Source of the DNA: Eledone cirrhosa
Taxonomy: Eukaryota
Assembly (NCBI GenBank): GCA_964016885.1
Contig: OZ024743.1
Location: 255,068,001 to 255,132,000 of the forward strand
DNA: 64,000 nucleotides
Direction of reading: 5' to 3'
This document shows positions 1 to 64,000 of the stretch, one piece after another. The translations under genes were made by a program, and so were the position numbers. The first letter of the stretch is position 1; the number at the start of each line of letters is the position of its first letter. The notes below the pieces were generated by a model. It saw only the letters and a list, made by a program, of their open reading frames with translations, was not told the origin of the DNA and did no database searches.

Positions 1-250
1 AATTCACTTTTTTTGTATTGTTTTGTTTCTTCCCCTTAAAACCAAACCAGTTGAGTAAGATTGTCTTTGAAAGAATCTGTAATTAAAGATAGAGACAATA
101 CTGAATTAATTACTAAGTAGGGAAGGAATGTGTCAAAATATTTAAAACATTCGCAGACAAACATTTAGATATCTTTCGAAAAAATCTCCACTTTACAACA
201 AGAAGAATTTATATTGCTAAGAACATGGTGAATATAATGGAGTTTAGATT
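1..250. repeat. Unclassified dispersed repeat; inverted diverged copy at ~22478-22730
   Basis: TTCTTCCCCTTAAAACCAAAC..GAGTAAGATTGTCT..GGAATGTGTCAAAATATTTAAAACA matches the reverse complement of 22478-22730 with scattered substitutions. Confidence 0.8.
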
Positions 251-1014
251 TTATTTTTTGCTTCTTTATTTTTTTATTTATTCCAGTTTGGGTGAAGTGG
301 CCTTGGTAGCAAGTTGTTTTCTTCTATTTCTTCTATTTCTCTGTAACGTTTCATTCTGTAAGACATATCTGTGTCCTTGACACTTGTAGCACCTCTCCAT
401 CCTCACCAAAATATGTGTAGTCATTCATATCTCAATGCTAAAATTCTTATTACTATTCAGAGTTGAATCTTTATAACCCGTTTGATAGCAATCTGCACAA
501 AACCAGTTCTTTGTCTATGAACAAAACTACCCATTTTAGATAGTCTTATTTAACTCTTAAGAACACGTAATAAGTTAGCAAAAATCTCCAAAATATTGTT
601 AATTTAAATGTTTATAATATCTTTACTAGTAGCCAAACCATTGGGAAAAGTTCAGTTATTTAAAGCTTTTAACTTTTAATATGATGATGCCATAATGCTG
701 CTTTGTGCTTTTCAAGAATGTCTTGCTAATGCAGGTTCATGTGGCACAGAAATTTTATGTGGGACACCTTTATTATTCAATTGCTAGACTCTTTCTGCCA
801 GAGCAATGCTGGTCTTCATATCAGGGTTTCTAAAGCAGTGGAGATGTGAATGAAACCATTGTCGAAGATATAGTACATAGACTGAGATGAAAAACCCTAC
901 ACCTCAGTTGGGAAATGGCCACCACTGCCACCAAGTAATTCAACATAAAATCATTTAATTATCCTCCCACAGTTAAAAAAGTCAATCCTTGATAATCTAA
1001 TAAGTACCAGAAAA

Positions 1015-1150
1015 TCAAACCTAACACCTATAGCATGATTAATGATGAAGCCAAAGATATTGCCCAAAATGTTAAAATCAATGCTAGTGTAGAATGCTTA
1101 GTTAAACTTGATGCCTTCATTATCCTGAAGAATCACAAACTTCACTTTAA
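1015..1150 (+). pseudogene. Penelope-like RT N-terminal fragment
   Basis: INDEAKDIAQNVKINASVECL..AFIILKNHK resembles the PLE motif IN.EAK.IA..L....RIE.....AFITLKDHK. Confidence 0.55.
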
Positions 1151-1159
1151 AACATGTCA

Positions 1160-1290
1160 GGGCGGGACTACATTGGTTCTTCGACTTACTGGTGGAGTAC
1201 ACTTTTTTTTACTTCAGTGGAGAGAAGAATTAAAGTGTCTTGCTCAAGAACACAACGCACTGATGGGATTCAAACTCTCAACATTACAAT
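1160..1290 (-). mobile_element. SINE fragment (tRNA/CORE-like)
   Basis: AAGTGTCTTGCTCAAGAACACAAC..GGGATTCAAACTC is the reverse complement of the head/core of the SINE at 27072. Confidence 0.5.
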
Positions 1291-1294
1291 CACG

Positions 1295-1465
1295 AGACAC
1301 ACACACGGACATAAACGCACACACATACACAGATACAGTAACACACATATGCACACACACACATAAGCAAACAGATACACACACACATATACATACACAT
1401 AAAGACTTATGCACACACACAGATACACACACATAAACACACCACATATACATATATATATACAC
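1295..1465. repeat. Degenerate (CA)n/(TA)n microsatellite
   Basis: Direct reading. Confidence 0.9.
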
Positions 1466-1909
1466 GTGTGTGAGTGAGTTTATGTACTTATGCAATGGTA
1501 AAAAGAATATACACCTGTGGATTGAATCATTAGTACTGTAGTAAATTATCCTTTCCTTATTTCCACATCTTCACATATATACACACAGCCACATATACAG
1601 ATAACCAAACTATCGTCTATCTTTCTATCTATCTACCTGCCAACCTATCTGTCTATCTACCTCACTCTCTCTCACACACACACACACAAATATATCTATT
1701 CTAGAGAGTGTGTCAATTATATGTATTATTGCATTTCATGAATTACGAAGAATTTGCAAGTTACTTCACCCGGGAAGAATTAATAAGATCTTCACTAACT
1801 TCGCAAGACGATTTGTGTGTGGTGTGGTATGTATGTGTGTTTATATATATAAATATATATGCGTGTGTGTGTCTGCATCGGACATAATTTATATGCTATT
1901 ACATTTACA

Positions 1910-2937
1910 TATATCTAATCAATGGGCGTACAACAGTGCTTAATCTAAGAAGCACGGGACTGCGTATGGTTTATAATTTTTTATCCCCTTAGTAAAATAA
2001 GTTTGATTACTTTGAATAAATAATGAATGAATATTACATAATTTATCTACTAAATTTCGTGGCTGTTTATTAAATATATTTTATTATTCATTTAAAGATT
2101 CACTTCTTTAAAATTTTCAAATGTCAACACTTCCGGTTAGCGATCGTTTAAATAAATATTCATATATTTCTGTCACTAATTTTCTCCTAATGCCTTATTT
2201 TAATGTATAATGGATTACGTTACTGATTACATAAGAGAGTGTAACACAGTCTTCGTTCAATTTATGTGTATATTGTCAATTACGGTTTTATTTGATGTAT
2301 CATATCTACATGCATATATACATGCGTATAATATCAATATACACACTACACATGCCAGCAGAAAACCACCCGAAGGGTGGTTTTTCTGCTAGTTATATTA
2401 AATGAGTTTAAAAAAAAGTTAAATAAATAAATAAAGAGTTAATAAGTAAATAAAACATTATACTTGTTTTGCCCTCCCATTTCCAATTAAACCGAACGCT
2501 ATCATGACTATGTTTGTGTAAATGCATATGTGTGAGTTTATGTATGTTTGTGTGAATTACATCCGTGAGGGTGTATTTTTATAAGTTTGTGTTTGTGCCA
2601 TTATAGTTATATACTCATAATAGTTATTTACTCATACGCGTCAGTTTGTAGAAAATCATAATCTCTCTATCTCTCTCATCACACACTCTCTCTTTCTATA
2701 TATGGTAGTTGAAGTGGTGGTGGTGGCGACGATATACCGAAAGTGCAACTTTAAAAGAAGTCAATTTTAGATTATTTATTTTTACGAAATTATTTGTTTA
2801 CGAAATTTAGCACATACATTATGTAATATTCATTCATGATTTATTCAAAGTAATCCAACTTATTTTACTAACTGGATTAAAAGAAATAAACCGTACGCAG
2901 TCCCTCAGCCCTTGATTTATTGTAGTTTAGATATATA
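1910..2937. mobile_element. MITE-like element with >100 bp imperfect inverted repeats
   Basis: 1955-2061 (GGGACTGCGTATGGTTTAT..TTAGTAAAATAAGTT.GATTACTTTGAATAAAT..CTAAATTTCGT) is inverted at 2799-2905; outer ATATATCTAA / TTAGATATAT. Confidence 0.65.
2357..2393 (+). other. Strong hairpin ending in CTAG|T; Helitron 3'-terminus-like
   Basis: AGCAGAAAACCACCC-GAA-GGGTGGTTTTTCTGCTAGT; ends in CTGCTAG|T like the Helitron ends at 42027 and 42762. Confidence 0.5.
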
Positions 2938-3295
2938 TGCATACATACAGTTCAGAGTTGGGCTAGATCGATACACATTGAACCCTGAGCTGATCAATAA
3001 TTAAACGCACAACACTACTCATTAAATTTAATGAAGACATAACAAATCACCCTTTTATTATTATTGTTATTATTATTATTGGCGACCTACGTAGTAAATC
3101 GTATCATCGTGAGCTCAGCAAAGGTTTGTTATTTTCAGTTGTTTAAAATTGCCATTTATGGAAAATTTTTATTGTTAACTGTATATAAGTGCACATACAT
3201 TGATTTCTGAAAAGGACACTCAAAAATATTGGGGCCTTGAGCCCAAAATTTAAACTTTTTATAATTATCAAACAAAAATTTTTCTTTGAAAAATC

Positions 3296-5205
3296 ATGGA
3301 CGACTCAGAGTCACTCCTTCCTCACAATCTAACACCTCACACCGACACCACCATTGTAAATATTGCTACGTTTGCTAACACTGGAAATGTAAGCAGTAGC
3401 AATATTTTAAATTTGTCTCAGGCAGACGTTCATTTCCCGCCATTACCAATGACTGCAGGTGTTAAAGCCGCCACCCTCACCGCCACGACAACAGAAACAA
3501 AAGAATAAAATAAATGAACTCATGATATCGAAATGAATTCAACCAAAATGAACTCTTCCACACCGAACACCACTGACGCCACCACCACCACAACTGAAAC
3601 TAAAAATAACAATAGCAAAAATAACGATAACAACAACAGCAACAATGAAATTAAGAAAACTACCCAGAATTTTGCCAGAGTAGCAAAAACGTGCGAAGCA
3701 ATCCAGGTAACTCAGCAGGAATTAGAAGAAGCCAAAGGAATGGTAAAGAAAGATGGGTACAGGTCAGCCTCAACCCCCACCTAATAAAATGGAGCAACGT
3801 CGCCTATGCACCGTGTCTTATCGGACAATTAACATAAAATCGTGCCGAGTGGAACGGGCATCCGAGTCCCAAATCCAAAAAGCTTTGGGACATGTGTGGG
3901 CAAAAAAACCCCACATCAGACGTGGGCAGAAATATGGAACCGTGGACGTGTTCTTTGAAACACCACAGGAGGCCAGAGAACACTCCATGGCCCCATTAAG
4001 AAGTGACGACTTCACACTCGTCCCAAGCTATTATGGCCAGAGACTTGTGAAGATCACGATGACCCACGTTCCACCGGCCATCGAAATTCCTGGCTAATGG
4101 CTGCCGTCCTCGCCGGCATCGAGGCCAACACCAAGATAATTGAAATAGCGAAAGAAAAGCAGGTCCGGATCTGGGATGGAGCTCCTGATACAAGCGGACC
4201 ATAAAAGCATTGAGGAGATCCCAGAGGTAATAGACCTCACTGACGGCAGCCACCTCACCGTAATCGTCGAGGGCAGGAGACCTAGGTGTGTCGTTTGTGG
4301 TGAAGGAACCCACCTAAGGGCTTTCTGCCCTCAGGCTAAAAAGTTGAGGCCACCTCTCTTACCCACCCCAGTGACTCAACCATCAACACCACCAGCAGCA
4401 GAAATGGCAGCAACAACTGTAGCAGCAATAACAGAAGCAACTGTAACAGCAACAACCCCAGCAACAGTAGCAAAACCAACACCACCACCACCCAACGCAC
4501 CAGAACTAGCACCAGCGCCTACACCATCCACCACGCCACAACCAAAACCAACGCCTGTGGAGGATTTTCCACTCCCCGGCTTATCGCAACTGGAGACAGA
4601 TTGTGACGACGAGGAGTGGGAAACGGTATCAGGAAAAAAGAAAAAAAGAAACCAAAAAAGACAAAAATTCTCTTCCTTCCCCCTCCACTAACAAAATACA
4701 GAGGGAAACAAATAAATTATCAAACAAAAAAGTTAGGACAGATATGCCACCATCCACACCAGCATCACCAACCCCATCACCACAAACACCAACACCATCA
4801 CCATCATTAACCCCAACAACACCATCACCAACACCACAAAAGTCACCAAAAAGCGTAACAGAAACAAACCCACAACAAACGCAAACAAAACAAATTAACC
4901 AAAACGATACAAACTACACAGCATTAAATTTGAACAACAAGCAATTATTACACTACATGCAACACAACACCAGCACCACATAAAAAGACTACACAACAAC
5001 CTAAAAGTTCACACCACCTCCACACATACAAATCACTCGCATCACACAGAAAACGTACACGACACTAAAACAAAAATTCCCTAAAGACATCGGAGACTTT
5101 CGACAAACACTCTCCAGGAGGATGTATAAGGACATCCTTCCGGAGGAGGCCACTAGCAGTGAAAAGGATGGTCAAACCATCCTTCCTCTACGAGAAGTAA
5201 GGTAA
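3296..5205 (+). pseudogene. Tx1 ORF1 (gag-like), disrupted
   Basis: CVVCGEGTHLRAFC = CX2CX4HX4C knuckle; P/T-rich linker; WETVSGKKKKR basic patch; split across several frames. Confidence 0.8.
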
Positions 5206-5239
5206 GTGGTCTTTCCCATCTTTTCCACTCCATTTCAAC

Positions 5240-8200
5240 ATGACCTCACTCAGAATAGGCAACATAAATACACGTGGCTTGGGGTCGTCATGGAAGCAGG
5301 GCCACCTGCTCAACAACCTCAGGTCACTAAACATAGATGTAGTGGCCATCAGCGAGACCAGAATCTCCGAAGCACGGGCCTTCACACCGATCTTCGGCGG
5401 CTACGATGTGTATGCATCTCCCAGCCGTCCGGGATCGGGGGAGGGAGTTGCTGTGCTTTTTCGTAGAGGTTTGGATCTCGCCATACGGGCCATCTTCCTG
5501 GACCCAGAAGGTATGTTGGTGGTGATGGACGTGACCAGCGGAGACGGGCAAGCTTTCAGGTTAGTGGCCGTCTATGCCCCGACAGGAGCAGAGCGGCCTG
5601 ATTTCTTCCGGCGTCTGGAGACCTTTCTTGGAACGTCCCGCTCTTTAGTGTTAGTGGGCGACTGGAACGGGATCATAGATGCACGCTGGGACTGTGTGGG
5701 ATTAACGGGTAGGGGAGGAGGGTGCAAGAGCCTCACCAACCTGCTCAGGCATTTTGAACTGTCTGAAAGGTACCGATTGGATTTCCCGAATGTGCCAATG
5801 TGGACTTAGACAAATTGCATAGGGTCATCCAGATCATATCTAGATAGAGTAATTTGTAGAGAAATAGATTGGTCTAGCATAGGCTGTCCACAATTCAAGA
5901 TAGTCAGCTGCACGGACCACAAATTCGTGATCTGTGTGCTTGATTTATATAGGCTTCATAGACGAGGACCCGGCTACTGGAAGCTAAACGCGTCATTAAC
6001 AGCGTGCAAGGCCTACAGAGACCGGATTAGCGAACTAGTTAAGCGGGCGTTGACGGGGGCCATCGTCAACAACAAGTGATGGTTTGCTCTGAAAAGAGCA
6101 ATTAGAATAGAGTCCATTAGGTTTAGTAAGGCTTTAGCAATAGAGAAAAATATAGCATACGGAGAATTGGTTAGAAAATTAGACGAGGTGCTTAGCAAAG
6201 GCATCGCGACCGACGTACTTTCGGCGAAATTGGTCCTTGACCAATTGTTCAATGTAAAGCACGACGGCTGCGTTGTCAGAGCTAGGGTGCGCGCTCTCAG
6301 ACACGAGAGGACGAAAGCCGTTCAATGGGCCCGAGTGGCGGAGGCGCGTCGTGGCAACAAAGCCACGATCCCGTCTTTGGTGGACCACGACGGGCGCATG
6401 CTACTCGATCCCGGGCAAATGTGTAAAGCTTTTAAGCGACACTTCGCTCAGTTGCTCGGGGGCAGCGGCAGGCCGGATCGAGGGATGGACTTTAGTGTCT
6501 ACCTCGACGGACTGCCGCGGCTCTCGGCCACTGAGGCGGAGTGTTGCGAAAAGCCGATAACAGCCGGTGAAGTACGGGAGGCAATGACTAGCTGCACAAG
6601 GGGTAAATCGCCTGGTTTGGATGGTCTGCCCTATGAACTTTACGTACAGATGCCAGACTTGTTCGGAGGCCTCTTGGCGGACGTCTACTCCAACTGGCAA
6701 CAGAACGGGAGAATTCCCAGATCTGTGAGCCGAGGAGCTGTGGCGCTGTTGAGAAAGGATCCCAACAAGGGGGATAACATAGATAATTTTAGGCCCATAA
6801 CTCTGCTAAACACAGAGTTTAAGATTTTGACCAAGGTGCTAGCAAAGAGGTTGGTGTTTGTCGTTGGTGGTCTGGTGGGAGAGGCGCAGACATGCGCCAT
6901 TCCCGACAGATCCATCCACGATAACCTCCACCTCATGCGATACATCGTAGAGAGGGTAGCTGGGGAACCTGGCACGGGTGGGTCCTTGACCAATTTAGAT
7001 CAGTCGAAAGCTTTCGATAGGGTCGACCATCGTTACCTAGCGGCAGTTCTGAGTGGTCTGGCTTTGGGCCCGTCTTCAGAGGCTGGATCGCTGCCATGCA
7101 CAGCGACATCTGCTCTGTGGTGAGAGTGAACGGTCACCTTTCGGAACCGTTCAACATCATGCGTTCAGTTCGCCAAGGATGTCCCCTCTCGTCCCTCTTG
7201 TACGTATTGACTCTCGAGCCATTACTGCACAAACTGGAGACGTTGAGGCGGGTCCCGCGCGAACTAGGATGCGGAAGATCCGTGTCAGCATATGCGGACG
7301 ATGTCACCATAGTGGTGTCGAACGCCAAACACATCGAGGCGATCAGCACTACACTAAGAGAATACGAAGCGGTGACTGGTGCAATGATGAACCAGGAAAA
7401 GTCAGTGGGCCTGCAGTTCGGCACCTGGAGAGGCAGATACATGCGGTCCAACAGCGTCGTCGGGCGCTTGACGGACGGACCGGTTAAATTGCTCTGGGTC
7501 TAGTTCGGTCCGGATCTCCAGGCGGAGAAAAACTGGGACGTGGTGACGAGCAGGGTGGCTTCTCTCATCCAGAAATGGGCCGAGAGGAAGCTATCCCTGA
7601 AAGTTCGAGCGGAGGTGGCTAACGCGTACATTGCGTCTGTCATCTGCTACCGCCTGACCGTCGTACCTTGTCCTAAGCCCCGCCTGACTGCGCTGGAGCG
7701 TTTGCTCTTCCGCTTTTTGTGGAAAGGACGCGCTCCGATGGTTAGGCGGTCCATCTGTTGTCAACACCCGCTACGTGGAGGGCTAGGCATGCCTTGGCTG
7801 ATGATACGCAGACACGCGCACAGGCTACGACATCTCCACCTCTTCCTCGACGGTGATCAGGTGTGGTCGCCGTTTGCTAGAGACGTATTTCCCCAGCTCG
7901 TTTCCTTGACGGAGCTGCAGTCCTGGGTCAAGCGAAGACCGAGAGGGAGCGCCTGGAGACTGGAATGTCTTCAGGCGCTCACAGCCCTCGACCAATCGAG
8001 CAATGTGATCGGTGGAAACTCCACCTCGGCGTTCTATAGAGGATTAGTGGAGGGGAAGAGTACGACGTACTTGGACTCTAGGCGTCGACGAAACTCAACT
8101 AGCCAATCTCTTCGGAAGAACTTTCGGGCCAGGTCCTATGGACAACTTCCAGAAATCTCTGTCCTGGCAGTGCTACCGAGGAGCCTTGCCAGTTCGGGGT

Positions 8201-8651
8201 AAACTCTACAGTCATGGAGGTGCCGTCAGCCGGGCATGTCCGTGATGCTCACAGGGCGACGAAACCGTCCTGCACGCACTCGTCCAGTGTCCGAAAATTG
8301 CTGACTTGTGGGTTTATGTCGAACACCTGCTGTCGCGTGTAGGACGGATCCAGCTATCAGCTGAGTCCACCGTGAGGATTGCCCCGCCCTCGTCCTTTAG
8401 CCGGAAGGGCAGGCAGTTTTTATCTGTCTGGTGGCCATGGCGAAAGAGATAGTATGATGGACACATTTGAAAGGGCTGAAGACGAGCACTTACCTCTTCG
8501 GTGATGCCCTGATTGACTTTTTCAAACTTCATTTGTAAAGGAAAATCAGAGTAGGGAGGGAAGTGCTCTCTTCCCAGCATTTTGTTGAAAGATGGGTGAG
8601 AGAAGCAAGAATGGCCCAGCGAATGGGCCTACTCTGAGTATGTATCTGTAA
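5240..8651 (+). pseudogene. Tx1 ORF2 (APE endonuclease-RT), disrupted
   Basis: NINTRGL, ISET, VYAP, GDWN (APE); KSPGLDG, FRPITLLN, DQSKAFDRV, VRQGCPLS, YADD (RT); C-terminal CP..ETVLHALVQC; several stops and frameshifts. Confidence 0.93.
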
Positions 8652-8934
8652 ATTAAAGGTGGAAAACTGGGAGAGGGCACCTGCCTTGTTGGTCAGGGTC
8701 ACTGTGGCCTTTTACTGGGCTTTCTCAACAAATGTCCCTCCGAAGTCTCCCCCCTATAGGGGAATTTTTCATTGTTATTTTTTGTTACATCCTCTGTTTT
8801 TGTTTTTTACACGCAGAAATGCCCATTTGTACCGTCTTATATTGTCCAGCACTGTCCTTAATGTCTACTTTATGTAAACCCTTGTGGTTAATAAAGAAAT
8901 CATTATTATTATTATTGTTATTATTATTATTATT

Positions 8935-10615
8935 GTTCTTTGAGTCTCAGTCATTGATGTTAGTTAACTGGAAAGTTTGTTGAAATGAATATCAAGCCAC
9001 TACTTGCGGCCTCAGATATTCAGGACGTATCGGAGGGTTCTTGCTGTTCCCAGCAAGCATGCCTTTTGAAGCGTTCCAAAAAGTGTGAAGGGGCCAATTT
9101 TCTTTAACCATCCCTGGAAACTTTTTGAGATAGTACCTAGTGCGCCTATGACAATCGGGACCACTTTGACTTCATGGCAGTTCCAAATTCTTTTTACCTC
9201 CCACTTTAAGTCCTGGTATCGGTTAATTTTCTCCCTCTCCTTCTCTTGCACTCTCGTGTCGAAGGGGCAGGCCACATCCACAATCAGGCACGATCTTTTT
9301 TCTTTGTCCAAAACCACCAGGTCAGGTCTATTGTGTTCCAGTTTCTTGTCCGTCTGTATCCTAAAATCCCACAGCACCTTCACCTGGTCGTTTTCTATCA
9401 CCGACTCCGGCTTATGCTCATACCACTTCTCAGAATGTGGTAAATTGTTTACTTTGCATAGGTGCCAGTGGATCACCCGGCCCATCACATCATGTCTCCA
9501 GCCCTTATAGTGAGTCTGGGCTAGGTGTTTACACTCGGATACAATGTGAGCCACAGTCTCCTCTCTCTCTCCACAGATCCTGCACAGTGGGCTAGCTTCC
9601 TCCTTGTAAATATCGTGTTTCAACCACTTCGTTTTGAGGGCCTGCTCTTGCGCAGTCATTAACATTCCTTTTGTAGCCTTTTTAAGGTCTCCTCTTTTCA
9701 ACCAGTTCCATGTCTGTGGATCTCTGAATTCAGTTTTCTCAAAGTAGGTACTATGAAGGGATTTTTCCTGAAGGCTGCTCTTTCTCCTTGTTGTTATTTC
9801 CTCCCTGGACATCCCCTGGTCTATTGTCCTCTCCTTCATTACAGTTCTGAGCATTGGCTTCTTACTATCAGTCACGTATTTGTGTAGGTTGTTTTTCTCC
9901 ATCTGAACACAGTCCTCTAGGCTGATAAGACCTCTTCCACCTTCAGATCTCCTTAAGTAGAGTCTATCGACATCACTCCTCTTGTGGAACATGTTGTAGA
10001 TAGTCAATAATTTCCTAGTCTTCCTATCCATTTCTTTTTGTTCAGCAACATTCCATCTCAGAATTCCCGCACTGTACCTAATAATAGACACAGCTCGGGA
10101 GTTTACTGCACTTATGGCATTCCTACTGTTCAGATGTGACTTTAATACGCTCCTTACTCTCCGAATGTATTCAGTTCTTATCAATTCCTTCATTTTTTTG
10201 TTCTTGATGTCATCAGCCTCCAGAACACCCAAATACTTGTATCCTTCTTCAGTGTCAATTTCCTTTACCATCTCACCTGTTGGTACCTGGATTCCGTTGC
10301 TTCTGCTCAATTTACCCCTCTTCATCACAAGGACTCCACACTTGCTAATACCAAATTGCATACATATATCATTGCTGAAAATACGGACAGTGTCAACAAG
10401 CACATCCAACTCCTTCTCGCTCTTCCCGAAGAGCTTAAGATCGTCCATGAAGAGGAGGTGGTTGATGTTTAGCTCTCCCTTTCCCAACTTGTATCCTGCT
10501 CTCACTTTTCGCAGTATAATGGTCAGGGGCTTCAGGGCAAGGACAAACAACAGAGGGGACAGACTATCTCCCTGGAAGATACCTCTCTTGATCTTCACGC
10601 CTCCCAAGGATTCTC
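8935..10615 (-). mobile_element. R4/Dong-type RLE non-LTR retrotransposon copy 1 (5'-truncated, divergent subfamily)
   Basis: GIFQGDSLSP, LFMDD (RT); CRIC..ETVAHIVSEC (CCHC); RPDLVV..IVDVACP..EKINRY (RLE); (AAT)n at both ends; reading frame 9012-10607 is open. Confidence 0.92.
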
Positions 10616-10639
10616 ATTATTATTATTATTATTATTATT

Positions 10640-12327
10640 GTTGTTATTCCTTGAATCTCAGTCATTGATGTTGGTTAACTGGAAAGTCCGTTGGATTGAA
10701 TATCAAGCCACTACCTGCAGCCTCAGATATTCAGGACGTATCGGAGGGTTCTTGCTGTTCCAAGCAAGCATGCCTTTTGAAGCGTTCCAAAAAGCGTGAA
10801 GGGGCCGATTTTCTTTAACCATCCCTGGAAACTTTTGGAGATAGTCCCCAGTGCGCCTATGACAATCGGGATCACTTTGACTTCATGGCAGTTCCAAATC
10901 CTTTTCACCTCCCACTTTAGGTCCTGGTATCGGTTAATTTTCTCCCTCTCCTTCTCTTGCACTCTCGTGTCGAACGGGCAGGCCACATCCACAATCAGAC
11001 ACGATCTTTTTTCTTTGTCTACAACCACCAGGTCAGGTCTATTGTGTTCCAGTTTTTTGTCCGTCTGTATCCTAAAATCCCACAGCACCTTCACCTGATT
11101 GTTCTCCATCACCGCCTCTGGCCTATGCTCATACCATTTCTCAGAATGTGGTAAATTGTTTACTTTGCACAGGTTCCAGTGGATCACCCTGCCCATCACA
11201 TCGTGTCTCCAGCCCTTATAGTGGGTCTGGGCTAGGTGTTTACACTCGGACACAATGTGAGCCACAGTCTCCTCTCTCTCTCCACAGATCCTGCACAGTG
11301 GGCTAGCCTCCTCCTTGTAGATATGGTGCTTCAACCACTTCGTTTTGAGGGCCTGCTCCTGCGCAGCCATTAGCATTCCTTCTGTAGCCTTTTTGAGGTC
11401 TCCTCTTCTCAACCAGTTCCATGTCTGTGGATCTCTAAATTCAGTTTTCTCAAAGAAGGTACTATGAAGGGATTTTCCCTTAAGGCTGCTCTTCCTCCTT
11501 GATGTTATTTCCTCCTTGGACATCCCCTGGCCTACTGTCCCCTCCTTCAGTACAGTTTTGAGCATTGGCTCCTTACTATAGGTCACGTATTTGTATAGGT
11601 TGTTTTTCTCCATCTGAACACAGTCCTCTATGCTGATAAGACCTCTTCCACCCTCAGATCTCCTTAGGTAGAGTCTATCGACATCACTCCTCTTGTGGAA
11701 CATGTTGTAGATAGTCAATAGCTTCCTAGTCTTCCTATCCATTTCTTTTTGTTCAGCAACATTCCATCTCAGAATTCCCGCACTGTACCTAATAATAGAC
11801 ACAGCTCGGGAATTTACTGCGCTTATGGCATTTCTGCTGTTCAGATGTGACTTCAATACGCTCCTTACTCTCCGAATGTATTCAGTTCTTAACAATTCCT
11901 TCATTTTTTTTGTTCTTTATGCCATCAGCCTCCAGAACGCCCAAATACTTGTATCCTTCCTCAGAGTCAATTTCCTTTATCATCTCACCAGTTGGTATCT
12001 GGATCCCGTTACTTCTGCTCAACCTACCCCTCTTCATCACAATGACTCCACATTTACCAATACCAAACTGCATACATATATCACTGCTGAAAATACGGAC
12101 AGTGTCAACAAGCACATCCAACTCCTTCTCACTTTTCCTGAAGAGCTTAAGATCGTCCATGAAGAGGAGGTGATTGATGGTAAGCTCTCCCCTTCCCAAC
12201 TTGTATCCTGCTCTCACTTTTCGCAGCATAATGGTCAAGGGCATCAGGGCAAGGACAAACAACAGAGGGGACAGACTATCTCCCTGGAAGATACCTCTCT
12301 TGATCTTCACGCCTCCCAAGGATTCTC
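10640..12327 (-). mobile_element. R4/Dong copy 2 (5'-truncated chimera; 1-nt frameshift in a T-run near 11904)
   Basis: Near-identical to copy 3 but carries the 5' junction of copy 1; T8 versus T7 in copy 3. Confidence 0.92.
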
Positions 12328-12351
12328 ATTATTATTATTATTATTATTATT

Positions 12352-15300
12352 GTTGTTATTCCTTGAATCTCAGTCATTGATGTTGGTTAACTGGAAAGTC
12401 CGTTGGATTGAATATCAAGCCACTACCTGCAGCCTCAGATATTCAGGACGTATCGGAGGGTTCTTGCTGTTCCAAGCAAGCATGCCTTTTGAAGCGTTCC
12501 AAAAAGCGTGAAGGGGCCGATTTTCTTTAACCATCCCTGGAAACTTTTGGAGATAGTCCCCAGTGCGCCTATGACAATCGGGATCACTTTGACTTCATGG
12601 CAGTTCCAAATCCTTTTCACCTCCCACTTTAGGTCCTGGTATCGGTTAATTTTCTCCCTCTCCTTCTCTTGCACTCTCGTGTCGAACGGGCAGGCCACAT
12701 CCACAATCAGACACGATCTTTTTTCTTTGTCCACAACCACCAGGTCAGGTCTATTGTGTTCCAGTTTTTTGTCCGTCTGTGTCCTAAAATCCCACAGCAC
12801 CTTCACCTGATTGTTCTCCATCACCGCCTCTGGCCTATGCTCATACCATTTCTCAGAATGTGGTAAATTGTTTACTTTGCACAGGTGCCAGTGGATCACC
12901 CTGCCCATCACATCGTGTCTCCAGCCCTTATAGTGGGTCTGGGCTAGGTGTTTACACTCGGACACAATGTGAGCCACAGTCTCCTCTCTCTCTCCACAGA
13001 TCCTGCACAGTGGGCTAGCCTCCTCCTTGTAGATATGGTGCTTCAACCACTTCGTGTTGAGGGCCTGCTCCTGCGCAGCCATTAGCATTCCTTCTGTAGC
13101 CTTTTTGTGGTCTCCTCTTCTCAACCAGTTCCATGTCTGTGGATCTCTAAATTCAGTTTTCTCAAAGAAGGTACTATGAAGGGATTTTCCCTTAAGGCTG
13201 CTCTTCCTCCTTGAGGTTATTTCCTCCTTGGACATCCCCTGGCCTACTGTCCCCTCCTTCAGTACAGTTCTGAGCATTGGCTCCTTACTATAGGTCACGT
13301 ATTTGTATAGGTTGTTTTTCTCCATCTGAACACAGTCCTCTATGCTGATAAGACCTCTTCCACCCTCAGATCTCCTTAGGTAGAGTCTATCGACATCACT
13401 CCTCTTGTGGAACATGTTGTAGATAGTCAATAGCTTCCTAGTCTTCCTATCCATTTCTTTTTGTTCAGCAACATTCCATCTCAGAATTCCCGCACTGTAC
13501 CTAATAATAGACACAGCTCGGGAATTTACTGCGCTTATGGCATTTCTGCTGTTCAGATGTGACTTCAATACGCTCCTTACTCTCCGAATGTATTCAGTTC
13601 TTAACAATTCCTTCATTTTTTTGTTCTTTATGCCATCAGCCTCCAGAACGCCCAAATACTTGTATCCTTCCTCAGAGTCAATTTCCTTTATCATCTCACC
13701 AGTTGGTATCTGGATCCCGTTACTTCTGCTCAACCTACCCCTCTTCATCACAATGACTCCACATTTACCAATACCAAACTGCATACATATATCACTGCTG
13801 AAAATACGGACAGTGTCAACAAGCACATCCAACTCCTTCTCACTTTTCCCGAAGAGCTTAAGATCGTCCATGAAGAGGAGGTGATTGATGGTAAGCTCTC
13901 CCCTTCCCAACTTGTATCCTGCTCTCACTTTTCGCAGCATAATGGTCAAGGGCATCAGGGCAAGGACAAACAACAGAGGGGACAGGCTATCTCCCTGGAA
14001 GATACCTCTCTTGATCTTCACGCTTCCCAAGGATACTCCAGTTGATGTCAACTCTGTCACCCAGGACCCCATACTCCTGCCTAGCAACTGTCTGATGTTA
14101 TCTGCCACCCTGAAGATCTCCAGGCTTTTGGTGATCCAGGAATGAGGCACCATGTCAAATGCCTTTCTGTAGTCTATCCATCCCATGGCAAGATCAGTGT
14201 GTCTCCTCCTGCAATTCCCCATTACCATCTTATCAATAAGTAACTGGTCCTTTGTACCACGCGACTTCTTTCGGCATCCTTTCTGTTCGTCCGGTAACAA
14301 GTTGTTTGTGTGGAGGTGATGGTAGATTTCCTCAGACACAATGCTCGTCAACAGTTTCCACATTACGGACAGACATGTGATAGGTCTATAGTTGGTAACA
14401 TCATTACCCTTGATTCGGTCTTTCATTATCAGAACTGTGGTACCTTTTGTCAACCACTCTGGCACCTCACCCGACACCAAGCAGTCATTGAACATGGCCG
14501 TCAGCTTCGGGTGGAGGGATGTTAAATGTTTAATCCAATACCCCTGCACACCATCTGGGCCTGGTGATTTCCAGTTGGTTAGTTTTTTGGCCTGCCCCTT
14601 AAGAGTTTCAACTGTGATACTCAAATCAGTTTGTTGTTGTGCCTGCTCACCGATCTCCCTCTGTACTCTCTCAATCCACCCTGCATGGGCATTGTGTCTA
14701 ACATCCTGCTCCCATATTCCTCTCCAGAATGTTTTAGTTTGCTCCGCCCCAGGGATCAAGTCGTTGCCTCTTTCTTTCCCCTCAAGCTGTCCAAACAGCA
14801 TCTTCTGGTTGTTGTCGAACATGCGGTTCTGTTTATACTGACTGTCTCTGTTCTCGTATCGCCTGATTTTTGCACTCTTTGCTACAATGCGTTGCTTCAG
14901 TTCCTCTATGATAATATTTAGCTTTTTCCTCCTAGTTTTGTATTTTATTTCCAGTCTATTTTTAGTGCCTATGTTTTTTAGTGTCCCATTCAGTAGTGAC
15001 TCAAGCTTTCCTATGTCATTTCTCATTTCCCCGATTTGCCCACTCAGTCGCTTCTTCCACCACGGCTCTGCTCTTTCTTGTCTGTTGTTTCCTCTCGCTT
15101 TTATACCAAGTAGTTTCCTCACCGTATTTGCTGTTGCTTTGAGGATATTGTTGCACTGGTGAAGGCTCCTCGCCTCAAGGTATGGGATGACTTTGTTTAC
15201 CTTAGCTGTTGTTTCTTTTAACTTTTTCCTGTCTACAAATCTTAGGTTCATAGGTCTCCCACTATCATTGTTCAATTCATCTACCACTAAATTTAGGATG

Positions 15301-16024
15301 TCAACCGAATCTTGTCCTAGCCCGTCAGCATTCATCTCCTCAGTGGCCGTATCTCTGTTCCAGGTATTATTTATCTCAGTATTCAGATCATTGTCTGCTT
15401 CGGGTGGTTCCTCCGTTCTCAGGACCTCTTCACCTTCATTTCCCACTGGCTCGCTTGTCTGGCATACTACACCCGCCATCTCCAAGCCATTCTCTCTGCT
15501 CAGTTCCTCCAGTTCCAGCTCGCTTATCCACCCATTAGTTCTTATTACCCGAGCCTGCCCGGCCAATTTTTGTTCATCTAATTTAAATAAACCAATCTCG
15601 TTCCAGATGTTATGCATCCGTCTCCTGTAGCCCCTCTCCTTGGGGTTACTTTTCAGGTAACATTGCATAACAGTTCTATTCAATTCTTTCGTCCAGTTGG
15701 TTCTGACCCCTTTCCTTCTTCTCCTTCCTCCAACATCAGCAGTATTTGGTTGACAGTCAGGTTCCTGCTGCTGAGCCAGGGGGCACCTGTTGGGTGAGAG
15801 TCTGTCACATGACGTTCTAGTCTCCATTTCACCGTTATTCGAACTGTTTATGTTCGATATTTAAACACTCTTTTCGAGGATTGGCGAATGTATGGTTACA
15901 TATCCATCTGTGGATCCGCCATTCCACTTGGCCCTTGTGTGGCATTATCACCACGCTGTATACGAACACACATAAACAAACAAACACACAGGCAGAAAGG
16001 GCCCCAAAAATGAATAAGCATAAG

Positions 16025-16025
<1 letters not shown>
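12352..16025 (-). mobile_element. R4/Dong copy 3, apparently full length
   Basis: ~200 nt 5'UTR, single long ORF, ~80 nt 3'UTR, (AAT)n flanks. Confidence 0.93.
12435..15827 (-). CDS. Intact 1130 aa R4/Dong polyprotein: N-terminal nucleic-acid-binding region, RT, CCHC, PD-(D/E)xK RLE
   Basis: ATG start; WTKELN..CY..GYRRRM..IW N-terminal motif; KSPGPDG, YRPITCL, IDYRKAFD, QGDSLSP, FMDD; RHD; RPD..D..K..Y. Confidence 0.93.
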   Translation of the reverse strand: METRTSCDRLSPNRCPLAQQQEPDCQPNTADVGGRRRRKGVRTNWTKELNRTVMQCYLKSNPKERGYRRRMHNIWNEIGLFKLDEQKLAGQARVIRTNGWISELELEELSRENGLEMAGVVCQTSEPVGNEGEEVLRTEEPPEADNDLNTEINNTWNRDTATEEMNADGLGQDSVDILNLVVDELNNDSGRPMNLRFVDRKKLKETTAKVNKVIPYLEARSLHQCNNILKATANTVRKLLGIKARGNNRQERAEPWWKKRLSGQIGEMRNDIGKLESLLNGTLKNIGTKNRLEIKYKTRRKKLNIIIEELKQRIVAKSAKIRRYENRDSQYKQNRMFDNNQKMLFGQLEGKERGNDLIPGAEQTKTFWRGIWEQDVRHNAHAGWIERVQREIGEQAQQQTDLSITVETLKGQAKKLTNWKSPGPDGVQGYWIKHLTSLHPKLTAMFNDCLVSGEVPEWLTKGTTVLIMKDRIKGNDVTNYRPITCLSVMWKLLTSIVSEEIYHHLHTNNLLPDEQKGCRKKSRGTKDQLLIDKMVMGNCRRRHTDLAMGWIDYRKAFDMVPHSWITKSLEIFRVADNIRQLLGRSMGSWVTELTSTGVSLGSVKIKRGIFQGDSLSPLLFVLALMPLTIMLRKVRAGYKLGRGELTINHLLFMDDLKLFGKSEKELDVLVDTVRIFSSDICMQFGIGKCGVIVMKRGRLSRSNGIQIPTGEMIKEIDSEEGYKYLGVLEADGIKNKKMKELLRTEYIRRVRSVLKSHLNSRNAISAVNSRAVSIIRYSAGILRWNVAEQKEMDRKTRKLLTIYNMFHKRSDVDRLYLRRSEGGRGLISIEDCVQMEKNNLYKYVTYSKEPMLRTVLKEGTVGQGMSKEEITSRRKSSLKGKSLHSTFFEKTEFRDPQTWNWLRRGDHKKATEGMLMAAQEQALNTKWLKHHIYKEEASPLCRICGEREETVAHIVSECKHLAQTHYKGWRHDVMGRVIHWHLCKVNNLPHSEKWYEHRPEAVMENNQVKVLWDFRTQTDKKLEHNRPDLVVVDKEKRSCLIVDVACPFDTRVQEKEREKINRYQDLKWEVKRIWNCHEVKVIPIVIGALGTISKSFQGWLKKIGPFTLFGTLQKACLLGTARTLRYVLNI

Positions 16026-16054
<29 letters not shown>

Positions 16055-16058
<4 letters not shown>

Positions 16059-19000
16059 GTTATTGTTATTCCTTGAATCTCAGTCATTGATGTTGGTTAA
16101 CTGGAAAGTCCGTTGGATTGAATATCAAGCCACTACCTGCAGCCTCAGATATTCAGGACGTATCGGAGGGTTCTTGCCGTTCCAAGCAAGCATGCCTTTT
16201 GAAGCGTTCCAAAAAGCGTGAAGGGGCCGATTTTCTTTAACCATCCCTGGAAACCTTTGGAGATAGTCCCCAGTGCGCCTATGACAATCGGGATCACTTT
16301 GACTTCATGGCAGTTCCAAATCCTTTTCACCTCCCACTTTAGGTCCTGGTATCGGTTAATTTTCTCCCTCTCCTTCTCTTGCACTCTCGTGTCGAACGGG
16401 CAGGCCACATCCACAATCAGGCACGATCTTTTTTCTTTGTCCACAACCACCAGGTCAGGTCTATTGTGTTCCAGTTTTTTGTCCGTCTGTATCCTAAAAT
16501 CCCACAGCACCTTCACCTGACTGTTCTCCATCACCGCCTCTGGCCTATGCTCATACCATTTCTCAGAATGTGGTAGATTGTTTACTTTGCACAGGTGCCA
16601 GTGGATCACCCTGCCCATCACATCGTGTCTCCAGCCCTTATAGTGGGTCTGGGCTAGGTGTTTACACTCGGACACAATGTGAGCCACAGTCTCCTCTCTC
16701 TCTCCACAGATCCTGCACAGTGGGCTAGCCTCCTCCTTGTAGATATGGTGCTTCAACCACTTCGTTTTGAGGGCCTGCTCCTGCGCAGCCATTAGCATTC
16801 CTTCTGTAGCCTTTTTGAGGTCTCCTCTTCTCAACCAGTTCCATGTCTGTGGATCTCTAAATTCAGTTTTCTCAAAGAAGGTACTATGAAGGGATTTTCC
16901 CTTAAGGCTGCTCTTCCTCCTTGATGTTATTTCCTCCTTGGATATCCCCTGGCCTACTGTCCCCTCCTTCAGTACAGCTCTGAGCATTGGCTCCTTACTA
17001 TAGGTCACGTATTTGTATAGGTTGTTTTTCTCCATCTGAACACAGTCCTCTATGCTGATAAGACCTCTTCCACCCTCAGATCTCCTTAGGTAGAGTCTAT
17101 CGACATCACTCCTCTTGTGGAACATGTTGTAGATAGTCAATAGCTTCCTAGTCTTCCTATCCATTTCTTTTTGTTCAGCAACATTCCATCTCAGAATTCC
17201 CGCACTGTACCTAATAATAGACACAGCTCGGGAATTTACTGCGCTTATGGCATTTCTGCTGTTCAGATGTGACTTCAATACGCTGCTTACTCTCCGAATG
17301 TATTCAGTTCTTAACAATTCCTTCATTTTTTTGTTCTTTATGCCATCAGCCTCCAGAACGCCCAAATACTTGTATCCTTCCTCAGAGTCAATTTCCTTTA
17401 TCATCTCACCTGTTGGTATCTGGATCCCGTTACTTCTGCTCAACCTACCCCTCCTCATCACAATGACTCCACATTTACCAATACCAAACTGCATACATAT
17501 ATCCCTGCTGAAAATACGGACAGTGTCAACAAGCACATCCAACTCCTTCTCACTTTTCCCGAAGAGCTTAAGATCGTCCATGAAGAGGAGGTGATTGATG
17601 GTAAGCTCTCCCCTTCCCAACTTGTATCCTGCTCTCACTTTTCGCAGCATAATGGTCAAGGGCATCAGGGCAAGGACAAACAACAGAGGGGACAGGCTAT
17701 CTCCCTGGAAGATACCTCTCTTGATCTTCACGCTTCCCAAGGATACTCCAGTTGATGTCAACTCTGTCTCCCAGGACCCCATACTCCTGCCCAGCAACTG
17801 TCTGATGTTATCTGCCACCCTGAAGATCTCCAGGCTTTTGGTGATCCAGGAATGAGGCACCATGTCAAATGCCTTTCTGTAGTCTATCCATCCCATGGCA
17901 AGATCAGTGTGTCTCCTCCTGCAATTCCCCATTACCATCTTATCAATAAGCAACTGGTCCTTTGTACCACGTGACTTCTTTCGGCATCCTTTCTGTTCGT
18001 CCGGCAACAAGTTGTTTGTGTGGAGGTGATGGTAGATTTCCTCAGACACAATGCTCGTCAACAGTTTCCACATTACGGGCAGACATGTGATAGGTCTATA
18101 GTTGGTAACATCATTACCCTTGATTCGGTCTTTCATTATCAGAACTGTGGTACCTTTTGTCAACCACTCTGGCACCTCACCCGACACCAAGCAGTCATTG
18201 AACATGGCCGTCAGCTTCGGGTGGAGGGATGTTAAATGTTTAATCCAATACCCCTGCACACCATCTGGGCCTGGTGATTTCCAGTTGGTTAGTTTTTTGG
18301 CTTGCCCCTTAAGAGTTTCAACTGTGATACTCAAATCAGTCTGTTGCTGTGCCTGCTCACCGATCTCCCTCTGTACTGTCTCAATCCACCCTGCCTGGGC
18401 ATTGTGTCTAACATCCTGCTCCCATATTCCTCTCCAGAATGTTTTAGCTTGTTCCGCCCCAGGGATCAAGTCGTTGCCTCTTTCTTTCCCCTCAAGCTGT
18501 CCAAACAGCAGCTTCTGGTTGTTGTCGAACATGCGGTTCTGTTTATACTGACTGACTCTGTTCTCGTATCGCCTGATTTTTGCACTCTTTGCTACAATGC
18601 GTTGCTTCAATTCCTCTATGATAATATTTAGCTTTTTACTCCTAGTTTTGTATTTTATTTCCAGTCTATTTTTAGTGCCTATGTTTTTTAGTGTCCCATT
18701 CAGTAGTGACTCAAGCTTTCCTATGTCATTTCTCATTTCCCCGATTTGCCCACTCAGTCGCTTCTTCCACCACGGCTCTGCTCTTTCTTGTCTGTTGTTT
18801 CCTCTCGCTTTTATACCAAGTAGTTTCCTCACCGTATTTGCTGTTGCTTTGAGGATATTGTTGCACTGGTGAAGACTCCTCGCCTCAAGGTATGGGATGA
18901 CTTTGTTTACCTTAGCTGTTGTTTCTTTTAACTTTTTCCTGTCTACAAATCTTAGGTTCATAGGTCTCCCACTATCATTGTTCAACTCATCTACCACTAA

Positions 19001-19440
19001 ATTTAGGATGTCAACCGAATCTTGTCCTAGCCCGTCAGCATTCATCTCCTCAGTGGCCGTATCTCTGTTCCAGGTATTATTTATCTCAGTATTCAGATCA
19101 TTGTCTGCTTCGGGTGGTTCCTCCGTTCTCAGGACCTCCTCACCTTCATTTCCCGCCGGCTCGCTTGTCTGGCATACTACACCCGCCATCTCCAAGCCAT
19201 TCTCTCTGCTCAGTTCCTCCAGTTCCAGCTCGCTTATCCACCCATTAGTTCCTATTACCCGAGCCTGCCCGGCCAATTTTTGTTCATCTAATTTAAATAA
19301 ACCAATCTCGTTCCAGATGTTATGCATCCGTCTCCTGTAGCCCCTCTCCTTGGGGTTACTTTTCAGGTAGCATTGCATAACAGTTCTATTCAATTCTTTC
19401 GTCCAGTTGGTTCTGGCCCCTTTCCTTCTTCTTCTTCCTC

Positions 19441-19441
<1 letters not shown>
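16055..19441 (-). mobile_element. R4/Dong copy 4, lacking the 5'UTR and first ~33 codons; frame otherwise open (16145-19441)
   Basis: High identity to copy 3 up to GGRRRRKG, then (AAT)n at 19442-19490. Confidence 0.92.
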
Positions 19442-19495
<54 letters not shown>

Positions 19496-19583
19496 CAATC
19501 AATCATGCTAGAAACCAACAAATAAGAAAATGCATTAGGATAAATTTTTATTAGTTTCATACTTTATTGAAAATAAGCTAAAC

Positions 19584-19620
19584 AGTCAACGTGTCAGGCA
19601 TTTGCCTTTTATCAGGAATA
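19584..19620 (-). ncRNA. Degenerate minimal hammerhead (PLE pLTR relic)
   Basis: CTGATAA-A-AGGC-AAAT-GCCT-GACA-CGT-T; core altered and stem I weak. Confidence 0.35.
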
Positions 19621-21229
19621 ACGGAGTTCAGCGAGTACAAAAAGACAGAAAAAAAGGAAAAACGCAAAGAAAATAAAAAAATTTAAACAAAATTACAAAT
19701 AAAATAAAAAGGAAAGCGAGGGGGAGAAGGAGTTATGATGGGTGGTGGAGTGCTCCAATGTGCAGAAGGTTGGGTCAAGGTGAGGGGTGCTGACATGTAG
19801 TTGGGTTGCACATTATACTGCATATGCATGTGTGCAGGTGTTAAGTGTGTTGTTGGTGGAAGTGTGTGTTTGTGTGTACACAGGCGTTCATGCACACATG
19901 AATATACACACAAAAAAACATGTATATTTGTACACACATACACATTTACAGATGCATGTGTGCTTGGGATTGTGTATTGCCCGTGTTCCCTTATACGCAC
20001 TTGTGCATGTGTGCGTATGTGTGTATGTTTGGCAGGGATGCGTGTATTATATGTTCATGTGCATTAGTCTATAGGTGTGTGTGTCTGTAGATGGGGTGGG
20101 TGGGTTTTCGTATCTAGTATGATCTGAGATGGATTTTCGTATCCAGTAGGGTCCAAGTTGGTAAGGCATATGTATATGGTGGCCATGTCAAAGTGGAAGA
20201 GAAAGGACTTGTGGGTGAGTGATAGCCAGAGGAAGTATGTGTGTGTGTGTAGGGGAGAGGTGGTGGCAGAGCTCTTAGAGAGGACTAGGAATGGGCATGT
20301 ATGATATGGTGAAGCAGTCAAATAGAATGAAGGAGTGTGTAGTGGTTGAGGAAGTTGATAGATAATGTGCTGGGTGTGGGAGAGAGAATTGGTGTGACAA
20401 AGTGGGAGTTGTCCTGGCAAATAATATGTATGGTGTGGCAGTGTTAGTGGTTGGGGTGATGATTAAGGTGATGGAGTAGATAGTGTATGTGTTTGTGTTG
20501 GTGTGTGTGTATATGCTGTTTGTGGTGGAGGTGGTAGTTTTACTGATGCATGCGAATGCAGAGGCACAAGCAGAAATATATATATATTCACATGTATGTG
20601 TGGAGGGGTGAGTTGGTAATGTTAATTATGTTAGTTATATGAGTAGGCGTTCTAGCCATAGTTGTGGAGAGTTAGTGAGTATTAATAGTGTTAGCTGGCC
20701 GTGTGTGTATGGGGTCATCTATGCGTGCACGTGGTTATCAATTTGTGTGTGTGTTCAAAGTGTACAAAGTGCAATTACGGAGGTGTTTTAATGTATTCAT
20801 TTGCAGGTGTATGTGAGTGGGTTTGTTAGTGGAAGTGTCCGTGCATTGTTCAGCTGGTATGTGCGCAGTTGCACAAACACAAACACATATATTTGTGCAG
20901 TTGTGTGTCATGGGGTTAGTTAGAAATGTTACCTGGTATTAGTTGTAATAGCTGGTAAAGATGTATTTTGGCAAGAGTGGGAATGTTGTGAGTGACAGCA
21001 GTGTTAAGTGGCTGTGTGTGAATGGGCTCAAATGTGCATGTACATGGTGGTCAGTGTATGTGTGTGTGTGTGCACAAGCATGCATCTTTATGTACAGTTA
21101 CATTACTAATGTATCCATATGCTGGTGTATGTAAGTGTGTGAGTACTGATGGAAGGGTTTGTGGGTGCGGGTGTGTGGTTGAAAGAGTGGTGGGTGTTGG
21201 GAGGGTGCTGCCAAGCAGAAAACTGCTGG

Positions 21230-22260
21230 TGGGTTTAGACCAGGGTGGGTAAAGGTTTGGAGAAAAAAAATGAGGTGCTGTTCCCTCCTGAGGCATGAAT
21301 CAACTGGTCCAGCACAGATAACAAGGCCAAAAATTGTGAGGTGGTTTGTGGAGAGTAATGCAAAGCAGAAATGTCTGGTGATGAAAGATTGGTTGCCCAG
21401 AAGATATCACAGATGTGCTTGGCAAATCTGTCTGCAAATGGTTTGGCCAATATAGAAGGCCTCACTTTGTGTGCAACAGATCCCATAAACAAGACTCATG
21501 GAGGTACAGCGGAAGGAGTCCCTAATGTGGAATATGTGGAGACAAGGATATTTCAGAGGTTATGTGCACTTGAAGAAGAGGACAGGTGGGAGGTGAAAAA
21601 TGAGGAAGGTGGAGGTGTCTAACTGGAGTCTGCCAAAGAGACAGAGGATCATCCTCTGGAGTGGCAAGGGGTGGTAGGAAAGTGGGAAAGATAGCCAAAT
21701 GGTAGTGGTGGGGGAGGCATAGTTTGAGGCCGGTGGTGTGATCAACCTCACACACTTGGATGAGGAGAGCTTGGACTAGGGTTGTGGATACTCTCGCCAA
21801 ATGAACAGTTTAGTGATATTTTGAGCTTGGACCTAAATGTCATGGGTTTGGATGCAGAGGCAGTGGAGGCAAAAAAATCAGGAGTAGGGGATGGAGTATT
21901 TGGTTTGGGTATGGTGTGGTGTGATGGTGTGAAATCAAGGTAGTAGTGGAAGTCGGTGAGTTTGAAAAAGGTCACAGTAATGAATGAACGATGGGAGTGG
22001 ACCGAAGTGGTGGAGGTATTGAACTCAGGGGCAGAGTGTAGGAGCCGAAGAAGGAGATGAAGAAGTTGAGCTATTCTCGGGTGAGTGAGGTGGTCCAGAT
22101 ACAGTCTTTGATGTAACAACCATATAGCTCTGGGATGTTACCCGTGTATTGGGCAAAGATTTGTGCCTCAACATAGCTGACGAATAAGTTGGCATATTTG
22201 GGGCTCATTCTTGTGCCTATGCCAAACCTTGTGCCCTGTTGGCAAACCCTACCCAAAAAG
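21230..22260 (-). pseudogene. Penelope-like element RT and GIY-YIG relic
   Basis: GIGTRMSPKYANLFVSYVE..LYGCYIKD (RT), YLDFT, YHPL; FYIGQT and ADRFAKH (endonuclease). Confidence 0.75.
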
Positions 22261-23399
22261 GAAAAAAAACAAGAAGAGAGTCATATTATAATTTATAAAG
22301 CTGATTAGGCTGTAACCTATGGGTCCCAGAGTGACTAAGGGCTGTTTTACTGGGATGAAAGTTTCCAAAGCAGGAAGGGGCCTGAATTAGTTCATAGTCT
22401 AGGAGCCTGGCCATAGATTAATACGACCCTGCTTGAGAATTATGTAGAGTATTCAACTAAATTAAATCTAACACCTATTAATATTTCGAAACTTTATTTT
22501 ATTAGCCGTGTTCTTAACAATAGAAATTCTTCCATCTTGTTGGAGATTTTCAGAAAGATTTCTAAATGTTTCTCTGCGATTGTTTTAAATATTTTGACAC
22601 ATTCCTTCTTTATTTTGTAATTAATTCAGTATTTTCTGTATCTTTAATTACAGACTCTCTCAGAGACAATCTTACTCAACTTGTTTGGTTTTAAGGGGAA
22701 GAAACAAAATAATACAAACAAATTTAATTTAATGAAAGTTGAATTTATTTATAAAACATAACAAAACAATCCAAGAGATTTTGTTGAATTGTTTTGTATA
22801 TTTTTATGTCTTTTATTATGTTTTATTTATTTATTCATTTTTTTTATTTGTTTCTGCAGTTAGTATGTTATTTTTGGTAAGAAAAAAAAAATGAATGAAT
22901 ATGTAATTATGTTCAATAAACTGCTGAATGAGACAGTTTAATTCTTGAGAAAATATCTTTAATGCTTACAATTAATGTCAGTGATAAAGGTGTTGGTGGG
23001 GGTTAAGATAGGTTGATAGAGAGGGAGATAAAGAGGATGGGGTGATGGAGTAGAAGGGTCAAGATATGTCAATTGGAATAGATATATAAAAAATAGCAGG
23101 TTAAAAAGATGGTTAGTAAAAAAGAAATTTAAATAAATATAACAAAAAATAGCAGGTTAAACATATAGTTAGTATCTAGATAAAGTTAGTGCCTAAGTAC
23201 CACCTAGATAAATATAGATATAAAATGAAGAATAATAACTGATGTGTTTTAAGATTGTCTTGAAAATATCTTCTGAAGAAATCTTGACGTAAACTTTACA
23301 TGATATATTGAATTACACAATTCCTCAAGTAGCAGTTATCATTTACATTTATTTTTCTATGTTTGTATGGGATTGGACAAAGCGCTGAGCTCATTCTGG

Positions 23400-23622
23400 T
23401 TGTTAAGCAACTGGGAGTACATGACTTCCCCTCCTGGACATGATGCCAGTCGTCTGATATACTGCTAACCCCTAGCTGCAACATGTAGGTACTCATTGTT
23501 TGAGCTGAGCTATAAGAAATGAAATGCCTTGCACTGATGGGCTAAACACATCAATTGGTCTGGGAACCAAACTCATGACCTTATGATCAACAGTCCAACA
23601 ACCATAACCACTAAGCCATATG
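23400..23622 (-). mobile_element. Decayed tRNA-derived SINE
   Basis: CATAACCACTAAGCCATATGC = reverse complement of the SINE head at 27072. Confidence 0.55.
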
Positions 23623-25219
23623 CTTTGTATGAAAAATTAGAATGAACTGAAACTCAAGGCAGGTTAGAGATTAGAAATCTCTTAAGAATAAACATTGATG
23701 CTGGTGTCACTAAACATTATGATGATTTGAATGGATAACTATATGCTTTTCTGTGACCATCGTACCAACCTCTATGTATCTTTCTTTCACTCTGGAAAAC
23801 AACAAATATCTGAAATATTCGATTATTCCACTCCTCTTAGCAAATCTAATTTATTTATTTTCTGGATTAACTTTAGCCAATGCAGACCACCAGCAGTAAA
23901 TTAACATAGTAGTTAGAGCTGTATTTGTTCAGGCTCTCTGCATTCTCACGTCAATTTTGCCTTTTTTGTGACAATCAATAAATAAAATAACTGTCCAGGG
24001 TGTGGTGGATTGGCAAAATTGTTAGTGTCAGACATCTGTTTTGCAGTATTGGCTCGGATTCTTAAGTTCAAATCTTGCCACCTTTCACTAGAAATAGTAA
24101 AATGTCATGAATGGATGGGGCCCTCTATCATTAAACAACTACAAAAACCTGCTATGAAATACAATCTCAAATGAAGCCAACTAAGCCTACATATGTGTGA
24201 GTTGTAACAACAAATGAAAACAATGCAGGCCACTGCCAGATTCTTTGGAGTTTGGACATTACTTCTAATGTATTTGATTTTATGTTGGACCTACGTATGA
24301 ACTCATAACTCCTGACAGAGTCATAGGGGGTGCCATCAGGACAGACAACATGTCTTCATCATTATAAACCTGACAGAACCCACCCTCTCACTAGATCTGA
24401 ACACAGCTGATTTCTTCCACAAAATGAGAGAGAAAGCATGTGAGAGAAACTGTGTGAGAGGGAGAGAAGAAAGAGAAAGGGAAGAGAGAGAAGATCGACC
24501 TCAGTACTGGACTGGTACTTTTTCTTTGTCAACCTCCAAAGAATGAAAGGCGATGTTGAATATGGCAGTATTTGAATTAAGATCGCAGAGCTGGAATGCA
24601 TGCTGCAAAGTATTCTGTCTGACGTTCTAATTGCTCTGTCAATTTGCCACAGGCCAGACCTATAAAGGAGGAGAAAACAAATGCAGTGCTGATTATAGGG
24701 GAGATTAGCAGACTCCTCTAGATATATAGTTTGTTTTGGGGGACCACATCAGTCATCTATTAACAGCGAAGGGTTCACTGATTCTGTTTTAAATACTTTA
24801 TAGGTCCGTTAAATTTGAAGATGCTTTCAGGAAATTTCAGAAGACAGTGTTTTCTAAAGGTAGTCAAAAGTGATTAGAATGGTGGTGGTGCCCTGATTCT
24901 AATTAGAGGGTAGCTTCTAATTTGTATTGATGGGTTGCCTTTGTTTGTTCTGTTTTTCTTTTTACCCACATCACAACCCAGTTTTAATATATAGTACTAT
25001 ATTATTGCACTAACCACTGCAGCACTTATCTATATGTATATCTCTACCTCACGTTTCTAACAATTTCTACAAAACACATTTTTGCATAGGTATGGATACA
25101 ATATAGCCATTACATCAAGTAGTATTCATATTAAGGAAGTGTTAAAGCAGTTTCACACTACTGGCATCCAAAAGTGTCTGTACCTTTTGGATGAATCTAC
25201 AGGTTTATTATTATTATTA

Positions 25220-25445
25220 AAGGTTAGTGGATTGGTGATATTGGTAGAGTGTCAGACATCTATTTCGGCATGTACTTATGTATGTCTCTTTACATTATGA
25301 GTTCAAATACTGCTGAGGTTAGCTTTGCCTTTCATCCCTATGGGGTCAATAAAATAAAGTACCAGGAATATACTGGTGTTGATTTAATAGACTTTCCCCT
25401 CCTCTCAGAAATGTTTGCCTTGTCCCTATATCAGAAACCATTATT
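25220..25445 (+). mobile_element. SINE with Nin/Deu-like central domain; related copies at ~24500-24650(-), 33630-33812(+), 41020-41150(-), 43895-44110(+)
   Basis: GAGTTCAAAT B-box-like, then GCCTTTCATCC..GGGGTC.ATAAAATA..TACCAG; TTA-rich ends. Confidence 0.7.
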
Positions 25446-25464
25446 ATCCTTATTACTATTATTT

Positions 25465-25504
<40 letters not shown>

Positions 25505-25552
25505 GAGGAGGAGGAGGAGGAGGAGGAGGAGGAGGAGGAGAAGAAGTAGTAA
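25465..25552. repeat. Compound (GTA)n(GGA)n microsatellite
   Basis: Direct reading. Confidence 0.95.
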
Positions 25553-26778
25553 TGGTTTCCTGTGATATTTCTCCTGCACCCACCAAACCAACACCACAAA
25601 CAACAAGCCCACTACCAACACCAACACTAAAACAAAAACAACAATCCCATGACAACTATCATCGCCATCACCACCAAGACTACAACAAGAACAACCCCAC
25701 CACAACTATCATCACCAAATAAGCATCCGTCTTCTTGATCAATTGATTATTGATTGTATTGCATTGAAGATTTCACAGAGAAAAACAAGGAGTTACTGAT
25801 GGCAATCACATGGAATGGTAGATTTTGTATTGTTGTTTGTTATGGGAAACAATGTAGTCTATTCCAATGTTTAAATACCAAAAGTATAATAAAGATCTCT
25901 GTTTGGTTTTGGAACTTTATATAAATACACATACACTAACACACACACACATACATACATACACACACATATACAAACATCATCATCACCATCTTTATCA
26001 ACATTATATGATGTCCATTTTCCTTACTAGTATGGGTTGGACACATGCACTCACACACGTGCACATACACACACACACACAAACATATATATATATATAT
26101 TTATATGCATCTATGTATATTTATATTTGTGTGTGTATATATGTTTGTATATGTGTATATATGTATTTATGTATAATATATATATATGTATGTATATAAA
26201 GTCCAACCCATACTAGTAAGGAACATGGACAATAGATGATGTTGATAATGATAGTGATGATGATGATGATGTGTGTGTATGTTTATTATATATATGAATA
26301 TATCTCATTGCATTCATCATATATACAGTGTTTTGTATGTATGGAGAAATTGTAGTGAATATTTTAAAGTGATTATCCTGATTTTATCTGTTGCTGGTAA
26401 TCTTTGAGATAAATATATGTGAAGGAATGGAATGGAAACAGAGGAAATGCTTCTGGAATAAACATGAAGAGCAGTGGAAAATATTTTCATGCGGTGGGGT
26501 GGAGTCATTTTAAGTAGGTAGGGGATATTGGGATATTTAGTTGTGAAAGAGAGAAAGAGGAAGAAAATCATGCTTAGAGAAAACAAGGCCTTCATGCTAC
26601 ATTTTAATACTTCTAGTTATGTATTGTGTGTAAAGTGTAAACATATTGGGACTGGCAGAGAGATATTTATTAGATGTTATATTAGAGCCACATATGTGTG
26701 TATGTGTATATGTGTGTATGTACATGTGTATGTTTGTATGTATGTATGTATGTATGTATCTATGTAGATACATATATA

Positions 26779-26856
<78 letters not shown>

Positions 26857-27071
26857 CCTCATAATGTATATTTATATATATGCTGCTTTTCACAGCATAC
26901 CATGAACTGCCTTAGGAAAATCATTCTTGCAGGATATTGTGAATGTTTACATTGGGGTCCTGATTCTTCATTATCATTGCTTTCTGCATTTCCAGTGATA
27001 TTTACTAAAACATATATCTATCTATCTATCCCCACCTCTCTCTCTTCCTATATATATATATATATATATAT

Positions 27072-27510
27072 GGCGCATGGCTTAGTGGTTAGAGTATTGG
27101 GCTTGCAATCGAAAGGGTGTGAGTTCAATTGTCGGACCGGGTGATGTGTTGTTTCCTTGAGCAAGACACTTTATTTCACATTGCTCCAGTTTACTCAGCT
27201 GTAGAAATGAGATGATAGGGACTGGGGTCCCTATCATTCCACTGCAAGTGGTCGTGGAGGTGCCACGGCAAAAAAGCACCCAGCCCACACTGTAAATTGG
27301 ATGTGTAGGCACCACGGAAAAAAGCACCCAGCACTCACTGTAAATGAGGTTGGTGTTAGGAAGGGCATCCAGCTGTAGAAATCAAGCCAGAATCAGTTCC
27401 CATATGAACAAGACAAGGTCAGATGACTGGACACTGTCCACAACAGGACAAGCCACCTAACCCATGCTAGCGTGGAAGAATGGATGTAAAACGGTGATCA
27501 TGATGATGAT
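27072..27510 (+). mobile_element. tRNA-derived CORE-type SINE with RTE-like 3' tail ending in (GAT)n
   Basis: A-box TGGCTTAGTGG, B-box GAGTTCAATT, core CCTTGAGCAAGACACTT, tail AAGGGCATCCAGC..CCCATGCTAGCGTGGA..GATGATGA. Confidence 0.8.
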
Positions 27511-27614
27511 ATATATATGTGTGTGTTTGTGTGTGTATGAATATGTTACGTATGTATATATATATATATGTTTGTATATATATATATATATGTATGCAAT
27601 ATATATATATATAT

Positions 27615-27720
27615 AAGAAAAAAGTCAGGACCCCAGTGGGTGAGCTCCGACCATCTCGACAGCTAGATCTAGCTGTCGAAATGGCTAGAGCTCAGCCATC
27701 GGGGTCCTGACTCTTTTCCT
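27615..27720. repeat. Zero-spacer fold-back palindrome (~50 bp arms)
   Basis: AGTCAGGACCCC..TGAGCTC..TCGACAGCTAGA|TCTAGCTGTCGA..GAGCTCA..GGGGTCCTGACT. Confidence 0.9.
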
Positions 27721-27822
27721 ATTACCCATACTACTACCCTAAGTTTCAAGTACTCTGGTGCAGTATGGTCGACCTCATTTCTTACCAGACTTTCTTTGTT
27801 ATGTATTTATATATATATATAC

Positions 27823-27942
27823 ATATTTATTAAAATAACAGATTAAAGTTTAAGCAAAGAATCGCTGCTTTCACCCTTAATGGGATCTTCTGAAACTCAG
27901 TGATTCTTTGCTTAAATTTTAATCTGTTATTTTAATAAATAT
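27823..27942. repeat. Inverted repeat (~44 bp arms, ~31 nt spacer)
   Basis: ATATTTATTAAAATAACAGATTAAA.TTTAAGCAAAGAATC versus its reverse complement. Confidence 0.9.
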
Positions 27943-28074
27943 TTGCACTACGGTTCTTATATATTTGATATATATTTATCCTTATCGAGCCCTCTTTGGA
28001 TTTTAGTCTTCAAATTTATTATTATTACTATATATATACATATATATATATAGATATGTTTTCATATATATATG

Positions 28075-28685
28075 TTTGTGTGACTCCACCCGGCTCTCAT
28101 CCTTGTTCCCGTTCCTGCTGCAACACTTGTCCCTTCATTTCCACCCACACCACTCATACAGGCCCTAACAGATCTTTCCGTATCTGCCACTCGTTCACCT
28201 GCACATCCACCCATTTTGCCTATGCTCTCCAGTGTTCTCTTTGCGGGTCTTTATATATCGGACAAACGAGACGCCGTATGGCGGATCGTTTTGTCAAGCA
28301 TTTGATGAACATACGACCCCGTTTCGATACTCCTGTCACCCATCATTTTTGTTCTCCTGGTCATTCCTCCCTAAATGTTTCAGTCCTGGGTGTCCTTTTA
28401 CATCATGGATCACAGGCCTAGCGCACCAGGACTGAACAAAGTCTGATTCACCGCCTTGGGTCCAATTCCCCTCTTGGACTCAACTCACCTCCCCAATTTC
28501 TCTAATACCCCATCCATTATCACACCCCTAGATTTCTATTGCCTTCTCTTGATCATTAACATCTTCTCTTACAACTAATACAGGCCGACTATATATGCTC
28601 ACTCCACTTTTCACTTCACTGCTCTGTATACACACATACACACCCTTATATTAACATACTTTTGCTCATAGTTTCATACTTACAT

Positions 28686-28720
<35 letters not shown>

Positions 28721-29060
28721 CTTACGCACGTGCACAAGTATAGCTCGTTTTACAAAACGTTTTTTTTTTTATTTCAGTCATGCTCCATCATCCATTTTTC
28801 TAAAAAATAAATCATACACAAAACGCCAGCACCAACAGTTTTGCAAGAGATGTCAAAATGAATGGACCTGTTATTTTTATCTAGAGACATTTTTTCCAAT
28901 TCCAACCCACCCATCCCCTCAATCTATCTTATTTCTCATTCTTTCTTCTGATGAAGGAGTAGTGTCCAAAACATTAAGAACCTCTTCCTGCTATATCAAG
29001 CGTTAACCTAATATATCCCTTCCATATACTGTACTGATTGTGTTGTTATTTCTGTTTACA
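28075..29060 (+). mobile_element. Penelope-like 3' fragment: GIY-YIG plus pLTR
   Basis: C..CCNTC, FTCTS..YALQCSLCGSLYIGQTRRRMADRFVKH; hammerhead downstream. Confidence 0.8.
28943..28980 (+). ncRNA. Degenerate minimal type I hammerhead
   Basis: TTCTT-CTGATGA-AGGA-GTAGTG-TCC-AAAAC-ATT-AAGAA (G12A). Confidence 0.6.
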
Positions 29061-29124
29061 ATTTACATACATGTATATATATATATGTATATATATATAT
29101 GTATACATGTATATAATTATATGT

Positions 29125-29675
29125 AGCAGCTGCACCGGGACAGCAAGCAGCAAACGGCCACAGGAAACAAGCACCACCAAACTCTGGGAGGGCTCTGTAG
29201 AAACAGTAGACAGCTTCTGCTACCTAGGTGACCGAATTAGCAGCAGAGGCGGGTGATCGGAAAGTACAATAACTAGGGTAAGAATGGGATGGAAGAAGTT
29301 CAGGGAGCTACTGCCACTGCTAACTATAAAAGCTTTTCCCTCAAAATGAAAGGCAGACTGTATGATGCATATATATGAACATCAATGTTACATGGTAGTG
29401 AGACCTGGGCGCTGTCTGTAGAAGACTTGCACAGATTAGAAAGAAAGGAAGCTTGCATGCTCCGATGGATGTGTAATAGTAATATATGTGAACGACAAAG
29501 CATAAACGAATTGAGAGAGAGAGACTGTGCATAAGAGGAATCAAATGCTGTGTGCAGGAGAGGAGGTTGCGTTGGCATGGACATGTGATGCGTATGAAGG
29601 ATGACAGCTGCATAAAAAGGTGCAGAGCACTAGAGGTCGATGGAAGCCGCGGAGTGGGGAGACCCAAGAAGACAC
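29125..29675 (+). pseudogene. RTE-clade LINE 3' RT fragment
   Basis: VDSFCYLGDRIS..RVRMGWKKFRELLPLL..KGRLY..MLHGSETWAL..LRWHGHVMR. Confidence 0.85.
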
Positions 29676-29679
29676 AACA

Positions 29680-32600
29680 AGAAACTAATGACTTACATAA
29701 TTAAACACACAGACATTTCACAGCACGACTACATAATACCAGCACCAATAAAAAAAACCAACGAACATAAGACTGGTAAGAATATCACAGAAACAATGCA
29801 CAAACATTAAAATGAAATTCCCCAATGCAGTTGGTGATTTCAGAGACCTAGGAGGGACACTCAACCCAACCGGAGAGTATACTCACAGAAGAGCCTACGA
29901 CCAGCGGAAGGGACGATTCAACGGTCCCTTCACCAGACGATCAAGGTAAGTGATCCTTTCTCACTTGCCCCGTTCCTCACCCAACATGACCGTATTCAGG
30001 ATCGGAATTGTAAACGTGCATGGCTTGAGCTCAGTTTGGAAGCAGGGTCATTTGCTTAACGACCTCAGATCACTAAACATAGATGTGGTGGCCATCAGCG
30101 AGACGAGAATCTCCGAAACGCAAGCTTTCGCACCGATCTTCGACGGTTACAAGGAGTACGCATCTCCGAGCCGTCCGGGAGAGGGGGGCGGAATGGCTGT
30201 GTTGTTTCGGAAAAGCTTGGGTCACGCCTTACGGACCATCTTCCTGGACCCAGAGAGTAAGTCCGTGGTGCTGGACGTAAGCGCCCCCGAAGGCAACGCT
30301 TTCAGGCTAGTAGCCGTCTATGCCCCGACAGGGACAGGCCGGCCAGATTTCTTCAGACGTCTAGAGTCCTTTCTTGGAATAGCCCGCTCTTTAGTGTTAG
30401 CGCACGCTGGAATTGTATGGGGCTAGTGGATAGGTATCGACTGGATCACCCGAATGTGCCAATGTGGACATGGACAAACCGCATCGTCTCATCCAGATCG
30501 TATCTCGATAGGGTATTCTGCAGAGTCGTCCACAATAGGGTATTCTGCAGAGTCGTCCACAATTTAAAATAGTCGACTGCACAGACCACAAATTTGTGAT
30601 CTGTGATATCGACATAGACAGACTTCATAGACAAGGACCCGGTTACTGGGAGCTACACCCGTCTTTCCCTGCGCGCAAAGCCTACATAGACCAGATTAGC
30701 GTATTAGTTAAGCGGGCGTTGACGGGAGCGGTTGTCAACAACAGGTGGTGGTTCACCCTGAAAAGAGCTATTAAAGTAGAGTCGATTAGGTTTAGCAAAG
30801 GACTAGTGATAGAGGAAAATAGAGTAGAGGGAGAGCTAGTCAGAAAGCTAGAAGAGACGTTTAAGACAGGAATCGCAACCGACGTGCTTGCGGTGAGATT
30901 GGCACTCGACCAATTCTTCAACGCAAAACACGAAGGCTGCATTGTCAGAGCTAGAGCGCGTGCTCTGAAACACAAGGGGACAAAAGCCGTCCAATGGGCC
31001 CGGCTGGCAGAGGCGCGACGTGTAAACAAAGCCACAATTCAGTCTTTGTCTGACCAAAACGGGTGCGTGTTGCTCGAACCCGAGCAGATGTGTGAAGCTT
31101 TTCAGCAGCACTTTGCTGAACTGTTCGGGAGCAGCGGCGGGCCGGACGTGGCATGGACTTTAGTGCATACCTCGACGGACCGCCTCGGCTCTCGACGACC
31201 GCAGCACAGTGTTGCGAAAAGTCAATAACAGCCAGTGAAATACGGGAAGCGATGGCTAACTGCACGAGGGGTAAATCGCCAGATTTGGATGGTCTGCCCT
31301 ACGAGCTTTATGCATTTATGCTGACTTGTTCGGTGACCTCTTTGCAGACGTCTACTGCAACTGGCAGCAGAACGGGTGCATTCCCAGTTTTGTGAGACGA
31401 GGAGCGGGCGCTGCTGAGAAAATACCCGAATATGGGGGATGTTATCGATAATTTCAGGCCCATAACCCTGCTAAACGCAGAGTTCAAGATTTTGGTCAAG
31501 GTGTTAGCAACGAGGTTGGTGCTTGTCGTCAAAGGTCTGGTGGGAGAGATGCAGACATGCACCATTCAGGACAAATCCATACACGACAACCTCCAACTCA
31601 TGCAATACATCATAGAGAGGGTGGTTAAGGAACCTGGCATGGATGGGGCCTTGATCAACTTGGATCAATCCAAAGCATTCGATAGGGTCGACCATCGGTA
31701 CCTGGCGGCGGTCCTCGAGGCAGCCGGTTTCGGGCCCGTTTTCAGGGGTTGGATCGCTGCGATGTACAGCGACATCTACACAGTTGTGAGAGTGAATGGT
31801 CTCCTGTCGCAGCCGTTCAGCATCATGCGCTCGGTCCGCCAGGGTTGTCCCCCCTCGTCCCTCTTGTACGTATTGGCTCTCGAACCGTTACTGCACAAAC
31901 TGGGGGCGATGAGGGGCGTCCCACGCGAACTAGGATGCGGGAAATCCGAGTCCGCTTATGTCGACGACGTCACCGTGGTGGTGTCGAGCACCAGACACGT
32001 CCAGATGCTCGGCACCGCTCTCAAGGAATACGAAGCGGTGACAGGAGCAAAGATAAACCAGGAAAAGTCGGTGGGCTTGCAGCTCGGAACCTGGAGACGC
32101 AAGTCCATGTCGTCCGACAGCGTCGTGGGGCGTTGGACGGACGGACCGGTTAAATTGCTCGGGGTCTGGTTCGGACCGGACCTCCAGATGGATGAAAACT
32201 GGAACGAGGTGACGAGCAAGGTGGCCTCCCTCACCCAGAAATGGGCCGAGAGGAAGCTGTGCCTGAAAGGCCGGGCGGAGGTGGCGAATGCGTACATCGC
32301 ATCCGTCATCTGCTACCGCCTCACCGTCGTCCCTTGCCCCGGCCCAACTCTCACCAAAATGGAGCGCCTCCTGTTCCGCTTTTTGTGGAAGTGACGCGCT
32401 CCCATGGTCAGATGATCCATCTGCTGTCAACACCCGTTGCGTGGAGGACTGGGCAAGCCATGGCTGATAATGCGCAAACATGCACTGAGGCTGCGACATC
32501 TCTGGTGATTCCTTGACGTTGAACAGATGTGGTCGCCGTTCGCCAGGCACGTTTTCCTACAGCTCGTCTCCTTGATGGAGCTGCAGTCCTGGGTCAGAAA

Positions 32601-33627
32601 AAGACCGAGGGATAGCCCTTGGAAACTGGAATGTCTCCAGGCGCTCACTGCTCTCTGCCAGCTGGGCACCAGTATCAGTGGGACATCCACCTCGGCGTTC
32701 TATAGAGGACTAGTGGAGGGGAAGAGCGACGACGTTCTCGGAGAGATCTTGGGCGTCGAAGAAGATCAGCTGTTTACTCTCTTCCTGAGAACTTTCAGCC
32801 CAGGGCCTATGGATACCGTCCAAAAATGCTACCGGGGAGTGCTGCCGGTTTCAGATAAGCTCTACAGGCACGGAAGTGCCGTCAGCCGAGCCTGCCCAAG
32901 ATGTGCGCAGAACGACGAAACCGTCGTGCATGCACTCGTTCAGTGCCCGAGCCTTTACTGACTTGTGGAGCTATGTCGAACAGTTGCTGTCGCGTGTAGG
33001 ACTGATCCGGCTATCGACTGAGTCCATCCCATTGTGCAGATGGTCTTGCCGTCTTCCTTCGAGGAGGAATGGCAGGCGGTTTTCATCTGCCTGGTGGCCA
33101 TGGCGAAAGAAATTGTGTGGTGGACAAGGTCGAAAGGGTTAAAGCCAGACACTTTCATCTTCGGCGAATCCCTAACTAACTTTTTCAAGTTTCACTTGAA
33201 GAGGAAAATCAGGGTGAAGAGGCAAGTGCTGCCTTCTAGCAAATTTGTTGAAAGGTGGGTGAATGTAGCGAGAATGGTCCGAGTGAACGGGTCTGCTCTG
33301 AATATACGTCTGTAGTTTGAGAGATGGAAAAATTGAAAGAGGGCGCTTGCCCTGGTGGTCAGGGTGGCCGTGGTCTTTTGAGTGGTTTTCGTCACGAGTA
33401 ACCCTCGGAGGTCCCCCCCCCCCATTGGGGAATTTTTCATTGTTTCAATTTTCATTTTTATTGTTTATATATATATGTTTCTGTCTTTTTTTTCTTTTCT
33501 TATATAGATAATAAAAATATTTACACGCATAAAACCCACATCGTACCGTCCTGTGGCGTCTGTAATGTTTTTCTTGATGTTACCCTTGTGGCCAATAAAG
33601 AAATCATTATTATTATTAGTATTATTA
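29680..33627 (+). mobile_element. Tx1/L1 LINE copy 2 (distinct subfamily, 5'-truncated; ORF2 ~29986-33315 disrupted)
   Basis: APE and RT motifs (YVDD), CPRC..ETVVHALVQC, AATAAAGAAATC(ATT)n tail; 27-bp tandem duplication at ~30509-30562. Confidence 0.92.
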
Positions 33628-33839
33628 ATTGGCAGTATCGGTAGAGGGTCGGACATGACATGCTTTCCACCATAGTTATGTCCCTTTACGATCTGAGTTC
33701 AAATCCTGCCGAGGTTAACTTTGCCTTTCATCCTTACGGGGTCGATAAAATAAATTACCAGTAATGTACTGGAATAATTGCTGGCCTTGTGCCAAAAGTA
33801 GAAACAATTATTATACCACCCACAAAACCAATAGAAAGC

Positions 33840-36800
33840 ATACCCCTTCCTGATATAGCCAAATCGGACAAGGGTGTGGTGAGGCCGAAGAGTGGGGAAC
33901 TATTCCAACAAAAAAAGGAGAACTCCCTACCCTCACCCCCACCCCCACCCTCCCAAAAAAGAGAAAGAAAGGACCTTAAAAAAAAGATAATGAAAACTAC
34001 CCCACATCCTCCACCACCATCAACAGCCACACACCCCACAACTACATACACCATCACCACCACCACCACCAACACCACCGCCACCACAACCGCCACCACC
34101 ACCACCACCACCACCACCACCATCCTTACCATCTACCCCATCGTCACCTCCAACAACACGACAGCAAACACAGAAAACACCAACACCCAAACAGCAGACA
34201 CAATACACAGCCATAGACACAGACAACACAAAGCTTTTAAATTCCATTCAACACCACACCAACATCACAGACAAACTACGTACAAACCACCAAAATTGCA
34301 CATCCCACACACATAAAAATAATAGAAATTACAAAAAAAATTAGATAACACTTAAAAAAATGTTCCCCACATCAATTGGAGACTACCGAGGGAACATCAC
34401 CAAAAGAATATTCACGGATATTCTCGTCGAGAAACCCACCAATGGTCGAAGGGATGGATCACCACCCCCTTCCTAAAGAAGAGCCACAGGTAATTTTTTG
34501 TACCTCTCACCTCTCACTTGTTTTCCTCCTATCCTAGCCAATAAGGCTACTCTCAGAATAGGTAGCATACATGTACGTGACCTGGGGTCATCTTGGAAGC
34601 AGGGGCACCTGGTGAACGAACTCAGGTCGCTAAACATAGATGTGGTGGGCATCAGCGAGACCAGAATCTCCGAGGCACGAGCCTTCGCACCGATCTTCGC
34701 CGACTATGATGTGTACGCATCTCCCAGCCGTCCTGGATCGGGGGGAGGAGTTGCTGTGCTTTTTCAGAGAGGTTTGGATCTCGCCATACGGGCCATCTTC
34801 CTGGACCCAGAAGGTAAGTTGGTGGTGGTGGACGTGACCAGCGGAGACGGGCAAGCTTTCAGGCTAGTGGCCGTCTATGCCCCGACAGGAGCAGGGTGGC
34901 CTGATTTCTTCCAGCGTCTGGAGACCTTTCTTGGAACGTCCCGTTCTTTAGTGTTAGTGGGCGACAGGAACGGGATCTTAGATGCACGCTGGGATTGTGT
35001 GGGATTAGCGTATAGGGGAGGAGGGTGCAAGAGCCTCACCAACCTGCTCAGGCGTTTAGAACTGTCTGACAGGTACCGATTGGATTTCCCGAATGTGCCA
35101 ATGTGGACTTGGACAAACCGTATCGGGTCATCCAAATCATATCTAGATAGAGTATTTTGTAGGGAAATAGATAGGTCTAGCATAGACTGTCCACAATTCA
35201 AGATAGTCAGCTACACGGACCACAAATTCCTGATATGTGTGGTTGATTAAATAGGCTTCATAGACAAGGACCCGGCTACTGGAAGCTAAACGCGTCATTA
35301 CCAGCGCGCAAGCCCTACAGAGACCGGATTAGCGAACTAGTTAAGCGGGCGTTGACGGGGGCCATTGTCAACAACAAGTGGTGGTTAGTAAGGCTTTAGC
35401 AATAGAGAAAAATAGAGCAGAGGGAGAACCAGTTAGAAAATTAGACGAGGCACTTAGCAAATGTATCGGGACCGACGTACTTCTGGCGAAATTGGCCCTT
35501 CACCAATTCTTCAATGCAAAGCACGAAGGCTGCGTTGTCAGAGCTAGGGTGCGCGCTCTCAGACACGAGGGGATGAAAGCCGTTCAATGGGCCCGATTGG
35601 CGGAGGCGCGCCGAGGCAACAAAGCCAGATCCAGTCTTTGGTGGACCACAACGGGCGCATGCTACTCGATCCCGGGCAAATGTGTGAAGCTTTTCAGCGA
35701 CACTTCGCTCAGCTGTTCGGGAGCAGCGGCAGGCCGGATCGAGGACTTTAGTGTCTACCTCGACGGACTGCCGCGGCTCTCGGCCAGTGAGGCGGAGTGT
35801 TGCGAAAAGCCGATAAGAGCAGCTGAAGTATGGGAGGCAATAACTGGCTGCACAAGGGGTGGGGTAAATCGCCTGGTTTGGATGGTCTGCCCTATGAACT
35901 TTACGTACAGATGCCAGACTTGTTCGAAGGCCTCATGGCGGACGTCTACTGCAACTGGCAACAGAACGGGAGAATTCCCAGCTCTGTGAGCCGAGGAGCG
36001 GTGGCGCTGCTGAAAAAGGATCCGAACAAGTGGGATAACATAGATTATTTTAGGCCCATAATTCTTCTTAACACAGAGTTCAACATTTTGGCCAGGGTGC
36101 TAGGAAAGAGGGTGGCGCTTGTCGTTGATGGCCTGGTAGGGGAGGCGCAGACATGCGCCATTCCAGACAGATCCATCCACGATAACCTCCACTTCATGCG
36201 ATACATCATGGAGCGAGTAGCTAGGGAAACTGGCACTGGTGGGTCCTGGATCAATTTAGATCAGTCGAAAGCTTTCGATAGGGTCGACCATCGTTATCTA
36301 GCGGCAGTCCTGTGGGCGGCTGGCTTTGGGCCCGTCTTCAGAGGCTAGATCGCTGCCATGCACAGCGACATCTGCTCTGTGGTGAGAGTGAACGGTCACC
36401 TTTCGGAACCGTTCAACATCATGCGCTCGGTCCGCCAAGGATATCCGCTCTCGTTCCTCTTGTATATATTGACTCTCGGGCCATTACTGCACAAACTGGA
36501 GACGTTGAGGAGGGTCCCGCTCGAACTAGGATGCGGGAGATCCGTGTCAGCATATGCGGACGATGTCACCATAGTGGTGTCGAACGCCAAACACACCGAG
36601 GCGATGGGCACTACTCTAAGAGAAAACAAAGTGGTGACAGGAGCAATGATCAACCAGGAAAAGTCGGTGGGCCTGCATCGGGCGCTGGACGGACGGACCG
36701 GTTAAATTGCTAGAGGTCTGGTTCGGTCCGGACCTCCAGACGGACAAAAACTGGGACGAGGTGACGAGCAGGGTGGCTTCTCTCATCCAGAAATGGGCCG

Positions 36801-38164
36801 AGGGGAAGCTATTCCTGAAAGGTCGAGCGGAGGTGGCTAACGCGTACATCGCGGCCGTCATCTATTACCGCCTGACCGTCGTACCTTGTCCTAACGCCGC
36901 CTGACTGCGCTGGAGCGTTTGCTCTTTCGATTTTTGTGGAAGGGACGCGGTCCGATGATCTGGCGGTTCATCTGCTGACAACACCCGCTACGTGGAGGGC
37001 TGGGCATGCCGTGGCTGATGATCCTCAGACACGCGCTCAGGCTATGACATCTCCACCTCTTCCTCGGCGGTGATCAGGTGTGGTCGCCGTTTGCTAGACG
37101 CGTTTTTCCCCAGCTCGTCTCCTTGACGGAGCTGCAGCCCTGGGTCAACCGAAGACCGAGAGGGACCGCTTGGAGACTGGAATGTTTTCAGGCGCTCACA
37201 GCCCTCGACCAATCGGGCTATGTGATCGGTGGAAACTCCACCTTGGCGTTCTATAGAGGATTAGTGGAAGGGAAGAGCGACGACGTACTTGGGGAAACAT
37301 TAGGCGTCGACGAAAATCAACTAGCCAATCTCTTCGGAAGAACTTTCGGGCCGGGGCCTATGGACGACTTCCAGAAATCCCTGGCCTGGCAGTGCTACCG
37401 AGGAGCTTTGCCAGTTCGGGATAAACTCTACAGGCATGGAGTCTGAGATGCGCGCATGGTGACGAAACCGCCCTGCACGCACTCGTCCAGTGTCCGAGCA
37501 TTGCTGATTTGTGGGTTTATGTCGAACACCTGCTGTCGCATGTAGGACGGATCCAGCTATCAGCTGAGTCCATCGTGAGGATTGCCCCGCCCTCTTCCTT
37601 TAGCCGGGAAGGGCAGGCAGATTTTTTTATCTTTCTGGTGGCCATGGCGAAAGAGATAGTATGGTGGACACGTTTGAAAGTGCTGAAGACGTGCACTTAC
37701 CTCTTCGGTGATGCCCTGAATAACTTTTCAAATTTCATTTGAAAAGGAAAATCAGGGTAGAGAGGGAAGTGCTCTCTTCGCAGCATTTTGTTGAAAGATG
37801 GGTGAGAGAGGCAAGAATGGCCCGAGTGAATGGGCCTACTCTGAGTATGTGTCTGTAAATTAAAGGTGGAAAACTGGGAGAGGGCACTTGCCCTGGTGGT
37901 CAGGGTCACCATGGCTTTTTAATGGGCTTTCTCCACGAATGCCCCTCGGAAGTCTCCACCCTATTGGGGAATTCTTTCATTGTTCTATTATTACATCCTT
38001 TTTTTTTTCTTATTTTTACACGCAGAAATGCCCATTTGTACCGTCCTGTATTGTCCTGTACTGTCCTTAATATACACTTTGTGTAAACCCTTGTGGTTAA
38101 TAAAGAAAGCATTATTATTATTAATATTATTATTATTATTATTATTTTATTATTATTATCATTA

Positions 38165-38165
<1 letters not shown>
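33840..38165 (+). mobile_element. Tx1/L1 LINE copy 3 (ORF1 remnant; ORF2 ~34541-37858 disrupted)
   Basis: ORF2 close to copy 1; YADD; AATAAAGAAAGC(ATT)n tail. Confidence 0.92.
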
Positions 38166-39155
<990 letters not shown>

Positions 39156-39678
39156 CACACTCACTAAGGAGGCAACCATTATATATGGAGCTATTTGCTC
39201 GCTTGTGGACTTTTACAAGAAAATTTCTGCATATTCATACAATTTCTTTCAGAGAAGTGCTCTACCGATCTATCTGTATGTGTGTTTTATATATTGATAT
39301 ATAATTTATTCATATACAGGAATAACATGAATTATACATATGAATATTAATTCCTTGGCTTTCATAATGCACGCACATTCATTCACATGTAAAAGGGAGT
39401 TGTATTTACATGCATACATACATATATATATTATTGTCATCACTGTTGTTTTCACATCTATTTTTCCATACAGATATGGGTTGGATGGGGTTTTCAGAGG
39501 TAAAGGTTTATGACCGGATGCCCTTCCTGTCGCCAACCCTTTTAGTACCCTTTTAAGGTATGAATTTATTATGTATGCATATTCTACACACACACACATG
39601 AGCATATACATATACACACTCTCACACATTTATGTCATTATCATTTTACATCCACCTTTCATCGTTGGCATCTGTGTG

Positions 39679-39710
<32 letters not shown>

Positions 39711-42026
39711 TATATATACACAAAAAGTAAGCTAAGGGAAATATCTGAAGTAGGCTAATAGCAGAAATGTAGAGGAACCATAGAGTTGGTAATGCCCTAA
39801 ATAAATTTAACCTGTTGACTGCTGTGTATATTTTACACAGCTACAGTTGCTGTGCCGTTTTTTTTTTAAAGAAACATTTTCAAAGAAGCATTTATTAACA
39901 ACACACATTTGAATTATTGATAAACGTCACATCAATAAATTGGTAACCCAATCTACCTTTGAAGTTAGGAACATTCGGAAACGATTTTATTAACTTTGAA
40001 GTTATGAACTGTTGGAAAAGAGTTCAAACATATTAGGTCAAGTTATCTCATCCATGTCACTGGAATGCATACATGTTAGGTTGAGTAATTTCGCCTATGG
40101 CACTGAAGAGGTTAACAAAGATTTCTTATTGAAATTTGACTCTGAGTTGGAGAAACTAAATAATAACACTATGATAATTCTCCAGAAATCTAAAAAAAAA
40201 TGACAATTGCAAGAAATTAAAAATTTACTTCCTGAAAATTTAATTTTCATGCTTAGAAGAGTAAAATCTGATCATTGTTGGCAGTCAATATGACTGATGC
40301 TGATACATTTCAGTCTTATTCTACCTCTTCTGTAAAGCAGTGTTTTCAAGTGTGCAAAAAGGTAAATTGAATTGAAAAATGAATTTGTGGTGAGATCCAT
40401 TTTAGAACTGGTACCCTACATCCCTGCATGTCATAAGATGTGATTAAAAGGATTAGGGCTTAGAAGAACAACTGACAATAAAGTCATGCTTCAAAAAGAG
40501 CCATATGGGGAGCATGAATCCACAATGCTCAGTTCTGCTATACTGGGTAAAATAGGTTTAAAATATACGTGTTGTGTGTTTTATTAATTCTTTATCTTTT
40601 AATTTGTTTTTACCCTTTAGTTAGGGAAAGAAGTTCTGTGCCCTCAGCATGCCAGAGACTGGTGAGAAGGAGTGAGTTAAGTGTGTATAAACTGGAGTGG
40701 CCTCAACAAAAAGTCCCCAAGGTTCAGGTGGTGGTGTTGAAAGAGTGACGTTTACTACTCAAGTAATTCACAGCAGGATTGAAATCAAAATGATCAGACC
40801 ATATAAAAATACCACAAAGCTTCTCATTCAATGCTCTATCAATTCTGGCAATCCATCAACTTAGACATGAGGTCTATTATTGGCTGTTTTAATGATAAAG
40901 GGCCCAACACTGTTCTATAATGTCACCATTTGTTCAGTTAATAAGGCGAGATTTCATCTCAGGTTACATAGAAGCTAAAACAGATATCACAAGGCTACTC
41001 TAACAATTTTGTAAGTCCATCATCCTTGGACTGGTACTTTATTTATCAACCACCAAAATTGACTTTGGCTGGAGTTGAACTCAGAGTGCAGATATCTGGA
41101 ACAAATACCACAAGGTATTTTGTCCAAAGCTCTAACCGCTCTACCAGTTCTGCACCCTGTGTGTATGAGTATGTGTATGTGTATGTGCAGTGGTGATGGT
41201 CGTGGTTGTTCCAACTAATATAGTCTGCTCTAAACTAAGACACTCTTCAACTCTGTGTCATAGAATCATCTTCTGATTATCAATTGTTTTAATTAATGTC
41301 TGTGTTCTGTGTAAACTTAATGAACCAAAAACGCACCCTTTTCTCATCCTTGTCTTCTGTCTCTCTGTTTGTCTGTCTGTCTTGCTCTCTCTTTCTACCT
41401 CTCTCTGCCACTCACTTTCTCTCCTCTGCTTATTTTTATCACTCTCTCTCTTCCCCTGCTATTCTATCCCTTTCTCCCACACTCTCTTTACCACACACTC
41501 TCTCCTGTTTTTCTTCTCTCTCTATCTTTCCCCTCTTTCAGTCCCTAACATTCTCTCATTCACTCTCTTCCCCTATCTCTCCCGCTTTCTCACCATCCCA
41601 TTTCTCACCCCACCTCCTCCCGCCCCCTCCATCTATTTACTAAACATTAAAACCTTCCCTATTCATGGTTCTTTAGAAAGTCATCATTTCTCTCCTCTTG
41701 TTTAAAGCTTTTAATGTTTAAAACTTAATGAACGGACATTCCTTTATACTCCAGTTTGTAAAGGATATGAATATGTTTGGATAAAACCAATGGAAGCTAT
41801 CTCTATTGTCATTGACATGGTTTTATTGTTGCATGAGAGAAGATCTCTCTCTGTTCATCATGTTATATGATATATTCTTCTCTATGTACTGTTCTGTCCT
41901 CTGCTACATAACAATGACCTGCTTTCTCTTGGTCAGCAACAATTTGAAATAAAACAAAGAGAAGAAAGTAGGTTTAGTAACCAGAATAAATGTATTGAAT
42001 TCATGTCGACTAATTATATATACGTA

Positions 42027-42207
42027 CTAGCAGAGGTACCCGGCGTTGCTCGGGTATTAAATACCAGTTATGTACACCATTTATGTCAATACTTCAGTGC
42101 TGCTTGGAAAACACTACTTTTACAAAATCATCGGCTTTTTCCCAAAGGGGGTTCCTGCCCCCAGGGGTCCCCTACTCAATATGCGTCAACCAAATTACAG
42201 ATATAGA
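42027..42207 (-). mobile_element. Short non-autonomous Helitron-like element
   Basis: Minus-strand 3' end: hairpin TACCCG..CGGGTA then CTGCTAG|T; 5' end TCTATATCTGTAA. Confidence 0.6.
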
Positions 42208-42559
42208 GACACACACACATGCACAATCAAACTTCACTCAGAAGCCATTGGTCAATCTGAAGATATAGCAGAACATACTTGCCCAAGGTGCGATGCAAAG
42301 CAACTGGACCTGAAACCAGGTGACTACAAATTGACCTTCTTAACCACACAGCTATACAACTACCTACCTTCCTATATATATATGTATAGGTTGTAATATA
42401 TATATATATATATAAATAAAAAGAAATAGGATTTCGCTTCAAGCATAGCTTTATACAATATGTATAAATATTTCGTATCTCCAAAGAAATACAGTTTTAG
42501 GAAGCAGTAGCTATGCAAACACCGGGGGGGGGGGGGGGGGGCTAACGCCCTCTGGTGAT

Positions 42560-42652
42560 GTCCAGCAGAAGCAAGGGGGACAACCGTCTATGCATGTCAG
42601 GCTTAACTAGCCTTCGTCAGGGCAGTCCCTCCCACCGCTTGCGACTGCTGGA
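42560..42652 (-). ncRNA. Type I hammerhead, GACA variant, with extended stem I
   Basis: GGGACTGCC-CTGACGA-AGGCT-AGTTA-AGCCT-GACA-TGCA-TA|GACGGTTGTCCC; outer GTCCAGCAG/CTGCTGGAC 9 bp. Confidence 0.7.
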
Positions 42653-42761
42653 CTAGAAGACAGGCGAGAATATATACTTTTCACGTCTGTGTAAATGAGG
42701 TGATTAATCTCATTTGCATATGAAGCTGCATAAGTTGGCTCAACTTATAATAATATATATA

Positions 42762-43393
42762 CTAGCAGCAGTACCCAGCGTTGCCTGGGTAGGTAAAATA
42801 ATATCTGCTTTGATGAAAAGGTGTTGATCTTAGCGACTGCTTCTTGATGACTCATCTATGGCCACACACAGACCATGCGGGGGAGGGTGGTGATGACCTC
42901 TATCACTGAGAAATGCGGGTGACTGATGAAGGGTCATGCTGGGGGAGGGAGTTTCGAATTTGAACGAAATCGGTTGAAAAATGTGGGAGCTAGAGCCGAA
43001 AAGGCGGAAATTTGAGCGAAAAGGTGGTATTTTCGAATATTTAAGCGGCTGCCACGCCGTTGCTGAACAAAAAATCCAAAATGTAAAGCCACTTTAAGAC
43101 GTAAAATAATCATATCTAGCGTAGTGTAAAATTTGAACAAAGTAGGTTGATTAATGTGGGAGCTAGATCCAAAAATCTTATTTTTCGATACCTAAAAAAA
43201 AGGTAACTCTCCCTATCGATTTTTATCTGCAGAATGACCCCGGAATAAAAGAACGATACGCTGATATATAGAAAACACTCCCCGATTACTAATCTATGAG
43301 CCTGTAAAGTTTCATGAAAATTGGTCGTAAGATGTAGGCCCCTCTAGTTAATAAACAGACACACACACATACTTAATTTTATATATATACAGA
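42762..43393 (-). mobile_element. Non-autonomous Helitron
   Basis: A|TCTGTATATAT 5' end; 3' hairpin TACCCAG-GCAACG-CTGGGTA then CTGCTGCTAG|T; internal repeats (AATGTGGGAGCTAGA twice). Confidence 0.75.
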
Positions 43394-43435
43394 TATCAGC
43401 TCACTTTTTTACTTTTTACTTTATCACACCTACAG

Positions 43436-43478
<43 letters not shown>

Positions 43479-46119
43479 TCTATATTATGCATATACATCT
43501 ATAATATATATAATAAATATATACACCCATACATTATGTTATATATATATACTTTTAATGACTATAAGAATTATTGTCTGTCATTATTAAAAATTTGTAA
43601 AATGATATATAATATAAAAATGTTAAAATCAAAATAAAACTACTTTATTCTTTAGTTCACATTAGCTTCTCTACTTTTTTTTGTTGCAGGACATACAAAA
43701 GATATGGCTCTCAGATTAATAATGACATGAAAAAAGTACACACAAAAAATATAGCAAGTAAAATTAGGCCAAACTAAATTCAATTATACTATCAGAATTT
43801 TGCTAAAAGTGCACAGAAAATATTTTCGAAATTAATAAGTTTTGTCCAACTTTTTTAGATGAAAAATTATCTTTATTATAGACTGATACAGAAGTGGTGG
43901 CAGATTCAGTAAATCATAAGATAAATGCTTCACATTTTTTTTGGATGGGGGGGGTCTTTACTTTCCGAGTTCAAACATCACTGATGTCACCTTTGCTTTT
44001 CAATCTTCCAGGGTAAATAAAATAAAATAACCGCCAAGTACTGGGCTCGATATATACTTCATCTTTCCTGGAAAGTTGCTGGCCTTCTGTCAAAATTATA
44101 AATCATTATTATACAATAATATATTCAGTATTTTGTCATTACTTTCGTTGATTTAGTCTATATTTTAGCTGTTCATTGTACACCTCTGCCTACTTCATAT
44201 GGTTGTTGTATTGGGTGACAGATGTTCCTGGAATTTTGAACAGAACCCTTTATTTGAAACCCGAGGTAGGATGACCACCAGCTTCATCCTTTTGATAAAG
44301 ACAGATGTGATGCATTTCAGTAAACAGTTTCAAGACCTACTGGTGTCACTTTTTTCCTAAAGAGAATCATGGACATATAGATTATGGTACCTGACCTTCA
44401 GTAATGAGGATGGGAAGAGAATAGACCAGACCTGACTAGAGCAGGGTAGATTGTTACACAAATATAACTTTCATCATTATCACCACTGTTCAGTTGCGTA
44501 TTTCATTATAAAATGCTAACAGTACACACTGGAATGTGGTTAATGAATGGAAACAACATAAAGCAGAGAGGAAACTTTAGTTTTGTTGAAGACATGAAAA
44601 CTACACTAATGTTGGTGCTACAATAAAATACATCCAGTATACACTATCAAGTGGTTAGCAGTTGTAGGCACCAACAGGGGATGATAAACTCTCTGTTGCT
44701 GGTACCATGCTAGTCAACACACTCTATAATGTAGTTGTTGATAAAATGGAGATGGTGTAGGGTAGAGAGAAAAGGACATTAGAACCTCTCTTGTATTGGT
44801 GGTTCAATAAAATAAACCCAGTACACTGAGTAAAGTGTTTGGTAAAAGTCTCCAGTGTGTGAAATCATGCCAAATTGAAATGTATGAATGGGATATGTTC
44901 CTCTAACCTACATAGGAGAGCATTAACTTGAAATAAGTACTGCTGTGGCTGATGAGAGCCGATCCAACACATGCCAGAATGGAAAACACACATAAAATGG
45001 TGTTGATTGAAATATCTTGTCTCAGTACAACAAATATAATAGTATTCACTTAACAGTGTTATATTGCACCTGAGCTTTGTCAAAAGCTCTAATTACTCTG
45101 CCAATTTTCAATATGTTTCTTACATCAGACTTATCTAGCTAAAATGCATCTTACGTTTTTTCCTGAAAGGAATAGCAATCAACCACAGTTTGTGTATTTC
45201 ATTTTTGTTATGTTTTCCTTGTCAAAAGAAGGATTTAATGTGAAAAAGTAAGAAAAAAATCACTACAGCCAAATGATGCAATTTTCTGCGATCTCCATTT
45301 TTTTGTTGAACTTCTCTCTAAGATAGCAATTTATATATATCTACAAAGTACTGAATGCAGAGGATGGGCAAATATTAAACAAAAATGGATTGTGGTGCAG
45401 TTGTGACTGTTGTGGCATACCTATGACTGTTTGTGATATAACTGTGATTATTCTGGTATTGTTGTGACTGTTGTCGTGTAGATATGACTCATGTGGTTTG
45501 GATGTGATTGTTGTGGTGTAGCTCGGGCTGTTGTGGTATTTCTGTGATTGTTGTGGTATAGATATGAATTTTGTTGTACAGCTGTGTCTGTAACTATTCA
45601 ACCTATGTAATATATCATGCAATAACCTATGCATGAATATTTCTCAATAAATATGAATTAATGAACAGTGAATGAGTGACCCTGCAAATGTACCTTTAGG
45701 CAGAGTTAAACCCATTTGAATGTTATAATTGGATGGACATCTATACAGCAGTGTGTAAGACATGTTACTTTCTCATGATAGAATAAAATGACAGATATTT
45801 TCTCCCTACACTTGTCTCATTGCCTTATCCCTGTTTAGAATATTGCTGTACTACACTAGATTAAGCTGTCACAGCTTCTAAACCATGAAACCATGGAGGA
45901 ATTATTTCCCTTCAAATCTCCTTCATTAACACACCACCTACACTACCGAGACCACCATCAGCACCAGCAGCATCTCCGCCAACACCACTCTCAGCTCCAG
46001 GGTCAACACTACAGATGATGCCACCTCCACCATTAGCACAGATCCAACACTATTAGAACCTCTACCATCATCACCACCACAAACTCAGTTTAATACAAAT
46101 ATAAAAGACTTTGTTTCTC

Positions 46120-46150
46120 TATCTGATGATCCTGTGAAACTCCAGAATAA
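46120..46150 (+). ncRNA. Decayed hammerhead relic
   Basis: CTGATGA-TCCTGT-GAAA-CTCCAGAAT-A; stem II collapsed. Confidence 0.35.
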
Positions 46151-46194
46151 CATGGCTCATCACTTAGAACTAATAAAAAATAATCGTGTTGGGG

Positions 46195-46750
46195 ATCATC
46201 ATCATCACACTTTAACATCTATTTTCCATGCTTCCATTGGTTAGACGAGTTGTCACATTATAATCCACTCAGGTTAGGTGACAAATATCTTGCTCATATG
46301 GAACTGTTTCTGGTTTGGTTTCTATGATTGGATGCCCTTCATAATGTCAACCACATTACATCATAGACTGGGTGCTTTTTCATTGTGGTATCATCACTAC
46401 CATCTTATAGATTGAATGGTGCTTTTTGCCATGTCAAACATATGACCACCTTAGAGGGTAGGCAGGTTACTTTTTGTTATGTGATCAACACAGCCACTTT
46501 ACAGAGTGGAATAGGGGCCCTTTGTCATGTTGCCATTTTATATACACATTTAGCATTTTAAGATCCACTCTCACTGCATTTGCCATGATTTTCCACAGCT
46601 TTCTTGTACTGCGGCTTCCTTCTGCTGGGAGCTCCTGGCATTGTACATCACATAGCGATACAGGTGCAGTTTTTCTCTTGCTCACTAGATTTGATTCCTT
46701 TTATGCACAGTTTCTCTCAGCTCATCCATACTTTACTTTACATGAACATT
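46195..46750 (-). pseudogene. Highly decayed RTE/SINE 3' region
   Basis: ELRKLCIKGIKSSEQE resembles [16 protein letters not shown]; (GAT)n tail and GGATGCCCTTC motif. Confidence 0.45.
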
Positions 46751-47269
46751 AACATCACTAATCCATCGAATGATGTTTGTTATTTGTTCTGGATCTTTCA
46801 GTTCAGAGTTCAAATTCCAATGTAGTCAATAAATAAAGCCAAGAACTAGAGTTGAATAAACTTCTTCTTCTCTTTCATATTTTGTCTTTTTCTCTTTCAC
46901 TAGGAAAAAATCACTTGTGTTCCACTATGGAGAGAGATGGGCTATGCCAGGATAACATTGCTTATGGCATACCATATGCTATTATGATATACTATACAAA
47001 TCTATTTAGTCCCCAGCGCATGGAATGTACTTATACACATGACAGATTACTCTACTTCATATACAAGGTAGAATTCTGAATTGTATACAAGCAACAATAT
47101 TATTGGTGCATTTGTTCTTTATTTTCTTTTATACATGTACATATGTATTATATGCATGTATGCAAATAACTGAGTGTATGAATTTTGTGCATGTGTATAT
47201 GGCGCTACCCACGATTGTCTGAGAATACATGTGTATATATATATATATGTGTGTGTTTATACATAGAAC

Positions 47270-47667
47270 AATAAAAAAACAGAACTCAGGTGTAGGTAGA
47301 TAGTTAGATCGTTGTTTTATGATCGTTTCAGAGGGTTGATTGATCAATGAAGATCGGTCTTTTGACTAGAATGGCAGTGGTTAAGTTTCTACCTATTTCT
47401 AGTCTTGAAATCCATGTTCAATTGGCTGTCTTCTTCAGAAACACACGCATATATATATATATATATGTACATACAAGAATATATCAGTGTGTGTTTCTGA
47501 AGAAGGCAGCCAATTGAACATGGATTTCAAGACTAGAAATAGGTAGAAACTTAACCACTGCCATTCTAGTAAAAACACCGATCTTTATCGATCAATCAAC
47601 CGTCTGAAACGATCGTAAAACAACGATCTAACTATCTACCTACACCTGAGTTCTGTTCTTTTTATTA
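47270..47667. repeat. Head-to-head inverted repeat (~175 bp arms) of a hammerhead element
   Basis: 47270-47447 versus 47488-47667, few mismatches, TA-rich spacer. Confidence 0.95.
47492..47622 (+). ncRNA. Type I hammerhead with ~100 nt branched stem II (mirror copy 47313-47443, minus strand)
   Basis: TGTTT-CTGAAGA-AGGCAG..CCGTCT-GAAA-CGATCG-TA|AAACA; internal helices GACTAGAA/TTCTAGT, GGTAG/CTGCC, TTGAA/TTCAA. Confidence 0.8.
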
Positions 47668-47941
47668 TAAAGGCGCGCATGTGATTTTATGTTTGTGTGC
47701 ATGTATGTATATATACAAATGTATATATATATATATATACAAAATTAAATTAAATTAAATTAAGGTGTCATGTCAGAGAGACATGCACCATATCCACTGT
47801 AGAATATGCTCCAAGATTCCAATAAAAATAGATCCGAGTATTTTTTATCAACTAGAAATTGATTGACATATATATATCTAAAATAAACATATGAAACAAT
47901 CACAGGGAATAATTTGTAAAAGTGTATAAGCATTGTAGGAT

Positions 47942-48013
47942 GGGCTCGCCCGGGATTTGAACCCGGGACCTCTCGCACCCAAAGCGAGAATCATACCCCT
48001 AGACCAACGAGCC
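47942..48013 (-). tRNA. tRNA-Pro-TGG: tRNA-Pro (TGG)
   Basis: GGCTCGTTGGTCTAGGGGTATGATTCTCGCTTTGGGTGCGAGAGGTCCCGGGTTCAAATCCCGGGCGAGCCC; complete cloverleaf with a U7-G66 wobble; no CCA; TTTT ~20 nt downstream. Confidence 0.96.
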
Positions 48014-48765
48014 AATCATTATTATCTGCTTAAATATATCCTAGTAATTATAGTTTGAATGTTACATGTAAAAGAGTATTCCCTCTGATTGTTTCATATG
48101 TTTATTTTAGATATATATATATGTCAATCAATTTCTAGTTGATATATATATATATATATAAAGTTATATCAGTATAGATACAAAGTTGGTAATGGAGACT
48201 GCACCAACATGTATAAATATACACACATATCTAATATGTAGGCATGTAAACATGCCAGAAAATATGTATTTCTCTGTAAGTTGAGAAAATGCTAAATATA
48301 TTTACACAAATCTCAGATCTAATAGGACTTTAATCTGAACATATGTATATCATCCAATCAACCACAAGTGAGTACGTATTTCATGAATATATATCTCCAT
48401 TCACCCTTCGTATTATTCTGAAATGGATGTAGTAATTGGCATTTAATAAACACTTCTTTTAGTAATGAAGATATTTATTAAGAAGTGCATTAGTAGCAGA
48501 AGTGTATGATAAAGTCATATCTGTATAAATACAGTGTGTTTAACAAAGACTGTACTAACATGTAAAAATATATATATCTATGGTAGTTGTGCTCTATATG
48601 TGTGAGTGTGAATGTATGTATGTATGCATGTGTCTAATTATCTATACACCCACGTTATTTGTTTTTGTAACTCATGAAAACATATGAAAAAGATCCTTAC
48701 ATTTTGCTGAAGTCTATATATTTATTTTAAAGTACCTGTCATCATGAGCAGTTATACTCACCCAC

Positions 48766-48808
<43 letters not shown>

Positions 48809-48810
<2 letters not shown>

Positions 48811-49445
48811 CTTTGGTTTTCCATCAGAAATCCATCGGATTTATGAGGTTTTACAAAGCGAAACTGATCAGTAAGGGCCACTAGGAGAGGTAAATATTTA
48901 TATTATATTTTTTAATGTATTTTAAAAAATTGATTGAATTTTACTTGTTCAGCTTATCTTAATATTAAAATTCTGGTGTATCAAATTAATACCATTGAAC
49001 AAACTTGAATCATAGACAACCTATTTATTTCTAGGGGTACCTAGTATCCTTGGACATATTAACTTCATTCATTATGCTCCGTTATGTTGAGAACAAATCT
49101 GTTGTTCTATTTAGCTGCTATTTTTTTAGTAGTAATTGTAGACAGCAAGTCTTTGATTTTCCCGCTTTTACTTCGGTCCAGTTTACATACGGGTCACTTT
49201 TACGACCTTTCAGACCTTTATTTGCTGGCAGGAGGTCATATATTTTGTCGTTCCTGGGACGTTTAGCCCTAGGAAAGGAAAATGCTTTTCTGATGAGCTT
49301 TGGTTTTCCATCAGAAATCCATCGGATTTATGAGGTTTTACAAAGCGAAACTGATCGGTAAGGGCCACTAGGAGAGGTAAATATTTATATTATATTTTTT
49401 AATGTATTTTAAAAAATTGATTGAATTTTACTTGTTCTGCTTATC

Positions 49446-49452
<7 letters not shown>
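48809..49452 (+). mobile_element. (TA)n-flanked retrozyme-like unit A: period 487 nt, 157 nt terminal redundancy
   Basis: 48809-48965 equals 49296-49452 apart from ~2 substitutions; contains a hammerhead. Confidence 0.85.
49284..49366 (+). ncRNA. Type I hammerhead, intact core, long stem II
   Basis: CTGATGA-GCTTTG..CAAAGC-GAAA-CTGATCGG-TA|AGGGC; stem I is G-U rich. Confidence 0.85.
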
Positions 49453-49506
<54 letters not shown>

Positions 49507-49629
49507 GTGTTCCAATTGCAAATGACCAAGTTAGCTCGGTTGAAAAATACTAATTTAAAACAATATGGTTTGCCTGACTCGATTTAACGTAATAAATCAA
49601 TAAAAATAACAAACATATATCGGGCAAAT

Positions 49630-49708
49630 GATACCCGGACAGATGTAAATCTGTTTCGCAAGGATTATTAAGTGAAAGCTAGAATTCCTGTGCTCTTCTG
49701 CGGCTATC
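49630..49708 (-). ncRNA. Type I hammerhead with full stem III, U4A core variant
   Basis: GATAGCCG-CAGAAGA-GCA(C)AGGA..TCCTTGC-GAAA-CAGAT-TTAC-ATCTG-TC|CGGGTATC, inside a (TA)n-flanked segment 49503-49846. Confidence 0.8.
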
Positions 49709-49861
49709 CAGGAAAATGGAACACGTGTACTTTTATCTGTGTTCATCCCTCTCATATATCCAATTATATTACACGGGTCGGAAAGATTCCCTTCTTTGAG
49801 CTATTTAATTGTAAAAGACAATTCTGAGTTTCTAACTCAATCTATGATATATATATATATA

Positions 49862-52138
49862 TATTGTTATACTTGGGGAGGGTCATATTTGTGTAATATT
49901 GCCAGAATTAATAACAGAACACACTCACTGTTTGGTTGGTTTTCGCTTCTCGCTTTTATATCGCTAATCTAACTTACTCGGTCCTCAATGTTGCCATTGA
50001 CTGACCGACGGTCAAAAATAATACAGATACAATATAGACACAAACGCATATATATAGTTTATCATAAATCTTTCGTTGCACATCTGCAACATCGTCAGTG
50101 GTGCTATATTTTCCTCCTCTTGTATTGTATGTCTACGCCATTTTTATTCAGTCTGTCTATATATTTATTTATTTATTTGCTTGTTTGTTTATTTTGTTTT
50201 GTCTTCTTTGCGCATGCGTTTGCGTGTGTGTATAGTGTTTTGTTTGCTGTGTGATGGGTGACTAGTGTGTGTTTATGTGCTTGTTGTTATTGTGCTTGTG
50301 TATGTATTTATTTATTTATTTATCTTATTTTATTTACTTATTTATACTTCTCTTAGGTCAGTGTTGTTTGTTTGGGTGTTGTTGTTATTCCATTCATTCT
50401 TTCTGTTTAGCTTTGGTCTTCTAATTTCTATTTCACTGGCCTCTCTGATTTGCCTATCTGCTGGGTCATTTCTATGTTTAGATATTATTCTAATTCCTAT
50501 GTTGTCTATGTTACCGTCATGTTGTTGTCTAGCATGTTCGTATAGTACTGACCCGTTTTTTCGTCCTTTTAGTTCCCCCCAGTGTTGGTCTATCCTTTCA
50601 CCTATGCTACGAACTGTCTCACCTATGTATGTTGTTGTCATGTTTCTGCAAGTACCCTCTGTACATCTTATGCTATAGACTACGTTTCTAGTTTTACAGT
50701 TTATCCGGGGGTTCACCTTACATATGATACATTTCCTATTGGTACAGTGGGTTTTCTTAAAAGGGTAGGTTTTGCTGATCAGGAATTTTATGGTGGTTCC
50801 TGGCTTTTCTACCACCTTTATTTTTAAGTGGGTCTTTCTCAGGGCCTTTCTACACTGGTTAGCTAATTTCCCTCCAGGGGTAGCGTCCACAAACATGACA
50901 CTCTGGTATCTCTGGTTGTCGTACCATGAGGTGGCTTTCCCTATCTTATGTCTAGCCCTATCTAAGCTATTCCATGATTTGCTCCTGTATAATGGGCAAA
51001 TTCCTTTCATGTCCAGTTCTATGAGGGTCTTATACTTCTCCATGGCTCCTTCGTATACTCTGACTCTGTCTCTTTGGTTGTAGCCAGAGAACTGCATGCG
51101 GTTGATGAACTGTTGGATGTGTCTTTCCATTTCTGTTGGGTCGCACATACGGGACACATTCTTCATCACTTGTACCAAATCTGCGATCAGAATATTAAAC
51201 TTAGCACTACTGGACATTGCTGAGTTTTTGAGTATCAGGTATTTGGAGGCCATGGGTTTAGCATAGTGTGAGTGGAGAATTTGGGCTCTCTCGTTTATAG
51301 TGTTAATCCAGAGTTCTGTGTCTAATACAGGTAGTCTATTGTTAGGGTGTTTGGAAGTGAAGTCGATAGTTACAGTTACACTCTGGTGTATGGAATTAGC
51401 CTTCTGCTGGATGCTTTCCATCGTGCTACGTTCTAAATCAAACTTGTTAGTGCTCTCTAGTGGGGGTTTTCCTATAACTATATTGATATCGTATACATAA
51501 CGAGAGTACATGATGAGGTCTATGGAGCTCTCATTAAGGAGATCTTTAAGTCTCCTTTCCCACCATACCATGAACAAGTTGGCAACATCACTAGCTATGC
51601 TGACGCCGATGGCTGCTCCCTCATTTTAGGTGTAGATCTTCTCGTTGAACTTAAATATGTGGCTCGTTAGGGTAGTTTTGATACTAGCCTCTATTGCATG
51701 TGCGACCATTTTCCTTACCTGATCATTGTTTTGGGGGGTCCGTATAGCTTTGGTCCACCCAATCCACCTTCCCATGGGAGTCTTTTTATTATTGTTATCA
51801 TGGTGGTTGTTGTTGTTTCTATCATGAGCATTATTATTATTATTATGATTGCTAGATGTATTGTTGTTTACTTCACCGTTATTGTTGTTGTTACTGTTAT
51901 TTCTACCATTGTGGTTGTTGCTTTTATTATGTTTCTTGTTTTTGTTGTGCCTATCATTGATGTTGCTACATGTACTATTTCCATTATTACCACTCTGGTT
52001 ATTGTTGTTGTTGTTCGTATTGTTACCGTTATTATTACTGTGGTCGCTTCTGCTATGTCTGTGGTTAATGTTTCTATTATTATTGTTAATGTGGTTGTTG
52101 TTTTTCTGTCTATCGTTAGTAGGTTCTATCCTACTAGG
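49862..52138 (-). mobile_element. Penelope-like (Naiad-like) element, inverted left copy
   Basis: ORF 50342-51577: RT C-terminal half (YSRYVYD), CxxxxCxxC and GIY-YIG VVYSIRC..YIGET; Asn-rich segment 51785-52138. Confidence 0.9.
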
Positions 52139-54945
52139 TTACCCTTTAATAAAAGAGTTTGCATACCACAACAAATAGATGACGAGACAGACGCACAGTT
52201 CACCATAGCTAGAAATAAGATTAGACAAATATTAGACAGGTATACTAAGAGACAGAGCAGACCAGAGGCCCAAAAACTTGGGAGAAAACCTGTAGAAGGC
52301 TTGGTTAGCCTCAAGCAGCGCACAAGGGATGGTGAGGTAGTATGTCTACCCATGGATACGTCTGGTAGGATGTCAATAGATAGCATGCCGAACTATATCA
52401 AGGCTATGCAGCCCCACATCACCAACACGAACGAAGTTGCACAACAAACACACGAGGGGAGAGAGAAAATCCTCAACGCTCACATGATGATGTGGATTGA
52501 CATCCTAAAGCCAAGCAGACGCACTGCCAACAACTAACAATGGCATGCCATCCTTGTATGGGCTCCGCAAAGACCACAAGATAGTCGACGACCCGACAAC
52601 AGGACCACCAACAAGACCCGTATGCGGAGCTAATATAGCTAGTAACTACAGGATCTCCTACTTCCTCTCAATGGTTATACGCCCCATAATCAAGATGTCC
52701 CCAGATGTATGTGACAGTACAGAGGACCTCCTCAGCAGAATCAGTGAGTGCAACAAAAACAGGTACCTATCCAACAGCATAATAGGCAGCATGGATGTGG
52801 TGTCACTGTACCCATCCATTAACATTGATTTTGCTGTGAAAAGATGTGTGGAGATGATTATTGAGAGTGAAGTGGAGTTCTGCGACGTCGACACAGACGA
52901 ACTGGGCCTCCTACTTAGACTTACCTACGACACTAACTACCTAGACAGCCATGACCTTAGACGTTTCTGCCCTAGTAGACCTATAAGAGGTAGACCCCCC
53001 ACCATAACCTCAATGGCTAAAAAGACTCCCATGGGAAGGTGGATTGGGTGGACCAAAGCTATACGGACCCTCCAAAACAATGATCAGGTAAGAAAAATGG
53101 TCGCACATGCAATAGGGGCTAGTATCAAAACTACCCTAATGGGCCACATATTTAAGTTCAACGAGAAGATCTACACCCAAAATGAGGGAGCAGCCATCGG
53201 CGTTAGCATAGCTGGTGATGTTGCCAAACTTTTCATGGTATGGTGGGAAAGGAGACTTAAATATCTCCTTAATGAGAGCTCCATAGACCTCATCATGTAC
53301 TCTCGTTATGTAGATGATATCAATATAGTTATAAGAACATCCCCACTACAGAGCACTAACAAGTTTGATTTAGAACGTAGCACGATGGAAAGCATCCAGC
53401 AGATAGCTAATTCCATACACCAGAGTATAACTGTAACTATCGACTTCCCTTCCAAACACCCTAACAATAGACTACCTGTATTAGACACAGAACTCTGGAT
53501 TAACACTATAGACGAGAGAGCCCAAATTCTCCACTCACACTATGCTAAAGCCATGGCCTCCAAATACCTGATACTCAAAAACTCAGCAATGTCCAGTAGT
53601 GCTAAGTTTAATATTCTGATCGCAGATTTGGTACGAGTGATGAAGAATGTGTCACGCATGTGCGACCCAACAGAAATGGAAAGACACATCCAACACTTCA
53701 TCAACCGCATGCAGTTCTCTGGCTACAACCAAAGAGACAGAGTCAGAGTATACGAAGGAGCCATGGAGAATTATAAGACCCTCATAGAACTGGACATGAA
53801 AGGAATTTGCCCATTATACAGGAGCAAATCATGGAATAGCTTAGATACGGCTAGACATAAGATAGGGAAAGCCACCTCATAGTACGACAACCAGAGATAC
53901 CAGAGTGTCATGTTTGTGGACGCTACCCCTGGAGGGAAATTAGCTAACCAGTGTAGAAAGGCCCTGAGAAAGACCCATTTAAAAATAAAGGTGGTAGAAA
54001 AGCCAGGAACCACCATAAAATCCCTGATCAGCAAAACCTACCCTTTTAAGAAAACCCACTGTACCAATAGGAAATGTATCATATGTAAGGTGAACCCCCG
54101 GATAAACTGTAAAACTAGAAACGTAGTCTATAGCATAAGATGTACAGAGGGTACTTGCAGAAACATGACAACAACATACATAGGTGAGACAGCTCGTAGC
54201 ATAGGTGAAAGGATAGACCAACACTGGGGGGAACTAAAGGACGAAAAAACGGGTCAGTACTATACGAACATGCTAGACAACAACATGACGGTAACATAGA
54301 CAACATAGAAATTAGAATAATATCTAAACATAGAAATGACCCAGCAGATAGGCAAATCAGAGAGGCCAGTGAAATAGAAATTAGAATACCAAGATTAAAT
54401 AGAATGAATGAATGGAATAACAACAACACCCAAACAAAAAACACTGACCTAAGAGAAGTATAAATAAGTAAATAAAATAAAATAACTAAATAAATACATA
54501 CACAAGCACAATAACAACAAGCACATAAACACACACTAGTCACCCATCACACAGTGAACAAAACACTATACACACACGCAAACGCATGCGCAAAGAAGAC
54601 AAAACGAAAATAAACAAACAAGCAAATAAATAAATAAATATATAGACAGACTGAATAAAAATGGCGTAGACATACAATACAACAGGAGGAAAATATAGCA
54701 CCACTGACGATGTTGCAGATGTGCAACGAAAGATTTATGATAAACTATATATATGTGTGTGTGTCTATATTGTATCTGTATTATTTTTGACCGTCGGTCA
54801 GTCAATGGCAACATTGAGGACCGAGTAAGTTAGATTAGCGATATAAAAGACACAGAAGCGAGAAACGAAAACCAACCAAACAGTGAGTGTGTTCTGTTAT
54901 TAATTCTGGCAATATTACACAAATATGACCCTCCCCAAGTATAAC

Positions 54946-54946
<1 letters not shown>
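52139..54946 (+). mobile_element. Penelope-like (Naiad-like) element, right copy: RT and GIY-YIG disrupted (breaks near 52537, 53882, 54240), then pLTR
   Basis: DTSGR, GLRKDHK, GPPTRPVC, SMDVVSLYPSI, GAAIG, RYVDD, LPVLD; clade assignment is by motif resemblance only. Confidence 0.9.
54693..54750 (+). ncRNA. Minimal type I hammerhead in the Naiad-like pLTR (mirror copy 50052-50109, minus strand)
   Basis: ATATAG-CACCA-CTGACGA-TGTTGCA-GATG-TGCAAC-GAAA-GATT-TA|TGATAAA-CTATAT. Confidence 0.8.
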
Positions 54947-54977
<31 letters not shown>

Positions 54978-55193
54978 CGTATATATATATATATGTATTT
55001 CCCTAAAATATTCTTTCATTCATAATATTCTTTTCCATCCAAAACTGAAATCTACCTTCCTCTACCCATAAATTAAGGTTCTCTTCCTACTAGATTGCTA
55101 TCTTGACCTTCACTTTCTTTCTATTGGTCAATTCAAAACCTGTTCCCAAACAGACCTATTGTATTAAATCTTTGTCTTTTCAATAAACAAATA

Positions 55194-55334
55194 TCATTAT
55201 TTCTGAAGACAGCATATATATGTGTAGGTATATATATTCCCTCTGATAGTTTGTATAAATATTTACATAGATCTATAGAATATGCATACCAACACTAACA
55301 CATATATATCCTAGAAACGATCATAAAATGATGA
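55194..55334 (+). ncRNA. Type I hammerhead with ~100 nt stem II
   Basis: TCATTATTT-CTGAAGA-..ATATATATGTGT/ACACATATATAT..-GAAA-CGATCA-TA|AAATGATGA (9 bp stem I). Confidence 0.75.
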
Positions 55335-55427
55335 ATGTTTTTAATATAAGGAACTGTTTCTTTGTTTATTCATTACTTTATTAATTTATATATATATATA
55401 TATATATGTGTGTGTATATATATGTCC

Positions 55428-56166
55428 AAAATTAAATTAAGGGTGTCATGTCCGAGAGACATGCGCCATATCCACTGTACAATATGCTCAAAGAATCCAA
55501 TGAATAGATCCGAGCATTTTATATCAACTAGAAATTGATTGACATATATATATATATATCTAAAATAAACATATGAAACAATCACAGGGAATAATTTGTA
55601 AAGTGTGTAAGCACACACAGCTAGGTAGGTAACTAATTAAAGTTTAACTAGAACTTTAAATAAAGATACCTTTTAAAATGTTTAATCTTCCTTGTATATA
55701 TTAAAGAAATATATTTCACCATCAATCGATCGGTAAATCACAGTAGTCAAATCCTGGATTTTCAATAAGGAAGAAAATTTAACTATATGTGTTTACACAG
55801 CAATTGCAAATCTGTGAATGAATAGTAGCACGTGTTGCATTTTTTTATAAATACACACATCGTACCATCGTCATCCCAGTGGCGTGAATAAGATTATCGA
55901 CAACTAGAAATGGCAGCCGAGTCCTTTCAACTGAGTTAGCTCTACAATTAAGGAGTCGTATATATATCGAAAATTAAATTAAGGGTGTCATGTCCGAGAG
56001 ACATGCGCCATATCCATTTTAAAATGTATCTATATTTAACGTTCTAGTTAAACTTTAATTAGTTACCTACTTAGCTGTGTGTGCTTACACACTTTACAAA
56101 TTATTCCCTGTGATTGTTTCATATGTTTAATTTAGATATATATATGTCAATCAATTTCTAGTTGAT
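55428..56166 (-). mobile_element. Retrozyme-like unit B: period 542 nt, ~47 nt redundancy, plus a 5' inversion (56015-56166)
   Basis: AAATTAAATTAAGGGTGTCATGTCCGAGAGACATGCGCCATATCCA at ~55428 and ~55970; 56015-56166 is an inverted copy of 55520-55680; candidate U3-A8 hammerhead at 55686-55774. Confidence 0.75.
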
Positions 56167-56198
56167 ATATATGTATATATATATATATATATAAAAAC

Positions 56199-56280
<82 letters not shown>

Positions 56281-56286
<6 letters not shown>

Positions 56287-56978
56287 CGTAAAATAAGAAA
56301 ATTATAAAATTAACTTACTTACTAAAATTTCACTCCCAACTAATTAGTTTCTGAAATGGAATAAATATATTTTCCGAAGAAGATATAGAGAATCATTTCG
56401 TCGTCAGGGAAGTCTATTCTCGGCTAAGTTTCCAGGCAAATCGTGGACTCTGGAAAAATTTATACAAAAATAATTCAGTGGATAGAAAATAGCAAAGTGT
56501 GGACTGAATTCCTAGCCATTGAGAAAATAACTGCCTACTGCGTCGGTGGCAAATTCAAAAAGAATCAATCACGTGACATCGAGGTTAATCAGTGGAAAGT
56601 GGTTTGTTAAGAAGACGGCGGCCTGCCTGCTACCATAGCAGCAGTCTTGGCCAATATTGTTCGACAAATAATTTGGAGATAATTATAAATAATTAATATA
56701 TCTAGTAACATATATATACATACAGATGCACATCAATGCTAGCAAATATATAGGTTTTGTCTTAGTAACTTTGTGGTTCAATGCATGGGGTCGCAGAACA
56801 ATAATATGAGAGACGTAAATTAAGAAAATTATAAAATTAACTTACTTACTAAAATTTCACTCCCAACTAATTAGTTTCTGAAATGGAATAAATATATTTT
56901 CCGAAGAAGATATAGAGAATCATTTCGTCGTCCTGATGTGCATCTGTATGTATATATATGTTACTAGATATATTAATT
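56281..56978 (-). mobile_element. Retrozyme-like unit C: period 527 nt, ~125 nt redundancy, plus a 5' inversion (56934-56978)
   Basis: 56281-56405 matches 56808-56932; 56934-56978 is the reverse complement of ~56690-56735; (TA)n on both sides. Confidence 0.85.
56332..56413 (-). ncRNA. Type I hammerhead with long stem II
   Basis: ACTTCC-CTGACGA-CGAAATG..CATTTCA-GAAA-CTAATTAG-TT|GGGAGT. Confidence 0.8.
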
Positions 56979-57039
<61 letters not shown>

Positions 57040-57040
<1 letters not shown>

Positions 57041-57083
57041 GTATTAATTACATGTAGGACCACATATTTTATTATATATATAT

Positions 57084-57114
<31 letters not shown>

Positions 57115-57186
57115 CATACATATATATATACATATATATGTATATATATACATATATATACATATATATGTATATATATATGTATG

Positions 57187-57253
<67 letters not shown>

Positions 57254-57292
57254 ATATGTAATAAAAGTATGTGGTCCTACATGTAATTAATA
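57040..57292. repeat. ~38 bp inverted repeat enclosing (TA)n
   Basis: TATTAATTACATGTAGGACCACATA.TTTTATTA versus TAATAAAA.TATGTGGTCCTACATGTAATTAATA. Confidence 0.85.
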
Positions 57293-57495
57293 CACACAGT
57301 ATATATATATGTGTATTGTATATATATATCTATATGTATATATATTTATGTATACATATATGTATATATATATGTATATATGTATATATATGTATGTATA
57401 TATGTATATATATATGTATATATATATGTATATATATATGTATGTATATATATATAAATTACACAATAATCAAAACTATATTCAAAACATTTAAT

Positions 57496-57542
57496 TGCTG
57501 ACAATCGTTTCTTCCAAACATTCGTTTGGAATCATCGTAGCA
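57496..57542 (-). ncRNA. Hammerhead with altered first core box
   Basis: TGCT-ACGATGA-TTCCAAAC-GAAT-GTTTGGAA-GAAA-CGATTG-TC|AGCA. Confidence 0.7.
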
Positions 57543-57638
57543 CTAGCAAAGTTTGGACATATAATTAACTTCCTATTTAACTGAACAATCATATAGATAC
57601 ATGGATATTAATGTTGTCATCAACAGTTTCATATTTAT

Positions 57639-57981
57639 AGAGTGGAATGTATGTGACAGAGATTACAAGAGAATTGTATAATAATTAAAGAAGCGCAGAG
57701 TGGAATGCATGTGACAGAGATTACAAGAGAATAGTATAATAATTAAAGAAGCACAGAGTGGAATGCATGTGACAGAGATTACAAGAGAATAGTATAATAA
57801 TTAAAGAAGCACAGAGTGGAATGCATGTGACAGAGATTACAAGAGAATAGTATAATAATTAAAGAAGCACAGAGTGGAATGCATGTGACAGAGATTACAA
57901 GATAATAGTATAATAATTAAAGAAGCACAGAGTGGAATGCATGTGACAGAGATTACAAGAGAATAGTATAATAATTAAAGA
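57639..57981. repeat. 58-bp minisatellite, ~5.9 near-identical copies
   Basis: AGAGTGGAATGCATGTGACAGAGATTACAAGAGAATAGTATAATAATTAAAGAAGCAC; units start at 57639, 57697, 57755, 57813, 57871, 57929. Confidence 0.97.
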
Positions 57982-58901
57982 GGCATTAAGGCATTAATGT
58001 CCTCGTAAAACGAGGACATTAGCAGTCCACATGCAAACGTATAGAGAGTGTAAATGCGTTAGGCATATACAGAACAGCTAGGTAGGAAACAAGCAATGGT
58101 ACTAGGCATATACAATTACTGTATGGCAAAGGTATCACATAAAATAACACAGGTTTACAAGCTTCCGGAAATTAAACCGTTAGAAGAATCACTCCAGAAC
58201 AACTCGAACCCTGGATAACAGTATAATAGGACCACATACAATCCATAGCTGTAACTAATTATAAACATTCACTTAAATAAAATATAACCAATATAATGGA
58301 AAAGAAAACAATAGTATTAATACTCTCAACACATGCACATTTGAACATTACAGAAAGAATTATCACACTACATCCACCATAAACTCATAATTTTAATACA
58401 CAAACATCTTTGTCTGCTTGATATGCTTGTAATATGCTTGCAATGTGCTTGCAATTCTTGAGCAAGGCATGACGTGCAATCGGACAGCATGGGAAGCCTT
58501 CTCCAAGGAGTCCACCGCGCCTTGGTAAATAAACGCTACTGGACAAACGGTTACCAAACTGTGGGCATAATTTAACAATTTTAAAGAGGAGTGGTGCATT
58601 AAAATGGGCCCCGGGGCATGTGCTCGTTCACTAGCAGCCCTAAACGAAAGGGTCGCCACCAGCTATTTCAAGGGCCCTTAAAAGGGCCGTGTATGCCATT
58701 CACTGACACCCCAGTAAGGAGGGGTAACCATCAACAATTTTACAAAAAAGCCCTAAAAAGCTGAAAAAAACCCAGTTCTTCACCTAATGTGGGCCCTAGA
58801 AACATAAGTAATACACATGTAAAATTTGAAAAAAATCAGTTCGTTTCAGGGCTTCAAACTCACAGACACATATTGACATCGAAGTTCTAGATATATATAT
58901 A

Positions 58902-59033
<132 letters not shown>

Positions 59034-59165
59034 TGTGTATATATATATGTATATATATATATATATGTATGTACATGTATATATACATGTATATGTATAT
59101 AGTGGTAGAACACTGGAAGGTAATATCCGTAGTGATAGAGCACTCAGTCCATGGGAGGAGTTAGG

Positions 59166-59319
59166 TAGAAGTTGTTACACAACAGTTAGTTCACCATACC
59201 AAGAACAATTGTTTCACCTTAGCGGATCCTCAGCTCATACAGATCACGAGCTGAGGATCCGCTAAGGTGAAACAATTGTTCTCGGTATGGTGAACTAACT
59301 GTTGTATAACAAACTTCTA
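59166..59319. ncRNA. Fold-back pair of minimal hammerheads (~70 bp arms, 11 nt loop)
   Basis: Right arm CGAG-CTGAGGA-TCC-GCTAA-GGT-GAAA-CAATTG-TT|CTCG (59247-59284); mirror copy on the minus strand ~59200-59236. Confidence 0.85.
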
Positions 59320-59341
59320 TATATGTATATATATATTTATA

Positions 59342-59430
<89 letters not shown>

Positions 59431-59436
<6 letters not shown>

Positions 59437-60166
59437 TAAATCATGTCTTTAGAATCATCAGATAATAAAATATATACTATTTCTTCTTCTAATTAGCATA
59501 ATTAACTATATAAAAAAATCAATCAGAACAGCTATAAGAATAAATGCTCTTATGGGGAAATCTCCGACAAATAACCGAACGTAGCCTCTTCGCGGCGGCC
59601 CCAGTCTGGTATTTATCCAACATTTCGACAGCATGTAGAAACTGACTAAATATACCATCAACCATACACAATTGGTTGTAAAATTAAACTTAGAAGAAAT
59701 GCGCACATACCGTAATTATATCTCTACCATGGTTTCTTCCTTATTTTTGACATCCAAATAATAGGAATGTCCTGAGTTAGGAATCATAAGGAGACGAACT
59801 CAAAATCAGACATCTAGTTTTTCAATCCGATCCCGCCAAAATTAGATTAAAAAATGGCTAAAAATCGCTATGTGGCTGTGTTCAAGCCAGAGAGAAAGAA
59901 TGTGATTGGTTGCTTACGGCGGGTAGGCTTGTTGCTAGAAAGCGCAGCCAAATATCGCCAAATTTAATCTCAACCTATTGGGAGATTATTAAATATAAAG
60001 GTTAACATATACATAAAGTTATAGATATATATATGTGTTGCAACTGTTCACTTTTAAGCTATATGAAGAATTAATAAATTAAAAAATCAGAGCATTATAT
60101 CATAAATCATGTCTTTAGAATCATCAGATAATAAAATATATACTATTTCTTCTTCTAATTAGCATA
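59431..60166 (-). mobile_element. Retrozyme-like unit D: period 666 nt, ~70 nt redundancy
   Basis: 59431-59500 matches 60097-60166; (TA)n flanks; internal hammerhead. Confidence 0.8.
59720..59795 (-). ncRNA. Type I hammerhead with G5U substitution (probably inactive)
   Basis: TCTC-CTTATGA-TTCCT..GACATTC/GGATGTC..AGGAA-GAAA-CCATGG-TA|GAGA. Confidence 0.75.
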
Positions 60167-60191
60167 TATATATATATGTATATATATGTAT

Positions 60192-60410
60192 ATCATCATC
60201 ATCATCATCTTACGTCCGCTTTTCCATGATTGCAAGGGTGGGACGGGTCTTATTCAGTACTGCATCTCTTCACTTGTCACTGTCCTTTGTCATCTCCACC
60301 GTGAGCTTCAGCGATCTGAGGTCTGTTCTCACCACCTCCGCCCATGTTTTTCGTGGTTTACGTCTACAACGTCTTCCTTAAACTGCATTCCCTGCCACTT
60401 CTTCACCTAT
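60192..60410 (-). mobile_element. RTE 3' end fragment with (GAT)n tail
   Basis: [23 protein letters not shown]; tail CATGGAAAAGCGGACGTAAGATGATG. Confidence 0.7.
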
Positions 60411-60541
60411 CGTATATATATATGTATATATATACGTATATATATATATATTATGTATATATATATGTGTATGTATATATGTATATATATTTATATGTAT
60501 ATATATATATGTATATATATATGTATATATATATGTGTATA

Positions 60542-60626
<85 letters not shown>

Positions 60627-60853
60627 GTTTGTATTTGTAAAGCCAAAAGAATGCAGGTGTGGATATAGAATATAAATGCAAATGCAAAAGATATTGTTGA
60701 CAATTAGCCTTTTATCTTAAAGTTATTTAAATATCCTTAATTTTCGAGATAATAACTCTCACTCGGAGGGAAGTAAAGTTGTTAAACCAGCGTTCTAAAT
60801 AGCTTGCCAAGTCATACTGACAGCAGGACTTGGCAAGCTATTTAGAACGTATG

Positions 60854-60927
<74 letters not shown>

Positions 60928-61035
60928 TACATATATATATATGTAGGTATATATATACATATATATATGTACATATATATACATATATATATATATATAT
61001 TTATATATACATATACATATATGTATATATATATA

Positions 61036-61725
61036 TCATCATCATCATCATCGTTTAACGTCCATCTTCCACGCAAGTATGGGTTAGACGGGAGTTGTCC
61101 CACTTGAGGCAAGATTGATCGGGTGACCGTGTCTTGCTTATATAGGACTATCTGGCAGGTTTTCTACGGCTGGATGCCCTTCCTAACACCCATCAAATTT
61201 ACAGTGTGGACTAGGAACTTTTACCGTGTTACGTACACGACCACATTAAGCGTGGACTGTGTGTTTAATAGTCGTGACACCTACACGATCGCGATCTCAT
61301 TTTCTCATTATTTTGGACTGGATGTTGTGGTACCAACTTTACAGAGAGAGTGTGGTGTTGGTGGGAGTGGGAGGATGGAGTAGTGGTAGTGGGTTGGGGT
61401 GTATATTTGGTTAGGAAGTGCCCACTGACTGTAGGTTTCGCTTTGTACATAGGCAAGGCGTACCTTCAGTATTACTGCGTGGCGCCAAATATCTCGGTCC
61501 AGTGATATTGTCTTGGAGAGGTGCAAGTGTGTAACATCGGAATTTATCAGATCATCCCAGGTTTTTCTGGTTCTACCTACTCCGTAACTTCCATCAATTT
61601 TGATTGCCCTGCCCTTTTTTATACAGCTGTCATCTTTCATGCGCATCACGTGACCATACCAATGTAGTCTACCCTCAAGTAAACAGCATCTGATCCCTCT
61701 TATTCCTAATTTCTCACTTAATTTA
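61036..61725 (-). mobile_element. RTE 3' fragment with SINE-shared tail
   Basis: [30 protein letters not shown]; AAGGGCATCCAGCCGTAGAAA; (GAT)n. Confidence 0.8.
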
Positions 61726-61726
61726 T

Positions 61727-61806
<80 letters not shown>

Positions 61807-61827
61807 ATGTATATATATGTATATATA

Positions 61828-61894
<67 letters not shown>

Positions 61895-61897
61895 TTA

Positions 61898-62000
<103 letters not shown>

Positions 62001-62475
62001 TGGTAAACGGAATAGAAAATGCTGACAAATTGTTCACAGTTGAAAAGTGGTTTAATTAGGAATAAAAGAGTATTAATAATTGTATGGGTTAGTATTCAGT
62101 TGTGGTTTTAAGTTTTTAAGTTTTTACCGGTTGCGCATTTCTAAATACTTTTCAAAAATAATTTTGAGATAGAGTGTCCGTGCTGTTTGCTCTGATCTGA
62201 TTAGTTTTGGGAATTCTACCTGTTTTTATGTTAAAAAAGTGGCTCCAGCGTTATTTCTGTGTTGCAAAAATGCTTGTGGTCAAAACAATTTTGATTGGTC
62301 GGTAGAGGTCATGTGAATGTAAAAAGTTGATTTTGCGCCAAAACTGTTTTTATGTTAAAAAAGTGGCTCCAGCAAAAATTCTTGGTCAAATCAATTTTGA
62401 TTGGTCGGTAGAGGTCATGTGGATAAAAAATTGGTTTTGCGCCAAGATTGAGAAATGACTCTTTCACAACAAATA

Positions 62476-62541
<66 letters not shown>

Positions 62542-64000
62542 TGTGTGTAGTAGTAGTAGTAAGGTGTTCGATGCTGCGACAATGGCCAGCAGCGATGTGT
62601 GTCAAATGGCTATTAAGATAAGTGTCTGTGTGGGGGGGGACCAGTATTTTTTTCCCCCTGGTAAAATGGTGTACATTATTCGATATTTTCAGTAAAATCG
62701 GTTCTCTTAATAGAACATCAAAAATCTTAACAATAAAAGGTGTGAAATGATATTCACTATATATATATACACATACATATATTCACTACATATATATATA
62801 TATATACATATATACATACATATATATGCACATATATTTTTTTGTATTGCACCATAGAGCATGTGTGTTTACGTGTGTCATTGTGTTTATATGTGGGTAG
62901 AGATGTGTGCTGATGTAGGTATGTATGTTGACGTGTGTATGTTTTGGGTTCGTCTTAGGGAGAAGTGTTTAGACGGGGTCCGTATTTGTTAATGAAGTAA
63001 GATTCCTTGCTGATGCGCTGGGTGTGGGTGGCATTATCTTTAAATTTGTAGAGGGGAAAGATTCTGAAGTTGGGATGATTTTGGGCGGCACAGGTATCAA
63101 TGTGTTCACTCAGTGGTATTTTCCTGTATTTCCGTATTTTAATTTGGGATCTATGGACAGTCATGCGTTGGCGGAGGCTGTTTTTGGTCTGGCCTATGTA
63201 TTGTTCTCGACAACCTGAACAAGTTAATACATATATTAGATTTTCCGATGCACATGTGAAATTGTGTTTTACTATAAAACGTTGTCCATCTTTGAAATAG
63301 AATTCTGAACCCTCTATTAGGTTGATGCAAATGCCACAGTTGGGTCTATCGCATTTTTTTACTGTGGGTTTCGTTGTTGTGGTTGGCAGTACTTTGGCAT
63401 GTGTTAAGATGTTTTTCATTGACTTGGATTGTCTTTTGCTCTTTATGATATCGTGTGTTCGTAGAATTTGATTCATTCTATGGTCCTTGTTCAATACAGG
63501 GATGTTCTGGAGGATGGTTATCAAAGGCCTCATTGTTGAGAGGGTTGTGTGTGGAGATGTATGGAAGAGCTTTTAGTTGTGAAAGAGTCATTTCTCAATC
63601 TTGGCGCAAAACCAATTTTTTATCCACATGACCTCTACCGACCAATCAAAATTGTTTTGACCAAGAATTTTTGCTGGAGCCACTTTTTTAACATAAAAAC
63701 AGTCTTGGCGCAAAATCAACTTTTTACATTCACATGACCTCTACCGACCAATCAAAATTGTTTTGACCACAAGCATTTTTGCAACACAAAAATAACGCTG
63801 GAGCCACTTTTTAAACATAAAAACAGGTAGAATTCCCAAAACTAATCAGATCAGAGCAAACAGCACGGACACTCTATCTCAAAATTATTTCTGAAAAGCA
63901 TTTAGAAATGCGCAACCGGTAAAAACTTAAAAACTTAAAACCACAACTGAATACTAACCCATACAATCACTAATACTCTTTTATTCCTAATTAAACCATT
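62001..64000 (-). mobile_element. Penelope-like 3' fragment (GIY-YIG ORF 62955-63533) with inverted pLTR copies at 62001-62471 and 63576-64000
   Basis: CDRPNCGIC, NLIYVLTCSGC..YIGQT..R..H..E..LN; ~430 bp inverted repeat with an internal ~120 bp tandem duplication. Confidence 0.88.
63888..63925 (+). ncRNA. Variant minimal hammerhead (mirror copy 62122-62158, minus strand)
   Basis: TTT-CTGAAAA (TTGAAAA in the left copy)-GCATT-TAGA-AATGC-GCAA-CCGG-TA|AAAA. Confidence 0.55.

Follow-up and report, generated by a model that had tools for sequence, protein, structure and literature searches.

How does a single tRNA gene come to lie between two oppositely oriented pieces of one repeat? This question is raised by a locus on contig C4 (255.07-255.13 Mb) of the 3.0-Gb Eledone cirrhosa genome, which we analysed within a stretch of 64,000 nucleotides, hereafter the window; positions without a contig name refer to it. 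When the minus strand is read, a (TA)n run (48143-48162), which adjoins the end of an older unrelated repeat, is followed by a 69-nt inverted piece of a repeat (48077-48145, plus strand), 63 nt of AT-rich DNA (48014-48076), an intact tRNA-Pro(TGG) gene without an encoded CCA (47942-48013), a 10-nt trailer (47932-47941), a directly oriented stretch of the same repeat, about 190 nt long (47741-47932), and, as seen in the sequence on the right side, a second (TA)n run (47722-47740). The tRNA gene was called by both ARAGORN and Rfam RF00005 (50.6 bits), and both find it to be the sole tRNA within the window. The initial annotation had placed a tRNA-Pro(TGG) on the minus strand with about 60 nt of upstream flank, followed after 9 nt by about 190 nt of homology to the tail of a second element, unit B, and preceded by an inverted piece of the same tail, and this description holds throughout. 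The flank measures 63 nt and carries the TATA-like TATATTTAA at -25 to -17, and the gap between tRNA and tail measures 9-10 nt, with one T being common to trailer and tail. A masked self-comparison of the window aligned the direct arm at 47752-47932 with unit B at 55429-55613 (89.9%, E 6e-54) and the inverted piece at 48077-48141 with 47849-47911 (95%). Directly beside the insertion, at 47270-47666, lies a near-perfect palindrome of about 400 nt with a TA centre, which belongs to another repeat arranged tail-to-tail.

The tail had been regarded as peculiar to unit B, which is not the case, since it corresponds to the 3' third of a repeat that occurs across the genome. This repeat, called family B here, is a non-coding, ORF-less monomer of about 545 nt that forms head-to-tail tandems and falls into at least two subfamilies. 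Short-pattern searches of the genome returned at least 804 exact copies of its left-arm end and at least 339 of its 3' motif. We picked 29 loci by the 5' part of the monomer and scored 74 ends, of which 26 run into the next monomer, 18 lie at 441-449, 11 at 534, 11 at 417-421 and 8 elsewhere. Three fixed sites (the 443, 534 and 419 regions) account for 40 of the 48 terminal ends, and 39 of these 40 lie at (TA)3 or longer. The family inserts into (TA)n with inverted plus direct arms, and the locus follows the same formula, namely 443-372 inverted, insert, 351-534 direct. Its left arm (reference 372-443) has its outer end in (TA)n at the family's fixed arm end, the one with 804 exact copies, and its right arm (reference 351-534) ends in (TA)n at the family's fixed 3' end. 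Unit B (55417-56170, minus strand) is a separate, ordinary insertion of the family, composed of an inverted arm, a short partial copy and a full monomer. The locus is a standard family B insertion that carries a passenger at its seam. A hairpin near monomer position 25-45 was also observed, in which pairing is kept across a G/A variant.

The layout of family B includes partial tandems, variable 5' truncation, an inverted 5' copy, fixed 3' ends at 443 and 534 (also 419) that give a one-sided tail, and a (TA)n target, all of which are features of non-autonomous Penelope-like elements (PLEs). Naiads are described with partial tandems, an inverted 5'-truncated copy, a one-sided tail, a (TA)n preference and no canonical hammerhead (Craig et al., PMC8557442), and Chlamys PLEs are reported to have non-autonomous partners (PMC8557442). 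Family B resembles the Naiad and Chlamys PLEs and the non-autonomous MRC1, as they are described there, in its partial tandems, 5' truncation, inverted 5' copy, one-end tail, (TA)n target and lack of a canonical hammerhead, while it differs in its tail of about 90 nt (443 to 534) compared with the 30-40 bp given for Naiad/Chlamys PLEs and in having no ORF (PMC8557442). Because the layout matches that described for PLEs, family B can be regarded as a Penelope-like footprint, an assignment made from layout only. A PLE protein has been reported to cut and extend both strands in vitro, and its reverse transcriptase (RT) to start, also in vitro, at two sites inside the RNA, by which the tail is defined (Frangieh et al., PMC11167929). 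By analogy, we infer that 443 and 534 may be internal RT start sites of the family B RNA. The window itself contains a PLE-like element at 49866-54945 with a 1.9-kb inverted 3' copy (96.7% identity), and the 3' end of this element abuts a family B arm at another locus (L193). Its ORFs at 52509-54299 are presumably of PLE identity, as judged from RT followed by GIY-YIG-type motifs. A Pfam search of these two ORFs gave no family match, and family B showed no sequence match to the PLE-like ORF copies of the window.

For the seams, we sampled 90 of the first 100 arm-end sites listed among the 804, all on C1 and all chosen by one arm end, and sought the seam within 400 nt, with boundaries that were taken from BLAST and are approximate. 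An inverted-to-direct seam was present in 67 of the 90 insertions, and 23 had no seam within 400 nt. The arms overlap at 36 of the 67 seams, and the others show gaps of 0-4 nt (12 seams), 5-19 nt (10), 20-49 nt (7) and 50 nt or more (2). Gaps of 12-45 nt were judged by eye to be family-derived and are therefore excluded from the count of foreign fillers. One seam (L157, 1506-1701) contains a 195-nt internal fragment of an older repeat family of 350-450 nt, lying between the arms without a flanking duplication, and this is a second true seam capture. The frequency of foreign filler is thus 1 in 67 seams (95% interval 0.04-8%), and no tRNA was found at the seam in any of the 90 sampled insertions. 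Two further candidates were rejected as seam fillers: at L179, the other of the two longest gaps, another repeat lies inside the TA run, and at L005 a SINE piece has a 15-nt flanking direct repeat, indicating a later insertion.

The repeat had been introduced as hammerhead family B, and the ribozyme part of this name did not stand up to Rfam, descriptor or core scans, none of which found a canonical hammerhead. Rfam gave no hammerhead match at E<=10 within 47000-57000. When a hammerhead descriptor was run on 17 monomers, none of 34 strands matched at one core mismatch or fewer, compared with 50 of 50 controls, and at two mismatches 5 of 34 real strands matched versus 11 of 34 shuffled ones. 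An exact CUGANGA core was absent from both strands of the 17 monomers, a strict pattern and a core-only scan for scrambled orders found no hammerhead above shuffles, and the closest look-alike, at monomer position ~10-45, has two core mismatches. Animal non-LTR retrozymes, as described in bioRxiv 10.64898/2026.07.22.740005, are likewise short, tandem, non-coding monomers that are probably PLE-moved, but they are defined there by a type I hammerhead in each unit, and none was found in family B. Under that definition family B is probably not a retrozyme, although a strongly degenerate or non-standard ribozyme may be present. Two other short elements lie nearby, at 56280-56932 and 48809-49448, with terminal direct repeats of 126 and 153 nt. 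In the first, the minus strand shows at 56407 an exact CUGACGA...GAAA core whose stem II is 4 bp long, and the second has a degenerate hammerhead core only. The core at 56407 is possibly the source of the earlier hammerhead label.

The origin of the passenger could be traced. The middle piece is 145 nt long (63 nt upstream, tRNA-Pro and the 10-nt trailer), and 144 of its 145 positions are identical to genes of a tandem array on contig C3. This match spans from -63 through the tRNA (72/72) to the tenth trailer base, and the sole mismatch is a trailer base at which the insert differs from all C3 copies seen. Among the best 40 of 465 candidates, which were scored, at least 7 C3 copies match over the 145 nt at 99%, with a spacing of 5030 bp. 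At the tenth trailer base the donor enters a T9 terminator, while the window switches to repeat. Since one C3 paralog has a G after the same trailer and then T5, the overlap at the right join is 1-2 nt, at the start of the terminator either way; the left join is blunt, and no direct repeat longer than 2 nt was found around the insert. No donor match was found in the outer flanks of the window's insertion, which consist of the (TA)n run and unrelated repeats, and other copies of the older repeat that ends at the left flank often run into (TA)n. Since the donor is unlinked and the outer flanks lack a donor match, the gene was, as judged from sequence, imported from the C3 cluster and was not resident, and for this reason it is also wrong to picture a resident tRNA with two insertions landing next to it by chance. 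Purifying selection on the tRNA is unsupported, with 0 changes in 72 positions of the tRNA and 1 in 73 of the flanks.

The donor region, at C3:235.84-236.18 Mb, is a large tandem tRNA-Pro cluster with periods of 5030 bp and ~1912 bp, in which the TGG and AGG genes are divergent, one upstream motif is present in at least 85 copies and several gene copies have decayed. At C3:235.985 Mb a tRNA-like SINE with a flanking duplication is inserted upstream of one donor-type tRNA gene, and this SINE has also entered the family B arm at L005.

Retrotransposons that target tRNA genes (Ty3/Ty1/TRE type) insert at a fixed distance from resident tRNA genes. The initial annotation had considered a similar event here, in which the repeat flanked a resident gene and its tail was co-opted as a new terminator, and the family arms do lie on both sides of the gene. 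However, the donor match is limited to 145 nt and does not reach the (TA)n-bearing outer flanks, family B targets (TA)n and has no copies in 70 kb of the donor cluster, where ARAGORN made 50 tRNA calls, and the survey of 90 insertions found no tRNA at any seam. The proposed terminator also has another history. The direct arm contains a T4 run at 47918-47921 (minus strand) that starts 21 nt after the tRNA and is a possible Pol III terminator, and both unit B copies have T3 at this site, as had been noted. What does not stand is that T4 was created here, since T4 is the majority state of the family (94 of 132 sites, compared with T3 in 25 of 132, overlapping loci being counted) and unit B carries the minority allele, indicating that no terminator was created by mutation. 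For these reasons we regard tRNA-targeted insertion as extremely improbable.

We then asked how many copies of the fusion the genome holds. A 24-nt stretch from the upstream flank was located at 10 sites, of which 9 are on C3 and one is the window, and an upstream motif common to most TGG paralogs occurs at 86 places, of which 85 lie in C3:235.84-236.18 Mb and one is the window. A pattern of the tRNA end plus trailer likewise has 10 matches, of which 8 lie on C3, one is the window and one is a decayed copy on C15, and among these the family B tail is found in the window alone. The full 405 nt is spanned by the window alone among the best 40 of 1989 candidates, which were scored. By these counts the fusion is single in this assembly. 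The decayed C15 copy (17.43 Mb; L107:1438-1521) carries the trailer and T3 but lacks both an upstream flank and a family B arm; SINE pieces come directly after it, and it looks like a pre-tRNA retrocopy.

These counts bear on the suggestion that the fusion is a nascent Penelope-dependent SINE, in which a Pol III transcript of tRNA plus tail is re-mobilised. The locus does have a tRNA-related head with intact A and B boxes and upstream DNA, placed in sense with the repeat part that bears both arm-end sites. On the contrary, dispersed copies of head plus tail were not found, and the 5' end does not lie at the Pol III start, since 63 nt of donor upstream DNA is present. Pol III daughters would be without this -63 flank, yet of the 10 places with the trailer pattern only the window has the tail. 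In addition, T4, T4 and T5 runs at +21, +59 and +114 all precede the 534 end, the T5 not being the state of the family. The SINE reading is therefore very unlikely as an account of the present locus, and because of the T runs and the lack of daughters a SINE future for the fusion is also unlikely. The Penelope-type mobilisation proposed in the initial annotation is accordingly retained in one part, that the tRNA moved within one insertion (donor on another contig, position at the seam, no duplication of its own), and given up in the other, that of a SINE being born, as the fusion is single. With intact A/B boxes and its upstream DNA kept, the captured gene appears promoter-complete and could serve as a stray tRNA gene ending at the arm's T4; a working tRNA gene here would be redundant beside the at least 85 cluster copies.

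A C3-derived 145-nt copy of a tRNA-Pro gene lies at the exact seam of a two-armed insertion; its donor, its single occurrence, this position, the target in (TA)n, the fixed arm ends and the tandem and inverted layout are all observed directly. We suggest, with a probability of roughly 80%, that it was captured once, as a bridge, during the joining of the arms. In the proposed course of events, a borrowed Penelope-type RT/endonuclease would cut the (TA)n run, and cDNA would be primed from both ends at the fixed repeat-RNA sites 443 and 534. Both cDNAs would stop early, at 372 and 351, after which synthesis would switch to a tRNA-gene template whose 3' end coincided with the Pol III terminator. 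Joining would then take place with 0-2 nt of overlap. The product would be a promoter-complete stray tRNA gene without daughters. Over 68 columns, the two arms are distinguished by one substitution and one TA unit, and the insert has 1 difference from its donor in 145 positions; since these divergences are alike small, both arms and the insert look similarly young.

An artificial joining of C3 and C4 sequences in the assembly has to be weighed here, since the insert is known from the assembly sequence. We consider such a chimera very improbable, because the insert is unlike every C3 copy seen at one trailer base, the left and right arms are not identical (one substitution and a TA unit), and both junctions fit the family pattern.

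The template of the bridge is less certain than the bridge itself. Since the TATA elements of tRNA genes are usually found at -34 to -29 (PMC3082873) and the piece extends past the TATA region to -63, a normal pre-tRNA fails as the template. A T4 near the 5' end of the piece itself and the TATA-like box at -39 to -32, which is shared by most TGG paralogs, also argue against a plain pre-tRNA. RNA is favoured by the sense orientation, by a 3' end that coincides with the terminator and by the existence of the C15 copy without an upstream flank. We consider DNA of the transcribed gene more likely than an unusually long RNA; the former has slightly better than even odds, the latter about one chance in three, and a template of another kind is improbable. 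One detail, found post hoc, is unexplained and fits no simple model: the first 5 nt of the arm recur in the donor just behind the T9 run, as 7 of 529 family positions would. A resemblance of the left junction to the donor, which involved one arm substitution, was dropped as chance-like (68/518).

The piece could also have been pasted at the seam by host double-strand-break repair rather than by the RT of the element, either while the insertion took place or later. It includes untranscribed upstream DNA, its joins have 0-2 nt of overlap, the seam would be the hairpin-prone centre of a palindrome, and breaks in yeast have been reported to capture DNA from repetitive and R-loop regions (PMC11724301). 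The templated insertions described in that report resemble the locus in that a short distant fragment is copied with little microhomology from donors that are often repetitive or R-loop-associated, and differ from it in that here two retroelement arms fill the break and the end of the fragment falls at a Pol III terminator. This 3' end at the terminator and the sense orientation with the direct arm speak against host repair, and if repair came later, it must have struck the seam and yet spared the inner ends of both arms. On the sequence, which is compatible with either copier, element RT or host repair, we rate host repair clearly below an even chance.

Capture as a bridge during arm joining has partial counterparts among known systems. 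The locus has a passenger from an unlinked donor at a 5' junction without a target duplication of its own, which is the pattern of a chimeric retro-insertion. Template switching and twin priming are proposed for U6/LINE-1 and tRNA/LINE-1 chimeras, in which U6 is full length and in sense (bioRxiv 10.1101/2025.02.02.635956), and as in these, a Pol III gene product entered along with a retroelement copy, on the 5'-truncated side of the latter. The 21 tRNA/LINE-1 cases given in the same preprint are mostly halves, antisense, RNA-sized and flanked by target-site duplications, whereas here the gene is whole, lies in sense between PLE-type arms in (TA)n and brings along 63 nt of upstream DNA as well as a trailer. 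Penelope elements of Adineta vaga are described as capturing host DNA in trans (PMC3846280), and similar to the present case, host sequence including parts outside the mature RNA lies between direct and inverted terminal repeats. The passengers described there are kilobases long and lie between direct pLTRs or inside the element (PMC3846280), unlike the 145-nt tRNA gene at the inversion seam of an ORF-less repeat. Our literature search, whose scope ended short of subscription journals and bioRxiv supplements, found no description of a promoter-bearing tRNA gene captured by a PLE.

The locus documents one accident that is well resolved, with the donor, both breakpoints and the family background known, and it does not speak for a new SINE, for tRNA targeting or for a terminator co-opted through mutation. 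It shows that a whole tRNA gene, together with upstream promoter DNA, can travel in a Penelope-type insertion, which the RNA-chimera models for U6/L1 and tRNA/L1 do not yield. The seam fillers of family B, at about 1 in 67, are a record of the material that joins PLE arms and bear on the last steps of PLE integration. A random 145-nt filler would hold a whole tRNA gene with a chance of about 5e-5, a rough value that guesses a few thousand tRNA genes in 3 Gb, so even a hundred random fillers would seldom contain one. This is a hint that Pol III genes are favoured as donors, from one case that was selected for its striking look. A doubtful extension is that Penelope-type machinery preferentially bridges its cDNA arms with the DNA of active Pol III genes, from promoter to terminator, and so recurrently scatters working tRNA genes fused to its own priming sites. 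If true, such bridging would repeatedly give rise to dispersed tRNA genes and to new PLE-dependent SINEs. Elsewhere in the window, at 8899-19498, we observed a tandem array of a young RT-encoding non-LTR element with two near-full ORFs (1117 and 1141 aa) and partial copies that are 93-99% alike.
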